Of a stretch of 64,000 bases of DNA, positions 1 through 64,000 are shown piece by piece. Source of the DNA: Longimicrobiales bacterium (GTDB lineage: Bacteria > Gemmatimonadota > Gemmatimonadetes > Longimicrobiales > Gaopeijiaceae); the NCBI GenBank assembly GCA_965202805.1, contig OZ241869.1, positions 1,312,001 through 1,376,000 on the forward strand, in the 5' to 3' direction. Position numbers and translations under genes: made by a program. The notes beneath the pieces were generated by a model. That model worked only from the letters and a program-made list of their open reading frames with translations. It was not told the origin of the DNA and did no database searches. Positions within the stretch are counted from its first letter, which is position 1, and every line of letters starts with the position of its first letter.

Positions 1-565
1 CTCCCAGCAGCACCTCGATGGCCGCGACCCGGTTGTTGGCGGCGGCGAAGATGAGGGGGGTCTGCCCCCACGCTCCCTCGCGCCCGTTCACGTCGGCGCC
101 GGCTTCGGACAGCGCTCCGACCACGTCCGGATCGCCGGTGGCCGCCGCCAGATGAAGCGGCGTGGCGCCCGAATTGGTCGTGCTCGCGTTGGGGTCGCTC
201 CCCGCGTCCAGAAGCAACTCCACCACCGTCGCGCCCGCGCCCCGGGCAGCCAGGTGGAGGGGCGTGTAGTGTCCGATTCGGGTGCCCGCATCCACCCGCG
301 CGCCCGCATAGAGCAACACGTCCGCCAACTCCGCGTCGTCTCGCTCGGCGGCCCAGTGCAGCGCGGTCATGCCGTCGCCCTGGGGCGCGTTCACGTCCGC
401 GCCCTCGCGCAGCAGGCGCCGCACCGCCTCCACGTCGCCCCGCGCCGACGCGTCCGCCACGGGCGCGTCCGACCAGCCGCCGCCGAGAAGCAGCAGCGGC
501 AGGATCGCCATGCCCGGGAAGCGGGCCCGCACCGGCCGCCCTCCCGGGAACCTCCCCGGCTTCAC
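1..565 (-). CDS. Ankyrin-repeat protein with signal-like N-terminus, 3' end beyond window
   Basis: My translation from GTG 565 (GTGA overlap with DUF1552 stop): ...MAILPLLLLGGGWSDAPVADASARGDVEAVRRLLREGADVNAPQGDGMTALHWAAE...GHYTPLHLAA. These are classic ankyrin motifs. Not in the ORF track because it is truncated. Confidence 0.9.
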   Translation of the reverse strand, partial: MKPGRFPGGRPVRARFPGMAILPLLLLGGGWSDAPVADASARGDVEAVRRLLREGADVNAPQGDGMTALHWAAERDDAELADVLLYAGARVDAGTRIGHYTPLHLAARGAGATVVELLLDAGSDPNASTTNSGATPLHLAAATGDPDVVGALSEAGADVNGREGAWGQTPLIFAAANNRVAAIEVLLG

Positions 566-1959
566 GACGTCACCGGCACGGTCAGGGAGAACTCGCCGGT
601 GGCATCTCCGAAGGTGACCAACTCCTCGTGGCCGAGCTTGTGCAGCAGCGTGGTGAACACGTTCGCCATAGGCGTTCCGTCCGGGGCCTTCAGGTGCAGG
701 TTGCCTGCCAGCTGGCCGTTCGCCCCGCCCAGGATCACCAGCGGGCAGCGGCGGTGGTTGTGCAGGTTGGCGTCTCCCATGGGCGAGCCCCAGATCACCA
801 TGGACCGCTCCAGCAGGCTCATCTCCCCGTCCATCGTCTCCTGCAGCCGCTCCAGCAGGTACGCCAGCTGTCCCGTGCGCCACTGGCAGATCGTGTTGAA
901 TTCGAGGATGGCCTCCTCGTTGCCGCCGTGGTGGGAGGCGGGGTGGAACGCCCGGTCCGAGCCGCTCTCCGGGAACCTCCGGTTGGACGCGTCCCGTCCC
1001 ATCTTGAGCGAGGTGACCCGCGTTGCATCCGTCTCGAAGGCCAGCACCTGCAGGTCGATGAGGAGACGCATGTGCTCGGCGAAGGAGTCGGGCACGCCGG
1101 GGGGCGCACCGGGCAGTTCACGCGGAGCCCCGCTGGTGTTGCGCTCCTCCACCCGCTCGATGCGCCGCTCGATCTCGCGGACGCTGTCGAGATAGCGGTC
1201 CACGCGCTGCAGGTCGACCGCGCCCAGCTGACGCCTGAGATCGGCCACCTCGCCCACGACCCAGTCCAGGATGCTCCCGTGGGTCCGGCGCCGGCGCGCG
1301 CGCTCATCCGCGCTTCCCCCCGCCCCGAAGAGAATGTCGAAGGCCGTGCGCGGGCTGCGGATCATCGGCAGCGGCACGTCGGGCGACGCCCAGCTGATGG
1401 AATCCATGTACGAGCACGAGTAGTTGTAATCGCAGCCGCCTCCCGCATCGGTGGGCTCGATGGAGAGCTGGAGCGAGGGCAGCACCGTCTCCTGGCCGAA
1501 GCGCTGCGCGTGCAGCTGATCCAGGGAGGTCCCGCAGTAGATGTCGGACCCCTGGGTCTGCTTCGGATGCGATTGCGTCAGGAACACCGCGCTGGAGCGG
1601 AAGTGGTCCCCGCCCACCTCGGGGGGCGCGAACGCCTCCGCCATGCGCACGTCGGTGTTGCTGATGATGGTCATGTAGTCACGCCACGGCTCGAGCCCCT
1701 TCAGCACGTTGACGTCGCTGAGCTCGAAGTCCCGCCCCTGGGTCACCGGGGCGAAGAGATGCTGCCGCGCGCCCCACTCGTTGCAGCCGGGGACGCCGTG
1801 CACCTCCTCGATGCAGATCAGGCGTGTCGGCTCGCCCGCCGCGCGCCCGCGCGCGATGCCGGCCGGGATCATCGCGTCCAGCAGCGGAAGCGAGAGTGTG
1901 GCGCCCGCGCCACGCAGGAAGGTTCGGCGCGGAAGAGCCTTGCCAGTCAGAAAATGCAT
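562..1959 (-). CDS. DUF1552 (HXWSHH) family protein, Tat-exported
   Basis: Twin-arginine signal RRTFLRGAG; motifs YSCSYMDSISW and FHPASHH; start ATG 1959 (MHFLTGK). Confidence 0.88.
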   Translation of the reverse strand: MHFLTGKALPRRTFLRGAGATLSLPLLDAMIPAGIARGRAAGEPTRLICIEEVHGVPGCNEWGARQHLFAPVTQGRDFELSDVNVLKGLEPWRDYMTIISNTDVRMAEAFAPPEVGGDHFRSSAVFLTQSHPKQTQGSDIYCGTSLDQLHAQRFGQETVLPSLQLSIEPTDAGGGCDYNYSCSYMDSISWASPDVPLPMIRSPRTAFDILFGAGGSADERARRRRTHGSILDWVVGEVADLRRQLGAVDLQRVDRYLDSVREIERRIERVEERNTSGAPRELPGAPPGVPDSFAEHMRLLIDLQVLAFETDATRVTSLKMGRDASNRRFPESGSDRAFHPASHHGGNEEAILEFNTICQWRTGQLAYLLERLQETMDGEMSLLERSMVIWGSPMGDANLHNHRRCPLVILGGANGQLAGNLHLKAPDGTPMANVFTTLLHKLGHEELVTFGDATGEFSLTVPVTS

Positions 1960-2041
1960 GCCACGATCCACGATGAAGGATGACGAACGCGAACCCGCCC
2001 GGGCCGCCGACGGTCGACGGCCCGGCGCGCGGGCATATCAA

Positions 2042-4510
2042 TCAGAATGTATCCCGAATCCCGGTGTTCTCGCCATCGGCGAGCGCCAGGGCCTGCTTCA
2101 TGCGGAAGGCATCGCTCATCACCACTCCGATGACGAAGGACGACATCCGGTAGTCGTTGCGCTCGGCCTCCCTCGCGATGGCGCGCACGGCAGGCTGGTC
2201 CCGATAGTCGATGCCCCGTCCCAGCGCATACGCCATCAGGCTCTGGGTGAACTGCCGGACCAGCGGAATGGGGCGCTTCAGCAGGACGCGCGAGAGGTCG
2301 GCCGGGGTCTCGATGTCCGTGCCGTCGTAGTAGGTGCTCCGCGTGTCGAGCGGGGCGCCCTCCTCGCGGATGCGCCACTTGCCGGTCACGTCGAAGTTGT
2401 CGAGCGCAAGCCCGATCGGATCGATCAGCTCGTGGCAGGAGGCGCAGTCCGGACTGTCGCGGTGGGCCTCCAGCCGCTCGCGGGTCGTCAGCACCTTGCC
2501 GTCGCGGGCGCTCGCGGTCTCCTCCAGGTCGGGAATCCCGGGAGGAGGAGGCGGCGGCGGCGTGCCCAGCAGCACCTCCATCACCCACAGGCCGCGCAGC
2601 ACGGGCGAGGTGCGGTTGCCGAGCGAGGTCTGGACCAGCATGCTGCCGTGGCCGAGGACGCCGCGCCGGCGATCGTCGGGGTAGTCCACCCGCCGGAAGG
2701 CCTCGCCCCGCACGCCGTCGATGCCGTAGTGCCGCGCCAGCCGCTCGTTCACGAAGGTGTAGTCGGCGCTGTAGAGCTCGAGCAGGCTCCGGTCCTCGCG
2801 GATCAGGTTGTGGAAGAAGAGCTCGCTCTCGCGCCGCATCGCCTCGGCGAACTGGCGGCTGTAGTTCGGAAAGCGAAACGCGTCCGGGCTCACCTTCTCC
2901 ACGTCCTGCAGGCGCAGCCAGAGCGACGCGAAGCGGGTGGCGAGCGCCTCCGAGCGCGGATCCGCCAGCAGTCGGCGCGCCTCGGCTTCGAACCGGACGG
3001 GATCCGAGAGTGCCCCGTCCCGGGCCGCGGCCACCAGTTCGGCATCCGGGCCGGTGCCCCAGAGGAAGAAGGACAGGCGCGCGGCAAGGTCTTCGCCTGC
3101 GAGCGGATAAACCTCGCCGGGGGCCACATCCTCGGGTTCCCGCTCCATGCGGAAGAGGAAGTGCGGGCTGGAGAGGATCGCCTCCAGGGCCGTTCGGACG
3201 CCGGCCTCGAAGCCTCCGTCCTCGGAACCCATCTCGTAGAAGACGAGGAGATCGCTCACTTCGCCCGCGTCCACATCGCGGCCGTAGGCTTCCGACGCCA
3301 GCCGCGACACGATCTCGCGGGCGCACGGCTGCTCTTCGGCGGCCGCGGTGGGCCGGCACGAGAAGACGCGCCGCCGGGCATCGAAGTCCGAGACCCCGGT
3401 CGGGTTGTGCGGCCCCTCGACCGTCAGGCTCATCATGTGCGGAAGCGAGGTGGTGCCGTAGCTGGTCTCGGTGCCGGTCAGGGACCAGTCGTGGGGACGG
3501 ATCAGATCCTCGTAGGGGCCGTCCATCCTGCGGATGAAGGCGGCGGTAAGGCGGTGCTCCCCCGCGCGCAGGGGGATGGGATCGGTGCGCACCGGGAAGC
3601 CCTTGCGCCCCTGGAAGTCGATGTCGCCCCCGTAGCGCAGCAGCGCCACCCGCTCCCCGTTGACGGAGATGTCGATGTCGTGGTCGCGCTCGCCCCATCC
3701 CGACATGAAGCTCATCGAGAAGATGTACTCGCCGTCGGCGGGGAAGGAATGCAGCACGCTCACCCCGCCGCGGGTGCCGAAGGGCGCCCCTTCGACCCGC
3801 TCCCATTCGTGCTGGGACACGGAGGGCGGATTGTTGTAGGTGACCGAGATGGTGGCCGCGTCGCGGTCGCCGATGGCGCGGCGGGCGATGTCGCTGGCGC
3901 CGGCCAGGTACGCGTCCATCAGGGTGGGGGTGAGCGTCTGGGCTTCGGCGTTGTTGTCGAAGCTCTCGCTGATGCGGTCCGGCGGCAGCCAGTCCTCCGG
4001 GTCGACGGTGAGGCCCAGCAGGTCATGGATCACACGCGCGTACTCGGCGCGGTTGAGGCGCTGGAAGGGGCGGGTGCCCGCGTACGGCCTGGCCGCCGCC
4101 GCCTCGTCCACCACGTCCTCCAGGTACTGCGCCAGCGCCTGCAGGGTGTCGTCGGGGGGGCGCCGCTGGCCGGGGGGCGGCATCATCCCCGCGCGCAGCT
4201 TGCGGATCATGCGCTCGGCGACCTCGGCGTTCTCGTCCGCGCGGGTGACGTCGAACCCCTCCAGCGACAGGTTGCCGCGCATGCGGCGCTCGCTGTGACA
4301 GCGGGTGCAGTAGCGCTCGACGACGTCTTCGACCGGGGCGGAACCGAGGTCGGCGGGGAGAACGGAATGGGCGCCGCCGTATGCGAGATATGCGTCCGGG
4401 GCAGAACCATATGACGCGTCGGCCGGACCGGCGGGCCCACCGTCGCCTGCTCCTCCCGCGACCAGCACCACACCCCCCAGCGCCACCGCGGCGGCCAGAA
4501 CCTTCATCAC
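2042..4510 (-). CDS. DUF1592-cluster protein (DUF1587/1595/1592/1588/1585) with two c-type heme motifs
   Basis: Signal peptide; CTRCH and CASCH; RLNRAEY, LSSPHFLFR, LAARLSFFLW, RTSPVLRG, IDPIGLALDNFD motifs. Confidence 0.9.
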   Translation of the reverse strand: MMKVLAAAVALGGVVLVAGGAGDGGPAGPADASYGSAPDAYLAYGGAHSVLPADLGSAPVEDVVERYCTRCHSERRMRGNLSLEGFDVTRADENAEVAERMIRKLRAGMMPPPGQRRPPDDTLQALAQYLEDVVDEAAAARPYAGTRPFQRLNRAEYARVIHDLLGLTVDPEDWLPPDRISESFDNNAEAQTLTPTLMDAYLAGASDIARRAIGDRDAATISVTYNNPPSVSQHEWERVEGAPFGTRGGVSVLHSFPADGEYIFSMSFMSGWGERDHDIDISVNGERVALLRYGGDIDFQGRKGFPVRTDPIPLRAGEHRLTAAFIRRMDGPYEDLIRPHDWSLTGTETSYGTTSLPHMMSLTVEGPHNPTGVSDFDARRRVFSCRPTAAAEEQPCAREIVSRLASEAYGRDVDAGEVSDLLVFYEMGSEDGGFEAGVRTALEAILSSPHFLFRMEREPEDVAPGEVYPLAGEDLAARLSFFLWGTGPDAELVAAARDGALSDPVRFEAEARRLLADPRSEALATRFASLWLRLQDVEKVSPDAFRFPNYSRQFAEAMRRESELFFHNLIREDRSLLELYSADYTFVNERLARHYGIDGVRGEAFRRVDYPDDRRRGVLGHGSMLVQTSLGNRTSPVLRGLWVMEVLLGTPPPPPPPGIPDLEETASARDGKVLTTRERLEAHRDSPDCASCHELIDPIGLALDNFDVTGKWRIREEGAPLDTRSTYYDGTDIETPADLSRVLLKRPIPLVRQFTQSLMAYALGRGIDYRDQPAVRAIAREAERNDYRMSSFVIGVVMSDAFRMKQALALADGENTGIRDTF

Positions 4511-4641
4511 GCCTCCTCCCTCAAGCGGGCGCTCCTCCAGAGCATCCGCCTAATCTAACCGAGCGCGACGTGCGGAAAAGCCCGCGACTTCCCACTATGT
4601 TCGGATTTCAGGCTCATCTTCTAGACAGGGCAGAGGGATTC

Positions 4642-7344
4642 ATGAACGACCGAGCAGGCGGATCGATGAACGGTGGATGGCGGCTTTTCCCCGGTTCCCT
4701 GGCTGTTGCGCTCGCGTTCCCGGCTCAGGCGGCGGCCCAGGAGGGCGCCATCGAGGGCCGGGTGACGGACATGGAGACGGGCGAGCCGGCAGCTTCCGCA
4801 TCCGTCCAGGTCCTGGGCCGGGGCGCGACCACTGCCATCACCGACGCCTCCGGCGAATTCCGCCTCGTCGTGCCGGCCGGCCGCCATTCCCTGCTGGTGA
4901 CCCTCATCGGCTACGAAAGCGCGCGCACCGACGGCGTGACCGTGGAGGCCGGAGCCGTCGCTCCGGTCGCCATCGAGCTTCGGTCGCGCGCGCTGGTGCT
5001 CAACCAGCTGGTGGTGACCGTATCGCGCCGCGAAGAGAAGGAGCTCGACGCCCCGGCCTCCGTCTCCACCCTGACCAACCAGCAGATCTCCCGCATCATC
5101 GCGCGCACTCCCGCGGATCATGTGAAGACGCTCCCCGGGGTCGACCTCGCGTCCACCGGGCTCACCCAGAGCTACGCGGTCGTGCGCGGCTTCAACAACG
5201 TGTCCTCGGGACGGTTGCTGAGCATCGTCGACAACCGCTATGCGCGCATCCCGGCGCTCCGCATCAACGCCATCAACATGATCCCGACCACCGACATGGA
5301 CATCGAGCGCATCGAGCTGGCGCGCGGTCCGGGCGCGGCGCTCTACGGTCCCAACGCGGCGGAAGGCGTCATGCACATCATCACGTACTCGCCCATCGAC
5401 AGACCGGGGACGACCGTCTCTCTCGGCGGGGGCGAGCGGTCGGTCGTGCAGTTCCTGCTGCGCAGCGCGCACGCGGTCTCGGACCGGTTCGGGTTCAAGG
5501 TTTCGGGGCAGTATCTCCGGGGGAAGGACTGGGAATACGAGGACCCCTGGGAGGTGCAGGCGCGAGAGGAGCAACCCGACCATCCGCGCATCGGCGTGCG
5601 CAATCCTCTCAACGAGCGCTTCTTCGGCGACCTTCGCGCGGACTATCGCTTCGCGGACGATGGCGAGTTCATCGTCTCCGGTGGGCTCAACAAGTCCCTG
5701 AGCAGCATCAACCTCACCACCGTCGGCTCCGCCCAGACGCACGACTGGCAGTACCGCTACGCGCAGACCCGGCTGCTCAAGGGGCGGTTCTTCGGGCAGT
5801 TCTTTCTGAATCAGACACACTCGGGCGACAACAGCTACCTGCTGCGCAGCGGTGACCCCATCGTCGACCGGTCCCGCATCGTGGCCGCCCAGCTGCAGCA
5901 CGGCTTCGATCCCGGTGAGCGCCAGAGCTTCACCTACGGGATCGACTGGCAGCGCATCGAGCCCCGCTCCCGGGGCACCATCTACGGACGCAACGAAGAC
6001 GACGACATCCTGGTCGAGGCGGGCGCCTATCTGCACTCCGAGACGCGCCTCGGCGACAGGTTCGACCTGGTGACCGCGTTCCGCGTCGACGATCACAACC
6101 GTCTGCCCGGCTTGAACTTCTCACCCCGTGCCGCGCTGGTCTTCCGGCCCGCCGAAGGTCACAACCTGCGCCTCACCTACAACCGCGCCTTCGCCAATCC
6201 CTCCACAGCGTCGCTCTTCATCGACATCCACACGGGCAGGCTGCCGATCGTGCCGGGCATCGGCTACGACCTGCGCGCCCTCGGCGTCCCGGGAGACGGC
6301 ATGAGCTTCCCGGCCCAGTGTCCCGGCGGACTCATGGACTACTGCATGCACTCGCCCTTCATGCCGGGCCGGCTGCCCGCGAACGCCGCGCCCTTCTGGG
6401 ATGCGCTGGTGACGCAGTTCGCTCCCGAGCTGCTGCACCCGTTCCTGACGGGCCCCGGGAATCGGCCCGGCGACCCGGCGCTGGGCACGGTCTTCCGCCG
6501 CTTCGATCCCAACGCGCTCGGTGTCGAGGGCGGCGACATCTTCCCGCTCGACCCGGGACCTGAAGCGATTCCTCCTCTCGTCGCCACGACCTTCAACACG
6601 GTCGAGGCGGGATACAAGGGACTGATCCGGGATCGCGTAAGGGTGGCCGCGGACGTGTACTTCGCCAACGTCGAGAACTTCGTGAGCTCCCTGGATGTCG
6701 AAACCCCGAACGTGTTCCTGGATCCGGCCTCGGCGGGTGCTTTTCTGCAGAGGCGGCTCGGCCCGCTGGTCCAGGCGGGGCGGGTGGCGCCCGACCAGAT
6801 CGCCGAACTCACAGCCGGCCTGGCGGCCGTGCCGCTGGGGGTCGTCGCGGCGGACCGGCTCGACGCGCCCGCCATCATCCTGAGCAGCCGCAACTTCGGA
6901 TCGGCAAGCTACTGGGGAGCCGACCTCTCCGCCCAGTACCTGGTCTCCGACCGGCTCAGCCTGACCGCCGGGTACTCGTTTCAGAACACGGATTGCTTCG
7001 ACTTCGACGACGATGGCCACTGCCCCGGCCCGGACGACCTCGCGCTCAACGCCCCGCGCCACAAGGGCTCCCTGGGCTTCGCCTACACCGACCGCGCCGC
7101 GGGCTTCATCTTCGACGGACGCTGGCGCTTTTCCGACGCCTTCGACATGAGCTCGGGGGTCTTCAGGGGACGGGTGGACGCCTATCAGGTAGTGGACGTT
7201 ACAGCAGGTTATCAGCTTCCTTTCCAGCCCAACACGCGCCTCGAACTCACGGTCTACAACGCGCTCGGCAACCTGCATCGGGAGTTCGTGGGCGCCCCTG
7301 AGCTGGGCCGGCTGGCGCTGGTGAGGGTGCGCTACGACCTCTGA
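4642..7344 (+). CDS. TonB-dependent receptor
   Basis: Signal peptide, N-terminal carboxypeptidase-regulatory-like domain, plug motifs (VVRGF; IERIELARGPGAALYGPNAAEGV), C-terminal beta-strand VRVRYDL. Start at ATG 4642 or 4666. Confidence 0.92.
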   Translation: MNDRAGGSMNGGWRLFPGSLAVALAFPAQAAAQEGAIEGRVTDMETGEPAASASVQVLGRGATTAITDASGEFRLVVPAGRHSLLVTLIGYESARTDGVTVEAGAVAPVAIELRSRALVLNQLVVTVSRREEKELDAPASVSTLTNQQISRIIARTPADHVKTLPGVDLASTGLTQSYAVVRGFNNVSSGRLLSIVDNRYARIPALRINAINMIPTTDMDIERIELARGPGAALYGPNAAEGVMHIITYSPIDRPGTTVSLGGGERSVVQFLLRSAHAVSDRFGFKVSGQYLRGKDWEYEDPWEVQAREEQPDHPRIGVRNPLNERFFGDLRADYRFADDGEFIVSGGLNKSLSSINLTTVGSAQTHDWQYRYAQTRLLKGRFFGQFFLNQTHSGDNSYLLRSGDPIVDRSRIVAAQLQHGFDPGERQSFTYGIDWQRIEPRSRGTIYGRNEDDDILVEAGAYLHSETRLGDRFDLVTAFRVDDHNRLPGLNFSPRAALVFRPAEGHNLRLTYNRAFANPSTASLFIDIHTGRLPIVPGIGYDLRALGVPGDGMSFPAQCPGGLMDYCMHSPFMPGRLPANAAPFWDALVTQFAPELLHPFLTGPGNRPGDPALGTVFRRFDPNALGVEGGDIFPLDPGPEAIPPLVATTFNTVEAGYKGLIRDRVRVAADVYFANVENFVSSLDVETPNVFLDPASAGAFLQRRLGPLVQAGRVAPDQIAELTAGLAAVPLGVVAADRLDAPAIILSSRNFGSASYWGADLSAQYLVSDRLSLTAGYSFQNTDCFDFDDDGHCPGPDDLALNAPRHKGSLGFAYTDRAAGFIFDGRWRFSDAFDMSSGVFRGRVDAYQVVDVTAGYQLPFQPNTRLELTVYNALGNLHREFVGAPELGRLALVRVRYDL

Positions 7345-7365
7345 GGGGAAGGCAGGCCGGAGCCG

Positions 7366-7480
7366 TGCCGAATCGCCCGCTGAGAAAGCGCCGAATCACC
7401 CGCTGACTTCTTGCCATTTCACCCGTTGCAATCGTGCCGAAACACCCGTTGACTTCTTGCCGAATCGCCCGTTAGATTGA
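7366..7480 (+). repeat. Five tandem degenerate 23-bp direct repeats (core TGCCGAATCRCCCGYT)
   Basis: Units start at 7366, 7389, 7412, 7435 and 7458: tgccgaatcgcccgctgagaaag / cgccgaatcacccgctgacttct / tgccatttcacccgttgcaatcg / tgccgaaacacccgttgacttct / tgccgaatcgcccgttagattga. Confidence 0.92.
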
Positions 7481-7507
7481 TTGCCATTCGTATTTAGTAA
7501 TCAATCT
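7474..7507. promoter_or_regulatory. AT-rich inverted repeat AGATTGATT-N16-AATCAATCT, candidate operator or unwinding element
   Basis: Perfect 9-bp arms at 7474-7482 and 7499-7507 in a low-GC patch, between the repeats and the ATPase start. Function is inferred. Confidence 0.5.
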
Positions 7508-7550
7508 TTGCAATTGCTTGGGCGATTCACCCCGACTTCGGATCAGTTCG

Positions 7551-8801
7551 GTGCAATACCTTCCCAGAATCGTCGACAGAGAACTGGTCGATCGGCTTGC
7601 AGGCACGGGTGCCGTTGTGGTCGAGGGCCCCAAGACCTGCGGAAAGACCGCCACCGCCCGAAACGTGGCTGCGAGCGAAGTACTGCTCGACGTAGACCAG
7701 AACGCCAGGCGCATGGTCGGCGTCGATCCCTCGTCCGTCCTCAAGGGCGAAACTCCGCGTCTCATCGACGAGTGGCAGACCGAGCCCGCCATCTGGAACC
7801 ACATCCGGCGCGCCGTCGACGATCGAGCCTCTCCCGGACAGTTCATTCTGACCGGTTCGGCCGTGCCCGCGGATGAAATAACGCGTCACACCGGGGCCGG
7901 ACGCCTTACGCGCCTCCGCATGCGTCCGATGTCGCTCTTCGAGGCGGAGCATTCGTCGGGAGAAATCTCGTTGCGGCGACTGCTCCACGGGGATCTGCAG
8001 CGCTCGGCAAGGTCCCGACTCAACGTCGGCAAACTGGCAGAGATAGTGTGCGCAGGCGGCTGGCCCGGTCACGTCGGCCGCCCTCTGCCCCAGCGCCTGC
8101 GCATGAACCGGGATTACCTCAACGAGATCCGGCGCGTCGATATCTCGCGAGTCAGCGGGGCGAACAGAGACCCCGTCAAGGTGGGACGTCTCCTGCGGTC
8201 CCTGGCCCGGAACGTGGCCACGCCCGCCGCCATTTCGACCCTGGTTGCCGACGTACGCGGCAGCGGAACGACGATGAAGACGGACACCGCCGCCGAGTAC
8301 CTCGAAGCCCTCGAACGGCTCCTGATCGTTGAAGACCTCCCCGCATGGCAGCCCCACCTGCGTTCCAGAACGACGCTCAGAACGACCCCGGTGCGACACT
8401 TCGCGGATCCCTCGCTCGCGGCTGCCGCCTTGCGCGCCACGCCTGTGCGACTCATGGAGGACCTCGAATACTTCGGTCTGCTGTTCGAATCCATGGTCGT
8501 GCGCGATCTGCGCGTCTACGCCCAGACGTTGGAGGCCGAGGTCTTCCACTACCGGGAAAAGGGCGGCCTGGAAGCAGACATCGTCGTCGAAGCGGACGAT
8601 GGACGCTGGGCGGCGTTCGAGGTGAAGCTCGGCGACCGCTGGGTGGAGGAAGGTGCGGCGACGCTGCGCAGAGTGGCCGACCGCATGAAGCGGGGCGGCC
8701 GGGGCGGGCCCGCCGCGCTGGCCGTGATCATCCCCAACGGCTACGGTCATGTGCGCCCCGGAGAGGTGGGGGTCATTCCGGTGGGAGCGCTGGGTCCATA
8801 G
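7551..8801 (+). CDS. AAA_14 ATPase with DUF4143 domain and C-terminal PD-(D/E)xK-like nuclease fold
   Basis: YLPRIVD N-terminus (GTG 7551), Walker A GPKTCGKT, Walker B LIDEWQ, FILTGSA, HTGAGR, GGWP, HFADPSLA, LFES, EADIVVE...FEVKLG. Confidence 0.92.
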   Translation: MQYLPRIVDRELVDRLAGTGAVVVEGPKTCGKTATARNVAASEVLLDVDQNARRMVGVDPSSVLKGETPRLIDEWQTEPAIWNHIRRAVDDRASPGQFILTGSAVPADEITRHTGAGRLTRLRMRPMSLFEAEHSSGEISLRRLLHGDLQRSARSRLNVGKLAEIVCAGGWPGHVGRPLPQRLRMNRDYLNEIRRVDISRVSGANRDPVKVGRLLRSLARNVATPAAISTLVADVRGSGTTMKTDTAAEYLEALERLLIVEDLPAWQPHLRSRTTLRTTPVRHFADPSLAAAALRATPVRLMEDLEYFGLLFESMVVRDLRVYAQTLEAEVFHYREKGGLEADIVVEADDGRWAAFEVKLGDRWVEEGAATLRRVADRMKRGGRGGPAALAVIIPNGYGHVRPGEVGVIPVGALGP

Positions 8802-8897
8802 CCGCCGGATGGGCTGGCAACGCCCCAATGTCGGATGGCTTTCAACTACGGGAGCGGATCTCATGGCGAATCTCTTCCAGTCGAGGGAGCGGGTTTC

Positions 8898-10187
8898 ATG
8901 CTGAGTCATTTCCAGCTTCAGGAGCGCGGGTCGTCCGTCCGGACCGAGGTGCTCGCCGGGTGCACCACGTTCCTGACCCTCGCGTACATCATTTTCGTGA
9001 ACCCGATGGTTCTCGGGGGCGCGGGGATGGACACCGGGGCGGTTCTGGTGGCCACCTGTCTGGCGTCGGCGTTCGGCTGCCTGGTCATGGGACTGTGGGC
9101 CAACTATCCCATCGCCCTGGCGCCGGGGATGGGGCTGAACGCCTACTTCGTGGCGATCGCCGTGGGCACGCTCGGGCTGGCGTGGCAGGTCGCGCTGGGA
9201 GCGGTGTTCCTGTCGGGGGTGCTGATGTTCATCCTCTCCGTGCTCCCGGTGCGCAAGTGGGTGGTGGACAGCATCCCGCGCTCGCAGAAGATGGCCATCG
9301 CGGCCGGGATCGGGTTCTTCCTGGCGATCATCGCCCTGCAGAACGCCGGCGTGGTAGTCGACAGCGAAGCGACCCTGATCACGCTGGGCGACCTCGGCCA
9401 GTGGACGGTGCTGCTGGCGGCGCTGGGCTTCCTCGCCATGGTGGCGCTGGAACACCGCGGGCTGCCGGGAGCGGTGCTGCTGTGCATCCTGGCGGTGGCG
9501 GTCGTGGGATGGGCGTCCGGCCTGTCGCCGGCGCCCGAATCGGTCGTGTCCGCCCCGCCCTCCCTGGCGCCGACGGCGTTTCAGCTGGACGTGGCGGCGG
9601 CGATCGAGGTGGGGCTGGTGGCGATCGTGTTCTCCTTCCTCATGGTCGACCTGTTCGACACCAGCGGCACCCTGGTCGCGGTGCTGAACGAGGCCGGCCT
9701 GACCGACAGGGACGGGCGGGTCCCGGGGCTGCGGCGCGCGCTGGTCGCCGACAGCTCGGCCACCATGGTGGGCGCGCTCCTCGGCACCTCGACCACGACC
9801 TCCTACATCGAGAGCGCGGCGGGGGTGCGGGCCGGCGGGCGCACGGGCCTCACCGCGGTGGTGGTGGCGGGCCTCTTCCTGGCCGCGCTGGTGCTCGCGC
9901 CGGTGGCGACCGCGATCCCCGCCTTCGCCACCGCCCCGGCGATCCTGTTCGTGGGCTGCATCATGGCGCGGGCGCTGCGCAACGTGCCCTGGGACGACCT
10001 CACCGAGTGCGTCCCGGCCATCGTGACCGCGCTGGCGATGCCCTTCACCTACTCGATCGCGACCGGCATCGGCATGGGGTTCATCGCCTACGCGCTCATC
10101 AAGCTGTTCTCGGGGCGCGCCTCCGAGTTGAACGCCGCCGTGGTGATCGTGGCGGTGCTGTTCGGGATTCGCTTCGCGATCACGTAG
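8898..10187 (+). CDS. NCS2/AzgA-family purine permease
   Basis: RTEVLAGCTTFLTLAYIIFVNP, ALAPGMGLNAYF, DLFDTSGTL, YIESAAGVRAGGRTGLT, PFTYSIATGI motifs. Confidence 0.95.
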   Translation: MLSHFQLQERGSSVRTEVLAGCTTFLTLAYIIFVNPMVLGGAGMDTGAVLVATCLASAFGCLVMGLWANYPIALAPGMGLNAYFVAIAVGTLGLAWQVALGAVFLSGVLMFILSVLPVRKWVVDSIPRSQKMAIAAGIGFFLAIIALQNAGVVVDSEATLITLGDLGQWTVLLAALGFLAMVALEHRGLPGAVLLCILAVAVVGWASGLSPAPESVVSAPPSLAPTAFQLDVAAAIEVGLVAIVFSFLMVDLFDTSGTLVAVLNEAGLTDRDGRVPGLRRALVADSSATMVGALLGTSTTTSYIESAAGVRAGGRTGLTAVVVAGLFLAALVLAPVATAIPAFATAPAILFVGCIMARALRNVPWDDLTECVPAIVTALAMPFTYSIATGIGMGFIAYALIKLFSGRASELNAAVVIVAVLFGIRFAIT

Positions 10188-10301
10188 GCGTCGGGAGTCG
10201 GTATTTGTCGCGGAACGCGATCCACGCCACCCGCAGTTCCCCGGTGCATGATTACAGGCATCATACAGGTATTCATACAAGATACAGACAGGATTCCGCC
10301 G

Positions 10302-11753
10302 ATGGACACTCCTTCCCGTTCCTGCAGACTCGGATCACTGGCCGCAGTCGTAGTCGTAGCTACCTCCTGCGCCCCACCCAATCCATCCGCCGACCCCCAA
10401 TCCGCCGGTGACAGACCCTCCGTGTCCCCCGACCCCGTCGAGCTCTTCGACGGCCGCGTCATCCCGGGGATGCCCGAACTCCTGGGAATGCGCGCTCAAT
10501 ACGAAGTGCGCCTCGACTGGCTCGCGCGGAAGCGTCCCCTGCTGCTCGAGCAGATGCGGGAGCACGCAATCGAAATGTGGATCGTCGTGAGCGAGGAATT
10601 CCATCCCGACCCGGTCACACAGTACGTCGCCCCTCCCCTGCGCTACACGCGCCGGCGCGATGTGATGGTGTTCGTGGATGCCGGCGAGGAAGGGCTCGCG
10701 GCCTACTCCGACTACTGGCGCCCGACGGAGGACTACCGCCGCTTCTTCCAGCCGCTCCCGGCGGCCCGCAACGCCCGTGGGATCCAGGACACCCGCGCCG
10801 GGCTGGGGGCGCTGATGGAGCGCTACGACCCCGGCACCATCGGACTCAACATCGGCGGATCCCGCGGACACGACAGCGGCCTCACCCACGACAGCTACCT
10901 GTTCCTGGCCGAAGCGCTGGGACCCGGTGCGGAGTCCCGCCTCGTCTCCGCCTCCGGCCTCATCGAGGCTGTGTTCGACACGCGGCTGCCCGAAGAGCTG
11001 GAGCACTACCGCCAGCTCGTGCTCGCCACCGATGTCATCGCCCAGACTGCGCTCTCCAACGTGGTCATCACCCCCGGCGAGACCCGCGCGGCCGACATCA
11101 AGTGGTTTTTCGAGGAGACCATCGCCGAGCTCGGCGTGGGCGGCGTTCCCTGGTTCGAGATCCACGTGGCCGTGCAGCGCTACGATCCGGACACCGGCGA
11201 GATGATCCCCTACGTGCATCCCGCCCCGAACGACCTCATCTTCCAGCGGGGCGACATCATCCACCTCGACTGCGGCTTCGACTACATCGGTTTCGCCAGT
11301 GACTGGCAGAAGGTCGCGTACATCCTGCGCGAAGGTGAGGACGATGTCCCGGAAGGACTCAAGGCCGCGCTCGGGAACGCCAATCTCGTGCACGAGGCGT
11401 TCGCATCCGAACCCCGTCCCGGGATGACCGGCTGGGAGGCCACGCTCGCCATCGCCGCCAGGCTCGAGGGCGTCGACTTCCTCCCCAGCCTCTACTCACA
11501 CCCCATCGGCTACCACGGACACGCGCTGGGCCCGAACATCAACGCCCGCGACATGGACCTGTCCTCGCCCCCCGAACGGGACTCCCATCTCAGGAACGGC
11601 GCCTATCGCTCCATCGAGTTCAGCGCCACGTCGGCGGTCCCGGAATACGGCGGCGGCACGGTCAGGATTCCGATGGAGGATGACGGCTACCTCACTCCTG
11701 ACGGTTACGAGTACTTCCGGCCCTATCAGACGGAATGGTACGTGATCCGGTGA
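10302..11753 (+). CDS. M24-family (Xaa-Pro-like) metallopeptidase, probable lipoprotein
   Basis: Lipobox-like VVATSC; metal ligands in HLDCG...ASDWQ, HPIGYHGH, SIEF, PMEDD. Confidence 0.85.
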   Translation: MDTPSRSCRLGSLAAVVVVATSCAPPNPSADPQSAGDRPSVSPDPVELFDGRVIPGMPELLGMRAQYEVRLDWLARKRPLLLEQMREHAIEMWIVVSEEFHPDPVTQYVAPPLRYTRRRDVMVFVDAGEEGLAAYSDYWRPTEDYRRFFQPLPAARNARGIQDTRAGLGALMERYDPGTIGLNIGGSRGHDSGLTHDSYLFLAEALGPGAESRLVSASGLIEAVFDTRLPEELEHYRQLVLATDVIAQTALSNVVITPGETRAADIKWFFEETIAELGVGGVPWFEIHVAVQRYDPDTGEMIPYVHPAPNDLIFQRGDIIHLDCGFDYIGFASDWQKVAYILREGEDDVPEGLKAALGNANLVHEAFASEPRPGMTGWEATLAIAARLEGVDFLPSLYSHPIGYHGHALGPNINARDMDLSSPPERDSHLRNGAYRSIEFSATSAVPEYGGGTVRIPMEDDGYLTPDGYEYFRPYQTEWYVIR

Positions 11754-11801
11754 GGGCGGTCCCCCGGTTTCCGGTGGCATCCGTTGACTCGAGGATGCCG
11801 C

Positions 11802-11918
11802 CACAACATCACGTCCGGATGGACAGCCGAGTCGGAGGAAATGATGCGACAGGGCACGGCGCGATTCGCAAACGCGGACGAGATGTTCACCGAGCTTGAA
11901 GAAGCCGGCGGCCAGTAA
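11802..11918 (+). pseudogene. C-terminal remnant of a DinJ/RelB-like antitoxin
   Basis: Frame reads HNITSGWTAESEEMMRQGTARFANADEMFTELEEAGGQ*, resembling DinJ C-termini. It overlaps the toxin start and lacks an N-terminal RHH part. Confidence 0.6.
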
Positions 11919-11986
11919 GCGGGCGCGCCCGCCTCGACGCGTAGATTACACGCGGGGGATTCCTCAAGGACTGGAAGCGGCTTTCG
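11896..11986 (+). pseudogene. N-terminal remnant of a YafQ-like toxin, frameshifted and truncated
   Basis: TTG 11896: LKKPAASKRARPPRRVDYTRG, then after a one-base shift in a G-run FLKDWKRLS (11960-11986). Ends at the acs stop. Confidence 0.68.
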
Positions 11987-11988
11987 CC

Positions 11989-13944
<1,956 letters not shown>

Positions 13945-14047
13945 CTCGGGTCTCCGCTGCCTTGGTGACGCGTCACGCTTGGAACTGATATCTAGTGTCA
14001 TCTACTGATGACTAACTGGTGATTTTTTGGGGCGCCGTGATCCCCGG

Positions 14048-14617
14048 TCATGAATCTTCAGCCCCAAGAAACTCCGCCACAACCCGGCTCGACAGCAACG
14101 CCTCGAACGACTTCACCGTGGCCGCGCTCAGCGTGCGCACCACGCGCGCGCCGGCGTCGATCGCCACATCGGGGATCACGAGCCTGAACCGGCACTCCGT
14201 GCGGGCGTCCTCGGGACGGGCGTTCCGGTGCGGCACGGTCGCGCGCAACGTGACCGGGGCTCTGTGCCCCCGGGTCACCTCGCGGTTCGCCACCCGCGCC
14301 AGTTCCCTCAGCGTCTCCGTGAAGTCCTCCAGCGCTCCCAGAGATGGCCCGCGCACGGCGAGCGTCAGGTTGCCGCCGAGCCCCTGCGAGGTCTCGTCGA
14401 GGAAGACGTCGACGCTCGCCGGATCGCGGCCGCGCGGCTGGTGGAAGAAGAGATAGGCGCTGCGCGTGGACTCCCCGGCCCAGCGGCCCTCGAACTCGTG
14501 GCTGGTGGTCTTCTGCATCCCGGAAAGCGTCCAGCCGGCGTCCTCCACCCCCGCCCGAACGGCATCGATCAACGGCTCCAGCGTGAGCAGCGCACTCTCG
14601 TGGGGATCGGTCATCAT
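14048..14617 (-). CDS. Hypothetical protein
   Basis: Globular-looking ORF with GGGAG upstream of ATG 14617. No family recognised. Confidence 0.7.
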   Translation of the reverse strand: MMTDPHESALLTLEPLIDAVRAGVEDAGWTLSGMQKTTSHEFEGRWAGESTRSAYLFFHQPRGRDPASVDVFLDETSQGLGGNLTLAVRGPSLGALEDFTETLRELARVANREVTRGHRAPVTLRATVPHRNARPEDARTECRFRLVIPDVAIDAGARVVRTLSAATVKSFEALLSSRVVAEFLGAEDS

Positions 14618-14640
14618 CGCTCCCGCCGGTTCGCTTCCGG

Positions 14641-14670
14641 TTGACACATTTTCGCCCCGCCCAGTACGTT
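14641..14670 (+). promoter_or_regulatory. Sigma70-type promoter for the Fur/PerR gene
   Basis: TTGACA (14641-46), 18-nt spacer, TACGTT (14665-70), about 80 nt before the ATG. Confidence 0.55.
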
Positions 14671-14749
14671 GGTTGGTTAAGAAGGATACGTTCTACACGT
14701 CCGGTTTCGGCACGCTGTGCAGCCGAGGACGGGCCGAAGCTCACTTGCG

Positions 14750-15190
14750 ATGTCGACCCAGCCCCAGCAGAGCGACGTCATCCTGCGCGAGGCGATGGAG
14801 CGGAGCGGTCAGCGCTTCACCGCCCAGCGCGCAGCCGTCTTCCGGTTCCTGCACGCCACAGACACCCATCCCACCGCGGACGAAGTCTACCGCACCGTGC
14901 GGGCGGACCTGCCCGGCATCTCCCTGGGCACCGTCTACAAGAGCCTCGAGACGCTCGTCGGATGCGGGCTCGCACGCAAGCTCGCCGGTGGCAACGGCTC
15001 GGCCCGCTACGATGGGCGCATGGATCCGCACTTTCACGCGCGCTGCCTCGAGTGCGGCCGGCTGAGGGACGTACCCGGTCCGGCCCGGCCGGAGTCCTTC
15101 GTGGACATGCCGATCGCGATGGGCGGCTTTGCCGTCACCGAGCTGCGGCTTGAGGTGGTGGGCTACTGCGACGGCTGTCGTCCCGACTAG
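14750..15190 (+). CDS. Fur-family transcriptional regulator, PerR-like
   Basis: RFTAQR, HPTADEVY, ISLGTVYKSL, RYDGRMDPHFHARCLECGRLRDV, C-terminal CDGC. Confidence 0.92.
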   Translation: MSTQPQQSDVILREAMERSGQRFTAQRAAVFRFLHATDTHPTADEVYRTVRADLPGISLGTVYKSLETLVGCGLARKLAGGNGSARYDGRMDPHFHARCLECGRLRDVPGPARPESFVDMPIAMGGFAVTELRLEVVGYCDGCRPD

Positions 15191-15212
15191 CCAGCCTGCC
15201 GGGAGGCCCGGC

Positions 15213-15479
15213 TTAGCCCGCCTGCCAAAACGCCCGGCTGGAAGCCCTTCCCCGGGCCGAGCGCAGACGCCGGCGCAACTCCACGTCCGACGATGTCGCG
15301 AGCGTCCGCTGTGCCGTCCTGAGCGAATTCCAGCGCACGTCGGCCAGCTCGATCGGCTCGCCGGTCTCGTCGCCTTCGAGCGTGAACACGAACGAGTAGC
15401 GGCCCTTGTAGTCGTGTCCCGGCCGCTCCCGCACGCTCGCAACCCACGTTCGCCCGCTCTCGTCCTGGAAGCTCCTCAT
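15213..15479 (-). CDS. Small hypothetical protein
   Basis: 88-aa ORF MRSFQDESGRTW..., 16 nt downstream of the upstream gene stop, with GGAG upstream. Confidence 0.7.
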   Translation of the reverse strand: MRSFQDESGRTWVASVRERPGHDYKGRYSFVFTLEGDETGEPIELADVRWNSLRTAQRTLATSSDVELRRRLRSARGRASSRAFWQAG

Positions 15480-15495
15480 CTCGGTCCGCTCTCCC

Positions 15496-16368
15496 TCATC
15501 TCCAGCCGCTCTCCGCGCTCGATCCGCCTTCGAGTCGGCGGCCCGGCCGTCTCAGCAACTCCGGGAACTCGTATACGATAACCCCTTCGTCGGTTACATC
15601 CGAACTCACGCGCTGGCTGTCCTCGAGCTCCATGCCGTCCAGGAGCTTCTTGGCCGCGTCCGGTGACAGGTCCATGTACGCCGCGACCTCGCTCGCCGTC
15701 AGCCGTCCTCCCCGCTGGCTGGCCAGGCGGAGGACGCCTCGCGCGAGCTGATCGGGCGATCCCCTGCGCCAGCGCAGCCTCTTGATCCCCGACCAGATCA
15801 GCGCCGCGCCGCCGGAGACGGCCGCGGTTCCACCGGCGAGCATCAGCATGGGCACGAAGGCGAGGCCCGCGCCGAGAACCATGGCGCCCGCGGACAGCCA
15901 GCCGGCGCCCATGAAGCCCAGCAGGGCTCCGCCGCCGATCCGGATCCAGCCCTGGACCGAACGATCTTCGGGGGGCAGAAACGCGGTTGGCGCGGATGAA
16001 TCGCCATAGGCGGCGAGGGCTTCGTCCCCGGCTCGAGACCCCACGCTGGCGTCCGGATGCGGGAGGGCGCGGTAGGAGGCGTGCCGCCAGTTGAGCCCGC
16101 ACCGCGGACACAGGCGGTGCTGGAACCTCATCAGCCAGTAGATGAGCGCCCCGATGCCGGAAGTGACCAGACCCAGGACCACAAGCAGCGCGACGTGCTG
16201 GATCTTCGAGAAGTAGTGGTCCCCGTACCCCTGGTGCCCGCACCGGGGACACGCCTTCACCCAGGTCATGGGGCGTCCGGCGGGATTCTCCGCCCCGCAC
16301 GTCGTGCACCGTCGCGCCGGCGCCTCCAGGACGGCGCCGCAGGTGTTACAGCGCAGGGATGATGCCAT
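15496..16368 (-). CDS. Membrane protein with zinc ribbons and C-terminal wHTH-like domain
   Basis: CNTC...CTTC; CPRC-hydrophobic segment-HRLCPRC; further TM helices; C-terminal GGRLTASEVA...EGVIVYEFPEL. Start ATG 16368. Confidence 0.8.
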   Translation of the reverse strand: MASSLRCNTCGAVLEAPARRCTTCGAENPAGRPMTWVKACPRCGHQGYGDHYFSKIQHVALLVVLGLVTSGIGALIYWLMRFQHRLCPRCGLNWRHASYRALPHPDASVGSRAGDEALAAYGDSSAPTAFLPPEDRSVQGWIRIGGGALLGFMGAGWLSAGAMVLGAGLAFVPMLMLAGGTAAVSGGAALIWSGIKRLRWRRGSPDQLARGVLRLASQRGGRLTASEVAAYMDLSPDAAKKLLDGMELEDSQRVSSDVTDEGVIVYEFPELLRRPGRRLEGGSSAESGWR

Positions 16369-16587
16369 GCTCTCTCGTGTTGCAGGATCCGTAGACCGTA
16401 CGACGTTCCCCCGATACGGATTCGCGGAATGCGTTCCAGGGTCCGAACTTGCACGGAAGGGAGCTTTCGGCCGGCGACGGATTCTAACCCCCGAACCGCG
16501 AAAAAGGCTCCCCCCCGGGACCGGCATGCGGCCACGACGGCGGCCGATGACGGCCGGCGGCGCGGGCAGGTTCGGGAAGCCCGGACC

Positions 16588-18015
16588 CTACCGGACCAGC
16601 AGGATCCGGCTGTTCGCCGGATAGAGCCACTCCACCCCGCGCTCCGTCACCACGGCGTCGTCCTCCAGCGGGATGCGCACCTTGGCGTTGTCCCACTCCG
16701 GGTTGGCCGTGTAGGCGAACAGTTCGACCGAGATGAGGGTGCCCGGGCGAAGCTCGTAGGTGAGCTGGGTCGGGTTGAAGAAGGCCAGCGAGGGGCCGAT
16801 GCCGTGGCCCCAGTTCCCCACCGAGTGCGGACCGATGACGACATCGGTGACCGCCGGATCTTCGGTGGGCTGGTTGAACTCGATGCGGTTGAAGCCGGCG
16901 GCCTCGATGGCGGCCCATGTCGCGTCCAGCGCCTCCTGGGCGGTGGCCGCAGGCTTGATGGCCGCCTTCATGACGTCGCGCACCTCCACCGCCCGGTCGA
17001 AGGCGCGCTGGAGTCCTGGCGGGGCCCGGGTTTCGCCCTCCCGCAGCACGTACGCGATGCGCTTCATGTCGGTGTAGAAGTCGAGGTAGCCCACGCCCCA
17101 GTCGATCATGAGCAGATCGCCCCGCTGGATGATGCGCGCCGAGGAGGTGGACTCGATCCCCAGCCGGCCGGTGATGTAGACGGAGGGCATGTCGAAGGAC
17201 GACTCGAGCCCCCGCTCGAGCAGCCGGTCCCAGATCCACCAGGCCACGTCCTCGAGCGCGGTCACGCCCGGCACGATGACCTCGTTGGAAAAGGCCCGCT
17301 CGGCGATCTCGCGGCTGATCTCGCCGGCCTCGGCGAAGGTGGCGATCTCCATGGCCGTGCGGCTGGCTCGGAAGTCGGACACGAAGCGCTCGGCGGAAAC
17401 CAGGCGTTCGCCGTAGACCGGACCCAGCGTCTCCTTCAGGTGCAGGTAGGAGGTGTGCGAGAGGCCGTCGGCTCCGCCGATGGCGGCGGCCATGTTTACG
17501 CCGATGCGGTCCGGGTCGCGCTCGGCCACGAATCCGGCGAGCGCGGCCGCCGGGGCGAAGCGGTCGTAGACGCCGCACTGCTCGAGCATGTAGCCGCCCA
17601 CGCCCAGCGCCGCGCGCTCGACGCGCCCGCCGTCGCCCGGGTTGGTGAAGACGTAGTACGCCCAGTCGCCCACGTACCCCCGGCCCAGGGCCTCCCAGAG
17701 CGGATCCAGCAGCCCCTCGCGCATCACCACGATCCACATGTCCAGATCGTTGTCCTGCATCGCCCCGGGGAGGACCAGGTCGAACTTCTCGGCACGAATC
17801 TGGCACATGCGCTCCCAGCGGCGGCGCGCCTCCTGTCCTTCAACGGGAGATGCCGCGGGGATGCCGGCTGCCAGCAGTGTCGCGGCGAGGAGCAGCCCGC
17901 GGGTTGAGGGCCGCGCGGCAGGCCGTCCGGCCGATGCGGAGTCGCGCGCGCACGCGGTTGGAGACGGCAAGTGTAGAGACGGACGGGCCGATTGGGTATC
18001 TTCGGTCACGCGCAT
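16588..18015 (-). CDS. M24-family metallopeptidase, exported; paralog of 10302..11753
   Basis: Signal peptide LLLAATLLAAG; MIDWG...YTDMK, HSVGNWGH, SVEL, PLEDD. True start is uncertain and may be downstream. Confidence 0.85.
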   Translation of the reverse strand: MRVTEDTQSARPSLHLPSPTACARDSASAGRPAARPSTRGLLLAATLLAAGIPAASPVEGQEARRRWERMCQIRAEKFDLVLPGAMQDNDLDMWIVVMREGLLDPLWEALGRGYVGDWAYYVFTNPGDGGRVERAALGVGGYMLEQCGVYDRFAPAAALAGFVAERDPDRIGVNMAAAIGGADGLSHTSYLHLKETLGPVYGERLVSAERFVSDFRASRTAMEIATFAEAGEISREIAERAFSNEVIVPGVTALEDVAWWIWDRLLERGLESSFDMPSVYITGRLGIESTSSARIIQRGDLLMIDWGVGYLDFYTDMKRIAYVLREGETRAPPGLQRAFDRAVEVRDVMKAAIKPAATAQEALDATWAAIEAAGFNRIEFNQPTEDPAVTDVVIGPHSVGNWGHGIGPSLAFFNPTQLTYELRPGTLISVELFAYTANPEWDNAKVRIPLEDDAVVTERGVEWLYPANSRILLVR

Positions 18016-18032
18016 GGCAACGTTCCTGAAAG

Positions 18033-18836
18033 GTGCGAAGTCTCAAGTACATGGTCTGGATGCACACACGCGGGGAATCTCGGCGATCGCCCGCTCTCTG
18101 GCAAAGGCGGCGAACGCCACTCCTCCTGACGCTCGTTCTCGTGGGCATCCTGGTCCCCGCGATTCGTCCCGCGCACCTCTGCGCGCAGCGGATTCCCTCG
18201 GCCTACCGCTTCATCGAGACCTCGCAGGAGGCCGGTGCATCGATGTTCACGGTGGAGCCCCGGGCGGGGATCTTCGGGTTCGGGCCCAAGGGCGGCCGGA
18301 TCATGGGCTCGTACTATCAGATCCGCGTCGGCGGACCGTTCTCGGTCCAGGGCAACCTGGGGTATCTGCCCACGACCCGCGATGTCGTAGACCCGCGCCG
18401 GGACGAGGGGGACCGCAAGATCGGCGAGGCGGACGTGACCATGGGAACGGCCGACGTGCGCCTGCAGTTCACCCTGACGGGTCCCAGGACCTGGTACCGG
18501 ATGGCGCCCTACCTGTTCGCGGGCGGGGGCATCGCCCTGGACCTGGCGCCGGATCAGGACATCGACATGGTGCTCGAGGAGGATGACCGCTTCTCGTTCG
18601 GTCCCTCCTTCCTGGGAAGTTTCGGCGCCGGGATCAAGTTGTTCCCCGTCGACCGCATATCTGTACGGGTGGAGGGCATCGTGACCTACTGGAAGGTCAA
18701 CACGCCGCGCGGCTTCCTGCGCACCGACCGCCCACTCCTGCCGCCACCTGAGGGCTCCGACGAGCCCGCCATCCCCGAGGACGGTTTCTGGGCGGTCGGG
18801 AGAGGGCTGTCCCTCGGGATCGCCTGGCGGTTCTAG
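18033..18836 (+). CDS. Outer-membrane beta-barrel protein
   Basis: Signal peptide, amphipathic strands (PYLFAGGG, FGAGIK), C-terminal GIAWRF. Start uncertain. Confidence 0.75.
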   Translation: MRSLKYMVWMHTRGESRRSPALWQRRRTPLLLTLVLVGILVPAIRPAHLCAQRIPSAYRFIETSQEAGASMFTVEPRAGIFGFGPKGGRIMGSYYQIRVGGPFSVQGNLGYLPTTRDVVDPRRDEGDRKIGEADVTMGTADVRLQFTLTGPRTWYRMAPYLFAGGGIALDLAPDQDIDMVLEEDDRFSFGPSFLGSFGAGIKLFPVDRISVRVEGIVTYWKVNTPRGFLRTDRPLLPPPEGSDEPAIPEDGFWAVGRGLSLGIAWRF

Positions 18837-18864
18837 CAGCCCGTGGACTACCAGGAGGTGAACG

Positions 18865-20217
18865 ATGGCTGACAGGCGGGGAGCCCGGAGAGATCGGACT
18901 CCGGCTACGCGATTCGAGTCCCGCTCCGCCGACTGGCTCTCCGGCGCCGAGGCGCTGGCGCGGATCATGGAGCGCGCGCGGGCGCTTCCGGCGCTCCGGC
19001 TGCCGGTCGAGGCCGCGCGGGGCATGGCGCTGGCGCGACCGGTCGAGAGCCCGGTCACCCTGCCCCCGTGGGACAACTCGGCGATGGACGGCTACGCGGT
19101 GCAGGGCGACTCCATCGCGGGAGCCTCACGCGTAGCCCCCCGCACCCTGCGCGTGACCGGCGCCCTGCAGGCGGGCGAGGTCGGCCGGGTGGCGGTGGGA
19201 GCCGGAGAGGCGGTGCGCATCATGACCGGCACACCCGTCCCGAAGGGAACCGACTGCGTGGTCCGGGTCGAAGACACCGACGCCGAGCGCGAACCGGGAC
19301 GGGTGGCGGTGTTCTCCGATCGCGACCGGGGCCGCCACGTGCGCCCGGCCGGACAGGACATGCGGGAGGGCGAGACCGTCCTCCCCCGCGGGACCACGCT
19401 GGGGGCCGGCCAGGTCGGCGTGCTGGCCGCGTGCGGGCTCACCTCGGTGGAGGTGCACCGGCGGCCGGTGGCGGCGGTGCTCTCCAGCGGCGACGAGATC
19501 GCCCCGGCGGAGCGGTTCGCGGAGGTGGCGGCGGGGCGTGCCATCCCCGACACCAACGGTCCCATGCTGGCCGCCGCGGTGGCGGAGGCGGGGGGGGAGG
19601 CGGTGCGGCCGGGGATCGCGCGCGACACGGAGGAGAGCGTGCGCGAGCACCTGCTGCGGGGCGGCGCGCAGGCGGACCTGCTGATCACCATCGGCGGCGC
19701 CTCAATGGGTGAGGGCGACCTCTTCAAGCGGGTGCTGGACGAGCTCGGCTACGAGCCCGACTTCTGGCGCGCGCGCATCCGCCCGGGCAGCCCGTTCGGC
19801 TTCGGACACCTGCCCGTCGATGGGCGGAAGCCCGTTCCCGTATTCGGGCTGCCCGGGAATCCGGCGTCGGCCTTCGTCACCTTCCATCTCTTCGCGCGGC
19901 CCTTCATCAGCGCGCTGGCGGGACATCGCCACCCCTTCCCTCCCGTCGTGCGGGCGCGCGCCGGCGTCGCCATGGGTGGCCCCGAGGGGCTCGCGGTCTA
20001 CCCGCGGGTGCGCCTGCGGCCCGCGTCCCGGGGCGGGTGGAGGGCGGTGCTTGCGGGCCACCAGAGTTCCGCGCTGGTGGCGCCCACGGGCCGCGCCGAC
20101 GGGCTGGCGGTGATCCCCGAGGGGGTTGGGCGCATCGGCGAAGGCGAGGAGGTCGACGTGTTGCTGTTCGGCCGCCCGGGCTGGCTTCGGGGCGAGGCCG
20201 GTCCCCGCGCGGGGTGA
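18865..20217 (+). CDS. moeA: Molybdopterin molybdenumtransferase
   Basis: PPWDNSAMDGYAV, RIMTG, VRVEDT, SSGDE, DTNGPML, GGASMGEGD, GLPGNPAS. Confidence 0.95.
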   Translation: MADRRGARRDRTPATRFESRSADWLSGAEALARIMERARALPALRLPVEAARGMALARPVESPVTLPPWDNSAMDGYAVQGDSIAGASRVAPRTLRVTGALQAGEVGRVAVGAGEAVRIMTGTPVPKGTDCVVRVEDTDAEREPGRVAVFSDRDRGRHVRPAGQDMREGETVLPRGTTLGAGQVGVLAACGLTSVEVHRRPVAAVLSSGDEIAPAERFAEVAAGRAIPDTNGPMLAAAVAEAGGEAVRPGIARDTEESVREHLLRGGAQADLLITIGGASMGEGDLFKRVLDELGYEPDFWRARIRPGSPFGFGHLPVDGRKPVPVFGLPGNPASAFVTFHLFARPFISALAGHRHPFPPVVRARAGVAMGGPEGLAVYPRVRLRPASRGGWRAVLAGHQSSALVAPTGRADGLAVIPEGVGRIGEGEEVDVLLFGRPGWLRGEAGPRAG

Positions 20218-20245
20218 TGCCGCCGGACACCGCTTCAACCGGCCC

Positions 20246-21247
20246 ATGAGAGGCTCCCCCGCGCGCGCTCCCCGGCTGGCGCGCGCCCATACCGGCGAGC
20301 TGGACCTCCTGGCCCTGGTGGTCATCTGGGGCGTCAACTTCACGGTGGTGAAGGTGGTGCTGGAGGAAGTCGAGCCGCTGGTCTTCAACGCCCTGCGCTT
20401 CCCTTTCGCCGCGCTGACGGTGTGGATCCTCCTGCGCGCGCAGGGGCGGCGCCTGATGCCGCGCCGGAGGGACTGGGCCCGGGTGGCGTGGCTGTCGCTG
20501 TTCGGACACCTGGGCTACCAGGTCTTCTTCATCTTCGGGCTCGCGCTCACCCTGGCCGGCAACGCCTCGCTCATGCTGGCGACGGTTCCGGGGTGGATCG
20601 CAATCCTCTCCCCGGCGCTGGGTCACGAGCGCTTCAGCTGGGTGGTGCTGGGCGGTGTCGCGATCGCGATGACGGGGATGACGCTGGTCATCCTGGGAGG
20701 ATCCGCGGGCATGGCGCTGGGCGGAGAGACGTTGCGCGGGGACCTGTTCATGCTGGCCGCCGCCGTGGTCTGGGCGCTGTACACCGTGCTGGGGCGCCGC
20801 GCGGTGCGGCGCAACGGTGCGCTGGAGATGACGGCCTGGACCCTCTGGCTGGGCACCCCCGCGCTCGTGCTGATAGGACTTCCCGGCCTGCTGCGCACCG
20901 ACTTCGGATCGGTCTCGGCGGGGGCCTGGGCGGGCATCGCCTACGCGGGCGTGCTGGCGATCGGGATCGCGTACTTCATCTGGTATCGGGGGGTGCGGAG
21001 GCTCGGCAGCAGCCGTACCGCCGTCTACTCAAACCTTGTGCCGGTGGCCGCGATCCTCACCGCGTGGCTCTGGATCGGCGAGACTCCGCGCGCGTTGCAG
21101 CTGCTCGGGGCCGGCGTCATCCTGGCCGGCATCGCCGTCGTACGCCTGGCGCCGCCGACCCGGGCGGGCGACCGGGCGCGCCGTCGCGCGCTGCGGGAAC
21201 GCCGGCGAGCGGAGAAAGCCGCAGGATCCAGGAGGACGCCATCATGA
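20246..21247 (+). CDS. EamA/DMT-family transporter
   Basis: IWGVNF, ten TM helices in two EamA repeats, NLVPVAA...GE. Confidence 0.9.
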   Translation: MRGSPARAPRLARAHTGELDLLALVVIWGVNFTVVKVVLEEVEPLVFNALRFPFAALTVWILLRAQGRRLMPRRRDWARVAWLSLFGHLGYQVFFIFGLALTLAGNASLMLATVPGWIAILSPALGHERFSWVVLGGVAIAMTGMTLVILGGSAGMALGGETLRGDLFMLAAAVVWALYTVLGRRAVRRNGALEMTAWTLWLGTPALVLIGLPGLLRTDFGSVSAGAWAGIAYAGVLAIGIAYFIWYRGVRRLGSSRTAVYSNLVPVAAILTAWLWIGETPRALQLLGAGVILAGIAVVRLAPPTRAGDRARRRALRERRRAEKAAGSRRTPS

Positions 21248-21384
21248 ATTGCGAGTCAGGACATCCGCATTTTCGCAAGAGCTTGTCGCAGCACGCCGTC
21301 TTCGGACGCGCAACGGATTTTGTTGCGTGCCGGCTGCCCCGCTCTCTGCCATCCGTCCCGGCGACCCGATGTGCCGGGGCCCGC

Positions 21385-22602
21385 ATGAACCGTCCATTCG
21401 GACGCGCCGCACCCCATCCGCTTGCGTGGATGCTGCACCTCGTAGCGGCCCTCACGGCCGGCGCTGCCGGGTCCGTCGTCGCCCAGGACTCCCCGGACGA
21501 GTACATCGCCGTCATCGAGGGCGTCCAGAGCCCAAGCCGCCAGGGGCTGGATGTCCTTACGCTGCCCGAGGTGATGGAGCGGTTCGGCGTGCCCGGGATG
21601 AGCGTCGCCGTCATCCGCGACTTCGAGGTGCACTGGGCCAGGGGGTATGGGGTCGCTGACGTGGTGACCGGCGCGCCAGTGGACACCGAAACCCTCTTCC
21701 AGGCCGCCTCGATCTCGAAGCCGGTGACCGCCATGGCGGCGCTGACCGCCGTTGAGGAAGGCCTGTTCGCGCTGGACGACGACATCAACTCGATTCTGCG
21801 CTCGTGGTCGCTGCCGGGACGCGGCTTCACGGACGATCGCCCCGTGACACCGCGGCTCCTCTTCAGCCACACCGCCGGGCTGGGCGACGGCCACGGCTTT
21901 CCCGGCTACGCCCCGGACGCCCCGCGCCCCACCCCGGTGCAGATCTTCGAGGGAGACGCGCCTTCGAACGTGGGACCGGTCGAGCTGGTGCGCCCGCCCC
22001 TCGCCGCAATGCACTACTCCGGCGGCGGCACGACCATCATGCAGCTGGCCCTGACCGACGCGCGCGGCGAGTCCTTCCCCGATCTCATGCGCCGGACCGT
22101 CCTGGAACCTGCGGGGATGACGCGCAGCACCTTCGAGCATCCCCTTCCCTCCGCCCTCGACGCGAACGCCGCGCGCGGCCACCGGGGCGACGGCCTCCCG
22201 ATGGGACTGGAGAAGTGGCACGCGTACGCGGCGCTGGCCGCGGCCGGGCTGTGGACCACGCCCACCGACCTGGCGCGCTTCGCGATCGAAGTGCAGAAGG
22301 CGGCCCGCGGCGACCCGGACCGGGTGCTTTCGCGCGCGAGCGCGCAGGAAATGCTGAGCCCGGTGGGCGTGGGCTCCTACGCCGTGGGCTTCCACATCGA
22401 GCAGCGCGGCCAGGGCTGGTATTTCAGCCACTCCGGAGGCAACTGGGGCTTCGTGTGCTACCTGACGGCGCACAGAGCCAGGGGGTACGGCGTGGTGGTG
22501 ATGACCAACTCTTCCGGGGGAGGCGGGCTCTATCGCGAGGTGCTCGAGCGGGTCGAGCGGGCGTACGGGTGGGATTCCCTGGACAAGCCGGTGCTGCGGT
22601 AG
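21385..22602 (+). CDS. Serine hydrolase, beta-lactamase (class C-like) family, exported
   Basis: SxxK in FQAASISKP, LFSHTAG, HYSGGG, HSGGN. Start could be 21244, 21385 or slightly later. Confidence 0.9.
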   Translation: MNRPFGRAAPHPLAWMLHLVAALTAGAAGSVVAQDSPDEYIAVIEGVQSPSRQGLDVLTLPEVMERFGVPGMSVAVIRDFEVHWARGYGVADVVTGAPVDTETLFQAASISKPVTAMAALTAVEEGLFALDDDINSILRSWSLPGRGFTDDRPVTPRLLFSHTAGLGDGHGFPGYAPDAPRPTPVQIFEGDAPSNVGPVELVRPPLAAMHYSGGGTTIMQLALTDARGESFPDLMRRTVLEPAGMTRSTFEHPLPSALDANAARGHRGDGLPMGLEKWHAYAALAAAGLWTTPTDLARFAIEVQKAARGDPDRVLSRASAQEMLSPVGVGSYAVGFHIEQRGQGWYFSHSGGNWGFVCYLTAHRARGYGVVVMTNSSGGGGLYREVLERVERAYGWDSLDKPVLR

Positions 22603-22681
22603 GGGTTTTGCCGCCCACCCGACATGGTCGGCAACCCGCGGGATCGCCGTGCGCCGCGAGCCGGCGGGGACGGTCGGACGC

Positions 22682-23728
22682 CTATCCGCTCTCGCTCTTC
22701 AGCCGCCGAATCTCCGCGGCCAGCGCCGGCGCCACCTCGAACACGTCCCCCACGATGCCGTAGTCGGCGACGTTGAAGATGGGCGCGTCGGCGTCCTTGT
22801 TCACCGCGACGATGGTGCGCGCGGTGCGCATCCCGGCGAGGTGCTGGATCGCCCCGGAGATGGCGAGCGCGAAGTAGAGCGTGGGCGCGATGGTCTTGCC
22901 CGTCTGGCCCACCTGTTCGGCGTGCGGGCGCCACCCGGCGTCCACCACCGCGCGCGAGGCTCCCAGGGCCGCGGCCGGTCCGAGCGCGTCGCGCACTTCC
23001 TCGATCACGCCCCAGTTCTCAGGTCCGCGCAGACCGCGGCCGCCGGACACCACGATCTCCGCCTCCGCCACGTCGACGCTTCCACCCGAGGCGGCCCGGA
23101 ACTCCACCACCCGCCCCCCCACCGGCGCTCCTCCCGCCGGAGTGAACGCCTCCACCCGACCGGCCGCCGCGCGGGTGCCCGGTGGAAACACAAGGGGACG
23201 GAGCGACACCACCGCCGGGGTGGCGTCGAAGGTAACGCGCGCGAACGCCTTCCCTCCGTACACTGGCCGGGTGACGACCAGCCCGCCGTCCACCACCTCC
23301 AGAGCTGTGACGTCCGAGGCCAGCGGCACGTCGAGGAGCGCCGCCACCCTGGGCGCGAGGTCGGCCCCCAGCGCGCTGGCGGGAAAGAGGACCGCCCGGT
23401 ACCCGCCCCCGGCGATCATGTCGGCGACGATGCGCGCATAACCCTCCGGCTGGTACCGCGCCAGCTCGGCGCCCTCCGCCACCCGGATCACCTCGGCCCC
23501 GCGCGCGCCCAGCGGCGCGCAATCGGCACCCAGCCCCGGCCCGCCGACGGCCAGCGCATGGGCGTCTCCACCGAGTTCGCGCGCCAGTTCGGCCGCCGCC
23601 CCGACAACCTCGTGGGCCGTGGCGCGCACGCTGCCGTCGCGGTGCTCCACGAACGCGGCTACCACGCCTGCATCGGACTCCATCTCCGCCTCCGACCCGT
23701 ACTCGGGCGTTGTCAAGGGTTCGGTCAT
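22682..23728 (-). CDS. etfA: Electron transfer flavoprotein alpha subunit
   Basis: [44 protein letters not shown]. Start ATG 23728. Confidence 0.95.
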
Positions 23729-23742
23729 CACCGCGGCGGCGC

Positions 23743-24492
23743 CTACAGGGCCCCCGCCTCCTCCCGCAGCAGCCGCACCAGCTCGGGAACCGCCTCCACG
23801 CCCTCTCCTACGATCCGTCCCGGCGGCCGGGGCGAAGGCGGTTCCAGCCCGAGCACCCGCAGGCGCGCGGCCGGGAGCCGGGCCGGCCGCCGCTCCAGCG
23901 GCTTGCGGCGCGCGGCCATGATGCCCTTGAGGGTGGCGTAGCGGGGCTCGTAGGTCCCCTTCGTGATCGTGACCACGCACGGAAGAGGCAGATCCACCAC
24001 CTCCGTTCCTCCCTCTACCTCGCGGTGGCAGCGGACATGCCCCTCCCCCGCCTCCAGGCGCGTCACCGCGGTCGCACAGGGCCGTCCGAGCAACGTGGCG
24101 AGCATCGGGCCCACCTGCTGCTGGTCGTCATCCGCCGCCTTCACCCCGAGCAGGATGAGCGGGGCATCGGCTTCGGCGAGTTCCGCGGCCAGCGCCTTGG
24201 CCGTCGCCAGCCCGTCCATCGTGACCTCGCCTTCCAGCAGCACGGCCCGGTGCGCGCCCATCGCCAGGCTGTTCTTGAGGCTCTCCGTGGCGCCCGCGTC
24301 TCCCACGGTCACCGCCGTCACCGCGCCCGTCCCCAGGCCCTCCGTCACCCGCAGACCCGCCTCCAGGGCGAACTCGTCGTAGGGGCTCACGATGTACTTC
24401 ACTCCGCGAGTATCGATGGAGACGCCATCGTCACCGACGCGTATCTGCGTCTCGGTGTCGGGCACCCTGCGGATGCAAACGCTCACGTTCAA
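23743..24492 (-). CDS. etfB: Electron transfer flavoprotein beta subunit
   Basis: TTG start LNVSVCIRRVPDT, SPYDEFALE, LAMGA, EPRYATLKGIMAA. Confidence 0.95.
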   Translation of the reverse strand: MNVSVCIRRVPDTETQIRVGDDGVSIDTRGVKYIVSPYDEFALEAGLRVTEGLGTGAVTAVTVGDAGATESLKNSLAMGAHRAVLLEGEVTMDGLATAKALAAELAEADAPLILLGVKAADDDQQQVGPMLATLLGRPCATAVTRLEAGEGHVRCHREVEGGTEVVDLPLPCVVTITKGTYEPRYATLKGIMAARRKPLERRPARLPAARLRVLGLEPPSPRPPGRIVGEGVEAVPELVRLLREEAGAL

Positions 24493-24700
24493 GGCCTCGC
24501 AACTCCTGCTGAGGGTCGGATGAAAAGGAGATCCGGCGGGCGCGCGTTGCCCGTCGCCGCTCCCGGAGTGGAGAGAACCCCACGGTCGCGCGAGCCCGGG
24601 AGCCCACGGAAGGTACACGAGACTCCGCGCAGGGGAATGGCTCCCGGGGGTCGGCCGCCGACAGGGGCGGCGCCCATCCCGCCAGGTCGGCGGAGGGCCC

Positions 24701-26113
24701 TCAAAGCGTCGCCCCCAGCACCGCGAAACAGACGGCCGCCGCCCCGCCGGCCAGCAGCGCGTAGGGCAGCTGGGTGCGCACGTGGTCGATGTGATCGGTG
24801 GCCGCCGCCATGGACGAAATGATGGTGGTGTCGCTGATGGGCGAGGAGTGGTCGCCGAAGATGCCCCCGGAGAGCGCCGCCGCCACGAACGGGGCCAGCG
24901 GCATGCCCAGCGTCTCCGCGACCGGTACCGCGATGGGCAGCATGATGGCGAAGGTGCCCCAGCTCGAGCCGATCGAGAACGCGATTCCGCCCGCGACCAG
25001 GAACACCAGCGGGAGGAAGAGCATCGGAGGCAGCACGCCCTCGGTGACCTGCGCCACGTACTCGCCGGCCCCCAGCGTGCGCGCCACGGACCCCAGCGCC
25101 AGCGCCAGCAGCAGGATGAGCGCCAGCGGCATCAGCCCTCCGGCCCCCTTGAGGCCGGTGCGGGTGAGCTCGTCGAGGGTCGCCCCGCGCTGGATCAGAA
25201 GCAGGAACCAGGCCGACGCCAGCCCGGCCAGCACCGCCCACAGCACGCTCGTCGACCCGGACCCCTCGAGCATCGATCCGCCGCCGGTCACGTACAGGCC
25301 CAGCGGCATGGTCAGCACCATCACCGCGATCGGCACCAGCATGTTGCGCGCGCGCGGCGCGATGCGGCCGACCGGCGTGGGCGAGAGCACGGTCTCGTCC
25401 ACCATCGGCTGGGCGTTGGGCCACAGCACCTGGCCCTTCGCCGCGCGCTTCTCGGCCCGCTTCATGGGACCGATGTCGATCTTCCAGAGGATCGACGCCC
25501 CCGCGAGCAGGAAGGCGATGAGGGCGTAGAAGTTGACCGGAATCGCGGCGATGAATACGCCGAGCGCGTTCTCGACGCCCAGCTCGTTCAGGATCCCCAG
25601 GTTCAGGGCTCCCCAGGCATTCAGCGGGATGAGGATGCAGATGGGCGCCGAGGTGGAGTCGACGATGTAGGCAAGCCGCTCGCGCGAGATGCGAAAGCGG
25701 TCGAAGAGCGGGCGCGACACCGCCCCGGCCACGAGCACCGTGATGTTCGACTCGATGAAGATCACGATGCCGATGATCCACGCCAGGAACTGGGCGCGGC
25801 GTCCGTCGGTGACCCAGCGGTTGCCCTCGATCCAGCGCACGAACCCGCGCACGCCGCCCGCGGCTTCCAGCGTCGCGATCATCGCGCCGATGACCAGCGT
25901 GAAGAGGATCACCCTGGCGTTCCCCGGGTCGCCCAGGACAGCCACGGTCTGCTCGATGGCGGTGGCGATTCCGGCGAGCGGGTTCCAGCCTTCGAGGATG
26001 GTGTAGCCGATCCAGATGCCCGCCGCCAGCGACACGTAGACCTGCCGGCTCCAGATCGCCAGCACAATCGCGAGCACGGTGGGAAGAAGCGAAATCCAGC
26101 CGGGTTCGTTCAT
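24701..26113 (-). CDS. Na+/H+ antiporter NhaC-family transporter
   Basis: [52 protein letters not shown]. Start ATG 26113. Confidence 0.9.
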
Positions 26114-26703
26114 CTTGTCCCTCGTGCGCGCGTGGAAACGTGAGGATTGCCCTGGAGAAAGAAGCGCAGTTCGCGGTCGCGCGCCCGGGTCACCCCGATG
26201 CGCGGGGACCGTGCGACGCTCCCGACCGGAACAGGTTCCCTCGGGATGAGGCGCAGGGGCGCCCGGTCCAGGAGGTGGCCATCGAGCGCCCCGGTGACTC
26301 CGAGCGCCTGGCAGAGCCGCGCCGGACCGGAACACAGGTCCCGGTTCCGGCCCCGCCGCGCCGCCATGGTCGCGTCACCCGCCACCGGCTCGAGCGCGCG
26401 CACGAGCACCGCGGCCGGGAAGCCCTCCTGCCCGGTCACGACGTTCAGGCACCAGTGCATGCCGTAGATGAGGTAGACGTAGGCGATTCCAGGGGGACCG
26501 AACATGGTCGCGTTGCGCCGGGTGCGGCCGATGCGCTCCGCCGCGTGAGATGCCGCGTCGTGGGGTCCGGTGTAGGCCTCCACCTCCACGATGCGGCCTG
26601 CCGTTCGGACCCCGCCCACCGTCGACTCCACCTCCCAGCCCAGCAGGCCGGGCGCCACCGCGCGCGCACCGCCCGCCAGGAGGCCGGCGAGCGCCTCGTT
26701 CAC
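26110..26703 (-). CDS. mpg: DNA-3-methyladenine glycosylase (MPG/AAG family)
   Basis: [49 protein letters not shown]. Start approximate. Confidence 0.92.
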
Positions 26704-26749
26704 GACGGCAGTACCCGACGACACCACCCCGCTCGACCGGGCCCGCCCC

Positions 26750-28591
26750 TCAGGAAGACCCGCGCCGCCGTCCCAGACGGGTCCGCCGTGCCGCGGCAGT
26801 CGCCTGTTTGGCGGCCTCTTCCTCTGCCGGATCCACCCTGGACCGGCGGTCGAAGTCCTCCTGCCAGGCTTCGACCAGCTTGGCCGCCCGGCTGCGCGGC
26901 AGAACCCCCTCCACCTTGTCCCGGGAGTCGTGCAGCACATGGAAGACCCGGTCGCCGAAAGCCTCGATGAGGCGTTCCGCGGTCTTCGCGCCCACGCCCC
27001 GATAGCGGTTGGCCAGGTAGCGCTGAACCGCGCTGGCCTCGGTGGGCAGTCCGAGGCCGGCGGGATCGAACGCGGGCTTCGCGTCCGCGCGCCCGTCCTC
27101 ATTGGCGCGCTCCTCGCGCTCGCGCTCACGGGCCCGCCGACTCTGGCGCCACATCCGCAGGCGCGGTGAGCGGGGCGTGCGCCCTCTCTTCTTCGCAGCC
27201 GGAGCTTCCGCGGCTGCCGCCGGCTCCGACGACGCCGCTTCCTGAACCTCCGCAGACCGGGAATCGTCCTTCCCGGCTTCCGAGACCGCTCCCGGCGACC
27301 TGGACGCAGCCACCGCCGCTCCGTCGGGGGCCCCTTCCTTCGACCCGGCGGGCGTCGCGCTCACCCCCGGGGCTGGCGCGGAGGCGGCTTCGTCCTTCCG
27401 CGCCCGGTCAGACCGGGGAAGCCGCACGACGAAGTTGCCCGCCTCGTTGCGGCGAATGCGCACGACCTCGTGCTCGTGGGCCTGCGTGAGGAACTTGCTG
27501 AACTTGCTGAACCCGAGCCCGGCTTCGTCGAAGCTGCGGTCGAGGTCCAGCATGCGGCGCTTCACATCGGAATCCCGCGTCCAGTCGTTGTCCGGGCTGA
27601 TGTCCGGCAACGCCCTGCGCAGGAGCGCGTATGCGTCCGCAAGCGGGTCGGCCCCCTCCGCCCCGTTTCCGGAAACGCCCTCCCGGCGGGCTTCCCGCTC
27701 CGGCGACCCCGCCTCGCTGCGCGCTGCAGCCGCGCGCCTGCGCTCCGGACCACCGGAACCGCCTGTCCGGCTGCGCGGGCCGGCATGCCGTGGGGCGGAG
27801 CCGTCTCGCGGGCGGGCGCCCGCGGGAAGGATCTCGTGCTGGCCGTTCTCGAGCTTGCGCAGGCGCACGAGCCCGCGGGAAGCCGCCTCCGCGAGAAACT
27901 TGCTGAACTTGCTGAACCCGTACTTCGATTCCTCGAACCCCGGGTTCATCTCCAGCATTACCTGTTTGAGGCGGTCCGAGCGCATGACGTCTCCGCGCTC
28001 GATCATCTTCTTCGACGCCTCGTTGACCAGATTCCACGGGTCCACGGACTTGCCCTTGTCTCCCGCAGACGCCTTCTGAAGTCCGGTGATCGACGAGTAC
28101 GAGTAGTATTCGTCGCAGTTCTGGACCAGGATATCGGAACTGGATTCCTGGATGCCTACCCCGATCACGTACTTCCCGTACTCCTTCAGCTTCAGGACCA
28201 GGCTGGAGAAGTCGCTGTCTCCCGTAAGGAGAATGTAGGTCCCGATTTCCGGGCGAATGAAGACCAGCTCCATGCCGTCGATCGCCATGCGGATATCGGT
28301 GGCGTTCTTCTTCGAACTGCCGTAGGCGGGAGCGAAGATCAGGTCGACCGACGCCTCCGAGAGCGGCACGATGTACTGGGGATACCGCCGCCAGTCGGCG
28401 TATGCCCGCTGGACGGTGACCTTGCCCTTGATGATGTCGGAGTTGAGGAGCGTCTTGATCTCTTTGGAGAGATCGCTCCGGATGCCCATCGTCACGTTGT
28501 CGAAGTCGATGAGCAGCGCCGCGTTGGGCGCGGAAGACAGGACCGGGCCCGCCCCTTCGACATGCGGGGCGCGCGTGAAGTGATTGATCAT
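26750..28591 (-). CDS. NYN-domain protein with two OST-HTH/LOTUS domains and C-terminal HhH domain
   Basis: [29 protein letters not shown]; two GFSKFSKFL motifs; C-terminal [16 protein letters not shown]. Confidence 0.9.
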
Positions 28592-28705
28592 TCGATGTTC
28601 TCTCGCAACCGAAGTTCCGGCCGCCGAGCCTCCCTCTCCGGTCCACCCTCTCTCCGGCGGCGCACGCCGGGATCGGTCGTGGAGCGGGGCTGGGAAGCCA
28701 GGGAC

Positions 28706-30322
28706 CTAGCCGGGCCGGCGCAGGATCCCGGCCCGCAACAGGCGAGCCAGTTCTCCGCGTCCGGCCTTCCCGGCTGCCGTCGCCGGGAACTCGTCAAAAA
28801 AGTGGATCCGATCGGGCACCTTGTAGGTGGCCAGCGAGGGGCGGCACCATGCTCTCAGCTCCTCCTCCGAGACCATGGCCCCTTCGATCATGTGCACGCA
28901 GGCGCAGACGGCCTCGCCCAGAAGTTCGTCGGGCAGGCCCACCACCACTACATCCCGCACCGCCGGGTGTGTCGCGATTCTGTTCTCGACTTCCCGGGGA
29001 TACACATCGAACCCAGCCTTAATGATAACATCGCCCTGGCGGCCCACCAAATGCAGGTAGCCGTCTTCGTCCACGATGCCCATGTCGCCGGTGTGCAGGA
29101 AGCGGTCGGCGTCGAAGTGCCGCCGGGTGTTGTCCGGCTGCCGGTAGTAGCCGCGCATCACGCCCGGGCTGCGAACCCGGAGTTCTCCCAGGCTTTCGAC
29201 CGGCAGCACGGATCCGTCGCCGTCGCACACCCGCACGGACACGTCGGCCAGCGGCCGCCCCACGGTGAAGCGCTGCTTCTCGGGGGGATCTTCGGGGCGA
29301 GTCATCGAGACGGTGGATCCGGCCTCGGTAAGAGAATACGCAACGTGCAGGTTGGGACAGAGCTCCTCTCGCACCTGGCGCAGCGGGAGATCGCCGATGG
29401 GCCCGCCCGTGACGATGCCGGTTCGCAGGCTGGAGAGGTCGCGCGGTGTGCGCCGCTGGGCATGCAGCTCGGTGAGGAAGTGCGTGGGCACGCCGTAGTG
29501 CACGGTGGCGCGGTGCTGTTCGATCAGATCCAGCGCCTGTTCCGCGTCGAAGCTCTCATGCAGCACGATCGACGCGCCCGCGCTCGCGGTGCCGAGGATG
29601 GCGGGGCCGAGCGAAAACGCGTGGAAGATGTCGCTGGCCCCGATCACGCGGTCGGCCGAAGTCACGCCCAGCTCCTCTACGGTCCGGCGCCCGGGCTCTA
29701 CCAGGTTGCCGTGGGTCAACTCCACGCCTTTCGGCTTTCCAGTGGTCCCGGCCGTGTAGAGAAGCGCAAACTGGTCGTCGGCCGCGAGTTCCGGCTGTGG
29801 GCACTTCTTCCCCCGTCCCGCCGAGACCAGGTCTTCGAAGGGATAGATCTGGTCGTCGTACCAGAGGTCCTCTTCGCCAACCGTGATCACGTAGCCCAGC
29901 TCCGGCAGCTCTTCCAGCACTTCCTCCGCGAACTGCAGGTAGTCGATGCCTTCGAAGGTTTCGGGCGTCACCGCGACCGCGGCCTGGGAGTGACGCAGCC
30001 GGTAGCGCAGCTCCAGCGGCGGGAGGCGGGGATTGAGGGGCACCACGACGATCCCGAGCCTGGCCGCCGCGAAGGCCGCCACGATGAACTCGGGACAGCC
30101 GGGCAGCAGGATCGCGAGCCGGTCGCCCCGCTCGATGCCCAGGCGGTGCAGGGACGCCGCCAGGTCCCGGGCCTGGCTCTCCACCTGCCCGTAGGTCATC
30201 ATGCCGTCCTCAAAGAAAAGAAACGGCCGGCCGGGATCGGCGGCGGCGGCCGTTGCCAGCACGGCGCCTGCTGTGGCCGGTGACCGGCCCGGAGAACGGG
30301 TGCGGTCGGCGTCGCGGTCCAT
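28706..30322 (-). CDS. Class I adenylate-forming enzyme (acyl-CoA ligase)
   Basis: [33 protein letters not shown]. Confidence 0.9.
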   Translation of the reverse strand: MDRDADRTRSPGRSPATAGAVLATAAAADPGRPFLFFEDGMMTYGQVESQARDLAASLHRLGIERGDRLAILLPGCPEFIVAAFAAARLGIVVVPLNPRLPPLELRYRLRHSQAAVAVTPETFEGIDYLQFAEEVLEELPELGYVITVGEEDLWYDDQIYPFEDLVSAGRGKKCPQPELAADDQFALLYTAGTTGKPKGVELTHGNLVEPGRRTVEELGVTSADRVIGASDIFHAFSLGPAILGTASAGASIVLHESFDAEQALDLIEQHRATVHYGVPTHFLTELHAQRRTPRDLSSLRTGIVTGGPIGDLPLRQVREELCPNLHVAYSLTEAGSTVSMTRPEDPPEKQRFTVGRPLADVSVRVCDGDGSVLPVESLGELRVRSPGVMRGYYRQPDNTRRHFDADRFLHTGDMGIVDEDGYLHLVGRQGDVIIKAGFDVYPREVENRIATHPAVRDVVVVGLPDELLGEAVCACVHMIEGAMVSEEELRAWCRPSLATYKVPDRIHFFDEFPATAAGKAGRGELARLLRAGILRRPG

Positions 30323-30345
30323 TCAGAAGATGCGTGTCGGGGGAA

Positions 30346-31464
30346 TCATCGTGCCTCGCCGAGTACGGCCAGCACTACTTCGTCGGGCAGAGCGTGCGTC
30401 CACCCGCCTGTACCGTCCACTCGCCCGATCCGGTCCAGGAGGACGTAGGAGGGAGAACCGGCGCGTGTCTTCTTGTCGGCAGGAGTGCGCGCCAGGACGG
30501 CGGCGGCATCGGTGCCCGGCGGGAGGACGGTGGGCAGGCTGCAGGAGGCGAGTGTCTCGCTCAACCGGTCGGCGGTACCCGCCCTGGTACGCCCGATGCG
30601 CTCGCCCGCGCGCGCCTCCAGAATCATGCCGAGGGAGACGGCGGACCCGTGCGGGAGGGTGTAGCCCGATTCGGCCTCGAGCGCGTGCCCGAGGGTGTGC
30701 CCGAAGTTGAGGAGTTGCCTCAGCCCCCCTTCCCGTTCGTCCTCGCTGACCACGCGGGCCTTCAGCTCCACCGACCTGCGCACCACCGCCTCCATGGCGG
30801 CGCCCTCTCCCGCCAGCACCCCCGCGGCGGAGCGCCCGACCTCCTCGAAGTAGCCCTCGTCCAGGATCGCCCCGTGCTTGACCGCCTCGGCCAGCCCCTG
30901 GGCGCGCTCCGCCGCAGGCAGGGTGTTCAGGTAGTCGGGATCGGCGACCACCACCCGGGGCGGGTGGAAGGCCCCGATCAGGTTCTTGCCGGCCCGGGTG
31001 TCCACCCCCGTCTTGCCCCCCACGGAGGCGTCGACCATGGCGACCAGGCTGGTCGGCACCTGCACCACCGGGATACCGCGCAGCAGGGTCGCGGCGACGA
31101 AGCCTCCCAGGTCGCCGGTCACCCCGCCCCCGAGCGCCACCACGCAGCCGTCGCGCCCGAATCCGGCGGCCAGCAGCTCGTCCGAGAGGCGCGACCAGCT
31201 CCGCCGGATCTTGTGCTCCTCCCCCGCGGGAAAGGTGAACAGCTCCGCGCGCGCCCCGGCGGCGGCCAGCACCCCCAGCAGGGCGCTGCCGTGCAGGCGG
31301 GCGACGTTGGAGTCGGCGATCACGGCGTAGCGGTGGGCCGGCGCGTACTCGGCGAGCAGTTCCGGCATCGCATGGCGCAGGCCGCGCCCCACGAGCACCG
31401 GATACCCCCCTTCCCCCTTCGTGCGCACATGCACGGCGTGCGCCGCGGCCGCGCGCGAACTCAT
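30346..31464 (-). CDS. aroB: 3-dehydroquinate synthase
   Basis: GEEHK, GGGVTGDLGGF, PTSLVAMVDASVGGKTG, KNLIGAF, LNFGHTLGHALE. Start ATG 31464 overlaps the upstream stop. Confidence 0.95.
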   Translation of the reverse strand: MSSRAAAAHAVHVRTKGEGGYPVLVGRGLRHAMPELLAEYAPAHRYAVIADSNVARLHGSALLGVLAAAGARAELFTFPAGEEHKIRRSWSRLSDELLAAGFGRDGCVVALGGGVTGDLGGFVAATLLRGIPVVQVPTSLVAMVDASVGGKTGVDTRAGKNLIGAFHPPRVVVADPDYLNTLPAAERAQGLAEAVKHGAILDEGYFEEVGRSAAGVLAGEGAAMEAVVRRSVELKARVVSEDEREGGLRQLLNFGHTLGHALEAESGYTLPHGSAVSLGMILEARAGERIGRTRAGTADRLSETLASCSLPTVLPPGTDAAAVLARTPADKKTRAGSPSYVLLDRIGRVDGTGGWTHALPDEVVLAVLGEAR

Positions 31465-32774
31465 GCGCCCCCCACGATCCTGGCTGCCGGCGGGTCCGGG
31501 ACCGCACCGACCGTCAGCACCGCCGCGGGCCGACCATCCAGCATTTCGGGCTCGAGGGTCGCGTCGGTCAGCGCCGCGGCCACCGCCCGGCCGCGGGACA
31601 CGAATGCGTCGCGCGCCGCTTCGTCCTCCCAGACCGACCACCAGACCAGCCCCCGGTTTCCGTCGCCGCCTTCGATCAGGGCGAACTGGTCGCCCTCCCA
31701 GCCGGCTATCGGCCGCGCATCCCCCGCGACCTCCTCGAACAGAATCCCGATCTCCGCCAGCCCGAGCGAGTTCGCGTAGGTCACCGCGGCGCCGCCACCG
31801 GTGATCTCGATGTCGACCGGAGCATCCGGTTCGGGCCCGAATGCCCGCTCCGGTTCCAGCACCTGCTCGGTGGAGTGCGGAAGCAGCTCTCCGAAAGGAG
31901 GCGGCCGGCCGGGGCGCTGCTGCCACAGCGTACGGACATACTCGGTGCCCTGCACGTAGGGAAAGATGAGCGACTCGCGCACGATTCCGGGAGCGGATGC
32001 CAGCACCGGCGATGAGCTGGCGCCGGCCGCCAGCAACGGTTCCATCACGTCGATGAAGTTCGGGATCCCCACCAGATCCACCTCCGCTCCCTGCTGCTTC
32101 TCGAGCGCGTACTCGAGCATCACCAGGGTGGCGTGGCCCTCGGCGGCCGCCTGGGCGGCGATCTGGCGGTCGTTGCCGCGCGCGCGCTCGGTCAGCGCGT
32201 CGAGGTCGACCGACTGGTCCTGGGCGGCGTGGACGAGCTCGTGGACCAGCACGCTTTCGACCGTCTCCTCGTCCTGGCCGGATCTCACGTAGAGCGCCAC
32301 CGAGTCGGGGTCGTAGAAGCCGGCGACCTGCTCCGTATAGAGCGCCAGGAAGAGCGCGCCAAGGTCGAGTGTTTCCGGCACGAGCCCCAGAAGCGCGTAG
32401 CTGTCGCGGATGCGCTCCACTTCGCCCTCCTGAAACTCCTCATCGAGCTTGAAGGTCAGATAACGGACCAGCTCCTCCTCGCTTCGCCACTCGACGCGCA
32501 CCGGTCTGGTAAAGCTGAATCCCGAGCGCTCGCTGATGTCCTGGAGCAGCCCGTCGACCGTCTCCTGCAGGGCGGCATCCGAGGAGACGACCAGCCCGCT
32601 GGTGGGCGGTTCCTGGCTGCAGGCAACGCCGGGTACGACGATGACCAGCAGGAGCGCCCACCAGCGTTCCGGCAGCGCGGCAAGGCCTTGCAATCCATGG
32701 ATGAATCCGCGCGAGCCCGGAGAGCGGCGAGGCGCCGGGCCACAGGGAGTTCGTCCGCGCGATGCCAGCCTCAT
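31461..32774 (-). CDS. Lipoprotein with zincin-type metallopeptidase motif
   Basis: Lipobox VPGVAC, VAGFYDP, VHELVHAAQDQ, EGHAT, FPYVQG, STEQVL. Start uncertain. Confidence 0.78.
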   Translation of the reverse strand: MRLASRGRTPCGPAPRRSPGSRGFIHGLQGLAALPERWWALLLVIVVPGVACSQEPPTSGLVVSSDAALQETVDGLLQDISERSGFSFTRPVRVEWRSEEELVRYLTFKLDEEFQEGEVERIRDSYALLGLVPETLDLGALFLALYTEQVAGFYDPDSVALYVRSGQDEETVESVLVHELVHAAQDQSVDLDALTERARGNDRQIAAQAAAEGHATLVMLEYALEKQQGAEVDLVGIPNFIDVMEPLLAAGASSSPVLASAPGIVRESLIFPYVQGTEYVRTLWQQRPGRPPPFGELLPHSTEQVLEPERAFGPEPDAPVDIEITGGGAAVTYANSLGLAEIGILFEEVAGDARPIAGWEGDQFALIEGGDGNRGLVWWSVWEDEAARDAFVSRGRAVAAALTDATLEPEMLDGRPAAVLTVGAVPDPPAARIVGGA

Positions 32775-33145
32775 CCGTGTCGCCCGGAACTCCCTGCGCG
32801 TCCGTAACGATCCTCGAGCCGGACCACGTCGTCCAGTTCGGGCGTCGACGCCTCCAGGATGTCCACGTCCGTCACCGCCTCCATGCGGTGCACGGTTCCG
32901 GGAACGATGCGCACCGCATCCCCCTCCCTCATCATCCGTTTCTCCAGTTCATCCGCCGAGGGCCCAAGCCACAGAAGCATCGATCCGGCCAGGAGGTACA
33001 GCGTCTCGTCCTTCTCGCGGTGGTACTGAAGCGAAAGCGCTTCGCCCGCGTTCACATGCAGGATCTTGCCCACGTAGCGCCCGGTGTGGGCCCAAATGAG
33101 CTCGTAGCCCCAGGGCTTTTCGACCCTGACGCAGAGTGTCTTCAT
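32771..33145 (-). CDS. Cupin-domain protein (mannose-6-phosphate isomerase-like)
   Basis: VEKPWGYE, LSLQYHREKDET, HRMEA, DDVVRLEDRYGR. Start ATG 33145. Confidence 0.9.
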   Translation of the reverse strand: MKTLCVRVEKPWGYELIWAHTGRYVGKILHVNAGEALSLQYHREKDETLYLLAGSMLLWLGPSADELEKRMMREGDAVRIVPGTVHRMEAVTDVDILEASTPELDDVVRLEDRYGRAGSSGRHG

Positions 33146-33236
33146 CTCCAGGACTCCGCCAGTTGCCGCATCGCACGGGAATCTATCACCCGGGGCAAGT
33201 GCGCGAGCACCCGCGCCCGTCGGAGAATCCCCCTGC

Positions 33237-33274
33237 AACAAACGCGCCCACCACCTTCGCGGGCGGCGGGCGCG
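33237..33274 (-). terminator. Intrinsic terminator closing the TBDR-PorV operon
   Basis: Minus strand CGCGCCCGCCGCC-cgcgaa-GGTGGTGGGCGCG followed by TTTGTT, 27 nt after the stop at 33302. Confidence 0.7.
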
Positions 33275-33301
33275 GACTGATGCGACATGCCGGCGCCGAC
33301 G

Positions 33302-35071
33302 TCAGCCTCCGAAGAACTCCTTGAACTTGTTCCTGTAGTCGTCGCTCTGCTGCACCCACATCTCGGTGATCGACGTGATGCCATCCGGCTCCAGCACCAC
33401 CAGGTAGTGGGTGAACGACCCGAAATCGCCGACCTGCCCCGCTTCCAGCCGGTCCATCCCGTTTCCGCGAGCATCCAGCGTGATCGTGTTGCCCCGGGAC
33501 GAAGTGCCGACGCCCGTAGGCGAGATGGCGGCAAGGTAGCTCTGGTAGTGCAGTCCCGGCGGCGGCGGCGGCAGCCGGTTGAGCTCCACCAGCAGCGAAC
33601 TCTCATAGAAGGACCCCGAACCCGAGCCACCACCGGAAAAGGGCTTGATCTTGCCGTCCGAACCCAGGTGGCCGAAGGTCATGGCCCCCTCCGCCATGAG
33701 GTTTTTGGAGGTCAGGTACTCCTGGAACAGGAACGGGCCACCCGTGGGGGAGCTCGCCTGCCCGGACTCGGCGCTCACCGCGACGTGCGTAAAGTCGGCG
33801 AAGCTCTGATCCATGGACACTTCCATCTTCGCGTGGTACACGTCCTTCGAGGATGATGGCGAGAAGGTGGAGCCCATCATCGTCATGTCCATGTCCATCG
33901 CGGGATAGATCGTGGCGTCTGCGGCCGCGTAGGAACCGGAGCCCGCGTCGTGCAGCCAGAGCTGGTAGGAACCGCCGGAGAGGGGCGAGAAGCCGCTCAG
34001 CGTGACGTCGATCTGGCCTGGGGCGGCGAAGGAATTGGCGCCCCCGGAGAGTTCCGGCGCGTTGGGCACCACGCCGGCCGGGAACGGCCCCATGGCGTTG
34101 TTGATGACGTTCCCGTCGGCGTCGATGTCGGGACCGAGCTGCATGCGGACGGTGGGGTTGCCGGCCGGGAGCGCGTCCGCGCTCGGCGCTCCCTCGTAGA
34201 GGAGCAGGTAGTTGTACTGCCCGGGCGCGACGCTGGCGCCCACCTCGTTCGAGCCGAAGGGGGTGTTGGCCGCGGTGAACTCGGCGGCCGTCGTCTCCTC
34301 CGCGCCCGCCGCCGGTACGGGCCACAGATCCCCGGGCGTGGCCCTGATGATGCAGTCGAGGGCTCCGTTGCCGTCGGCGTCGGTCTCGATGGTACCCAGC
34401 GCCACCGGATTGACCGGCGCGCCCACGCGGGTGATCGAACTGTAGTTGCATGTGACATTGGAATAAATCAACTGCCGCCCGGGGAGGAAGGACAACTCGT
34501 CGGGAGCGTCCACCGGGATGCCCGTCAGCACCTGGTTGTGGTCCAGTTCGCCGTTCACCTGAAGCGCCATGCGCGCCAGGACAATCGTATAGACCGTGGA
34601 AGGCTCGAGACCCGTAAGCTCACCCCACATGTCCCAATCGCCGGGCGCAAAGGCCGGGTTGCTGGAAATCGAAATCAGTTCCCACATGCCGAAGTGATTG
34701 CCCACCGCAGCCGAACTCTCCCGCAGCGCGGGGAGCCGGGGATCCTGCGAGGAGTTGCGAACCGAAACGCCCATGTCCACGGCAGCGGAGGTGAACTGTC
34801 CGTTGTTCACGTCGCGGAAGAACCCCGCCGCCCCCGTCCCCCGGTCAAACCCGTCCGGGACCGAGAAATCGAACCCGGAAACGACCGCCTTTGAGAGCGC
34901 GACGGATCCGGAGGGGTACACCGCATCCCCCGGCGCCATCACCATCTTGAGCACCGGCCGGTCCTCGGTGAGGTCGGTGACGTTGTCGGTCTGGCAGGCG
35001 GCCACGAGAAGCGCGCCGCAGAGGGCGACACCCGCCGCGTGCAGCCGAATTCGCTTGCGTACTGGATTCAT
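33302..35071 (-). CDS. Hypothetical lipoprotein (589 aa)
   Basis: Lipobox LLVAAC; beta-rich; C-terminal half has two similar modules (SYQLWL / HYQSYL...LVVLEPDG). Confidence 0.82.
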   Translation of the reverse strand: MNPVRKRIRLHAAGVALCGALLVAACQTDNVTDLTEDRPVLKMVMAPGDAVYPSGSVALSKAVVSGFDFSVPDGFDRGTGAAGFFRDVNNGQFTSAAVDMGVSVRNSSQDPRLPALRESSAAVGNHFGMWELISISSNPAFAPGDWDMWGELTGLEPSTVYTIVLARMALQVNGELDHNQVLTGIPVDAPDELSFLPGRQLIYSNVTCNYSSITRVGAPVNPVALGTIETDADGNGALDCIIRATPGDLWPVPAAGAEETTAAEFTAANTPFGSNEVGASVAPGQYNYLLLYEGAPSADALPAGNPTVRMQLGPDIDADGNVINNAMGPFPAGVVPNAPELSGGANSFAAPGQIDVTLSGFSPLSGGSYQLWLHDAGSGSYAAADATIYPAMDMDMTMMGSTFSPSSSKDVYHAKMEVSMDQSFADFTHVAVSAESGQASSPTGGPFLFQEYLTSKNLMAEGAMTFGHLGSDGKIKPFSGGGSGSGSFYESSLLVELNRLPPPPPGLHYQSYLAAISPTGVGTSSRGNTITLDARGNGMDRLEAGQVGDFGSFTHYLVVLEPDGITSITEMWVQQSDDYRNKFKEFFGG

Positions 35072-35090
35072 TTGGATCGCCTCCTGCCCG

Positions 35091-35798
35091 CTATGGGTTG
35101 AGACCGGGGACGTACGTCAACCCGATCGACAGGCGGATGTTGTGGATCATGTCCTGCTTGTCCGGGAGGTCGGTGCGTTCGGCATCCGGGAACCGACAGG
35201 CGCCGTCGCTTTTGCAGTTGCGCAGTCGTTCCTCCACCGGGTTCAGGACATCGCGGTCGAAATCCCTGTAGATGACGTCGCGCACGTCGATCTGGATGCC
35301 GGCCGCTTCGGTCACGGCGTAGCGCACGCCGGCGCCTCCCAGCACCATCTGATGGGTCACGCGCCGGAAGTTGTCGTTCGCCTGCGTATCCAGGTACAGC
35401 GTGGCTCCACCCCCGCCGACGACGACATATGGGTCCAGCGAGCTTCCGGGCATGACGCTGATGTGCGCGTTCAATCCGTAGTGCAGCGCGCTCAGCGTCT
35501 GGCCGACCTCGAAGATGCGGGTGCTGTCGGCGCCGAAGTCGACGGCGGCCACGTAAAAGCTCCCGTCGGTGTCGGCTCGGTGAAACTGGATCGCAGGCCC
35601 CAGCGCGATGCGTGGCGTGAGCTGATACAACGCCTCGAGCGCGAGCATGGGACTGTTCATGAGCGAGCTCGATGGGGCGTACATCTGAGTGCCCGCGGAC
35701 ACCTCCACGCTCCAGGCGCCCTGCTCGGACTGGGCATGCGCGGCCGAGGGCAGCGCGATCACCAGCCCGGCCAGCGCCAACCGGTTCAGTACTCTCAT
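35091..35798 (-). CDS. Outer-membrane beta-barrel protein (OmpA-like membrane domain)
   Basis: Signal MRVLNRLALAGLVIALPSAAHA, PYVVVGGG, GAGVRY, final strand IRLSIGLTY. Confidence 0.8.
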   Translation of the reverse strand: MRVLNRLALAGLVIALPSAAHAQSEQGAWSVEVSAGTQMYAPSSSLMNSPMLALEALYQLTPRIALGPAIQFHRADTDGSFYVAAVDFGADSTRIFEVGQTLSALHYGLNAHISVMPGSSLDPYVVVGGGGATLYLDTQANDNFRRVTHQMVLGGAGVRYAVTEAAGIQIDVRDVIYRDFDRDVLNPVEERLRNCKSDGACRFPDAERTDLPDKQDMIHNIRLSIGLTYVPGLNP

Positions 35799-35866
35799 CA
35801 GTCTGTTTCCTCCCGTCTTGCCACGGGGTCGCACGGCCAGGTCTCCCTCTTCGACACCGAGCCGCA

Positions 35867-36982
35867 TCAGAACTGCAGCTGGAAGCTGAAGACCTGAATG
35901 TTCTCCAGCTGCTCCATCGACGTGTAGGCGTAGTCCACGCTCAGCGTGCCCAGCTCCCCTACCGGCAGCCGCAGGCCTCCACCCGCCGCAGCCGCGTGCA
36001 TGAGGCCGTGGTCGATCTGGTCTTCGTTCGCGAAGCGCTTGCCGGCGCGCACGAAGGCCAGTCCCCTGAAGCCGTACTCAAGCCCGAGCGCGGTTTCCTG
36101 GGGCGCGTCGACGGGGTCGTTGATGTCGGCCATCAGCCGAAGCGACTGGTCCGCGTCCGGAGAAACGATCGCGTCCGCGCCCCCGATCAGGTCCAGCATC
36201 ACGCTGAAACGGAACGACGTGGGGAGTTCGAGATTGTCGGTCGCCGCGGACAATTCCATAACCCGGATGAAATCGACGACCTGGCTCTCGGAGAACGACG
36301 TGTTCACCCGGCTGTTAAGGAGGTTTCCCTCGAATCGGCCCGAAGTCCCGAGGTTGGTGAGCGACGCTCCGAGGGTAACGCCGTAGAGCCCGGTGCGGAA
36401 CACCGTGCTCATGTCGACGCCGACGTAGCTCGCCGTCGCGTTGGTGATTCCTTCCTCGACGACCTTGCCGGCAAGCCCCACCGTCAGGCGGTCGGTGATC
36501 GGCTGCGCGAAGTGCAGCCCGATCGCGGTCCCTGTCCAACTGAAGGACGCGGCGGTCGGATCCTGTTCGCCTCCGTAGCCGGCGTTGGGCCAGTACTCGC
36601 TCTGCCAGGGCATCTCCCCGGAATCGAGCGTGTTCACGCTTACGCCGATGCGGGTAAACCCGAAAGGCATCACCACGCCCACGAAGGTGTGCTGGATGTC
36701 GAGATCGGTGAACAGCCGCGCGGTCGTCATTCCGGCGGAAAAGCCGTTGATGCGGGACATGGCCGCGGTGTTCCAGTAGAGCGACGTGACGTCGTCCGCC
36801 GCCGCTCCGAAGGCGCCTCCCAGCGCCTGGCCTCGCGCGCCGACGCCCAGCGCGAGAAAGGCGGCGCCCCGGGTTCCGACCCGGGTCACGATCTGTTCCG
36901 GCGTCGAGGTCAGCGTTTCCTGAGCCTCCAGCATGTCCGCCGTCGCCACGAGCGTGAGCGCTAGCAGCAGTGCACGGTTCAT
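35867..36982 (-). CDS. PorV/PorQ-family outer-membrane barrel
   Basis: GAAFLALGVGARGQALGGA, DDVTSLYWNTA, GLEYG, VDYAY, C-terminal FSFQLQF. Confidence 0.88.
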   Translation of the reverse strand: MNRALLLALTLVATADMLEAQETLTSTPEQIVTRVGTRGAAFLALGVGARGQALGGAFGAAADDVTSLYWNTAAMSRINGFSAGMTTARLFTDLDIQHTFVGVVMPFGFTRIGVSVNTLDSGEMPWQSEYWPNAGYGGEQDPTAASFSWTGTAIGLHFAQPITDRLTVGLAGKVVEEGITNATASYVGVDMSTVFRTGLYGVTLGASLTNLGTSGRFEGNLLNSRVNTSFSESQVVDFIRVMELSAATDNLELPTSFRFSVMLDLIGGADAIVSPDADQSLRLMADINDPVDAPQETALGLEYGFRGLAFVRAGKRFANEDQIDHGLMHAAAAGGGLRLPVGELGTLSVDYAYTSMEQLENIQVFSFQLQF

Positions 36983-37008
36983 TGATCTATCTCCTTGGCC
37001 TCAGAGGC

Positions 37009-40000
37009 TCAGCGAATGACGACGAACTTGCCCATCTTCTTCTGGCCGCCGGATTCGAGGACGAAGATGTACAGCCCCGCTCCCAGGTTCGTCCGTTCGC
37101 GGGTCTGCATGTCCCAGTTCAGGTCTCCCCCGCAGTCCAGGGCGCCGCAGTAGGCGTCGATCCCCTGGAGATCCTCGGGGCCATAGACGAGCTCCTGGAT
37201 GAATCGTCCCGCCACGTCGAAGATGCGGATGGTCCCTTCCTGGGGAAGGTTGGTGAACTTCAGGACCCGCGCTTCGGTCGAGCGCTCGAACGCGCTCCCG
37301 TACAGGTAGGGGTTGGGCACCACGTGGACATTGTCCAGGGAAACCGGGCCGCTCGTCGCCGCCTCGGCCGCCGTTATCGCCCTCTGCACGTCCACCACCA
37401 CCTCGTCGCCCGACTCAAGGGGTACCAGCCAGGGGACCGTCAGCGTGACCTGCTCGGTCACCGGGATATAACCGGACTCGGTCGACCCTCCGGTGGTCGG
37501 ATCGCAGGAAGGGCGCGGGGCGTCGCAGCCGAAGGTCACGTCGAAGGTCACCACCGTGGCCGTCTCCGTCGCCGGCTGCCCGGCCGCATCCAGGACCGTG
37601 TTGCCCTGGTCGTCGGTCACCTCCCGGGTCACGGTCTCGACGAAGTAGATCTGGTCGCCCGGCACCCACACGCCCGCCGGAACGTCCACACGGGCCGTGT
37701 CGACCCCCTGTCCCACAAGCACCTTCTTCTGATGGTCGACCTTCTGAGTGTCGGCAACCGCGACCTGCACATCGCGGCCATAGGTGTTGTTGCGCACCGA
37801 GAACGGCAGCGAGTAGGACTTCAGAGTCTCGATCTCGGGATTGACCTTCTTGACGGCCGCGAGGACATCTTCGCCCGTGCTTGAGGTTGAGGCCGCCGGC
37901 CGCCCCGACAGGGATGCCGCCACGGTGGCCTCGATCGCCGCATCCGGAAGTTGGAAGGGCGCGCCCGCGCCCCAGGCGTCCGCGTTCCAAACGATCGCGT
38001 ACTCGCCGTACTCGTCTCCGCCCACGTACTCGGAGGGACCCGTCAGCCACCACACGCTGGGCCGCACGCGCGTTGCGATGGTGTCGGCGGACTCGGTGGT
38101 GAAGACTCTCGACTCGAGCGTACCTCCATCATCGGCGTTAACCGACACCGTGAAGAAGGGAAAGTCCTCCCGGCTCAAGAAGGTCCCCGGAGTCGCCTCG
38201 GCACCCTCCAGGGTCGTCGAGGCAAGAAGGGGCGTCGACCCGGCGGCGACCACCATGCCGAAGCCTCCTTCGAACACCTTGGTACGCTGCATGGAACTCT
38301 GCATCGCGCTGTCGACCGGGAGTTCGTCCAGCCCCGATATGGTAACCTTGCCCGACCGGTTGAAGTCCACGCTGGCGATCACGACCTCCTTCGGCTCCCC
38401 CTCCATGCCCGTGACCGTGCGCACCGTCTGTGCGGCCACGGTGGTCTGGGTGGAGGTCGGCGAACCGGTGTCGTCCAGGTTGTCCACCTGGTTGACCACC
38501 AGCTTGTCGCCGAAGACGACCCGGTACTGGCCGGAAACAGGGGAGGTTCCGACCACCGAGAATTCAACCGGTACGGTCGAGTTGCCGCTGCGCGAAACCT
38601 CGTTCAGTTCGGCCCGGCTGGCGCCTGCCGCCAGGTTGAGGGGCGCGTACACCACCGCGACGTTGGGGTTGGTGCCCGACGCGGACACCGGCCCGATCAG
38701 CTCGGGCGCGAACTCCACCTCCTCGGCAAGCAGCGAATCGACGTGCGTGCCACGCACCACGTTGAACGTGGCTCCACGCGTCTCCGTGACGATGGAGTAG
38801 GTATAGGTCACGCCGGGAATCAGCGCGAAATCGTTGAATGTGTTGGGCAGGGTGCCGTCGTCCTCGGCTTCGAAGGTGATGTACGGCTGCCACCCGAAGT
38901 TCGTCCATTTGGAAGTCGCGTCGACGACCGGGTCGCCGTCGCAGTCCCCATCCTGGGTCCAGGTGGAACCCCCGTCACAGGACTTGAAGATGTGGATGGC
39001 CGCAACGTTGTTCTCGGCACGCGCGGCGACCGAGTCCGCCAACCAGTAGTTGCGCGCGATGTCCGCGCTGACGTCGAGGTTTGCCAGGTAGGGGTCGATC
39101 CATTCCTCCGGGGCATCGTCGAAGAAGAGCGAGATGCGGTTCCCTTCGACCTCCCCTGTGGACGCCGCCTGGCCGCCGACCACATCCACCGCGGAGATCA
39201 CCGGCGGCGGGGCCGTCTCCGGCCCGAGGTACATCTGCTGGTAAAAGCTGATGGCGTTGTCGAGGGCGGATTCCATCGATACGGAGTCCGCAGCGCCCAC
39301 CAGCGCCACCACGAAGGGCACGGTGTCGCCCGGGGCCATGTGCACGGGACCCACGGCGATGTCGGCGATGTTGCCGTAGCTGTTGGTGTACCCGGAGGGG
39401 AGCGTGTCCGCCCAAAGCGTCACGCATCCGCGGCTGCCGCAGGCGTCGGCGTAGATGGTGTCCGGCTGCCCGTCGTGGTTCCAGTCCCAGGCGGGCGCGC
39501 CCGCTTCGCCCTCGCCCGGCACGTACTTGTTGTAGACGCCCGTGCGCTCCGGCCATGCCTCGGGCCGGAACGTGCGGTGGTAGGTCCGGTCGTCCAGGTC
39601 TCCCGGCGTCTCCCCATCCAGCGTGTATTCGCCGATCGAGGCGAAATGGCCGAAGTGAGCGCGCAGGCTCCGACCCCAGGTTCGCCCAATGCAGCCTCCG
39701 AACCCGCATTGGCGCTGGTGCTGAAACATGATGGTGTCGCCCGCGCGCGGATGCGAAGGATTGTAGAAGTCGCTCGACGGGTCGCTGAACAGCTTGTAGC
39801 GGGCGTCCCCGATGGGGGTCTTGAGGAACACGATGCCGGCACCCGCCGCGCCCAGGTTCCAGTCGAAACCCCCGCAACCCGAGCCCGGTGGATCGATCGC
39901 GTCCTCGCATCCGCTTCCGGTCTCCTTCCAGAGCATCGCGCTGCGCACGGGGTCGAAATAGTGCGCGTCGCCCTGTCCCTGCAGCAGCGGGTCGACGTTG

Positions 40001-41046
40001 ATGCCGATGTAGACGGAATCGTAGGTCATACCCACGCCGTATACCTTCTCGGATTCATTGACGATAATGGACTGGAAGTAAACCACATTCCCGACGGTGG
40101 GTAGCCCGAAGTAGAACGCGTCGTAGAACTGGGTGAGCCCCAGCGGCCAGCCGCCGTAAATGGGCGCTCCCGCGCCGCCGGGAACGACCGTGCCGTAGCG
40201 TTCGATGGCGTTCCGATAGTGGTCGCTCAACTCTCCGTAGGTCTGCCAGTCGCCCAGGAATTTCTCGGTGCTCTGCAGCTCCTCGGGCACGCGCCAGAAC
40301 GCGAACGGATCATGGTCGTTGGGGTTCATCGTGTCGTACATGGCTCCGAATTCGGGCGCGGACGACTGGAGCTCCAGGTACGACTCGGCGGGAACCGGGT
40401 GGCTCCCCTTCCAGCCGGCCGCGGGATGCGTGGCCTCGCAATCGGAGGTAGGGGTAAGCTGGAATCCCGGATTCATCAAGCCGGCGCGAACGCCGGAATG
40501 ATTCGTGCAGGTAGCGTCCTCGGTCGTTTTCGCCGCCAGGTTCAGCAGATCGACCGGGCTCCGGTCTGAAGCCCAGATCTTGTTGCCACCCCCGTTCACA
40601 AAACCACCGATGAGCAGCGTGGTCATGTTGACCGTGAAACCGCCGCCAGCGAGCCCGCTCGTGGCCGGATCGATGACTTCGGGCAGGTCGCTCGCGGGCG
40701 CACCCCACTTCATCCCCATGTCGAAGATAGCTGCCGAATAGCCCCCGGTTATCGTCCGAACCCACCAGTTGGCGCAGCCGAAGTGGTTGCGGTTCATGAA
40801 CCCGACGATGTTCTGAAAACACCAGATGTTGGATCCGTTTGCACGAACTCCGGCCGCGCCTTCGTCTCCGAATGCCCGCAACTGGAAGAGGTTCGGCCGA
40901 GTCGGAACCAAGAGGTCGGAACCCGCCCCTCCGGCGTCGATGACTGTCACCTCTTCCTGGGCTTGCGCCCCATCAGGCGTACCCAGGGGGATCAGGACCA
41001 CGCCCGCGATGAGGAGGCTTCCCCTAAGCGTGAGAAGTTTCTTCAT
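37009..41046 (-). CDS. Large secreted protein with T9SS type A-like C-terminal sorting domain
   Basis: Signal peptide; FN3-like segment (LIPGVTYTYSI); CTD motifs VHVVPNPY, IRIFDVAG, WDMQT, GLYIF, KKMGKFVVIR. Confidence 0.85.
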   Translation of the reverse strand: MKKLLTLRGSLLIAGVVLIPLGTPDGAQAQEEVTVIDAGGAGSDLLVPTRPNLFQLRAFGDEGAAGVRANGSNIWCFQNIVGFMNRNHFGCANWWVRTITGGYSAAIFDMGMKWGAPASDLPEVIDPATSGLAGGGFTVNMTTLLIGGFVNGGGNKIWASDRSPVDLLNLAAKTTEDATCTNHSGVRAGLMNPGFQLTPTSDCEATHPAAGWKGSHPVPAESYLELQSSAPEFGAMYDTMNPNDHDPFAFWRVPEELQSTEKFLGDWQTYGELSDHYRNAIERYGTVVPGGAGAPIYGGWPLGLTQFYDAFYFGLPTVGNVVYFQSIIVNESEKVYGVGMTYDSVYIGINVDPLLQGQGDAHYFDPVRSAMLWKETGSGCEDAIDPPGSGCGGFDWNLGAAGAGIVFLKTPIGDARYKLFSDPSSDFYNPSHPRAGDTIMFQHQRQCGFGGCIGRTWGRSLRAHFGHFASIGEYTLDGETPGDLDDRTYHRTFRPEAWPERTGVYNKYVPGEGEAGAPAWDWNHDGQPDTIYADACGSRGCVTLWADTLPSGYTNSYGNIADIAVGPVHMAPGDTVPFVVALVGAADSVSMESALDNAISFYQQMYLGPETAPPPVISAVDVVGGQAASTGEVEGNRISLFFDDAPEEWIDPYLANLDVSADIARNYWLADSVAARAENNVAAIHIFKSCDGGSTWTQDGDCDGDPVVDATSKWTNFGWQPYITFEAEDDGTLPNTFNDFALIPGVTYTYSIVTETRGATFNVVRGTHVDSLLAEEVEFAPELIGPVSASGTNPNVAVVYAPLNLAAGASRAELNEVSRSGNSTVPVEFSVVGTSPVSGQYRVVFGDKLVVNQVDNLDDTGSPTSTQTTVAAQTVRTVTGMEGEPKEVVIASVDFNRSGKVTISGLDELPVDSAMQSSMQRTKVFEGGFGMVVAAGSTPLLASTTLEGAEATPGTFLSREDFPFFTVSVNADDGGTLESRVFTTESADTIATRVRPSVWWLTGPSEYVGGDEYGEYAIVWNADAWGAGAPFQLPDAAIEATVAASLSGRPAASTSSTGEDVLAAVKKVNPEIETLKSYSLPFSVRNNTYGRDVQVAVADTQKVDHQKKVLVGQGVDTARVDVPAGVWVPGDQIYFVETVTREVTDDQGNTVLDAAGQPATETATVVTFDVTFGCDAPRPSCDPTTGGSTESGYIPVTEQVTLTVPWLVPLESGDEVVVDVQRAITAAEAATSGPVSLDNVHVVPNPYLYGSAFERSTEARVLKFTNLPQEGTIRIFDVAGRFIQELVYGPEDLQGIDAYCGALDCGGDLNWDMQTRERTNLGAGLYIFVLESGGQKKMGKFVVIR

Positions 41047-41104
41047 TAGAACTCCGATTGGACAAGTTTGGCGTCTCGTTGTGTTCTGACGGCTCCGGGG
41101 CGCC

Positions 41105-44100
41105 CTAGAAGGTGACCCTCATGCCGGCGGTGATCGTCCTCCGCTGCCCGAGGAACTGCGGTCGGTCGAAGAAGGTGGAATCCGTGTTGGTTCCCACCGT
41201 GTTCCCCGCCCGGCGGCGGCTCTGGTCCTCGGCGCCGTCGGTGCACTTCCCGGTCGACTCGTAGACCTGAATGCAGTTTGCGCGGTCGGTCAGGTTGTTG
41301 ACGTTGACAAAGAACCCATAGCGGACGTTGTTGATGGTCCAGTCTTTGCGCGCCTGCATGTTGAGGGTCATGAGCATGGGCGCCCGTCCGCTGTAGCGGT
41401 CGAACTGGTTGAGTTCGCCGAAGCCCGCAAACGACAACGTGGGCGTGTACGGCAATCCGCTCGAAGCGGAGAAGATCACGGAGAGGTTGGTGTTGGCGAG
41501 CAGGTCGCCGAACGGGATGTCGGGCACGTCGTCGCGCACCGCGAGCCGGAAGACGCCGGTGAACTTGTGGGGCTGGTCGATCTCGCATGGGATCTCGTCC
41601 CGAACGAAGGGATCGCCCTCCTCCGTCTGGGCCTCGAATTCCCGCTCCGGGTCGGCCGCATTCGTGCGGCAGGCCGAGAGACCGTAGTTGACGTCGAAAC
41701 CCCAGTAGTTCTCCACACGCCGGCGCAGCGCGACCTCAATTCCCCGCGTGGTCGCGAAGTCCTGGTTCGTGAGGATGGCGTAGTCGAGCGCCGAGAAACC
41801 GTAAGTGGCGCCCGGATCGATCACCAGGTAGGGTTGGCGGCCGACGCGAGCGACGCCGGTCAGGCCGCTCTGGTCCTTCGAGAAGATGACCGCCGAGAGC
41901 GCGTACTGGCCGTCGATCTCCTGCGAGTATCCGATCTCGTAGGTCGTTGCCTGTTCGGTGACCAGGTGCGGGTTGCCGAGGAAGGGCGTAGTGCCCGCGG
42001 AAGCGTTCACGAAGATAGCGGGTCCGGCGCTGGTCCCCTCCCGCGCCGTGCCGATGCCCGAGTTCCTGTAGTTGTTGATCAGGATCGGGTTCTGCGAGAG
42101 ACGCTGGAAGTTCAGGAACAGGCTCGAGCTCTCCGTAACGGGGAAGCTCACGCCGATCCGGGGGGAGAACTGCGAGCGGGTATCGGCCTCCGAGAAGTCG
42201 TCGGAAGATGCGATGCGCGTGGCTTCGTCGCGGACCTCGAAGGTGCAGCCGGCCAGCGTCCAGCTCGGATCGGCCGAAACGGTGGACGTGCTGAAGGTTT
42301 CGGTGGCCGGGTCGTATTCGCGAACCGAGACGTTCTGCCACTGCGACGGGTTGCTGCATACATCGAGCGCGGTGGTGCCGTTGGTCGGGTCGACGGGGTT
42401 GGCGAAGAAGAGCCCGGTCGCTCTCCCGTAGTCGAAGCGCGCGCCCAGCTTGAGCGTCAGGAAATCGTATTCGATCTGATCCTGGATGTAGACGGCTCCG
42501 TCCCAGGGCTGGGCTTCGAAGAGCTGATGCAGCTTGACGACGTCGTTCACGCCCACGTCCTGCCATTCGTCGTAGGTCAGGTCGTGGCCCTGGTAGAACA
42601 CGCCGCCGGAGATGTTGTGGTTGTCGGAGACCTGCGACTGGAAGTCGAAGCGCCCGGTCGTCGTCAGGACGCTTTCGCCTCCCCAGAAGGCATCGGTCCC
42701 GGCGGTCGGCGTGTTGCTGTACACGGCGGGCCCCGGAGCGACGAACCCCCCGTTGAAGTTGGGGTCTTCGTAGTGGTTCTCGAGGCAGACGCCGCTGACG
42801 ACGTTGCAGGTCTCGCGGCTCTGGTCGAAGCGCCCCACGGTGATCTTGTAGGCGGAGCGCCCGAAGGTGTGGTCCCAGCGCGCGATCAACAGGTTGCGGT
42901 CCAGCCGGAGCGAGTTCTGAGCCAGGTTCTGGTAGTCCAGCGTCCGCGGCCGCGCGAGGTAGTAGGCGCTGTCGGTGGCGGTGGTCATGTATTCGAGCGG
43001 GTTGACGGCGAGGGTCCAGTCGAAATCGAAGGGCTTGAACTCGCGCTCGTACCCCGCCCAGGAGACGTTCAGCTTGGCCGCCGGGGTCGCGTAGTAGGTG
43101 AGCTTGGCGTAGCCGTCCCGGACCTCGTCGAATCCGGTCGACCGCCAGCCGGGGATGACGTCGTTGGCGTCGGGCGTGTTGAACTCGGTGGACGGGTTCG
43201 ACGGGTCGAAGACGTCGTCGTCGAACTCGTACGCACGGGCCGCCCCGTACCTCTGCCTGCCGGCGATGAGGAAGCGCAGGTTGTCGCCGGTCATGGGGAT
43301 GGGCCCGGAGATGACGCCCTCGAACATGTCGAACCCGCGGGTCTGGTCGTACTGGTTGCCCAGCCATCCACCCACCTGGGAGGACCGGAATTCAAGCTCG
43401 CCCTGGAGTTCGTCGCTACCCTCGGGCGTGGCGTAGTTGACGACTCCCGAGAGGGCGTTTCCGTACTGCACGTCCAGCTGCCCGGTGAAGATCGCCACCT
43501 GCTCGATGGCCTTGTTGGTGATGTCGAAGGCCGGGCCGCCGAGCGCGAAGTTGTTGATCGGGATGCCGTCGATCATGACCGTGGTCTCGGCTCCGCGGCC
43601 GCCGCGGATGCGCAGGGCCGTAACCCCCTGCCTCTGCTGCGCGAAGGAGACCACGGTGGTGTTGTCCTCCGGAACCTGCAGGAAGCCCTGCTCCAGCTCG
43701 AGCACGCCCATGATGTCGGTCACCGGCAGCGCGTCGATCTCGTCCTTGGAGATCATCTCGAGCGAACCGGTCTGGCCCTCCACCACCAGCGGAGTGCGAC
43801 TGGTGGAGACCACGACCTCACCCAGTGCGATGGCCTCGGTGGCCAACTGGAAGTTCTGCTGCACCGTGACGTCGATGGAGACGGCGACGTTCTCCCGCCG
43901 CTCGCTGGCGTAGCCGATGAGTTCCGCGACCAGCGTGTACGTGCCGGGGGGAACGTTGATGATGAAAAAGCGCCCGTTTTCCTGGGTCAGCGACCCGCGT
44001 CCGGTTCCGTCGAGGAAGACCGAAACGTTGGCAAGGGGCTCGCCGGTGGCCTGATCCGTGACCACGCCGGTCATTTTTCCGGTCTGGGCGGCTGCGGGCG

Positions 44101-44170
44101 CGGCGGAGAGCAGAACCGCCGCCACGGCGACCCCGAGCAGTGCCGGGATCGTGGACAGAATACGTGTCAT
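41105..44170 (-). CDS. TonB-dependent receptor
   Basis: AAGGAGG RBS before ATG 44170; carboxypeptidase-regulatory-like domain; plug IRGGR...IDGIPI, YGNALSGVVN; FSPRIG; C-terminal GMRVTF. Confidence 0.92.
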   Translation of the reverse strand: MTRILSTIPALLGVAVAAVLLSAAPAAAQTGKMTGVVTDQATGEPLANVSVFLDGTGRGSLTQENGRFFIINVPPGTYTLVAELIGYASERRENVAVSIDVTVQQNFQLATEAIALGEVVVSTSRTPLVVEGQTGSLEMISKDEIDALPVTDIMGVLELEQGFLQVPEDNTTVVSFAQQRQGVTALRIRGGRGAETTVMIDGIPINNFALGGPAFDITNKAIEQVAIFTGQLDVQYGNALSGVVNYATPEGSDELQGELEFRSSQVGGWLGNQYDQTRGFDMFEGVISGPIPMTGDNLRFLIAGRQRYGAARAYEFDDDVFDPSNPSTEFNTPDANDVIPGWRSTGFDEVRDGYAKLTYYATPAAKLNVSWAGYEREFKPFDFDWTLAVNPLEYMTTATDSAYYLARPRTLDYQNLAQNSLRLDRNLLIARWDHTFGRSAYKITVGRFDQSRETCNVVSGVCLENHYEDPNFNGGFVAPGPAVYSNTPTAGTDAFWGGESVLTTTGRFDFQSQVSDNHNISGGVFYQGHDLTYDEWQDVGVNDVVKLHQLFEAQPWDGAVYIQDQIEYDFLTLKLGARFDYGRATGLFFANPVDPTNGTTALDVCSNPSQWQNVSVREYDPATETFSTSTVSADPSWTLAGCTFEVRDEATRIASSDDFSEADTRSQFSPRIGVSFPVTESSSLFLNFQRLSQNPILINNYRNSGIGTAREGTSAGPAIFVNASAGTTPFLGNPHLVTEQATTYEIGYSQEIDGQYALSAVIFSKDQSGLTGVARVGRQPYLVIDPGATYGFSALDYAILTNQDFATTRGIEVALRRRVENYWGFDVNYGLSACRTNAADPEREFEAQTEEGDPFVRDEIPCEIDQPHKFTGVFRLAVRDDVPDIPFGDLLANTNLSVIFSASSGLPYTPTLSFAGFGELNQFDRYSGRAPMLMTLNMQARKDWTINNVRYGFFVNVNNLTDRANCIQVYESTGKCTDGAEDQSRRRAGNTVGTNTDSTFFDRPQFLGQRRTITAGMRVTF

Positions 44171-44460
44171 GGTTGCCTCCTTTAACCAGCGAAAAGCGGG
44201 CGCCGCCTGACAGGCGCGCCCGCTCCCGAAGCGCTGACACGAACGATTGATATTCGTGTCAGGGCGTTTCGAATTCGTTATGGGGTTGTTGGAAGATGTC
44301 GACCGAACGATGGATTGTGTCACAGGCAACCTCCATGGTTGAGAGTGCACTCGCAAAAGTGCGTCCGAACCATGTACAGGACGGCCGGCGACCTGCTCCC
44401 CAACCCTTTTTCGGTACTCCCCCCACCAAGTCGCTGACCTCGGTACGTCAGCCCGGATTT
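44171..44460 (-). promoter_or_regulatory. Long structured 5' leader of the TBDR operon, attenuator-like
   Basis: Stems at about 44195-44224 (followed by TTTT on the minus strand), 44234-44261, 44334-44374 and 44433-44452. An 8-nt segment at 44324-31 is complementary to the RBS-proximal 44171-78. Confidence 0.5.
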
Positions 44461-44464
44461 GAGC

Positions 44465-44492
44465 ATTGTAACACAGCCGCCAAGGGTTGCAA
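44465..44492 (-). promoter_or_regulatory. Sigma70-type promoter for the TBDR operon
   Basis: Minus strand TTGCAA-N16-TACAAT with an extended -10 TG. Confidence 0.55.
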
Positions 44493-44640
44493 AGGGGTGT
44501 CCCGGCCCGGGATCCGGGACGCGCGAGGCGGGGTATCTGCAGTTGGGATCGGCGGAATGCGACGAGATCGCGGTTACCTTCTCGTTACATAAGCCTGATC
44601 GGACCGTGACAATCATGCTTCCCGCGAAGCCAGCCCCCGG

Positions 44641-46776
44641 ATGAACATGAGAGCTTTTGCTTCGGCAATTCGAGCGATGCTCGCGGTGCCGGCGGTGTCG
44701 TGGAGCCTGCTGGCGTCGGGAGCGCTTGCCTGCGGCCTCATGTGGGGGTCCTGGCAAAACCTTTGCGGCGACTGCCCGTCCATCGCCCAGATCCACAACT
44801 GGGAGCCCCGGCAGACCTCGAAACTGCTCGCCCGCGACGGCCGCATCATCTCGGAGTTCGGCATCCAGCGCCGTACCCCGGTGGCCATCGGTTCCCTGCC
44901 CGCCTATGTCCCGGGAGCCTTCGTCGCGGTGGAGGACAAGCGCTTCTACAGCCACGGCGGCGTGGACCCGATAGGCATAACGCGTGCCCTGCGCGACCTC
45001 GTCCTCACCCGATCCCTGGAGCACGGCGGCGGAAGCACGCTGACCCAGCAGCTGGCGCGCAACATATGGGACGAGGACATCGGCTTCGAAAAGCGGCTCG
45101 TACGCAAGCTCAAGGAGGCGCAGGTGGCGCTGGAGCTCGAGCGCGCCTATACGAAGGACCAGATTCTCGAAGCCTACATGAACCAGGTGAACTACGACGG
45201 CGTGTATGGCATCGAGGCGGCCGCCCGCAAGTATTTCGGCAAGCCGGCGACGCAGATAAACCCGGCGGAGGCCGCGCTCCTTGCGGCGATTCCGAACCGT
45301 CCGCGCCGCTACAACCCCTTCCTCAACCCGGAAGAGGCGGGATTGCGGCGCGATCTGGTTCTGCGCCGAATGGCCGAGCAGGAGATCATCAGCCCGGCGG
45401 AGCTGGAACGGTGGTCGGCGGTCCCGCTGCCGACGCCCGGCACCCGCAGCGGAGGCCCGGTAGCGCCCTACTTCGAGGAATGGATCAGGCAGATCCTGGA
45501 CGACCGCTACGGCAGCCAGCTGTACACGGCGGGCCTCGAAATCCAGACCACGCTCGACCTGGACATGCAGTTCCTGGCCGAGCGGGCCATGGAGTGGGGA
45601 TTCGGGCGCATCGAGGCACGGCCCGGGTTCGGTCATCCGCTGTACGGGGAGTTCGCCGAAGCCACCGAGGCCTTCGAGACCCCGTACGTCCAGGGGGCGA
45701 TGATTGTCCTGGAGCCTTCGACCGGCGAGGTGCTCGCGATGGTGGGCGGCCGGGATTTCGTCCACTCCAAGTTCAACCGCGCAACCCAGGCCATGCGCCA
45801 GCCGGGCTCGTCGTTCAAGCCCTTCGTCTACGCGGCGGCGGTCGAGAGCGGCATCCCGCCCTCGCACGTGGTGGTCGACGCGCCCTTCGCCTACATGCAG
45901 GTAAGCGGCGAGCCCTGGCTGCCCCAGAACTTCGACGAGATCTTCAAGGGGCGCATGACCATCCGACAGGGATTGCGGGAATCGCGCAACATGATCGCCA
46001 TCCGGCTCGGATGGGACGACGTGGGTATCGAGACCGTCGCCCAGATGGCCACCCGTCTCGGCCTGAGCAGCGACATCCCGCGCTTCCCCTCGACCACCAT
46101 CGGCTCGGCAGAGGTGCTTCCCATCGACATGGCCAAGGCGTACGCGTCCTTCGCCACCCTGGGTACGCGGGTCGAGCCCCACGGCATCCTGCGGGTGGAG
46201 AACTCCGCGGGCGAGGTACTCTGGGAGCCGCAGCCCGAGAAGACGCCGGTGATGGACAGCCTGGAAGCGCGGGTCATCGTGCACATGCTGGAGGACGTGG
46301 TCGCGGCTGGAACCGGCTACCTGGCGATCCGCGTGGTCGCCGGGCTTTCGCACGACGTTCCCGCAGCCGGCAAGACCGGCACCACCAACAACTCGACGGA
46401 TGCGTGGTTCAACGGGTTCACACCCGACCTGCACGCGCTCGTCTGGTACGGGATGGACCAGCCGCAGGAGATCCGCCCGGGATCCACCGGCGGCGGGGAC
46501 GCGGCTCCGGTGTGGGGCACCTTCATGCGCAGCGTCTACTACGGGTGGGAGGGTGACGAGACCCACCCCGACATCCCCCCGCTGCGGGAAATCCCCGCGC
46601 GCTGGCCGCTGCCGGAGACCCTCATCCGGCTCCAGGTGGACAACAAGACGGGTTTGCTGGCGTCGGAGTGGTGTCCGGAAGTCCAGCGCTACCAGGAGAT
46701 CTTCATTCCGGGCACGGAGCCGACCGAGCCCTGTGACGCCTCGCGGATCTTCGGCGGCGTGCCGGAGCCTCGCTGA
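44641..46776 (+). CDS. Class A penicillin-binding protein (PBP1A family)
   Basis: Transglycosylase EDKRFYSH, GGSTLTQQL, RKLKE; transpeptidase SSFK, SRN, KTG. Confidence 0.95.
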   Translation: MNMRAFASAIRAMLAVPAVSWSLLASGALACGLMWGSWQNLCGDCPSIAQIHNWEPRQTSKLLARDGRIISEFGIQRRTPVAIGSLPAYVPGAFVAVEDKRFYSHGGVDPIGITRALRDLVLTRSLEHGGGSTLTQQLARNIWDEDIGFEKRLVRKLKEAQVALELERAYTKDQILEAYMNQVNYDGVYGIEAAARKYFGKPATQINPAEAALLAAIPNRPRRYNPFLNPEEAGLRRDLVLRRMAEQEIISPAELERWSAVPLPTPGTRSGGPVAPYFEEWIRQILDDRYGSQLYTAGLEIQTTLDLDMQFLAERAMEWGFGRIEARPGFGHPLYGEFAEATEAFETPYVQGAMIVLEPSTGEVLAMVGGRDFVHSKFNRATQAMRQPGSSFKPFVYAAAVESGIPPSHVVVDAPFAYMQVSGEPWLPQNFDEIFKGRMTIRQGLRESRNMIAIRLGWDDVGIETVAQMATRLGLSSDIPRFPSTTIGSAEVLPIDMAKAYASFATLGTRVEPHGILRVENSAGEVLWEPQPEKTPVMDSLEARVIVHMLEDVVAAGTGYLAIRVVAGLSHDVPAAGKTGTTNNSTDAWFNGFTPDLHALVWYGMDQPQEIRPGSTGGGDAAPVWGTFMRSVYYGWEGDETHPDIPPLREIPARWPLPETLIRLQVDNKTGLLASEWCPEVQRYQEIFIPGTEPTEPCDASRIFGGVPEPR

Positions 46777-46835
46777 CGACCGGTCGCGCCAGCCCCTGCG
46801 ATCCGGTCCTGCGTCGCTTGCCAGGCTGTTGGCGG

Positions 46836-48164
46836 TCAGAGTTGCTCGACCCCGGCGGCGGTTACCCGGTGGGACACCAGCGGCGGCTGTGCCGGGGGCG
46901 GCTCCGGAGCGATCGGGATCGCTCGCTCGAGAATCTTCGAAGCCCTGTCGGCGTCCGAGGGCGAGGCCGCGTAGACGACCCCCAGGGTGCTGCCGGCGGT
47001 CACCTCGTCGCCGACACGGATCTCCAGCCTGAACCCGACTCCCCGGTTGATGGTCGCGCCGAGCCGCGTCCGGCCCCCACCCAACTCGACCACTCCGCGG
47101 CCCAGCGCCCGCGGATCGATGGCCGCCGCGAATCCGCCCGATTGCGCGCGGACATAGCGGCGAACCCGCGCGGAGGGCAGCCTCTCGGGACGATGGATCG
47201 CCCGGGTGTCGCCCCCCTGAAGGGCGACCACGCGCGCGAAGCGTTCCAGCGGACGGCCCGAGTCCAGCGTGGCCGCCGCCTGCGCGCGGGCGCTCGCGGC
47301 ATCGGGCGCCAGACCTCCTGCGACCATCATCTGCGCGACGAGGGCAAGCGTGACCTCCCTGAGATCCGCGGGACCGCCGCCCGCCAGGCAATCCAGCGCC
47401 TCGGCCACCTCCAGCGCGTTGCCGACGGCCCGCCCGAGGGGACGATCCATCGAGGTCACCAGGGCGACGGTCTCGACTCCGGCGCGCATGCCCAGGGTCA
47501 CCATCGTTCGCGCCAGCTCCAGTGCGCGGTCGACCTCGGGAAGGAAGGCGCCGGAGCCCGTCTTCACGTCGAGCACCAGCCCGGTCAGTCCCTCCGCGAG
47601 CTTCTTGCTCATGATGCTGGTCGCGATGAGGGGGATCGACGACACCGTGCCGGTCACCGAGCGAAGATCGTAGAGCCGGCGGTCGAGGGGCGCGATCTCC
47701 GGGGTTTGCCCGATCATCGCGAACCGCTCGTGCTCCACGATCGACACGAAGTCGTCGAGCGCGATGTCGGTGCGGAAGCCCGGGATCGATTCGAGCTTGT
47801 CGAGGGTGCCGCCCGTGTGGCCGAGACCCCGGCCCGACATCATGGGCACGTAGAGCCCGAGTTCCGCGGCCAGCGGAGCCAGAACCAGCGAAACCTTGTC
47901 GCCGACGCCGCCCGTAGAGTGCTTGTCGACCCGGGGGCCGTCGAGATGGGAGAGATCGAGAGAAGCGCCCGAGGCGATCATGGTGTGCAGGACGGCATCC
48001 AGCTCGGTGCCCGAAAGGCCCCGGAACCAGACGGCCATCAGGAAGGCCGCCATCTGATAGTCGGGGACGTCGCCCTCGAGATACGCGCGCAGGAAGGCCT
48101 GCAGCTCTCCGGCCTCCAGGGCCTGGCCGGCGCTCTTGCGCTCGATGATGCGAATCGCGCTCAT
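46836..48164 (-). CDS. pdp: Pyrimidine-nucleoside/thymidine phosphorylase
   Basis: DKHSTGGVGDK, SGRGLGHTGGTLDKLE, SIMSKK, DVKTGSGAF. Start ATG 48164. Confidence 0.93.
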   Translation of the reverse strand: MSAIRIIERKSAGQALEAGELQAFLRAYLEGDVPDYQMAAFLMAVWFRGLSGTELDAVLHTMIASGASLDLSHLDGPRVDKHSTGGVGDKVSLVLAPLAAELGLYVPMMSGRGLGHTGGTLDKLESIPGFRTDIALDDFVSIVEHERFAMIGQTPEIAPLDRRLYDLRSVTGTVSSIPLIATSIMSKKLAEGLTGLVLDVKTGSGAFLPEVDRALELARTMVTLGMRAGVETVALVTSMDRPLGRAVGNALEVAEALDCLAGGGPADLREVTLALVAQMMVAGGLAPDAASARAQAAATLDSGRPLERFARVVALQGGDTRAIHRPERLPSARVRRYVRAQSGGFAAAIDPRALGRGVVELGGGRTRLGATINRGVGFRLEIRVGDEVTAGSTLGVVYAASPSDADRASKILERAIPIAPEPPPAQPPLVSHRVTAAGVEQL

Positions 48165-48282
48165 GGGCGACGCGGGTGGTCGACGGCGACCGGAACGGGG
48201 TGCGATGTTGTTGGGGTCATATTGGGGTGACAGGTCGGGCAGAAGCCGGGCAAGGGCTTTCACAAAGGGAGAAACACCTCGC

Positions 48283-48720
48283 ATGCGGGTGCTCGGGATC
48301 GATTATGGCGAACGGCGAACAGGTGTCGCAATCAGCGATCCGACGGGCACCTTCGCCATGCCCCTGACCACCCTCATCCGCCGTCGCGGGAAGCGGCCGC
48401 CCCTGGGCGCCCTCCGGACGCTCGCACGTGATCACGGCGCGACTGCGCTGGTGGTTGGGCTCCCGCTCGCCGCCGACGGGACCGAGACGGAGTGGTGCGC
48501 GGAGGTGCGGCGTTTCGGGGACCGCCTTGGAAGCGGACTGGCACTCAGGGTGTACTATGTCGACGAACGCATGACATCCGCCCGCGCGGAACGGGTCGTG
48601 CGCTCGCTCGCACTGCCCCGGCGCAAGCGGGAGCAGAAGGAACGGGTGGATGCGGCGGCCGCTGCGCTGATTCTGCAGAGGTGGCTGGACGCGGGAGGAA
48701 AGAGCGCCTCAAGTGACTAG
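48283..48720 (+). CDS. ruvX: RuvX/YqgF putative pre-16S rRNA nuclease
   Basis: MRVLGIDYGERRTGVAISD, VVGLP, DERMTS, VDAAAAALILQ. Confidence 0.93.
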   Translation: MRVLGIDYGERRTGVAISDPTGTFAMPLTTLIRRRGKRPPLGALRTLARDHGATALVVGLPLAADGTETEWCAEVRRFGDRLGSGLALRVYYVDERMTSARAERVVRSLALPRRKREQKERVDAAAAALILQRWLDAGGKSASSD

Positions 48721-49951
48721 ATGGGTGAAGGCCGCGGCGGAGGCCGCCGGATCCGCAACCCGCGCGGCCATTCGGCGGGGCGCGGCCCTGGCGCGGAAGG
48801 CCTGGCATGGGTGGGCGGAAGGCGCTCCGGGCGCCGCAGCCTCGATGCTCCGGCGGGTCGTGGGCGGAGTGGCTGCCGCGACCCGCGCGGCCATTCGGTG
48901 GGGCGCGGCCCTGGGGTGGCAGAAGATCGTGGTGGGATCCGCTGCCGTCGTGATCCTGGTCGCCGGCATGTCGGTGCTGCTGTGGCTGGCGGAGCCGGTC
49001 GATACGCCCGGGGACGCGCCCGCGACCGGCGAGACCGTGGTGTTCACGGTACCGCCGGGCGCCACCTTCGGGCAGATCACCGACGCGCTGGTGGCGCGCG
49101 GACTGATCAGGCGACCCCGGCTCTTCCGCGCCTACGGGCGGCTGCGCCGGGACGAGCGCAACGTTCGCTCCGGCACCTACGCGCTCGCCGCCGGAACCGG
49201 ATGGGCAAGCCTGCTCGACGCCCTGGTCGAGGGCCGGGTCAGGATGGTGGCGGTCACCATTCCCGAAGGTTTCACCCTGCCCCGGATCGCGACCCGCATC
49301 GCCGGCATCACCGAACTCCCCGCCGACACCGTGCGCGTCAGGCTGGGAGGGCAGGAAGCCCACAAACGCTGGAGTCTGCCAGGCCCGGGATTGGAGGGCT
49401 ACCTGTTTCCGGATACCTACCTCTTCGCCGGAGGTGTCCCGCTGGACGCCGTCGTCGAGGCGATGAGCGAGCGCTACCGGGACTACTGGACTCCCGCGCG
49501 GGAGGCCCGGGCCGCGGAACTGGAGCTGTCGGAGCGGGAGGTGGTGACGCTGGCGTCAATCGTCCAGGCGGAGGCGCGCATGTTCGACGAAATGCCGGCG
49601 ATCTCGGCGGTCTACCACAACCGCCTGCGCATCGGCATGCTCCTTCAGGCCGATCCCACCGTGCTGTACGCGCTCGGCGGCCACCGCCCGCGCCTGCTCT
49701 TCGCCGCCATGGACTCGGTGGCCAACCACCCGTACAACACCTACACCCGGGGGGGTCTGCCCCCCGGCCCCATCGGGGCGCCCGGAGCCGCCGCGCTGGA
49801 CGCCGCGCTCCATCCGGCCGAGGCGGACTACCTGTACTTCGTCGCCAACGCCGACGGCTCGCACACCTTTTCGCGCACCCTGGCCGAGCACAACCGCGCC
49901 GTCGCGCGGGCGCGGCGGGCGGCCGCCGGGGCCGGTCCGGGCGGCGGATGA
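48713..49951 (+). CDS. mltG: Endolytic transglycosylase
   Basis: TIPEG, LEGYLFPDTY, LASIVQAE, LQADPT, PYNTY, GLPPGPI, YLYFVA. Confidence 0.93.
   Translation: MTRWVKAAAEAAGSATRAAIRRGAALARKAWHGWAEGAPGAAASMLRRVVGGVAAATRAAIRWGAALGWQKIVVGSAAVVILVAGMSVLLWLAEPVDTPGDAPATGETVVFTVPPGATFGQITDALVARGLIRRPRLFRAYGRLRRDERNVRSGTYALAAGTGWASLLDALVEGRVRMVAVTIPEGFTLPRIATRIAGITELPADTVRVRLGGQEAHKRWSLPGPGLEGYLFPDTYLFAGGVPLDAVVEAMSERYRDYWTPAREARAAELELSEREVVTLASIVQAEARMFDEMPAISAVYHNRLRIGMLLQADPTVLYALGGHRPRLLFAAMDSVANHPYNTYTRGGLPPGPIGAPGAAALDAALHPAEADYLYFVANADGSHTFSRTLAEHNRAVARARRAAAGAGPGGG
48753..48914 (+). repeat. 39-bp near-identical direct repeat (two copies, 123 bp apart) in the mltG 5' region
   Basis: 48753-48791 and 48876-48914 encode ATRAAIRRGAAL and ATRAAIRWGAAL. 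Confidence 0.85.
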
Positions 49952-50598
49952 CCGGCGCTCCGGACCGGCTCCGGCGCGCGCTCCGCCTGATGGTGATCAC
50001 CCACCCGCGCCCGGGCTGCGGGCGGCCGCTGGACGAGGTGGTCGAGGAGGTGGTGGCGGCCGGCGCGGGCGCCCTTCAGCTGCGCGACAAGGTGGCGCCG
50101 CCCCGCACGCTCCTCGGTCTGGCCCGCCGGCTGCGTGCCGTCACCGCCCGCCACGGGGCCCTGTTCATCGTCAACGACCGGCTCGACGTCGCCCTGGCGG
50201 CAGGTGCGGACGGCGTCCACCTGGGCCCCGACGATATCCCCGTGGCCGCGGCGCGCCGGGTGGTGCCGGACGGCTTCCTGCTCGGCCACTCGACCGACGA
50301 TCCCGCCGAGGCCCGCCGGGCGGAGGCCGACGGGGCCGACTACCTCGGCTGCGGGACCGTCTTCCCCACCACCAGCAAGGAGGACGCGGGGGCGGTGATC
50401 GGGGTCGGCGGACTCGCCGCCGTGGCGCGCGCGGTCCGCATCCCCGTGCTCGCCATCGGCGGCGTGACCGCCGGCCGCACCCCGCTCCTGGAGAGGAGCG
50501 GGGCGGGCGGGGTGGCGGTCATTTCGGCAGTGATGGCGGCCGACCGGCCGGCGAGCGCCACACGCCGGCTGCGGGAGGCGGTGAAGGGGTGGGGCTGA
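49948..50598 (+). CDS. thiE: Thiamine-phosphate synthase
   Basis: QLRDK, IVNDR, DGVHLG, GTVFPTTSK, AIGG. ATGA overlap with mltG. Confidence 0.93.
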   Translation: MTGAPDRLRRALRLMVITHPRPGCGRPLDEVVEEVVAAGAGALQLRDKVAPPRTLLGLARRLRAVTARHGALFIVNDRLDVALAAGADGVHLGPDDIPVAAARRVVPDGFLLGHSTDDPAEARRAEADGADYLGCGTVFPTTSKEDAGAVIGVGGLAAVARAVRIPVLAIGGVTAGRTPLLERSGAGGVAVISAVMAADRPASATRRLREAVKGWG

Positions 50599-50613
50599 CG
50601 AGCGCCGCCCCGA

Positions 50614-51429
50614 CTACATCCCGCCCGCTTCCAGGAAGCCCGCCACCTCATGCCCGAAGACGCAGAACTCGCCCAGCGTTCCCGAGTCGGGACCGTGCCA
50701 GTCCGAGCCGCCGGTCGCGAGCAGGTTCCATGCCCGCGCGATCCGTTCCAGGGAGAGGATGCGCTCGGGTGAAGTTCGGGGCCGATAGACCTCGATCCCT
50801 CTCAACCCCGCCAGCTTGAGCCCCGGGATGAGCCCTTCCAGCAGCTCGAAAGGGGGATGGGCCCAGACCGGAATCCCGCCGGACTCCAGGATGATCCGGA
50901 TGGCTTCCTCAGCCGAAACGAAGGCGGTGGGGACGTACGCGGGATGCCGGTTGCCGATGAGCCGGTCGAAGGCGTCGGGGACACTGTCCGCATACCCTGC
51001 CCCCATCAGGGCGCGCGCGAGATGGGGCCGGCCCAGGCTGCGGCGCGAGGGCCCGGCGATTTCGACCACCGACTCGTACCGGACGTGAACGCCGCGGGCG
51101 GCCAGGCGCTGGATCATCTCCTGCATGCGGTCTTCGCGCCGGTGGCCCGCCCTACCCTCGTACGCGCGCAGCCGCGGCGCCGAGGGGTCCACGAAGTAGC
51201 CCAGGATGTGCAGCCCCCGGCCCGCGTGGACGGCGCTGATTTCGATGCCCGGAACGATCTCGATGGGGACTCGCGCAGCCGCCCTCCGGGCGTCTTCAAG
51301 ACCCTGGGTGGTGTCGTGATCGGTGAGCGCAATCACATCCAGCCGCCCGGCCGCGGCGGCCTCCACCACGCCCGAAGGAGGCTCGGAGCCGTCCGAGGCC
51401 TGGGAGTGCAGGTGGAGGTCCAGGCGCAC
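50614..51429 (-). CDS. PHP-domain phosphoesterase (TrpH/YciV-like)
   Basis: DLHLHSQASDG, ALTDHDT, GIEIS, HILGY, GRPHLA, AHP, GGSDWHG. Confidence 0.93.
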   Translation of the reverse strand: MRLDLHLHSQASDGSEPPSGVVEAAAAGRLDVIALTDHDTTQGLEDARRAAARVPIEIVPGIEISAVHAGRGLHILGYFVDPSAPRLRAYEGRAGHRREDRMQEMIQRLAARGVHVRYESVVEIAGPSRRSLGRPHLARALMGAGYADSVPDAFDRLIGNRHPAYVPTAFVSAEEAIRIILESGGIPVWAHPPFELLEGLIPGLKLAGLRGIEVYRPRTSPERILSLERIARAWNLLATGGSDWHGPDSGTLGEFCVFGHEVAGFLEAGGM

Positions 51430-51433
51430 GGGG

Positions 51434-51703
51434 TCAGCCGGAAGAGGTGGTGCGCCCCGACTCCGTAAGGACGATCACTTCATCGGCGAGGACCTTGAGC
51501 ACGCCGCCCGAAACCGGATGCCGGGCACTGCCTCCGCCCACGAGGTCCACATCCACCTCTCCCTCTCCGAGCAGGGCCAGGAAGGGGGCGTGGCCGGGAA
51601 GGATGCCCACCTTGCCGTCCCACGCAGGCGCGACCAGCGAAGCGGCCTCGCCCTCGAAGAGGACCCGCTCCGGGTTCACCACCTTGAGGTTGAGGGCACC
51701 CAC
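51434..51703 (-). CDS. atpC: ATP synthase epsilon subunit (short, N-terminal domain only)
   Basis: VVNPE, GKVGILPGHAP, VSGGVL; about 89 aa from GTG 51703. Confidence 0.9.
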   Translation of the reverse strand: MGALNLKVVNPERVLFEGEAASLVAPAWDGKVGILPGHAPFLALLGEGEVDVDLVGGGSARHPVSGGVLKVLADEVIVLTESGRTTSSG

Positions 51704-51704
51704 G

Positions 51705-53216
<1,512 letters not shown>

Positions 53217-54077
53217 TTATCCGACGCCCTCCGCGCCGCCCACGATCTCCGCGATCTCCTGCGTGATCTGCGCCTGGCGGGCCCGGTTGTAGGTGCGGGT
53301 GAGATGTTCGATCATATCTCCCGCGTTGTCGGTCGCGTTCTTCATGGCCGTGCGGCGGGCGCCCTGCTCGGCGGCCGCGTTCTCCACCAGCGACCGGTAG
53401 ACCATGTTGCGCAGATACAGGGGAATGAGTTCGCGCAACACTCCGACCGCGGTGGGCGACAGGATGAACGCCTCGGCCGACAGGGCTCCCTCGGACGGTT
53501 GCAGCGGCAGCAGCCGGCGCGTCCGCGGAGGCGTCGACATGGCGGAGCGGAACTCCGAAGAGATCAGGTACACCGCATCGATTTCACCCGCCTCGAAGGC
53601 TTCGCGCAACGATCCGGTGAGCGACTCGGCATCGGTGACGGTCGGGTCGTCGCTGATATCGGTGCGGCTCGAGGCGATGGGCTCGCCCCGGAACCGGAAG
53701 TAGGCCAGCCCCTTGCGGCCGGCCAGATGCAGATCGACCTCCACCCCGTCGCTCCGCAGCTCTTCGAGCAGTTGACGCCCCTCGCGAATGAGGTTGGCGT
53801 TGAAGGCTCCGGCGAGCCCCCGGTTGGCGGTCATCAGGAGGATGGCGGCGCGACGGACCCGCTCCGGCCTGCGAAGCACCGGCAGGTGCTCGGCGAATTC
53901 CGGGGCATGGAGGCTGGAGACGATGGCGCTCAGAGCCTCGCTGTAGGGCCGCGCCGCGTTTACCCGGTCGGTGGCCCGCTTCAGCTTGGAGGTCGCCACC
54001 AGCTCCATGGTCCGCGTGATCTGGCGCGTATTCTCTACCGAGCGAATGCGGCGCTTGACATCGCGGGCTCCCGGCAT
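53217..54077 (-). CDS. atpG: ATP synthase gamma subunit
   Basis: QITRTMELVA, RGLAGAFN, AMKNATDNA, RQAQITQEIAEIVGG. Start ATG 54077. Confidence 0.97.
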   Translation of the reverse strand: MPGARDVKRRIRSVENTRQITRTMELVATSKLKRATDRVNAARPYSEALSAIVSSLHAPEFAEHLPVLRRPERVRRAAILLMTANRGLAGAFNANLIREGRQLLEELRSDGVEVDLHLAGRKGLAYFRFRGEPIASSRTDISDDPTVTDAESLTGSLREAFEAGEIDAVYLISSEFRSAMSTPPRTRRLLPLQPSEGALSAEAFILSPTAVGVLRELIPLYLRNMVYRSLVENAAAEQGARRTAMKNATDNAGDMIEHLTRTYNRARQAQITQEIAEIVGGAEGVG

Positions 54078-54078
54078 G

Positions 54079-55653
<1,575 letters not shown>

Positions 55654-55680
55654 GCCCAGTCCTCTGGTAACTCGAAGGCG

Positions 55681-56256
55681 TCAGCCTCCGCCGTTGGTTG
55701 TTCCAGTGCCGCCCAGGGATGCCGCCAGCAGCGAGTGGCGCATCCCTTCGAGGCGACGTCTCAGGGAGCCGTCGTATACCTTGTCGCCCGCGCGCACCAC
55801 CACCCCGCCCAGGATTTCCGGGTGGACCCGGAAGTGGGGAATCGCGGTCCGGCCCAGCAGCCGCGAGAGCCGGCCGGCGACGCTTGCCTGCGCCGCGTTG
55901 TCGAGCGGGCGAGCCACCGTGACCTCCACGTGGACCCGCTTGCGGTGTTCGTCCAGAAGCTCGTTGTAGCAGAGCGCGATCTGCTCGAGCAGCGCCTGCC
56001 GGCGCTTGTCGACCGTGACCAGCACGAAGCTGAGAAAGTGTCCCGGGACGCGATCCGCGAGAGCCGTGCGCAGCACCACCTTCTTGTCGGCGGCGGCGAT
56101 GCGCGGCGTGGCCAGGAAGGTGCGCAGCCCCGGGCTGTCGTTGAGGACCGCGACCAGGGCGGCGAGCGCGTCCTGGTAGGCCTCGACACCTTCGTGACGC
56201 TCCGCCAGCGCGAAGAGGGTTTCCGCGTAGTTCCTCGCGACCGTCTCTTCCCTCAC
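55681..56256 (-). CDS. atpH: ATP synthase delta subunit
   Basis: VARNYAETLF, ILGGVVVRAGDKVYDGS; operon position. Confidence 0.95.
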   Translation of the reverse strand: MREETVARNYAETLFALAERHEGVEAYQDALAALVAVLNDSPGLRTFLATPRIAAADKKVVLRTALADRVPGHFLSFVLVTVDKRRQALLEQIALCYNELLDEHRKRVHVEVTVARPLDNAAQASVAGRLSRLLGRTAIPHFRVHPEILGGVVVRAGDKVYDGSLRRRLEGMRHSLLAASLGGTGTTNGGG

Positions 56257-56837
56257 GCGTCGCGCCCCTTCGCCGTGTCGGAGAGCGACGCCAGGTAGTC
56301 GTTCACCAGCGCGCGGTCCTCCGGCGCGTCCAGACGCTGCCGGACCAGCCTGGAGGCGGCCGCGAGGGCAAGGCCCACGGTCTCCTTGCGGATCGCCTCG
56401 AGCACGGCGTCCCGCTCCACCTCGATCTCGCGCCGCGCGCGCTGAACGATGGCGGCGCTCTCTTCCCGCGCCTTCGCCTCCATCTCGCTCCCGAGGCGGG
56501 CCGCAGCCTCCTTGGCTTCGGCGATGATGTGCCGTGCCTCGTGGCGGGCCTCATGCAGCTGCAGCCTGTGCCGGTCGAGCGCGTCGGACGCTTCCCGGCG
56601 CAGCTGCGCAGCATCGTCGATGGAGTTCTGGATGTTCTGCTCGCGGGCCTCGAGCGCCTTCAGGATCGGACCCCAGGCGAACCTCGCGAGCAGCCCGAGA
56701 AGGATCAGAAAGACAATCAGCGCCCACAGGCTCAGGCCGGTGTTGATGTCGAAAAGCCCCGGGCCTTCCTGCGCCACGAGGGATGCCGGAACGGCGTGGA
56801 GTGCTGCCATCGCGGCAGCCACCGGTAAAGCTCTCAT
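56253..56837 (-). CDS. atpF: ATP synthase b subunit
   Basis: FAWGPILKALEARE followed by coiled coil. Start ATG 56837. Confidence 0.93.
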   Translation of the reverse strand: MRALPVAAAMAALHAVPASLVAQEGPGLFDINTGLSLWALIVFLILLGLLARFAWGPILKALEAREQNIQNSIDDAAQLRREASDALDRHRLQLHEARHEARHIIAEAKEAAARLGSEMEAKAREESAAIVQRARREIEVERDAVLEAIRKETVGLALAAASRLVRQRLDAPEDRALVNDYLASLSDTAKGRDA

Positions 56838-56931
56838 AATCGCGCCACCAAGGGTTCCCCGACGGGCACCCGGGCCCGGCCGGACGCGGGTCCGGCGCAG
56901 GTGACGGGCGTCCGTCACCGGGGAAACCGGC

Positions 56932-57273
<342 letters not shown>

Positions 57274-58179
57274 TCAGTGGGCGTGGCGGATCAGGCCGAT
57301 GAAGACGGCCGTGAGCATGGCGAAGATGTAGGCCTGGAGGAAGGCCACGAACAACTCGAGGACCATCATCAGCGTGGTGGCCGTGACCGAGGCCCCGGCG
57401 ACCACCCACCTTCCGAAGGTGAGCTCTGCGAAGATGAAGATCAGGCCCAGGAGAGAGAAAATGAGCGTGTGTCCCGCCGTCATGTTGGCGAAGAGCCGGA
57501 CCGCCAGGGCGAAGGGCTTGGTCAGCTTGCTGACCAGCTCGACGGGGATCATGACCAGCAGCATGATCGGCTTCATCCAGCCGGGGATCCCCTTCGGCAC
57601 GAAGAAGATGGTGCGCGCGTAGCCGGCGGGGCCGAGCGCGCGGAACCCCGATACCTCGACGACCAGGAAGGTGAGGATCGCCAGGACGGCGGTGACGGAG
57701 ATGTTTCCGGTTGCCGACGCCCCCCAGGGCACCAGCCCCAGAAGGTTCATGGTGAGGATGAAGAAGAACAGCGTCAGGATGTAGGACGTGTACCTGTCGG
57801 CCCCCTTGCCGATGTTCTTGCGCACCACTTCGTCGCGGAAGTAGAGCACCAGCGCCTCGATCGCGTTGGCGAACCCCGAGGGCGCCTCGTGCAGGCCGCG
57901 CCGCCTCGCCGTGCGCCCGACCATCGTGAACACCAGCGCGCAGATGACCGCGGCCAGCAGAAGGAACACGACGTGCTTGGTGGGCGACAGATTGACCGCG
58001 AGGGGCCCCAGGTGGAGGGGCTCCCACTCGGGCAGATGCAGGGGCGCACCGAACGGATGCTCGATTTCCGGGGCGTCCACGATGTGGTGCATGAGGGTGC
58101 TGCCGAGATCCGACCCTCCGCCCTCGGCCCCGTGGGCGGGCGCACCGTGCCCTTCCTGCGGCAGTGCGGTCGGGATCAT
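57274..58179 (-). CDS. atpB: ATP synthase a subunit
   Basis: NLLGLVP, TGNISVT, ALAVRLFANMTAGH, LQAYIFAML. Confidence 0.96.
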   Translation of the reverse strand: MIPTALPQEGHGAPAHGAEGGGSDLGSTLMHHIVDAPEIEHPFGAPLHLPEWEPLHLGPLAVNLSPTKHVVFLLLAAVICALVFTMVGRTARRRGLHEAPSGFANAIEALVLYFRDEVVRKNIGKGADRYTSYILTLFFFILTMNLLGLVPWGASATGNISVTAVLAILTFLVVEVSGFRALGPAGYARTIFFVPKGIPGWMKPIMLLVMIPVELVSKLTKPFALAVRLFANMTAGHTLIFSLLGLIFIFAELTFGRWVVAGASVTATTLMMVLELFVAFLQAYIFAMLTAVFIGLIRHAH

Positions 58180-58192
58180 GGAGTCCTCCCCA

Positions 58193-58564
58193 TCAGGCAG
58201 CTTCCGCCGCGGACCGCATGCGGGCGGCGAGAAAGACCGGCTCGAGCATCAGGAGCACGAAGAAGAACCCCGCGCAGCCCAGCAGGGTGGTGGCGGGGGA
58301 AAGAGCGGGAAGCAGCGTCACCGCCAGCCCCAGGGCGATCACGATGGCCATGCGAACGACCGCGGCCCCGATCCACACCACCAGGCCCTCGGCGGGCCGC
58401 ACGGCGTGCCTGCAGAGCAGGGCGAAGGCAGCGACCTGAACCGGAAACGTGATGGCGGCCGCGACCAGAAGACCGGCCCTGCCGGGGCCGTCGAGCCAGG
58501 GGAACATCACGCCGTTTGCCGCGGCCAGGATGGCGAGGGCCGCCCCCGCGTACTTGAGCGTCAT
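58193..58564 (-). CDS. atpI: AtpI-like four-TM membrane protein
   Basis: Four hydrophobic helices, located between the atpZ-like gene and atpB; ATGA overlap. Confidence 0.7.
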   Translation of the reverse strand: MTLKYAGAALAILAAANGVMFPWLDGPGRAGLLVAAAITFPVQVAAFALLCRHAVRPAEGLVVWIGAAVVRMAIVIALGLAVTLLPALSPATTLLGCAGFFFVLLMLEPVFLAARMRSAAEAA

Positions 58565-58848
58565 CGCTCGTGTTCTTCCCGTTCTCTCTGCCGGCGTGGT
58601 TCCAGGACGACGTGGTAGTAGAGGCTGTACAAGCCCGCGGCCGCTCCGACGAAGGCGCCCAGGACGGTGAACACCGGGACCGTCCCCAGCCGGTTGTCCA
58701 ACAACCAGCCCACCCACAGGAAGAGCCCGGTGGCGAGCGCCAGGGTGAGTCCCTGCCCCGCAACGCGGGCTGCATCTGCCCGAGGATTCCACGGATCTCC
58801 TGCCGGAGCTCGCGGGGGCTTGTCGTCGCCCACCTGGTCAACCTCCAC
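58561..58848 (-). CDS. atpZ: AtpZ/AtpI-family (ATPase gene 1) protein
   Basis: GWLLDNRLGTVPVFTVLGAFVG motif; first gene of the atp operon. Confidence 0.85.
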   Translation of the reverse strand: MEVDQVGDDKPPRAPAGDPWNPRADAARVAGQGLTLALATGLFLWVGWLLDNRLGTVPVFTVLGAFVGAAAGLYSLYYHVVLEPRRQREREEHER

Positions 58849-59135
58849 GGGTGCGATCCCACCCCGGAAAACAGCCGACAGAAGCTAGAAGGTTGGCGCA
58901 CCCGACGCAACCTCCGAAGGAGCCTTCTCCGGTGTCCCCGCGAAATGGCCTGCGCGAAGGCACTTGCGCCGCGCGCGGCTGGCGTGGCGGGGGCCCGTTC
59001 CCCTACCTTCGGCACGCCCGGATCCTGTACCGGAAATCGGTTTATTCCCGCTAGGTTTGCCGAATCTGCGATCGCGCGGATGCGACGGTCATCCGCAGCC
59101 CATCCCTCGATTCGACCCCGGAGCTGCAACCCGAC

Positions 59136-60152
59136 ATGAGAGCGCTCGAGAACACGATGGTGGACGACCGGGATCTGCTGCTGCTCGATCGGGTCGGCAC
59201 GGTCACGCAGGCGCTGCGCAACGAAGTCGCGAAGCGGATCGTGGGTCAGGAAGCGATCGTTGGCGGACTTCTCACGGCTCTGCTTGCGAACGGCCACGTT
59301 CTCCTGGTGGGCGTGCCGGGACTCGCGAAGACACTGCTGGTCTCGACACTCGCCGACGCCCTCGATCTGGAGTTCGGCCGCGTACAGTTCACGCCCGATC
59401 TGATGCCCACGGACATCACCGGGACCGAGGTGATCGAGGAGGACCGGACTTCCGGGCGGCGGGTGTTCCGCTTCGTGCGCGGACCCATCTTCGCCAACGT
59501 GGTGCTCGCGGACGAGATCAACCGGGCGCCGCCCAAGACCCAGGCCGCGCTCCTTCAGGCGATGCAGGAACGTGCAGTCACGGCGTCGGGCGAAACCATG
59601 CCCCTTGCTCCTCCGTTCTTCGTGCTGGCGACCCAGAATCCCATCGAGCAGGAGGGCACCTATCCTCTTCCGGAGGCGCAGTTGGACCGCTTCATGCTCG
59701 AACTGCGCATCGGCTATCCCGATCAGCGGGAGGAGGAGGAGATCGCCATGAGAACCACCGGCGCGGACGACGGCCTCGTCTCGCCTGTCGTCGCCGCGGG
59801 AGAGCTGATCGAGCTGCAGAACCTGGTGCGGCGGGTGCCGGCGTCGCCGGCGCTGATCTCCTTCGCTGTCCGCCTGGCGCGCGCGACACGCCCTTCCCCC
59901 GACGCGCCCATGGTCACGAGAAAGTACGTGAGCTGGGGAGCGGGGCCGCGCGCCTCCCAGTTCCTCGTGCTGGGCGCCAAGGCGCGCGCAGCGATGAACG
60001 GGGAAGCCATGCCCTCGATCGACGACGTGAGCGCAGTGGCGGACGACGTCCTGGCGCATCGCCTGGTGCTGAACTTCGAGGCGGAGGCCGACAGGCGGGG
60101 CACCCACGACATCATTCGCGAGCTGCTTGAGGAGAGCCGCCAGTGGAGGTAG
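59136..60152 (+). CDS. MoxR-family AAA+ ATPase
   Basis: IVGQ, GVPGLAKT, RVQFTPDLMPTDITG, DEINRAPPKTQAALL, ATQNPIEQEGTYPLPEAQLDRF. Confidence 0.95.
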   Translation: MRALENTMVDDRDLLLLDRVGTVTQALRNEVAKRIVGQEAIVGGLLTALLANGHVLLVGVPGLAKTLLVSTLADALDLEFGRVQFTPDLMPTDITGTEVIEEDRTSGRRVFRFVRGPIFANVVLADEINRAPPKTQAALLQAMQERAVTASGETMPLAPPFFVLATQNPIEQEGTYPLPEAQLDRFMLELRIGYPDQREEEEIAMRTTGADDGLVSPVVAAGELIELQNLVRRVPASPALISFAVRLARATRPSPDAPMVTRKYVSWGAGPRASQFLVLGAKARAAMNGEAMPSIDDVSAVADDVLAHRLVLNFEAEADRRGTHDIIRELLEESRQWR

Positions 60153-60256
60153 ATCCCAGCAGTACCAGCGCTTCCGAGCCTCCGTCACGCCGGCGGAGCC
60201 GACCCGCGGAGGTCGGATCGGCGTCGGGCCTCCCGCGGACGGGAGCCCTCAATTGA
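60143..60256 (+). CDS. Putative 37-aa bridging ORF (MEVDPSST...)
   Basis: GAGGAG 8 nt before GTG 60143; overlaps the MoxR stop; its TGA overlaps the TTG start of the next gene. Confidence 0.3.
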   Translation: MEVDPSSTSASEPPSRRRSRPAEVGSASGLPRTGALN

Positions 60257-61503
60257 CCACAATCCTGCTGGGCCTCGGGCTTCTGCTGCTCGTCGGGTCG
60301 GCGCTGTTGACCGCGGCCCATACCGCGTGCGTCACGGTGGGCGATTCGCGCATCCGCACCCTCGTGGACGAAGGCTTCCAGGAGGCCGACAAGCTGTCGC
60401 GCCTGCGGGAGGAGCCCGATAGGTTCCTCGACTCCTACGTGCTCTTCGACACGGTGTTCAACGCGGGCGCCGCCGGGCTGTGGGTCGGGGCGTCGGCGAG
60501 TGGCGGGACGGGCTCCGTGGTTGTCGCCGCGGTCGTGGCCATCGGGACGGTTCTGGTCGCCGGCGAGCTGGTGCCACGGGCAGTGGCCCAGGCCAGGCCG
60601 GTTCGGCTGGCGCTGGTCAGCGCGCCCGTTCTGCTGCTGCTCGAGCGGCTCTCGCGTCCGCTCCTGTACCCGGTACGGCGATTCGCGCGCTACTGGACCC
60701 ACCGGCCGGGCGATGAGGGCCGCTCGGTCGAGGAGCGGGAGGTCAGCGAACTGGCCGAGCTGGGTCAGGAGGAAGGCGTCGTGCTGCCGGAGGAGCACGA
60801 GCTGGCGGAACGGGCCTTTCGCCTGGACGAGACCACCGCCTGGGACGTCATGACGCCGCGCGTGTCCATCTTCGCCTGGAGCGACTCGCTGAGGCTCGAC
60901 GACATCATCGAACAGTTGCCCGAGGTGCCGTATTCGCGGGTGCCGGTGTTCGGCGAATCCATCGACGATGTCACCGGCATCCTCTATGTGCGCGAAGCCT
61001 ATGCGGCCCACTCCGGCGGGCAGGCGAAGGCGCGGCTGTCGGAGCTCGCGCGGGAGCCCTTCTTCGTCCCCGGTTCCCTGCCGCTCACGCGCCTGCTGCG
61101 TGATTTCCAGGGCCGGCGCATTCACATGGGCATCGTGGCCGACGAATTCGGGGGCACCGACGGTCTCGTCACGCTGGAGGACATCCTGGAGGAGCTGGTC
61201 GGCGAGATCGTGGACGAAACCGATCCGGCCTCCGAGCCCATCGTGCGCGTATCCCGCACGGAAGCGATCGTCGAGGGCTCAACGGAACTTCGGGAGATCA
61301 ACTACGCGATGAACGTCTCCCTGCCCTATCTCGAGCACCGCTCGCTGAACGGATTCCTGGTGGAAAAGCTGGGCCAGGTGCCCGCTCCGGGGGAGGAGGT
61401 GAAGGTGTCGGGTGTCGAGATCGAGATCATGGAGGCCTCCGAGACCCAGATCCTGCAGGTCAGGCTGCGGAGGATGCCGGCTGCCGGGGGCGAGGGCGAG
61501 TAG
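60253..61503 (+). CDS. Hemolysin/CNNM-family protein (DUF21-CBS-CBS-CorC)
   Basis: GELVPR, VMTPR, YSRVPV, DEFGGTDGLVTLEDILEELVGEI. TTG 60253. Confidence 0.92.
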   Translation: MTTILLGLGLLLLVGSALLTAAHTACVTVGDSRIRTLVDEGFQEADKLSRLREEPDRFLDSYVLFDTVFNAGAAGLWVGASASGGTGSVVVAAVVAIGTVLVAGELVPRAVAQARPVRLALVSAPVLLLLERLSRPLLYPVRRFARYWTHRPGDEGRSVEEREVSELAELGQEEGVVLPEEHELAERAFRLDETTAWDVMTPRVSIFAWSDSLRLDDIIEQLPEVPYSRVPVFGESIDDVTGILYVREAYAAHSGGQAKARLSELAREPFFVPGSLPLTRLLRDFQGRRIHMGIVADEFGGTDGLVTLEDILEELVGEIVDETDPASEPIVRVSRTEAIVEGSTELREINYAMNVSLPYLEHRSLNGFLVEKLGQVPAPGEEVKVSGVEIEIMEASETQILQVRLRRMPAAGGEGE

Positions 61504-61507
61504 GAGA

Positions 61508-62092
61508 ATGGCGTTGATCCTGCCCTTCAACGGGCACACTCCCAGGGTAGCCGAGAGCGCCTTCCTGGCTCCCACGGCGGTCCTCATCGGCGACGTGACG
61601 GTGGGAGAGCAGGCCAGCGTCTGGTTCGGGGCGGTCCTGCGGGGGGACAACCCGGAGCACGGAGTCGTGATCGGCGCGCGCAGCAACGTCCAGGAGAACT
61701 GCGTGGTGCATGTGGGCCACTGGGGGCCGACGGTGGTCGGAGAGGACGTGACCGTCGGGCACGGGGCCAAGTTCGAGAGCTGCGCGATCGGGGACAACAC
61801 GGTCGTCGGGATGAACGCCGTCATCCTGCAGGGCGCGCGGGTGGGCCCCGGCTGCGTGCTGGCGGCGGGCACGGTGGTGCTCGAGGGCGCCGACATCCCG
61901 GCGAACAGCCTGGTCGCGGGCGTACCCGGGCGGGTCAGGAAGACCCTGGAGGGGGCGTCGGCGCGCTGGGTGGAGGGAGGCGGGAGCCACTACGTGCGGC
62001 TGTCGCGGCGGTACATGGAGGAGCTGGGCCTCAAGGCAGCCCGGACAGCCGCAGATACCAGTCGAGCAGGCCCTCCCCCCACCAGTGAGTGA
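61508..62092 (+). CDS. Gamma-carbonic anhydrase family protein
   Basis: IGDV, VWFGAVLRGD, SNVQENCVVH, TVGHGA, hexapeptide repeats; GGAG RBS. Confidence 0.92.
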   Translation: MALILPFNGHTPRVAESAFLAPTAVLIGDVTVGEQASVWFGAVLRGDNPEHGVVIGARSNVQENCVVHVGHWGPTVVGEDVTVGHGAKFESCAIGDNTVVGMNAVILQGARVGPGCVLAAGTVVLEGADIPANSLVAGVPGRVRKTLEGASARWVEGGGSHYVRLSRRYMEELGLKAARTAADTSRAGPPPTSE

Positions 62093-63146
62093 CGGCGGCG
62101 CCGACCGCCAGGAACACGCCGAGGGGCACCAACTGCCGGGTTCCGAGCAGGAGGCGGAGCTTGAGGTAGGCCAGGAGGCCGGCGAAGGCCCCCAGGAATA
62201 CCGTCAGGACCACACCCCAGGGACCGGTGAACGCACCCACCAGCGCCATCATCTTGACATCTCCTCCTCCCAGGACGGCCTCCGGAGCCACGGGCGCGGA
62301 GGCCGATTCATGCGCGCGGGCCGATTCATGCGCGCGGGCCGGCACTGCGGGGAGCGCTTGTGGTCCAGCGTCCGCTTCCACCCCCAGCCCCTCCACCCAG
62401 GCGACCAGGACGGCCAGCCCGGCCGCGCCGGCCGCCACCGCCGCGGCCGCGCCGACCGCCCCGAACCACCACCCCGCCAGCACCATCACCGGAAGGGCCG
62501 GCAGCAGCGCCGCCAGTTGGCCGCGCGGCCGCGCCAGGACGCGCACCGCCCGTGCGTTCCGAGTCCGCCGGCGGCCCTGGTCGTGTTCCCGGGCGGCCGC
62601 CTCCAGCCGGCCCGGACGCACGCGCGCGAGCACACAGGTTCCCGCCGTCCCCACCAGCCACATCCCCCCGAACCCCGCCGCCGCCCCCGCGGCCGCGCTC
62701 CCCGGCGTGATTCCCCCGGGCGCGAGCGACAGAGCCAGTCCGGCCGCCGCCCCGCCGAGCGAGAACTGGTCGGGGATCAGGTAGAGGCGGGCGTCGGTAA
62801 GGGCGATACCCAGCAGGACGAGCAGGAAGAAACCGGCGGTGGCCGCCTCGAGGCTCAGGCCGCGGGTCAGGACCGCGAGCACACAGATCGCGCCGCCGGC
62901 CCCCTCCACCAGCGGGTAGGAGAGGGAAATGCGCGCATCGCACCCCCGGCAGCGGCCGCGCAGCAGGAGCCAGCTCAGCACCGGGATCTGGTCGTGCCAG
63001 CGAATGGGCGCCGAGCACGTCGGGCACGCCGAGCGCGGCCGCACCACCGACGCCCCGCGCGGCCAGCGCGCCACGCACACGTTGAGGAACGACCCGAGCG
63101 CCAGGCCGGCCAGCGCGGCGAGGAAGAGCGCCACGGGATCGGTCAT
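62031..63146 (-). CDS. pilD: Prepilin peptidase (A24) with internal insertion
   Basis: GSFLNV, RSACPTC, IPVLSWLLLRGRCRGC, TDARLYLIPD, GGGDVKM, VPLGVFL. Confidence 0.9.
   Translation of the reverse strand: MTDPVALFLAALAGLALGSFLNVCVARWPRGASVVRPRSACPTCSAPIRWHDQIPVLSWLLLRGRCRGCDARISLSYPLVEGAGGAICVLAVLTRGLSLEAATAGFFLLVLLGIALTDARLYLIPDQFSLGGAAAGLALSLAPGGITPGSAAAGAAAGFGGMWLVGTAGTCVLARVRPGRLEAAAREHDQGRRRTRNARAVRVLARPRGQLAALLPALPVMVLAGWWFGAVGAAAAVAAGAAGLAVLVAWVEGLGVEADAGPQALPAVPARAHESARAHESASAPVAPEAVLGGGDVKMMALVGAFTGPWGVVLTVFLGAFAGLLAYLKLRLLLGTRQLVPLGVFLAVGAAVTHWWGEGLLDWYLRLSGLP
62301..62340. repeat. 18-bp tandem duplication within pilD (ARAHES x2)
   Basis: ggccgattcatgcgcgcg at 62301-18 and 62319-36. 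Confidence 0.9.
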
Positions 63147-63265
63147 GCGCGCGTGACCGCGAAAGGCCCACCCCGCCGCCGTCTCCGGGAACGGCGGAGC
63201 GCGCGCCGGGGCCGCGGGAGGTAGCCCGCGACCGCTGCCGTCGCGACCGCTGCCGTGTCGATCAC
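63143..63265 (-). CDS. Putative 40-aa Arg-rich bridging ORF
   Basis: GTGA overlap with the TrmH stop and ATGA overlap with the pilD start; contains a 15-bp tandem duplication at 63227-63256. Confidence 0.35.
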   Translation of the reverse strand: MIDTAAVATAAVAGYLPRPRRALRRSRRRRRGGPFAVTRA

Positions 63266-64000
63266 GCCCGCGTGAGCGCGTAGAGCACGACCGCGCCCGC
63301 AACCGCCGCGTTGAGCGAATCGGCCGCTCCGGCCATCGGGACGCCCGCACACGCGCTCGCCACCTCGCGGATTTCCGCGCGCACACCCGCGCCCTCGTTG
63401 CCGACCACCAGCATCCACGGCGGTGTGACGGAGAGGGCGGCCGCATCCTGCCCGGCGGCGGCGGCCACGATCACCTGCACGCCGCCCGCCCTGGTACCCA
63501 CCTCGCTCCAGGGCGCGCGCACCACCGGGATGCGGAATACGCTTCCCGCGGACGCGCGCACCACCCGGGCGTTCCAGGGATCCACGGTCCCGTCGAGGGC
63601 GATCACGGCGGTGAGGCCGAAGGCGCGCGCGGTGCGCACCAGGGTGCCCAGGTTGCCCGGATCCTGGATTCCGTCGAGCGCCAGGAAGCGTGCGTCGGGG
63701 GCGAGATGGAGCGCCTCCGGAGCAGGTGCCGGTTCTTCGCAGACCAGCAGGATCCCCTGCGGGCTCGCCGTGGCCGACACCGCCGCCATCTCCCGTTCTC
63801 CCACCCAGTCCGGGGTCACCCGGTCCGCCTCCAGTTCCGTGAGCAGAGCCTCCCCCGCAGGAGAGCGCACCAGCGCGGGCGAGCAGACCGCGAAGCGCAC
63901 GGCCGCGCCGGACGCGAGCGCCTCCCCGGCGGCGCGCACGCCTTCCACCAGCACCAGGCCCTCGCGTACGCGGCTCCGGCCGCTCCCGAGCCGCGCGAGC
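63262..64000 (-). CDS. TrmH/SpoU-family RNA methyltransferase, 5' end beyond window
   Basis: LVEG, PQGI, IQDPGNLGTLVRTA, VVGNEGAG, SLNAAVAG. Confidence 0.93.
   Translation of the reverse strand, partial: LARLGSGRSRVREGLVLVEGVRAAGEALASGAAVRFAVCSPALVRSPAGEALLTELEADRVTPDWVGEREMAAVSATASPQGILLVCEEPAPAPEALHLAPDARFLALDGIQDPGNLGTLVRTARAFGLTAVIALDGTVDPWNARVVRASAGSVFRIPVVRAPWSEVGTRAGGVQVIVAAAAGQDAAALSVTPPWMLVVGNEGAGVRAEIREVASACAGVPMAGAADSLNAAVAGAVVLYALTRA

Follow-up and report, generated by a model that had tools for sequence, protein, structure and literature searches.

A conserved Gemmatimonadota operon combining a TonB-dependent receptor, a T9SS-tailed protein and a PorV-family barrel, proposed to form a surface capture-and-import unit

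Introduction

TonB-dependent importers carrying a lid on the cell surface are known from Bacteroidota, where the lid is a lipoprotein such as SusD or BtuG. The operon analysed here resembles the SusC/SusD utilisomes and the BtuB/BtuG system in that the gene of a CarboxypepD_reg TonB-dependent transporter comes first and is followed by genes for surface partners and a lipoprotein. It differs from them in the receptor, which is not of the SusC type (TIGR04056, 46 bits against a cut-off of 368), in the lack of a linked glycoside hydrolase gene and in the partner, a 1345-aa all-beta protein with the tail of a T9SS cargo instead of a helical lipoprotein lid.

Precedents for pairs of a PorV-family barrel and a T9SS tail are PorQ–PorZ and PorU–PorV, sub-complexes of the T9SS attachment complex of P. 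gingivalis, in which, according to the passages seen of PMC5562754, a PorV/PorQ-family barrel is combined with a protein bearing an uncleaved type A tail. A like combination, with a tail predicted to stay uncleaved, is encoded here, but its supersandwich/FN3 cargo is unrelated to these proteins and is co-encoded with a TonB receptor in a genome without detectable PorU. In Flavobacterium johnsoniae, type B CTD cargo genes are linked to the gene of their own shuttle barrel, the cognate PorP/SprF shuttle sets the final location of the cargo, and one PorV serves all type A tails (PMC12618676). The cargo gene studied here is likewise linked to its own barrel gene, but its tail is of type A and the barrel is PorV-like. 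A TonB receptor gene followed by genes for a hypothetical CTD protein and a further hypothetical product was also reported from Rhodothermus marinus (Rmar_1070–1073), inside a xylan locus that also has SusC/SusD; these genes are not treated as a unit in the consulted passages of PMC6987092. A description of the triad was not found in the literature listings, abstracts and passages covered, and in a 2026 transporter review PorV and T9SS do not occur.

Results

Layout and flanks of the operon

The window is a 64,000-nt stretch of a Longimicrobiales genome (GCA_965202805.1, contig OZ241869.1), in which five outer-envelope genes lie head to tail on the minus strand, separated by gaps of 58, 26, 68 and 19 nt and each with a purine-rich stretch 5′ of its start codon (Table 1). 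This agrees with the first-pass annotation, which had described five co-oriented genes with gaps below 70 nt and a terminator at 33237–33274, where the hairpin found has a folding z-score of −3.9. The promoter-like site proposed at 44465–44492 is present as well. Taken alone it does not exceed chance (two overlapping matches vs 1.1 ± 0.9 in shuffled sequences), but it is conserved in the genus: of the 16 closest loci, 14 have a comparable −35/−10 pattern with variable spacer between about −320 and −365.

Table 1. Positions of the operon genes and associated elements in the window
Feature	Position	Strand	Details
Sigma-70-type promoter, extended −10	44465..44493	−	−35/−10 pattern match
Leader, about 290 nt	44171..44460	−	
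TonB-dependent receptor, 1021 aa (gene 1)	41105..44170	−	
Secreted 1345-aa protein, unnamed family (gene 2)	37009..41046	−	16 Cys
Predicted beta-supersandwich, residues 54–608	39223..40887	−	AlphaFold2 model, closing helix
Predicted FN3 domain with insertions, residues 609–803	38638..39222	−	fold match 5fn6_A
Type A T9SS C-terminal domain	37012..37341	−	invariant PNP and GKF motifs
PorV/PorQ-family barrel, 371 aa (gene 3)	35867..36982	−	
Small outer-membrane beta-barrel (OMP_b-brl), 235 aa (gene 4)	35091..35798	−	PF13505, E 8e-10
Lipoprotein, 589 aa (gene 5)	33302..35071	−	lipobox Cys26
Intrinsic terminator-like hairpin	33237..33274	−	13-pair stem 33274–33243, U-rich tail

The leader contains an upstream SD sequence with a GTG codon in the frame of the receptor and, immediately 5′ of the ribosome-binding site, a conserved hairpin with a U-run behind it (about 44195–44235). 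Hairpin and U-run possibly act as an attenuator, conserved at genus level only; covariation in the hairpin is weak (one of 15 pairs). Since an Rfam search of the leader gave no family and no riboswitch, regulation provides no clue to the substrate. The operon is flanked by housekeeping genes here, and of 56 distant loci about 15 adjoin an ATP synthase operon. Six neighbours in the window and six that recur beside distant loci were scanned and include neither a glycoside hydrolase nor a lyase, and these annotated flanking genes do not hint at the substrate either. In one sponge metatranscriptome, each of the four gene junctions is spanned by contigs that belong to a relative with roughly 90% identity, the longest covering 38349–44369. 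As such contigs may derive from DNA, and neither a single transcript nor its level can be read from them, the bridging was not counted as evidence.

The products of the five genes

The 1345-aa protein has an N-terminal signal peptide, read off the sequence. A Pfam search gave no match, a profile search of the PDB only one chance match (E 0.73) and all clusters returned by the ESM Atlas were unnamed, their members coming from Zixibacteria, Fidelibacterota and Gemmatimonadota. Residues 54–1229 were modelled by AlphaFold2 (mean pLDDT 86.7) with the tail left out, and Foldseek with the whole model returned weak matches (best E 4e-4). In the fold search, the predicted supersandwich resembles the N-terminal domain of GH15/GH94/GH65 enzymes and mutarotases, the best match being 1lf6_A (Z 15.9, rmsd 3.3, 230 aligned), with others to an aldose epimerase (Z 11.3) and a GH174 fucanase (Z 10.5). 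Its likeness to GH15 glucoamylase/glucodextranase and GH94 phosphorylases (1lf6, 1ulv, 4zle; Z 14–16) comes with 5–10% identity, and unlike in these enzymes, FN3 and other beta domains replace the (alpha/alpha)6 catalytic barrel. An assignment as a GH15/GH65/GH94 enzyme was rejected, because that barrel is absent from the model of residues 54–1229, which has only scattered helices and an FN3 domain directly after the supersandwich. A supersandwich without catalytic barrel, as predicted by the model, fits a binding partner; fold likeness by itself is no proof of function. The FN3 domain aligns with 5fn6_A (Z 10.0, rmsd 2.0, 93 aligned), and residues 804–1229 are modelled as more beta-rich domains, barely covered by the fold search. 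Several Asp, Arg and Asn residues of the supersandwich are invariant; the cargoes of distant triads share the architecture only and not candidate active-site residues.

The motifs by which the tail had been recognised as a type A-like T9SS domain are present, and the isolated tail passes TIGR04183 (24.3 bits, cut-off 23), the full-length protein staying under the cut-off at 16.2 bits. Thirty of the 49 family tails match this model at E ≤ 0.01, and GKF, with the near-invariant Lys shortly before the C-terminus described for type A tails (in the passages seen of PMC10994853), is invariant in 49/49 aligned tails. Searched against structures, the tail profile found only the PorU tail 6za2 (E 0.007); the tail of the 1345-aa protein also matches PorU and PorZ tail models, and five of the 49 tails match FlgD weakly.

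Gene 3 had been called PorV-like, and it passes NF033709 of the PorV/PorQ family (111.8 bits, cut-off 90), being one of three such paralogues in the genome. It stays below the equivalog models NF033710, NF033711 and NF052325 (21.4/250, 39.3/220 and 57.2/325 bits). Searched against structures, the profile of the barrel recovered PorV 6h3i_F (E 7.6e-5) but nothing of the FadL type. A FadL/OmpP1 transporter was rejected on the basis of PF03349 (Toluene_X/FadL), which scores 17.3 bits against 29.7 with partial model coverage.

The receptor has a signal peptide, a CarboxypepD_reg domain (34–121), a plug (133–243) and a barrel with terminal Phe. The lipoprotein is predicted to be all-beta and not SusD-like, with Ig-like domains and a SOD-like Greek-key domain, for which the structural match is of middling quality (Z 8.2, rmsd 3.2, 112 aligned); the ESM Atlas gave only leads under 0.9. 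Its identification as a Cu/Zn superoxide dismutase was discarded, as among 20 aligned sequences no position that is invariant, or nearly so, is a His.

T9SS and SusC/SusD genes in the genome

SusD, SprA, PorU and GldL/M/N had been stated to be missing from the window, and the genome-wide searches indeed place no match inside it. The single SprA of the genome (TIGR04189, over the cut-off) is encoded by a 2053-aa ORF at C1:1417140–1423301, 41 kb past the window end, but PorU gave a match in its tail region only, in a search that does score PorU above the cut-off in 16 genomes from other classes. GldL, GldM and GldN gave no match in this genome, nor GldM in any of 151 genomes, in searches run without a positive control for these families; the same holds for the search by which no type B tail and no PorP were found here.

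TonB genes are present in the genome. The designation of the system as SusD-less applies to the operon, none of whose five genes matches SusD, but not to the genome, which holds 13 SusC/SusD pairs elsewhere. A replacement of SusC/SusD in this genome was rejected as these pairs are kept, and the operon thus complements them here. The description "PUL-like" is likewise weakened by these ordinary pairs and by the absence of glycoside hydrolases from the operon and its annotated recurring neighbours; a SusC/SusD polysaccharide utilisation locus was rejected in view of the non-SusC receptor, the lack of an adjacent SusD and the lack of linked carbohydrate-active enzymes.

Conservation of the triad

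Gene order was surveyed at 78 Gemmatimonadota loci, the ratios counting assessable loci only. The receptor gene lies 5′ of the big gene in 65/70 and the PorV gene 3′ of it in 63/68, genes 4 and 5 are present in 57/61 and 53/57, and this order is held down to about 28% identity. Five of the 70 loci have the big gene without receptor and without PorV. All of the 20 distant tail matches fetched proved to be receptor–cargo–PorV triads. Within-genome paralogous triads fall into different clades for all three genes (L050/L056; L094–L095 vs L097–L098), and duplication of the triad as a unit is supported. For 72 triads, correlations between the distance matrices amount to 0.83–0.88, a figure inflated by kinship. 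The conservation of the triad, which the first-pass annotation had proposed to check, was thus borne out; altogether, its observation is confirmed and its interpretation is partly supported.

This tail type occurs in 71 of the 151 Gemmatimonadota genomes sampled, i.e., in about half. SprA is found in all 71 of these genomes, and the tail in none of the 31 SprA-negative ones; a Fisher test on such genome counts is overstated by kinship and was not relied on. SprA itself is present in 120/151 genomes and 49 of those 120 are without this tail type, so SprA has other clients there. In many genomes a triad lies 10–25 kb from sprA. The full-length family of the big protein is patchy (13/151 genomes); within the same taxonomic family, 11 of the 15 other genomes do not have it.

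Discussion

We consider it fairly probable that the conserved operon encodes a TonB-powered import unit, the capture partner of which is a T9SS-tailed protein kept on the surface by its own PorV-family barrel. All five products, for which signal peptides are seen, would be exported by Sec, and the three barrels would insert in the membrane. The 1345-aa protein would very likely cross the outer membrane via the single SprA, its tail on the PorV of the operon. As PorU is absent, the tail likely stays uncleaved, and its remaining on the cognate PorV is the simplest reading; the protein would thus, with good probability, be retained as PorZ is on PorQ. The supersandwich would then rather probably bind a solute or polymer beside the receptor, which would import it with TonB energy; among possible substrates a glycan or oligosaccharide ranks first, although this choice is tentative. 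The small barrel and the lipoprotein, linked to the triad by gene order, may be accessory subunits of this subfamily. The big secreted protein would likely take over the job that the SusD lid performs in gut Bacteroides. The model is backed by the conserved gene order, the co-occurrence of tail and SprA, the lack of PorU, the predicted fold, the TonB genes of the genome, the exbB-like and tonB genes beside two distant triads, the many tail copies in genomes without a SusD match, and the PorQ–PorZ and PorU–PorV precedents. Against it stands the fact that the motor genes GldL/M/N were not found, the motor being needed in Flavobacterium for pulling cargo off SprA (passages of PMC10994853). The five loci with the big gene alone, the lack of glycoside hydrolases in the operon and among its annotated recurring neighbours, the SusD genes of this genome and its class, and the score of the full-length protein below the TIGR04183 cut-off also weigh against it. 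It is distinctly improbable that receptor, T9SS-tailed supersandwich lid and private PorV represent a third class of capped TonB importers that spans the phylum, in which the lid of Gemmatimonadetes exits via SprA and PorV only, the GldLM motor being replaced by TonB energy that the receptor relays or by capture at the receptor itself.

The big protein may instead be a PorV-anchored surface enzyme, with an epimerase- or lyase-like supersandwich that trims polymer near the receptor and caps nothing. The stand-alone supersandwich enzymes among the fold matches (aldose epimerase, GH174 fucanase), the invariant Asp, Arg and Asn residues and the five loci with the big gene alone speak for this, but the best-scoring folds belong to the non-catalytic N-terminal part of GH15/GH94 enzymes, with 5–12% identity, Pfam and PDB sequence searches returned no credible match, and distant cargoes have no candidate active-site residues in common, which leaves an enzyme unlikely. 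We regard it as quite unlikely that the operon builds an abundant surface complex for structure or adhesion, where the big protein would be an adhesin and the receptor a scaffold or general importer. Housekeeping neighbours, a sigma-70-type promoter, the wealth of FN3/Ig domains in cargo and lipoprotein and the mostly single copy per genome in the class of the operon would suit it; the receptor, however, still has both plug and N-terminal extension, the distribution of the full-length family is patchy, and the triad is multiplied up to 18-fold where SusD is absent, as substrate-specific importers would show.

Two further readings concern the relation to the T9SS itself. The receptor could relay TonB energy to the PorV–cargo complex and so pull cargo off SprA in a GldLM-less T9SS, in accordance with the prevalence of SprA against the missing GldM, with the energy cost of cargo extraction in Flavobacterium (passages of PMC10994853) and with the proximity of many triads to sprA. 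This is very improbable: the 49 SprA-positive genomes without the tail argue against it, and GldM was searched for without a positive control. Conversely, the operon would be unrelated to the T9SS if the tail were a FlgD-like Ig domain of the generic kind and the barrel of gene 3 a FadL-type small-molecule channel, as the weak Toluene_X/FadL match and the weak FlgD matches of a few tails might suggest. We hold this for extremely improbable, given that gene 3 is over the NF033709 cut-off and under that of FadL, that the barrel profile finds PorV and no FadL structure, that the tail profile finds PorU only, and that every tail-bearing genome has SprA.

If the import-unit model is true, capture-and-import machines would come in a further design, in which a T9SS cargo sits on a PorV of its own. 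The operon would also supply a concrete substrate for the SprA pore where motor and sortase are undetectable, and the energy supply of a minimal T9SS would become testable in a cultured member of Gemmatimonadota.

The triad appears expanded where SusD is absent. The class of the operon has mostly one tail copy per genome, and nine genomes of other classes have 2–18 copies and no SusD match. Since SusD also occurs in this genome and in 14/17 triad-positive genomes tested from the operon's own class, the relation is not a simple replacement. Two distant triads lie directly 3′ of exbB-like and tonB genes. Four loci (L009–L011 and L013) carry the depositor label Gammaproteobacteria, and their proteins are 88–89% identical to the big protein of the window; they are probably mislabelled rather than a case of transfer.

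Organization of the operon

The first-pass annotation described five co-oriented genes separated by less than 70 nt, and the minus-strand ORFs found in the window agree with this, the gaps from gene 1 to gene 5 being 58, 26, 68, and 19 nt. The terminator claimed behind the operon was also recovered as a hairpin with a folding z of −3.9. The promoter claim stood only in part: the single promoter-like site showed no excess over chance in a shuffle test, but 14 of the 16 closest loci have a similar pattern at a comparable distance. The upstream neighbour is a divergent gene of a class A penicillin-binding protein, while a cupin, a DUF6782 protein, and dehydroquinate synthase are encoded downstream, and nothing in these surroundings indicates a substrate.

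Genes of the operon (positions in the window)
Gene	Product	Position	Strand
1	TonB receptor	44170-41105	−
2	Big T9SS-tailed protein	41046-37009	−
3	PorV/PorQ-family barrel	36982-35867	−
4	OMP_b-brl small barrel	35798-35091	−
5	Lipoprotein	35071-33302	−

In the leader of the receptor gene (44171-44330, minus strand), an upstream SD-box with a GTG in the receptor frame occurs in 10/13 aligned leaders at distances of 150, 153, 162, and 213 nt, every one stop-free. The in-frame stretch crosses a conserved hairpin and U-run just 5′ of the main ribosome-binding site; the covariation of this hairpin is weak. The element, which was not observed in distant loci, is possibly an attenuator or an extended receptor N-terminus.

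The encoded proteins

The receptor, whose last residue is Phe, combines a CarboxypepD_reg domain with a TonB plug; its identification as SusC was ruled out (46 bits on the SusC model vs. a cut-off of 368). The product of gene 3, suggested earlier to be PorV-like, indeed scored 111.8 against the PorV/PorQ family cut-off of 90 and its profile retrieved the PorV structure 6h3i_F, with scores below the cut-offs of all PorV/PorQ orthologue models tested; as a FadL transporter it was rejected, its score falling under the FadL cut-off. Gene 4 encodes an OMP_b-brl protein. The lipobox of gene 5 is kept in relatives, and the lipoprotein is predicted to be all-beta (model pLDDT 79), by which SusD was ruled out. 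Since the likeness of its predicted N-terminal domain to Cu/Zn SOD is only middling (Z 8.2) and a conserved His is absent among the aligned relatives, it is most likely not a dismutase.

Pfam gave no match for gene 2. The type A CTD read from its sequence was confirmed with the isolated last 110 residues, which exceeded the TIGR04183 cut-off (24.3 vs. 23). Against the models, 49 tails of the family gave 34 for PorU, 30 for TIGR04183, 25 for PorZ, and 5 for FlgD, PorU was the sole match of the tail profile in the PDB, and the PNP motif is kept in 98 of 101 full-length members. Among 1.84 billion representatives searched by profile, 329 proteins matched at E<=0.001. The AlphaFold2 model of residues 54-1229, built on an alignment of 61 sequences, had a mean pLDDT of 86.7 and a pTM of 0.69. 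In this predicted structure residues 54-608 resemble the beta-supersandwich that forms the N-terminal domain in glucoamylase, dextran dextrinase, glucodextranase, and GH94 phosphorylases (Z 15.9-14.3, rmsd 3.3-4.4, 230-256 aligned residues, 5-10% identity), residues 609-803 resemble FN3 domains (Z 10, rmsd 2), and beta structure prevails in the ~420 residues that follow; the model has no counterpart to the helical catalytic barrel found in the supersandwich enzymes. One homologue of 1963 aa (P0030) has an OMP_b-brl domain, which suggests read-through or an assembly fusion of genes 2-4.

Conservation of the operon

Scanning of GTDB genomes turned up 185 related stretches, and the best 80 were taken as 78 loci. 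By their titles these come from Gemmatimonadota groups, except for four records that are probably mislabelled and two that carry no label. Where the flank was long enough to decide, the big gene comes after the receptor in 65/70 and before PorV in 63/68, while the small barrel and the lipoprotein lie downstream in 57/61 and 53/57, respectively; these counts are not independent, as 16 of the 78 are close relatives. The exceptions are five loci at which the big gene stands without receptor or PorV (L030, L053, L065, L083, and L085), and in at least one case, L083, the assembly also carries the full operon (L082). The five-gene unit is real and conserved.

Of 151 genomes sampled evenly across the phylum, 13 contain full-length homologues and 72 contain a match, whatever its length. 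All of the 20 tail-only matches fetched, which were picked for long contigs, proved to be receptor–cargo–PorV triads of the same order. Outside the tail the kinship of their cargoes is only remote (in profile–profile comparison, 85% probability over the supersandwich–FN3 junction for one group, not significant for the other), and their fourth gene differs, encoding a GWxTD protein in 3/3 tested. The receptor, tail, and PorV trees of 72 triads agree, and paralogous triads within a genome split apart in all three, indicating unit-wise duplication of the triad.

Several further arrangements were seen. Genes of exbB-like and tonB type directly precede two distant triads. The operon or its first genes occur in tandem or near-tandem on one contig (L026, L031, L074, and L050/L056), the ATP synthase operon adjoins it in ~15 of 56 distant loci (including L041 and L077), and a LytTR response regulator is near it in ~10 of 56. 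At L030 a short tail-only frame lies just 5′ of the solo big gene. A second triad subfamily, found in many genomes of one family (L086-L093, L102-L104), is located ~10-25 kb from sprA; behind its triad come a GWxTD-domain gene (3 tested) and what is probably a lipoprotein gene, and its tails mostly terminate in an NFAQ/NFAP-type motif.

T9SS components

The source genome is a single contig, 98% complete. SprA, which the window lacks, is encoded 41 kb past its end (G000 C1:1417140-1423301, L004-L006), flanked by a PilT-like gene on one side and LptF/G-like genes on the other, as the neighbours were named from sequence. PorU is absent from the genome by profile search, and searches run without a positive control gave no GldL, GldM, GldN, PorP, or type B tail; TonB genes are present. 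Three PorV-family genes share at most ~30% likeness, and the two outside the operon (C1:955242-956483 and 3104702-3105742; L002 and L003), with no tailed cargo detected alongside, are candidates for a general PorV and a PorQ-like barrel. Type A-like tails were detected on just two proteins, the big one and a small one (C1:429654-430349, L007) that is little beyond its tail. Frames of similar shortness (140-250 aa) that match in the tail region recur in many genomes of the phylum, and such a short protein may be the common SprA client.

Among the 151 genomes, SprA was found in 120, GldM in none, and PorU over the cut-off in 16, all of other classes. The tail type was accompanied by SprA in 71/71 genomes, and 49 SprA-positive genomes lack it. 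A 2016 survey, in the part consulted, placed complete T9SS in Bacteroidetes only (PMC4793230), and a passage of another source considers T9SS possibly present in Gemmatimonadetes (PMC11285876). Linkage of sprA with TonB-C proteins has been noted in bacteria of the FCB group (PMC12419801).

Possible function of the operon

Excerpts of the literature describe PorV of Flavobacterium as bound at SprA by the type A tail, the pair being extracted with GldLM energy (PMC10994853). In Porphyromonas, PorU and PorZ retain their tails, for which PorV and PorQ apparently serve as anchors, and cargo builds up on PorV in the absence of PorU (PMC5562754, PMC11285876). Since SprA is present, PorU is absent, and the neighbouring gene encodes a private PorV, the big protein would, on the simplest reading, be exported and then remain on its own PorV. 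From there it may act as the capture partner of the receptor, a role made likely by the strict linkage to one receptor subfamily, the unit-wise duplication, and the predicted sugar-enzyme-type binding fold without a catalytic barrel. The whole model, in which the physical contacts of the big protein are putative, we consider somewhat more probable than not.

The supersandwich could also belong to a surface enzyme, which is unlikely; marginally less likely still is a structural or adhesive complex. That the receptor powers the T9SS is quite improbable, and an operon free of any T9SS link is the least credible.

In working logic, the operon of the capture-partner model would be like SusC/SusD and BtuB/BtuG, and in anchoring like PorQ–PorZ, but by membership it falls outside SusC/SusD. 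The genome also carries 13 SusC/SusD pairs. Among 26 hand-picked triad-positive genomes, nine belong to other classes; they carry 2-18 tail copies and gave no match to SusD. Of the 17 from the source class, 14 have SusD, with 1-4 tail copies; this pattern may reflect few evolutionary events. The triad is not described in the consulted parts of PMC3534657 and PMC12452284 or in the term-searched text of PMC13543919, and literature searches gave no description in the abstracts, listings, and text passages covered. A table of a Rhodothermus xylan locus lists a receptor and then a hypothetical CTD protein, with no comment (PMC6987092), and this is taken as a lead only.
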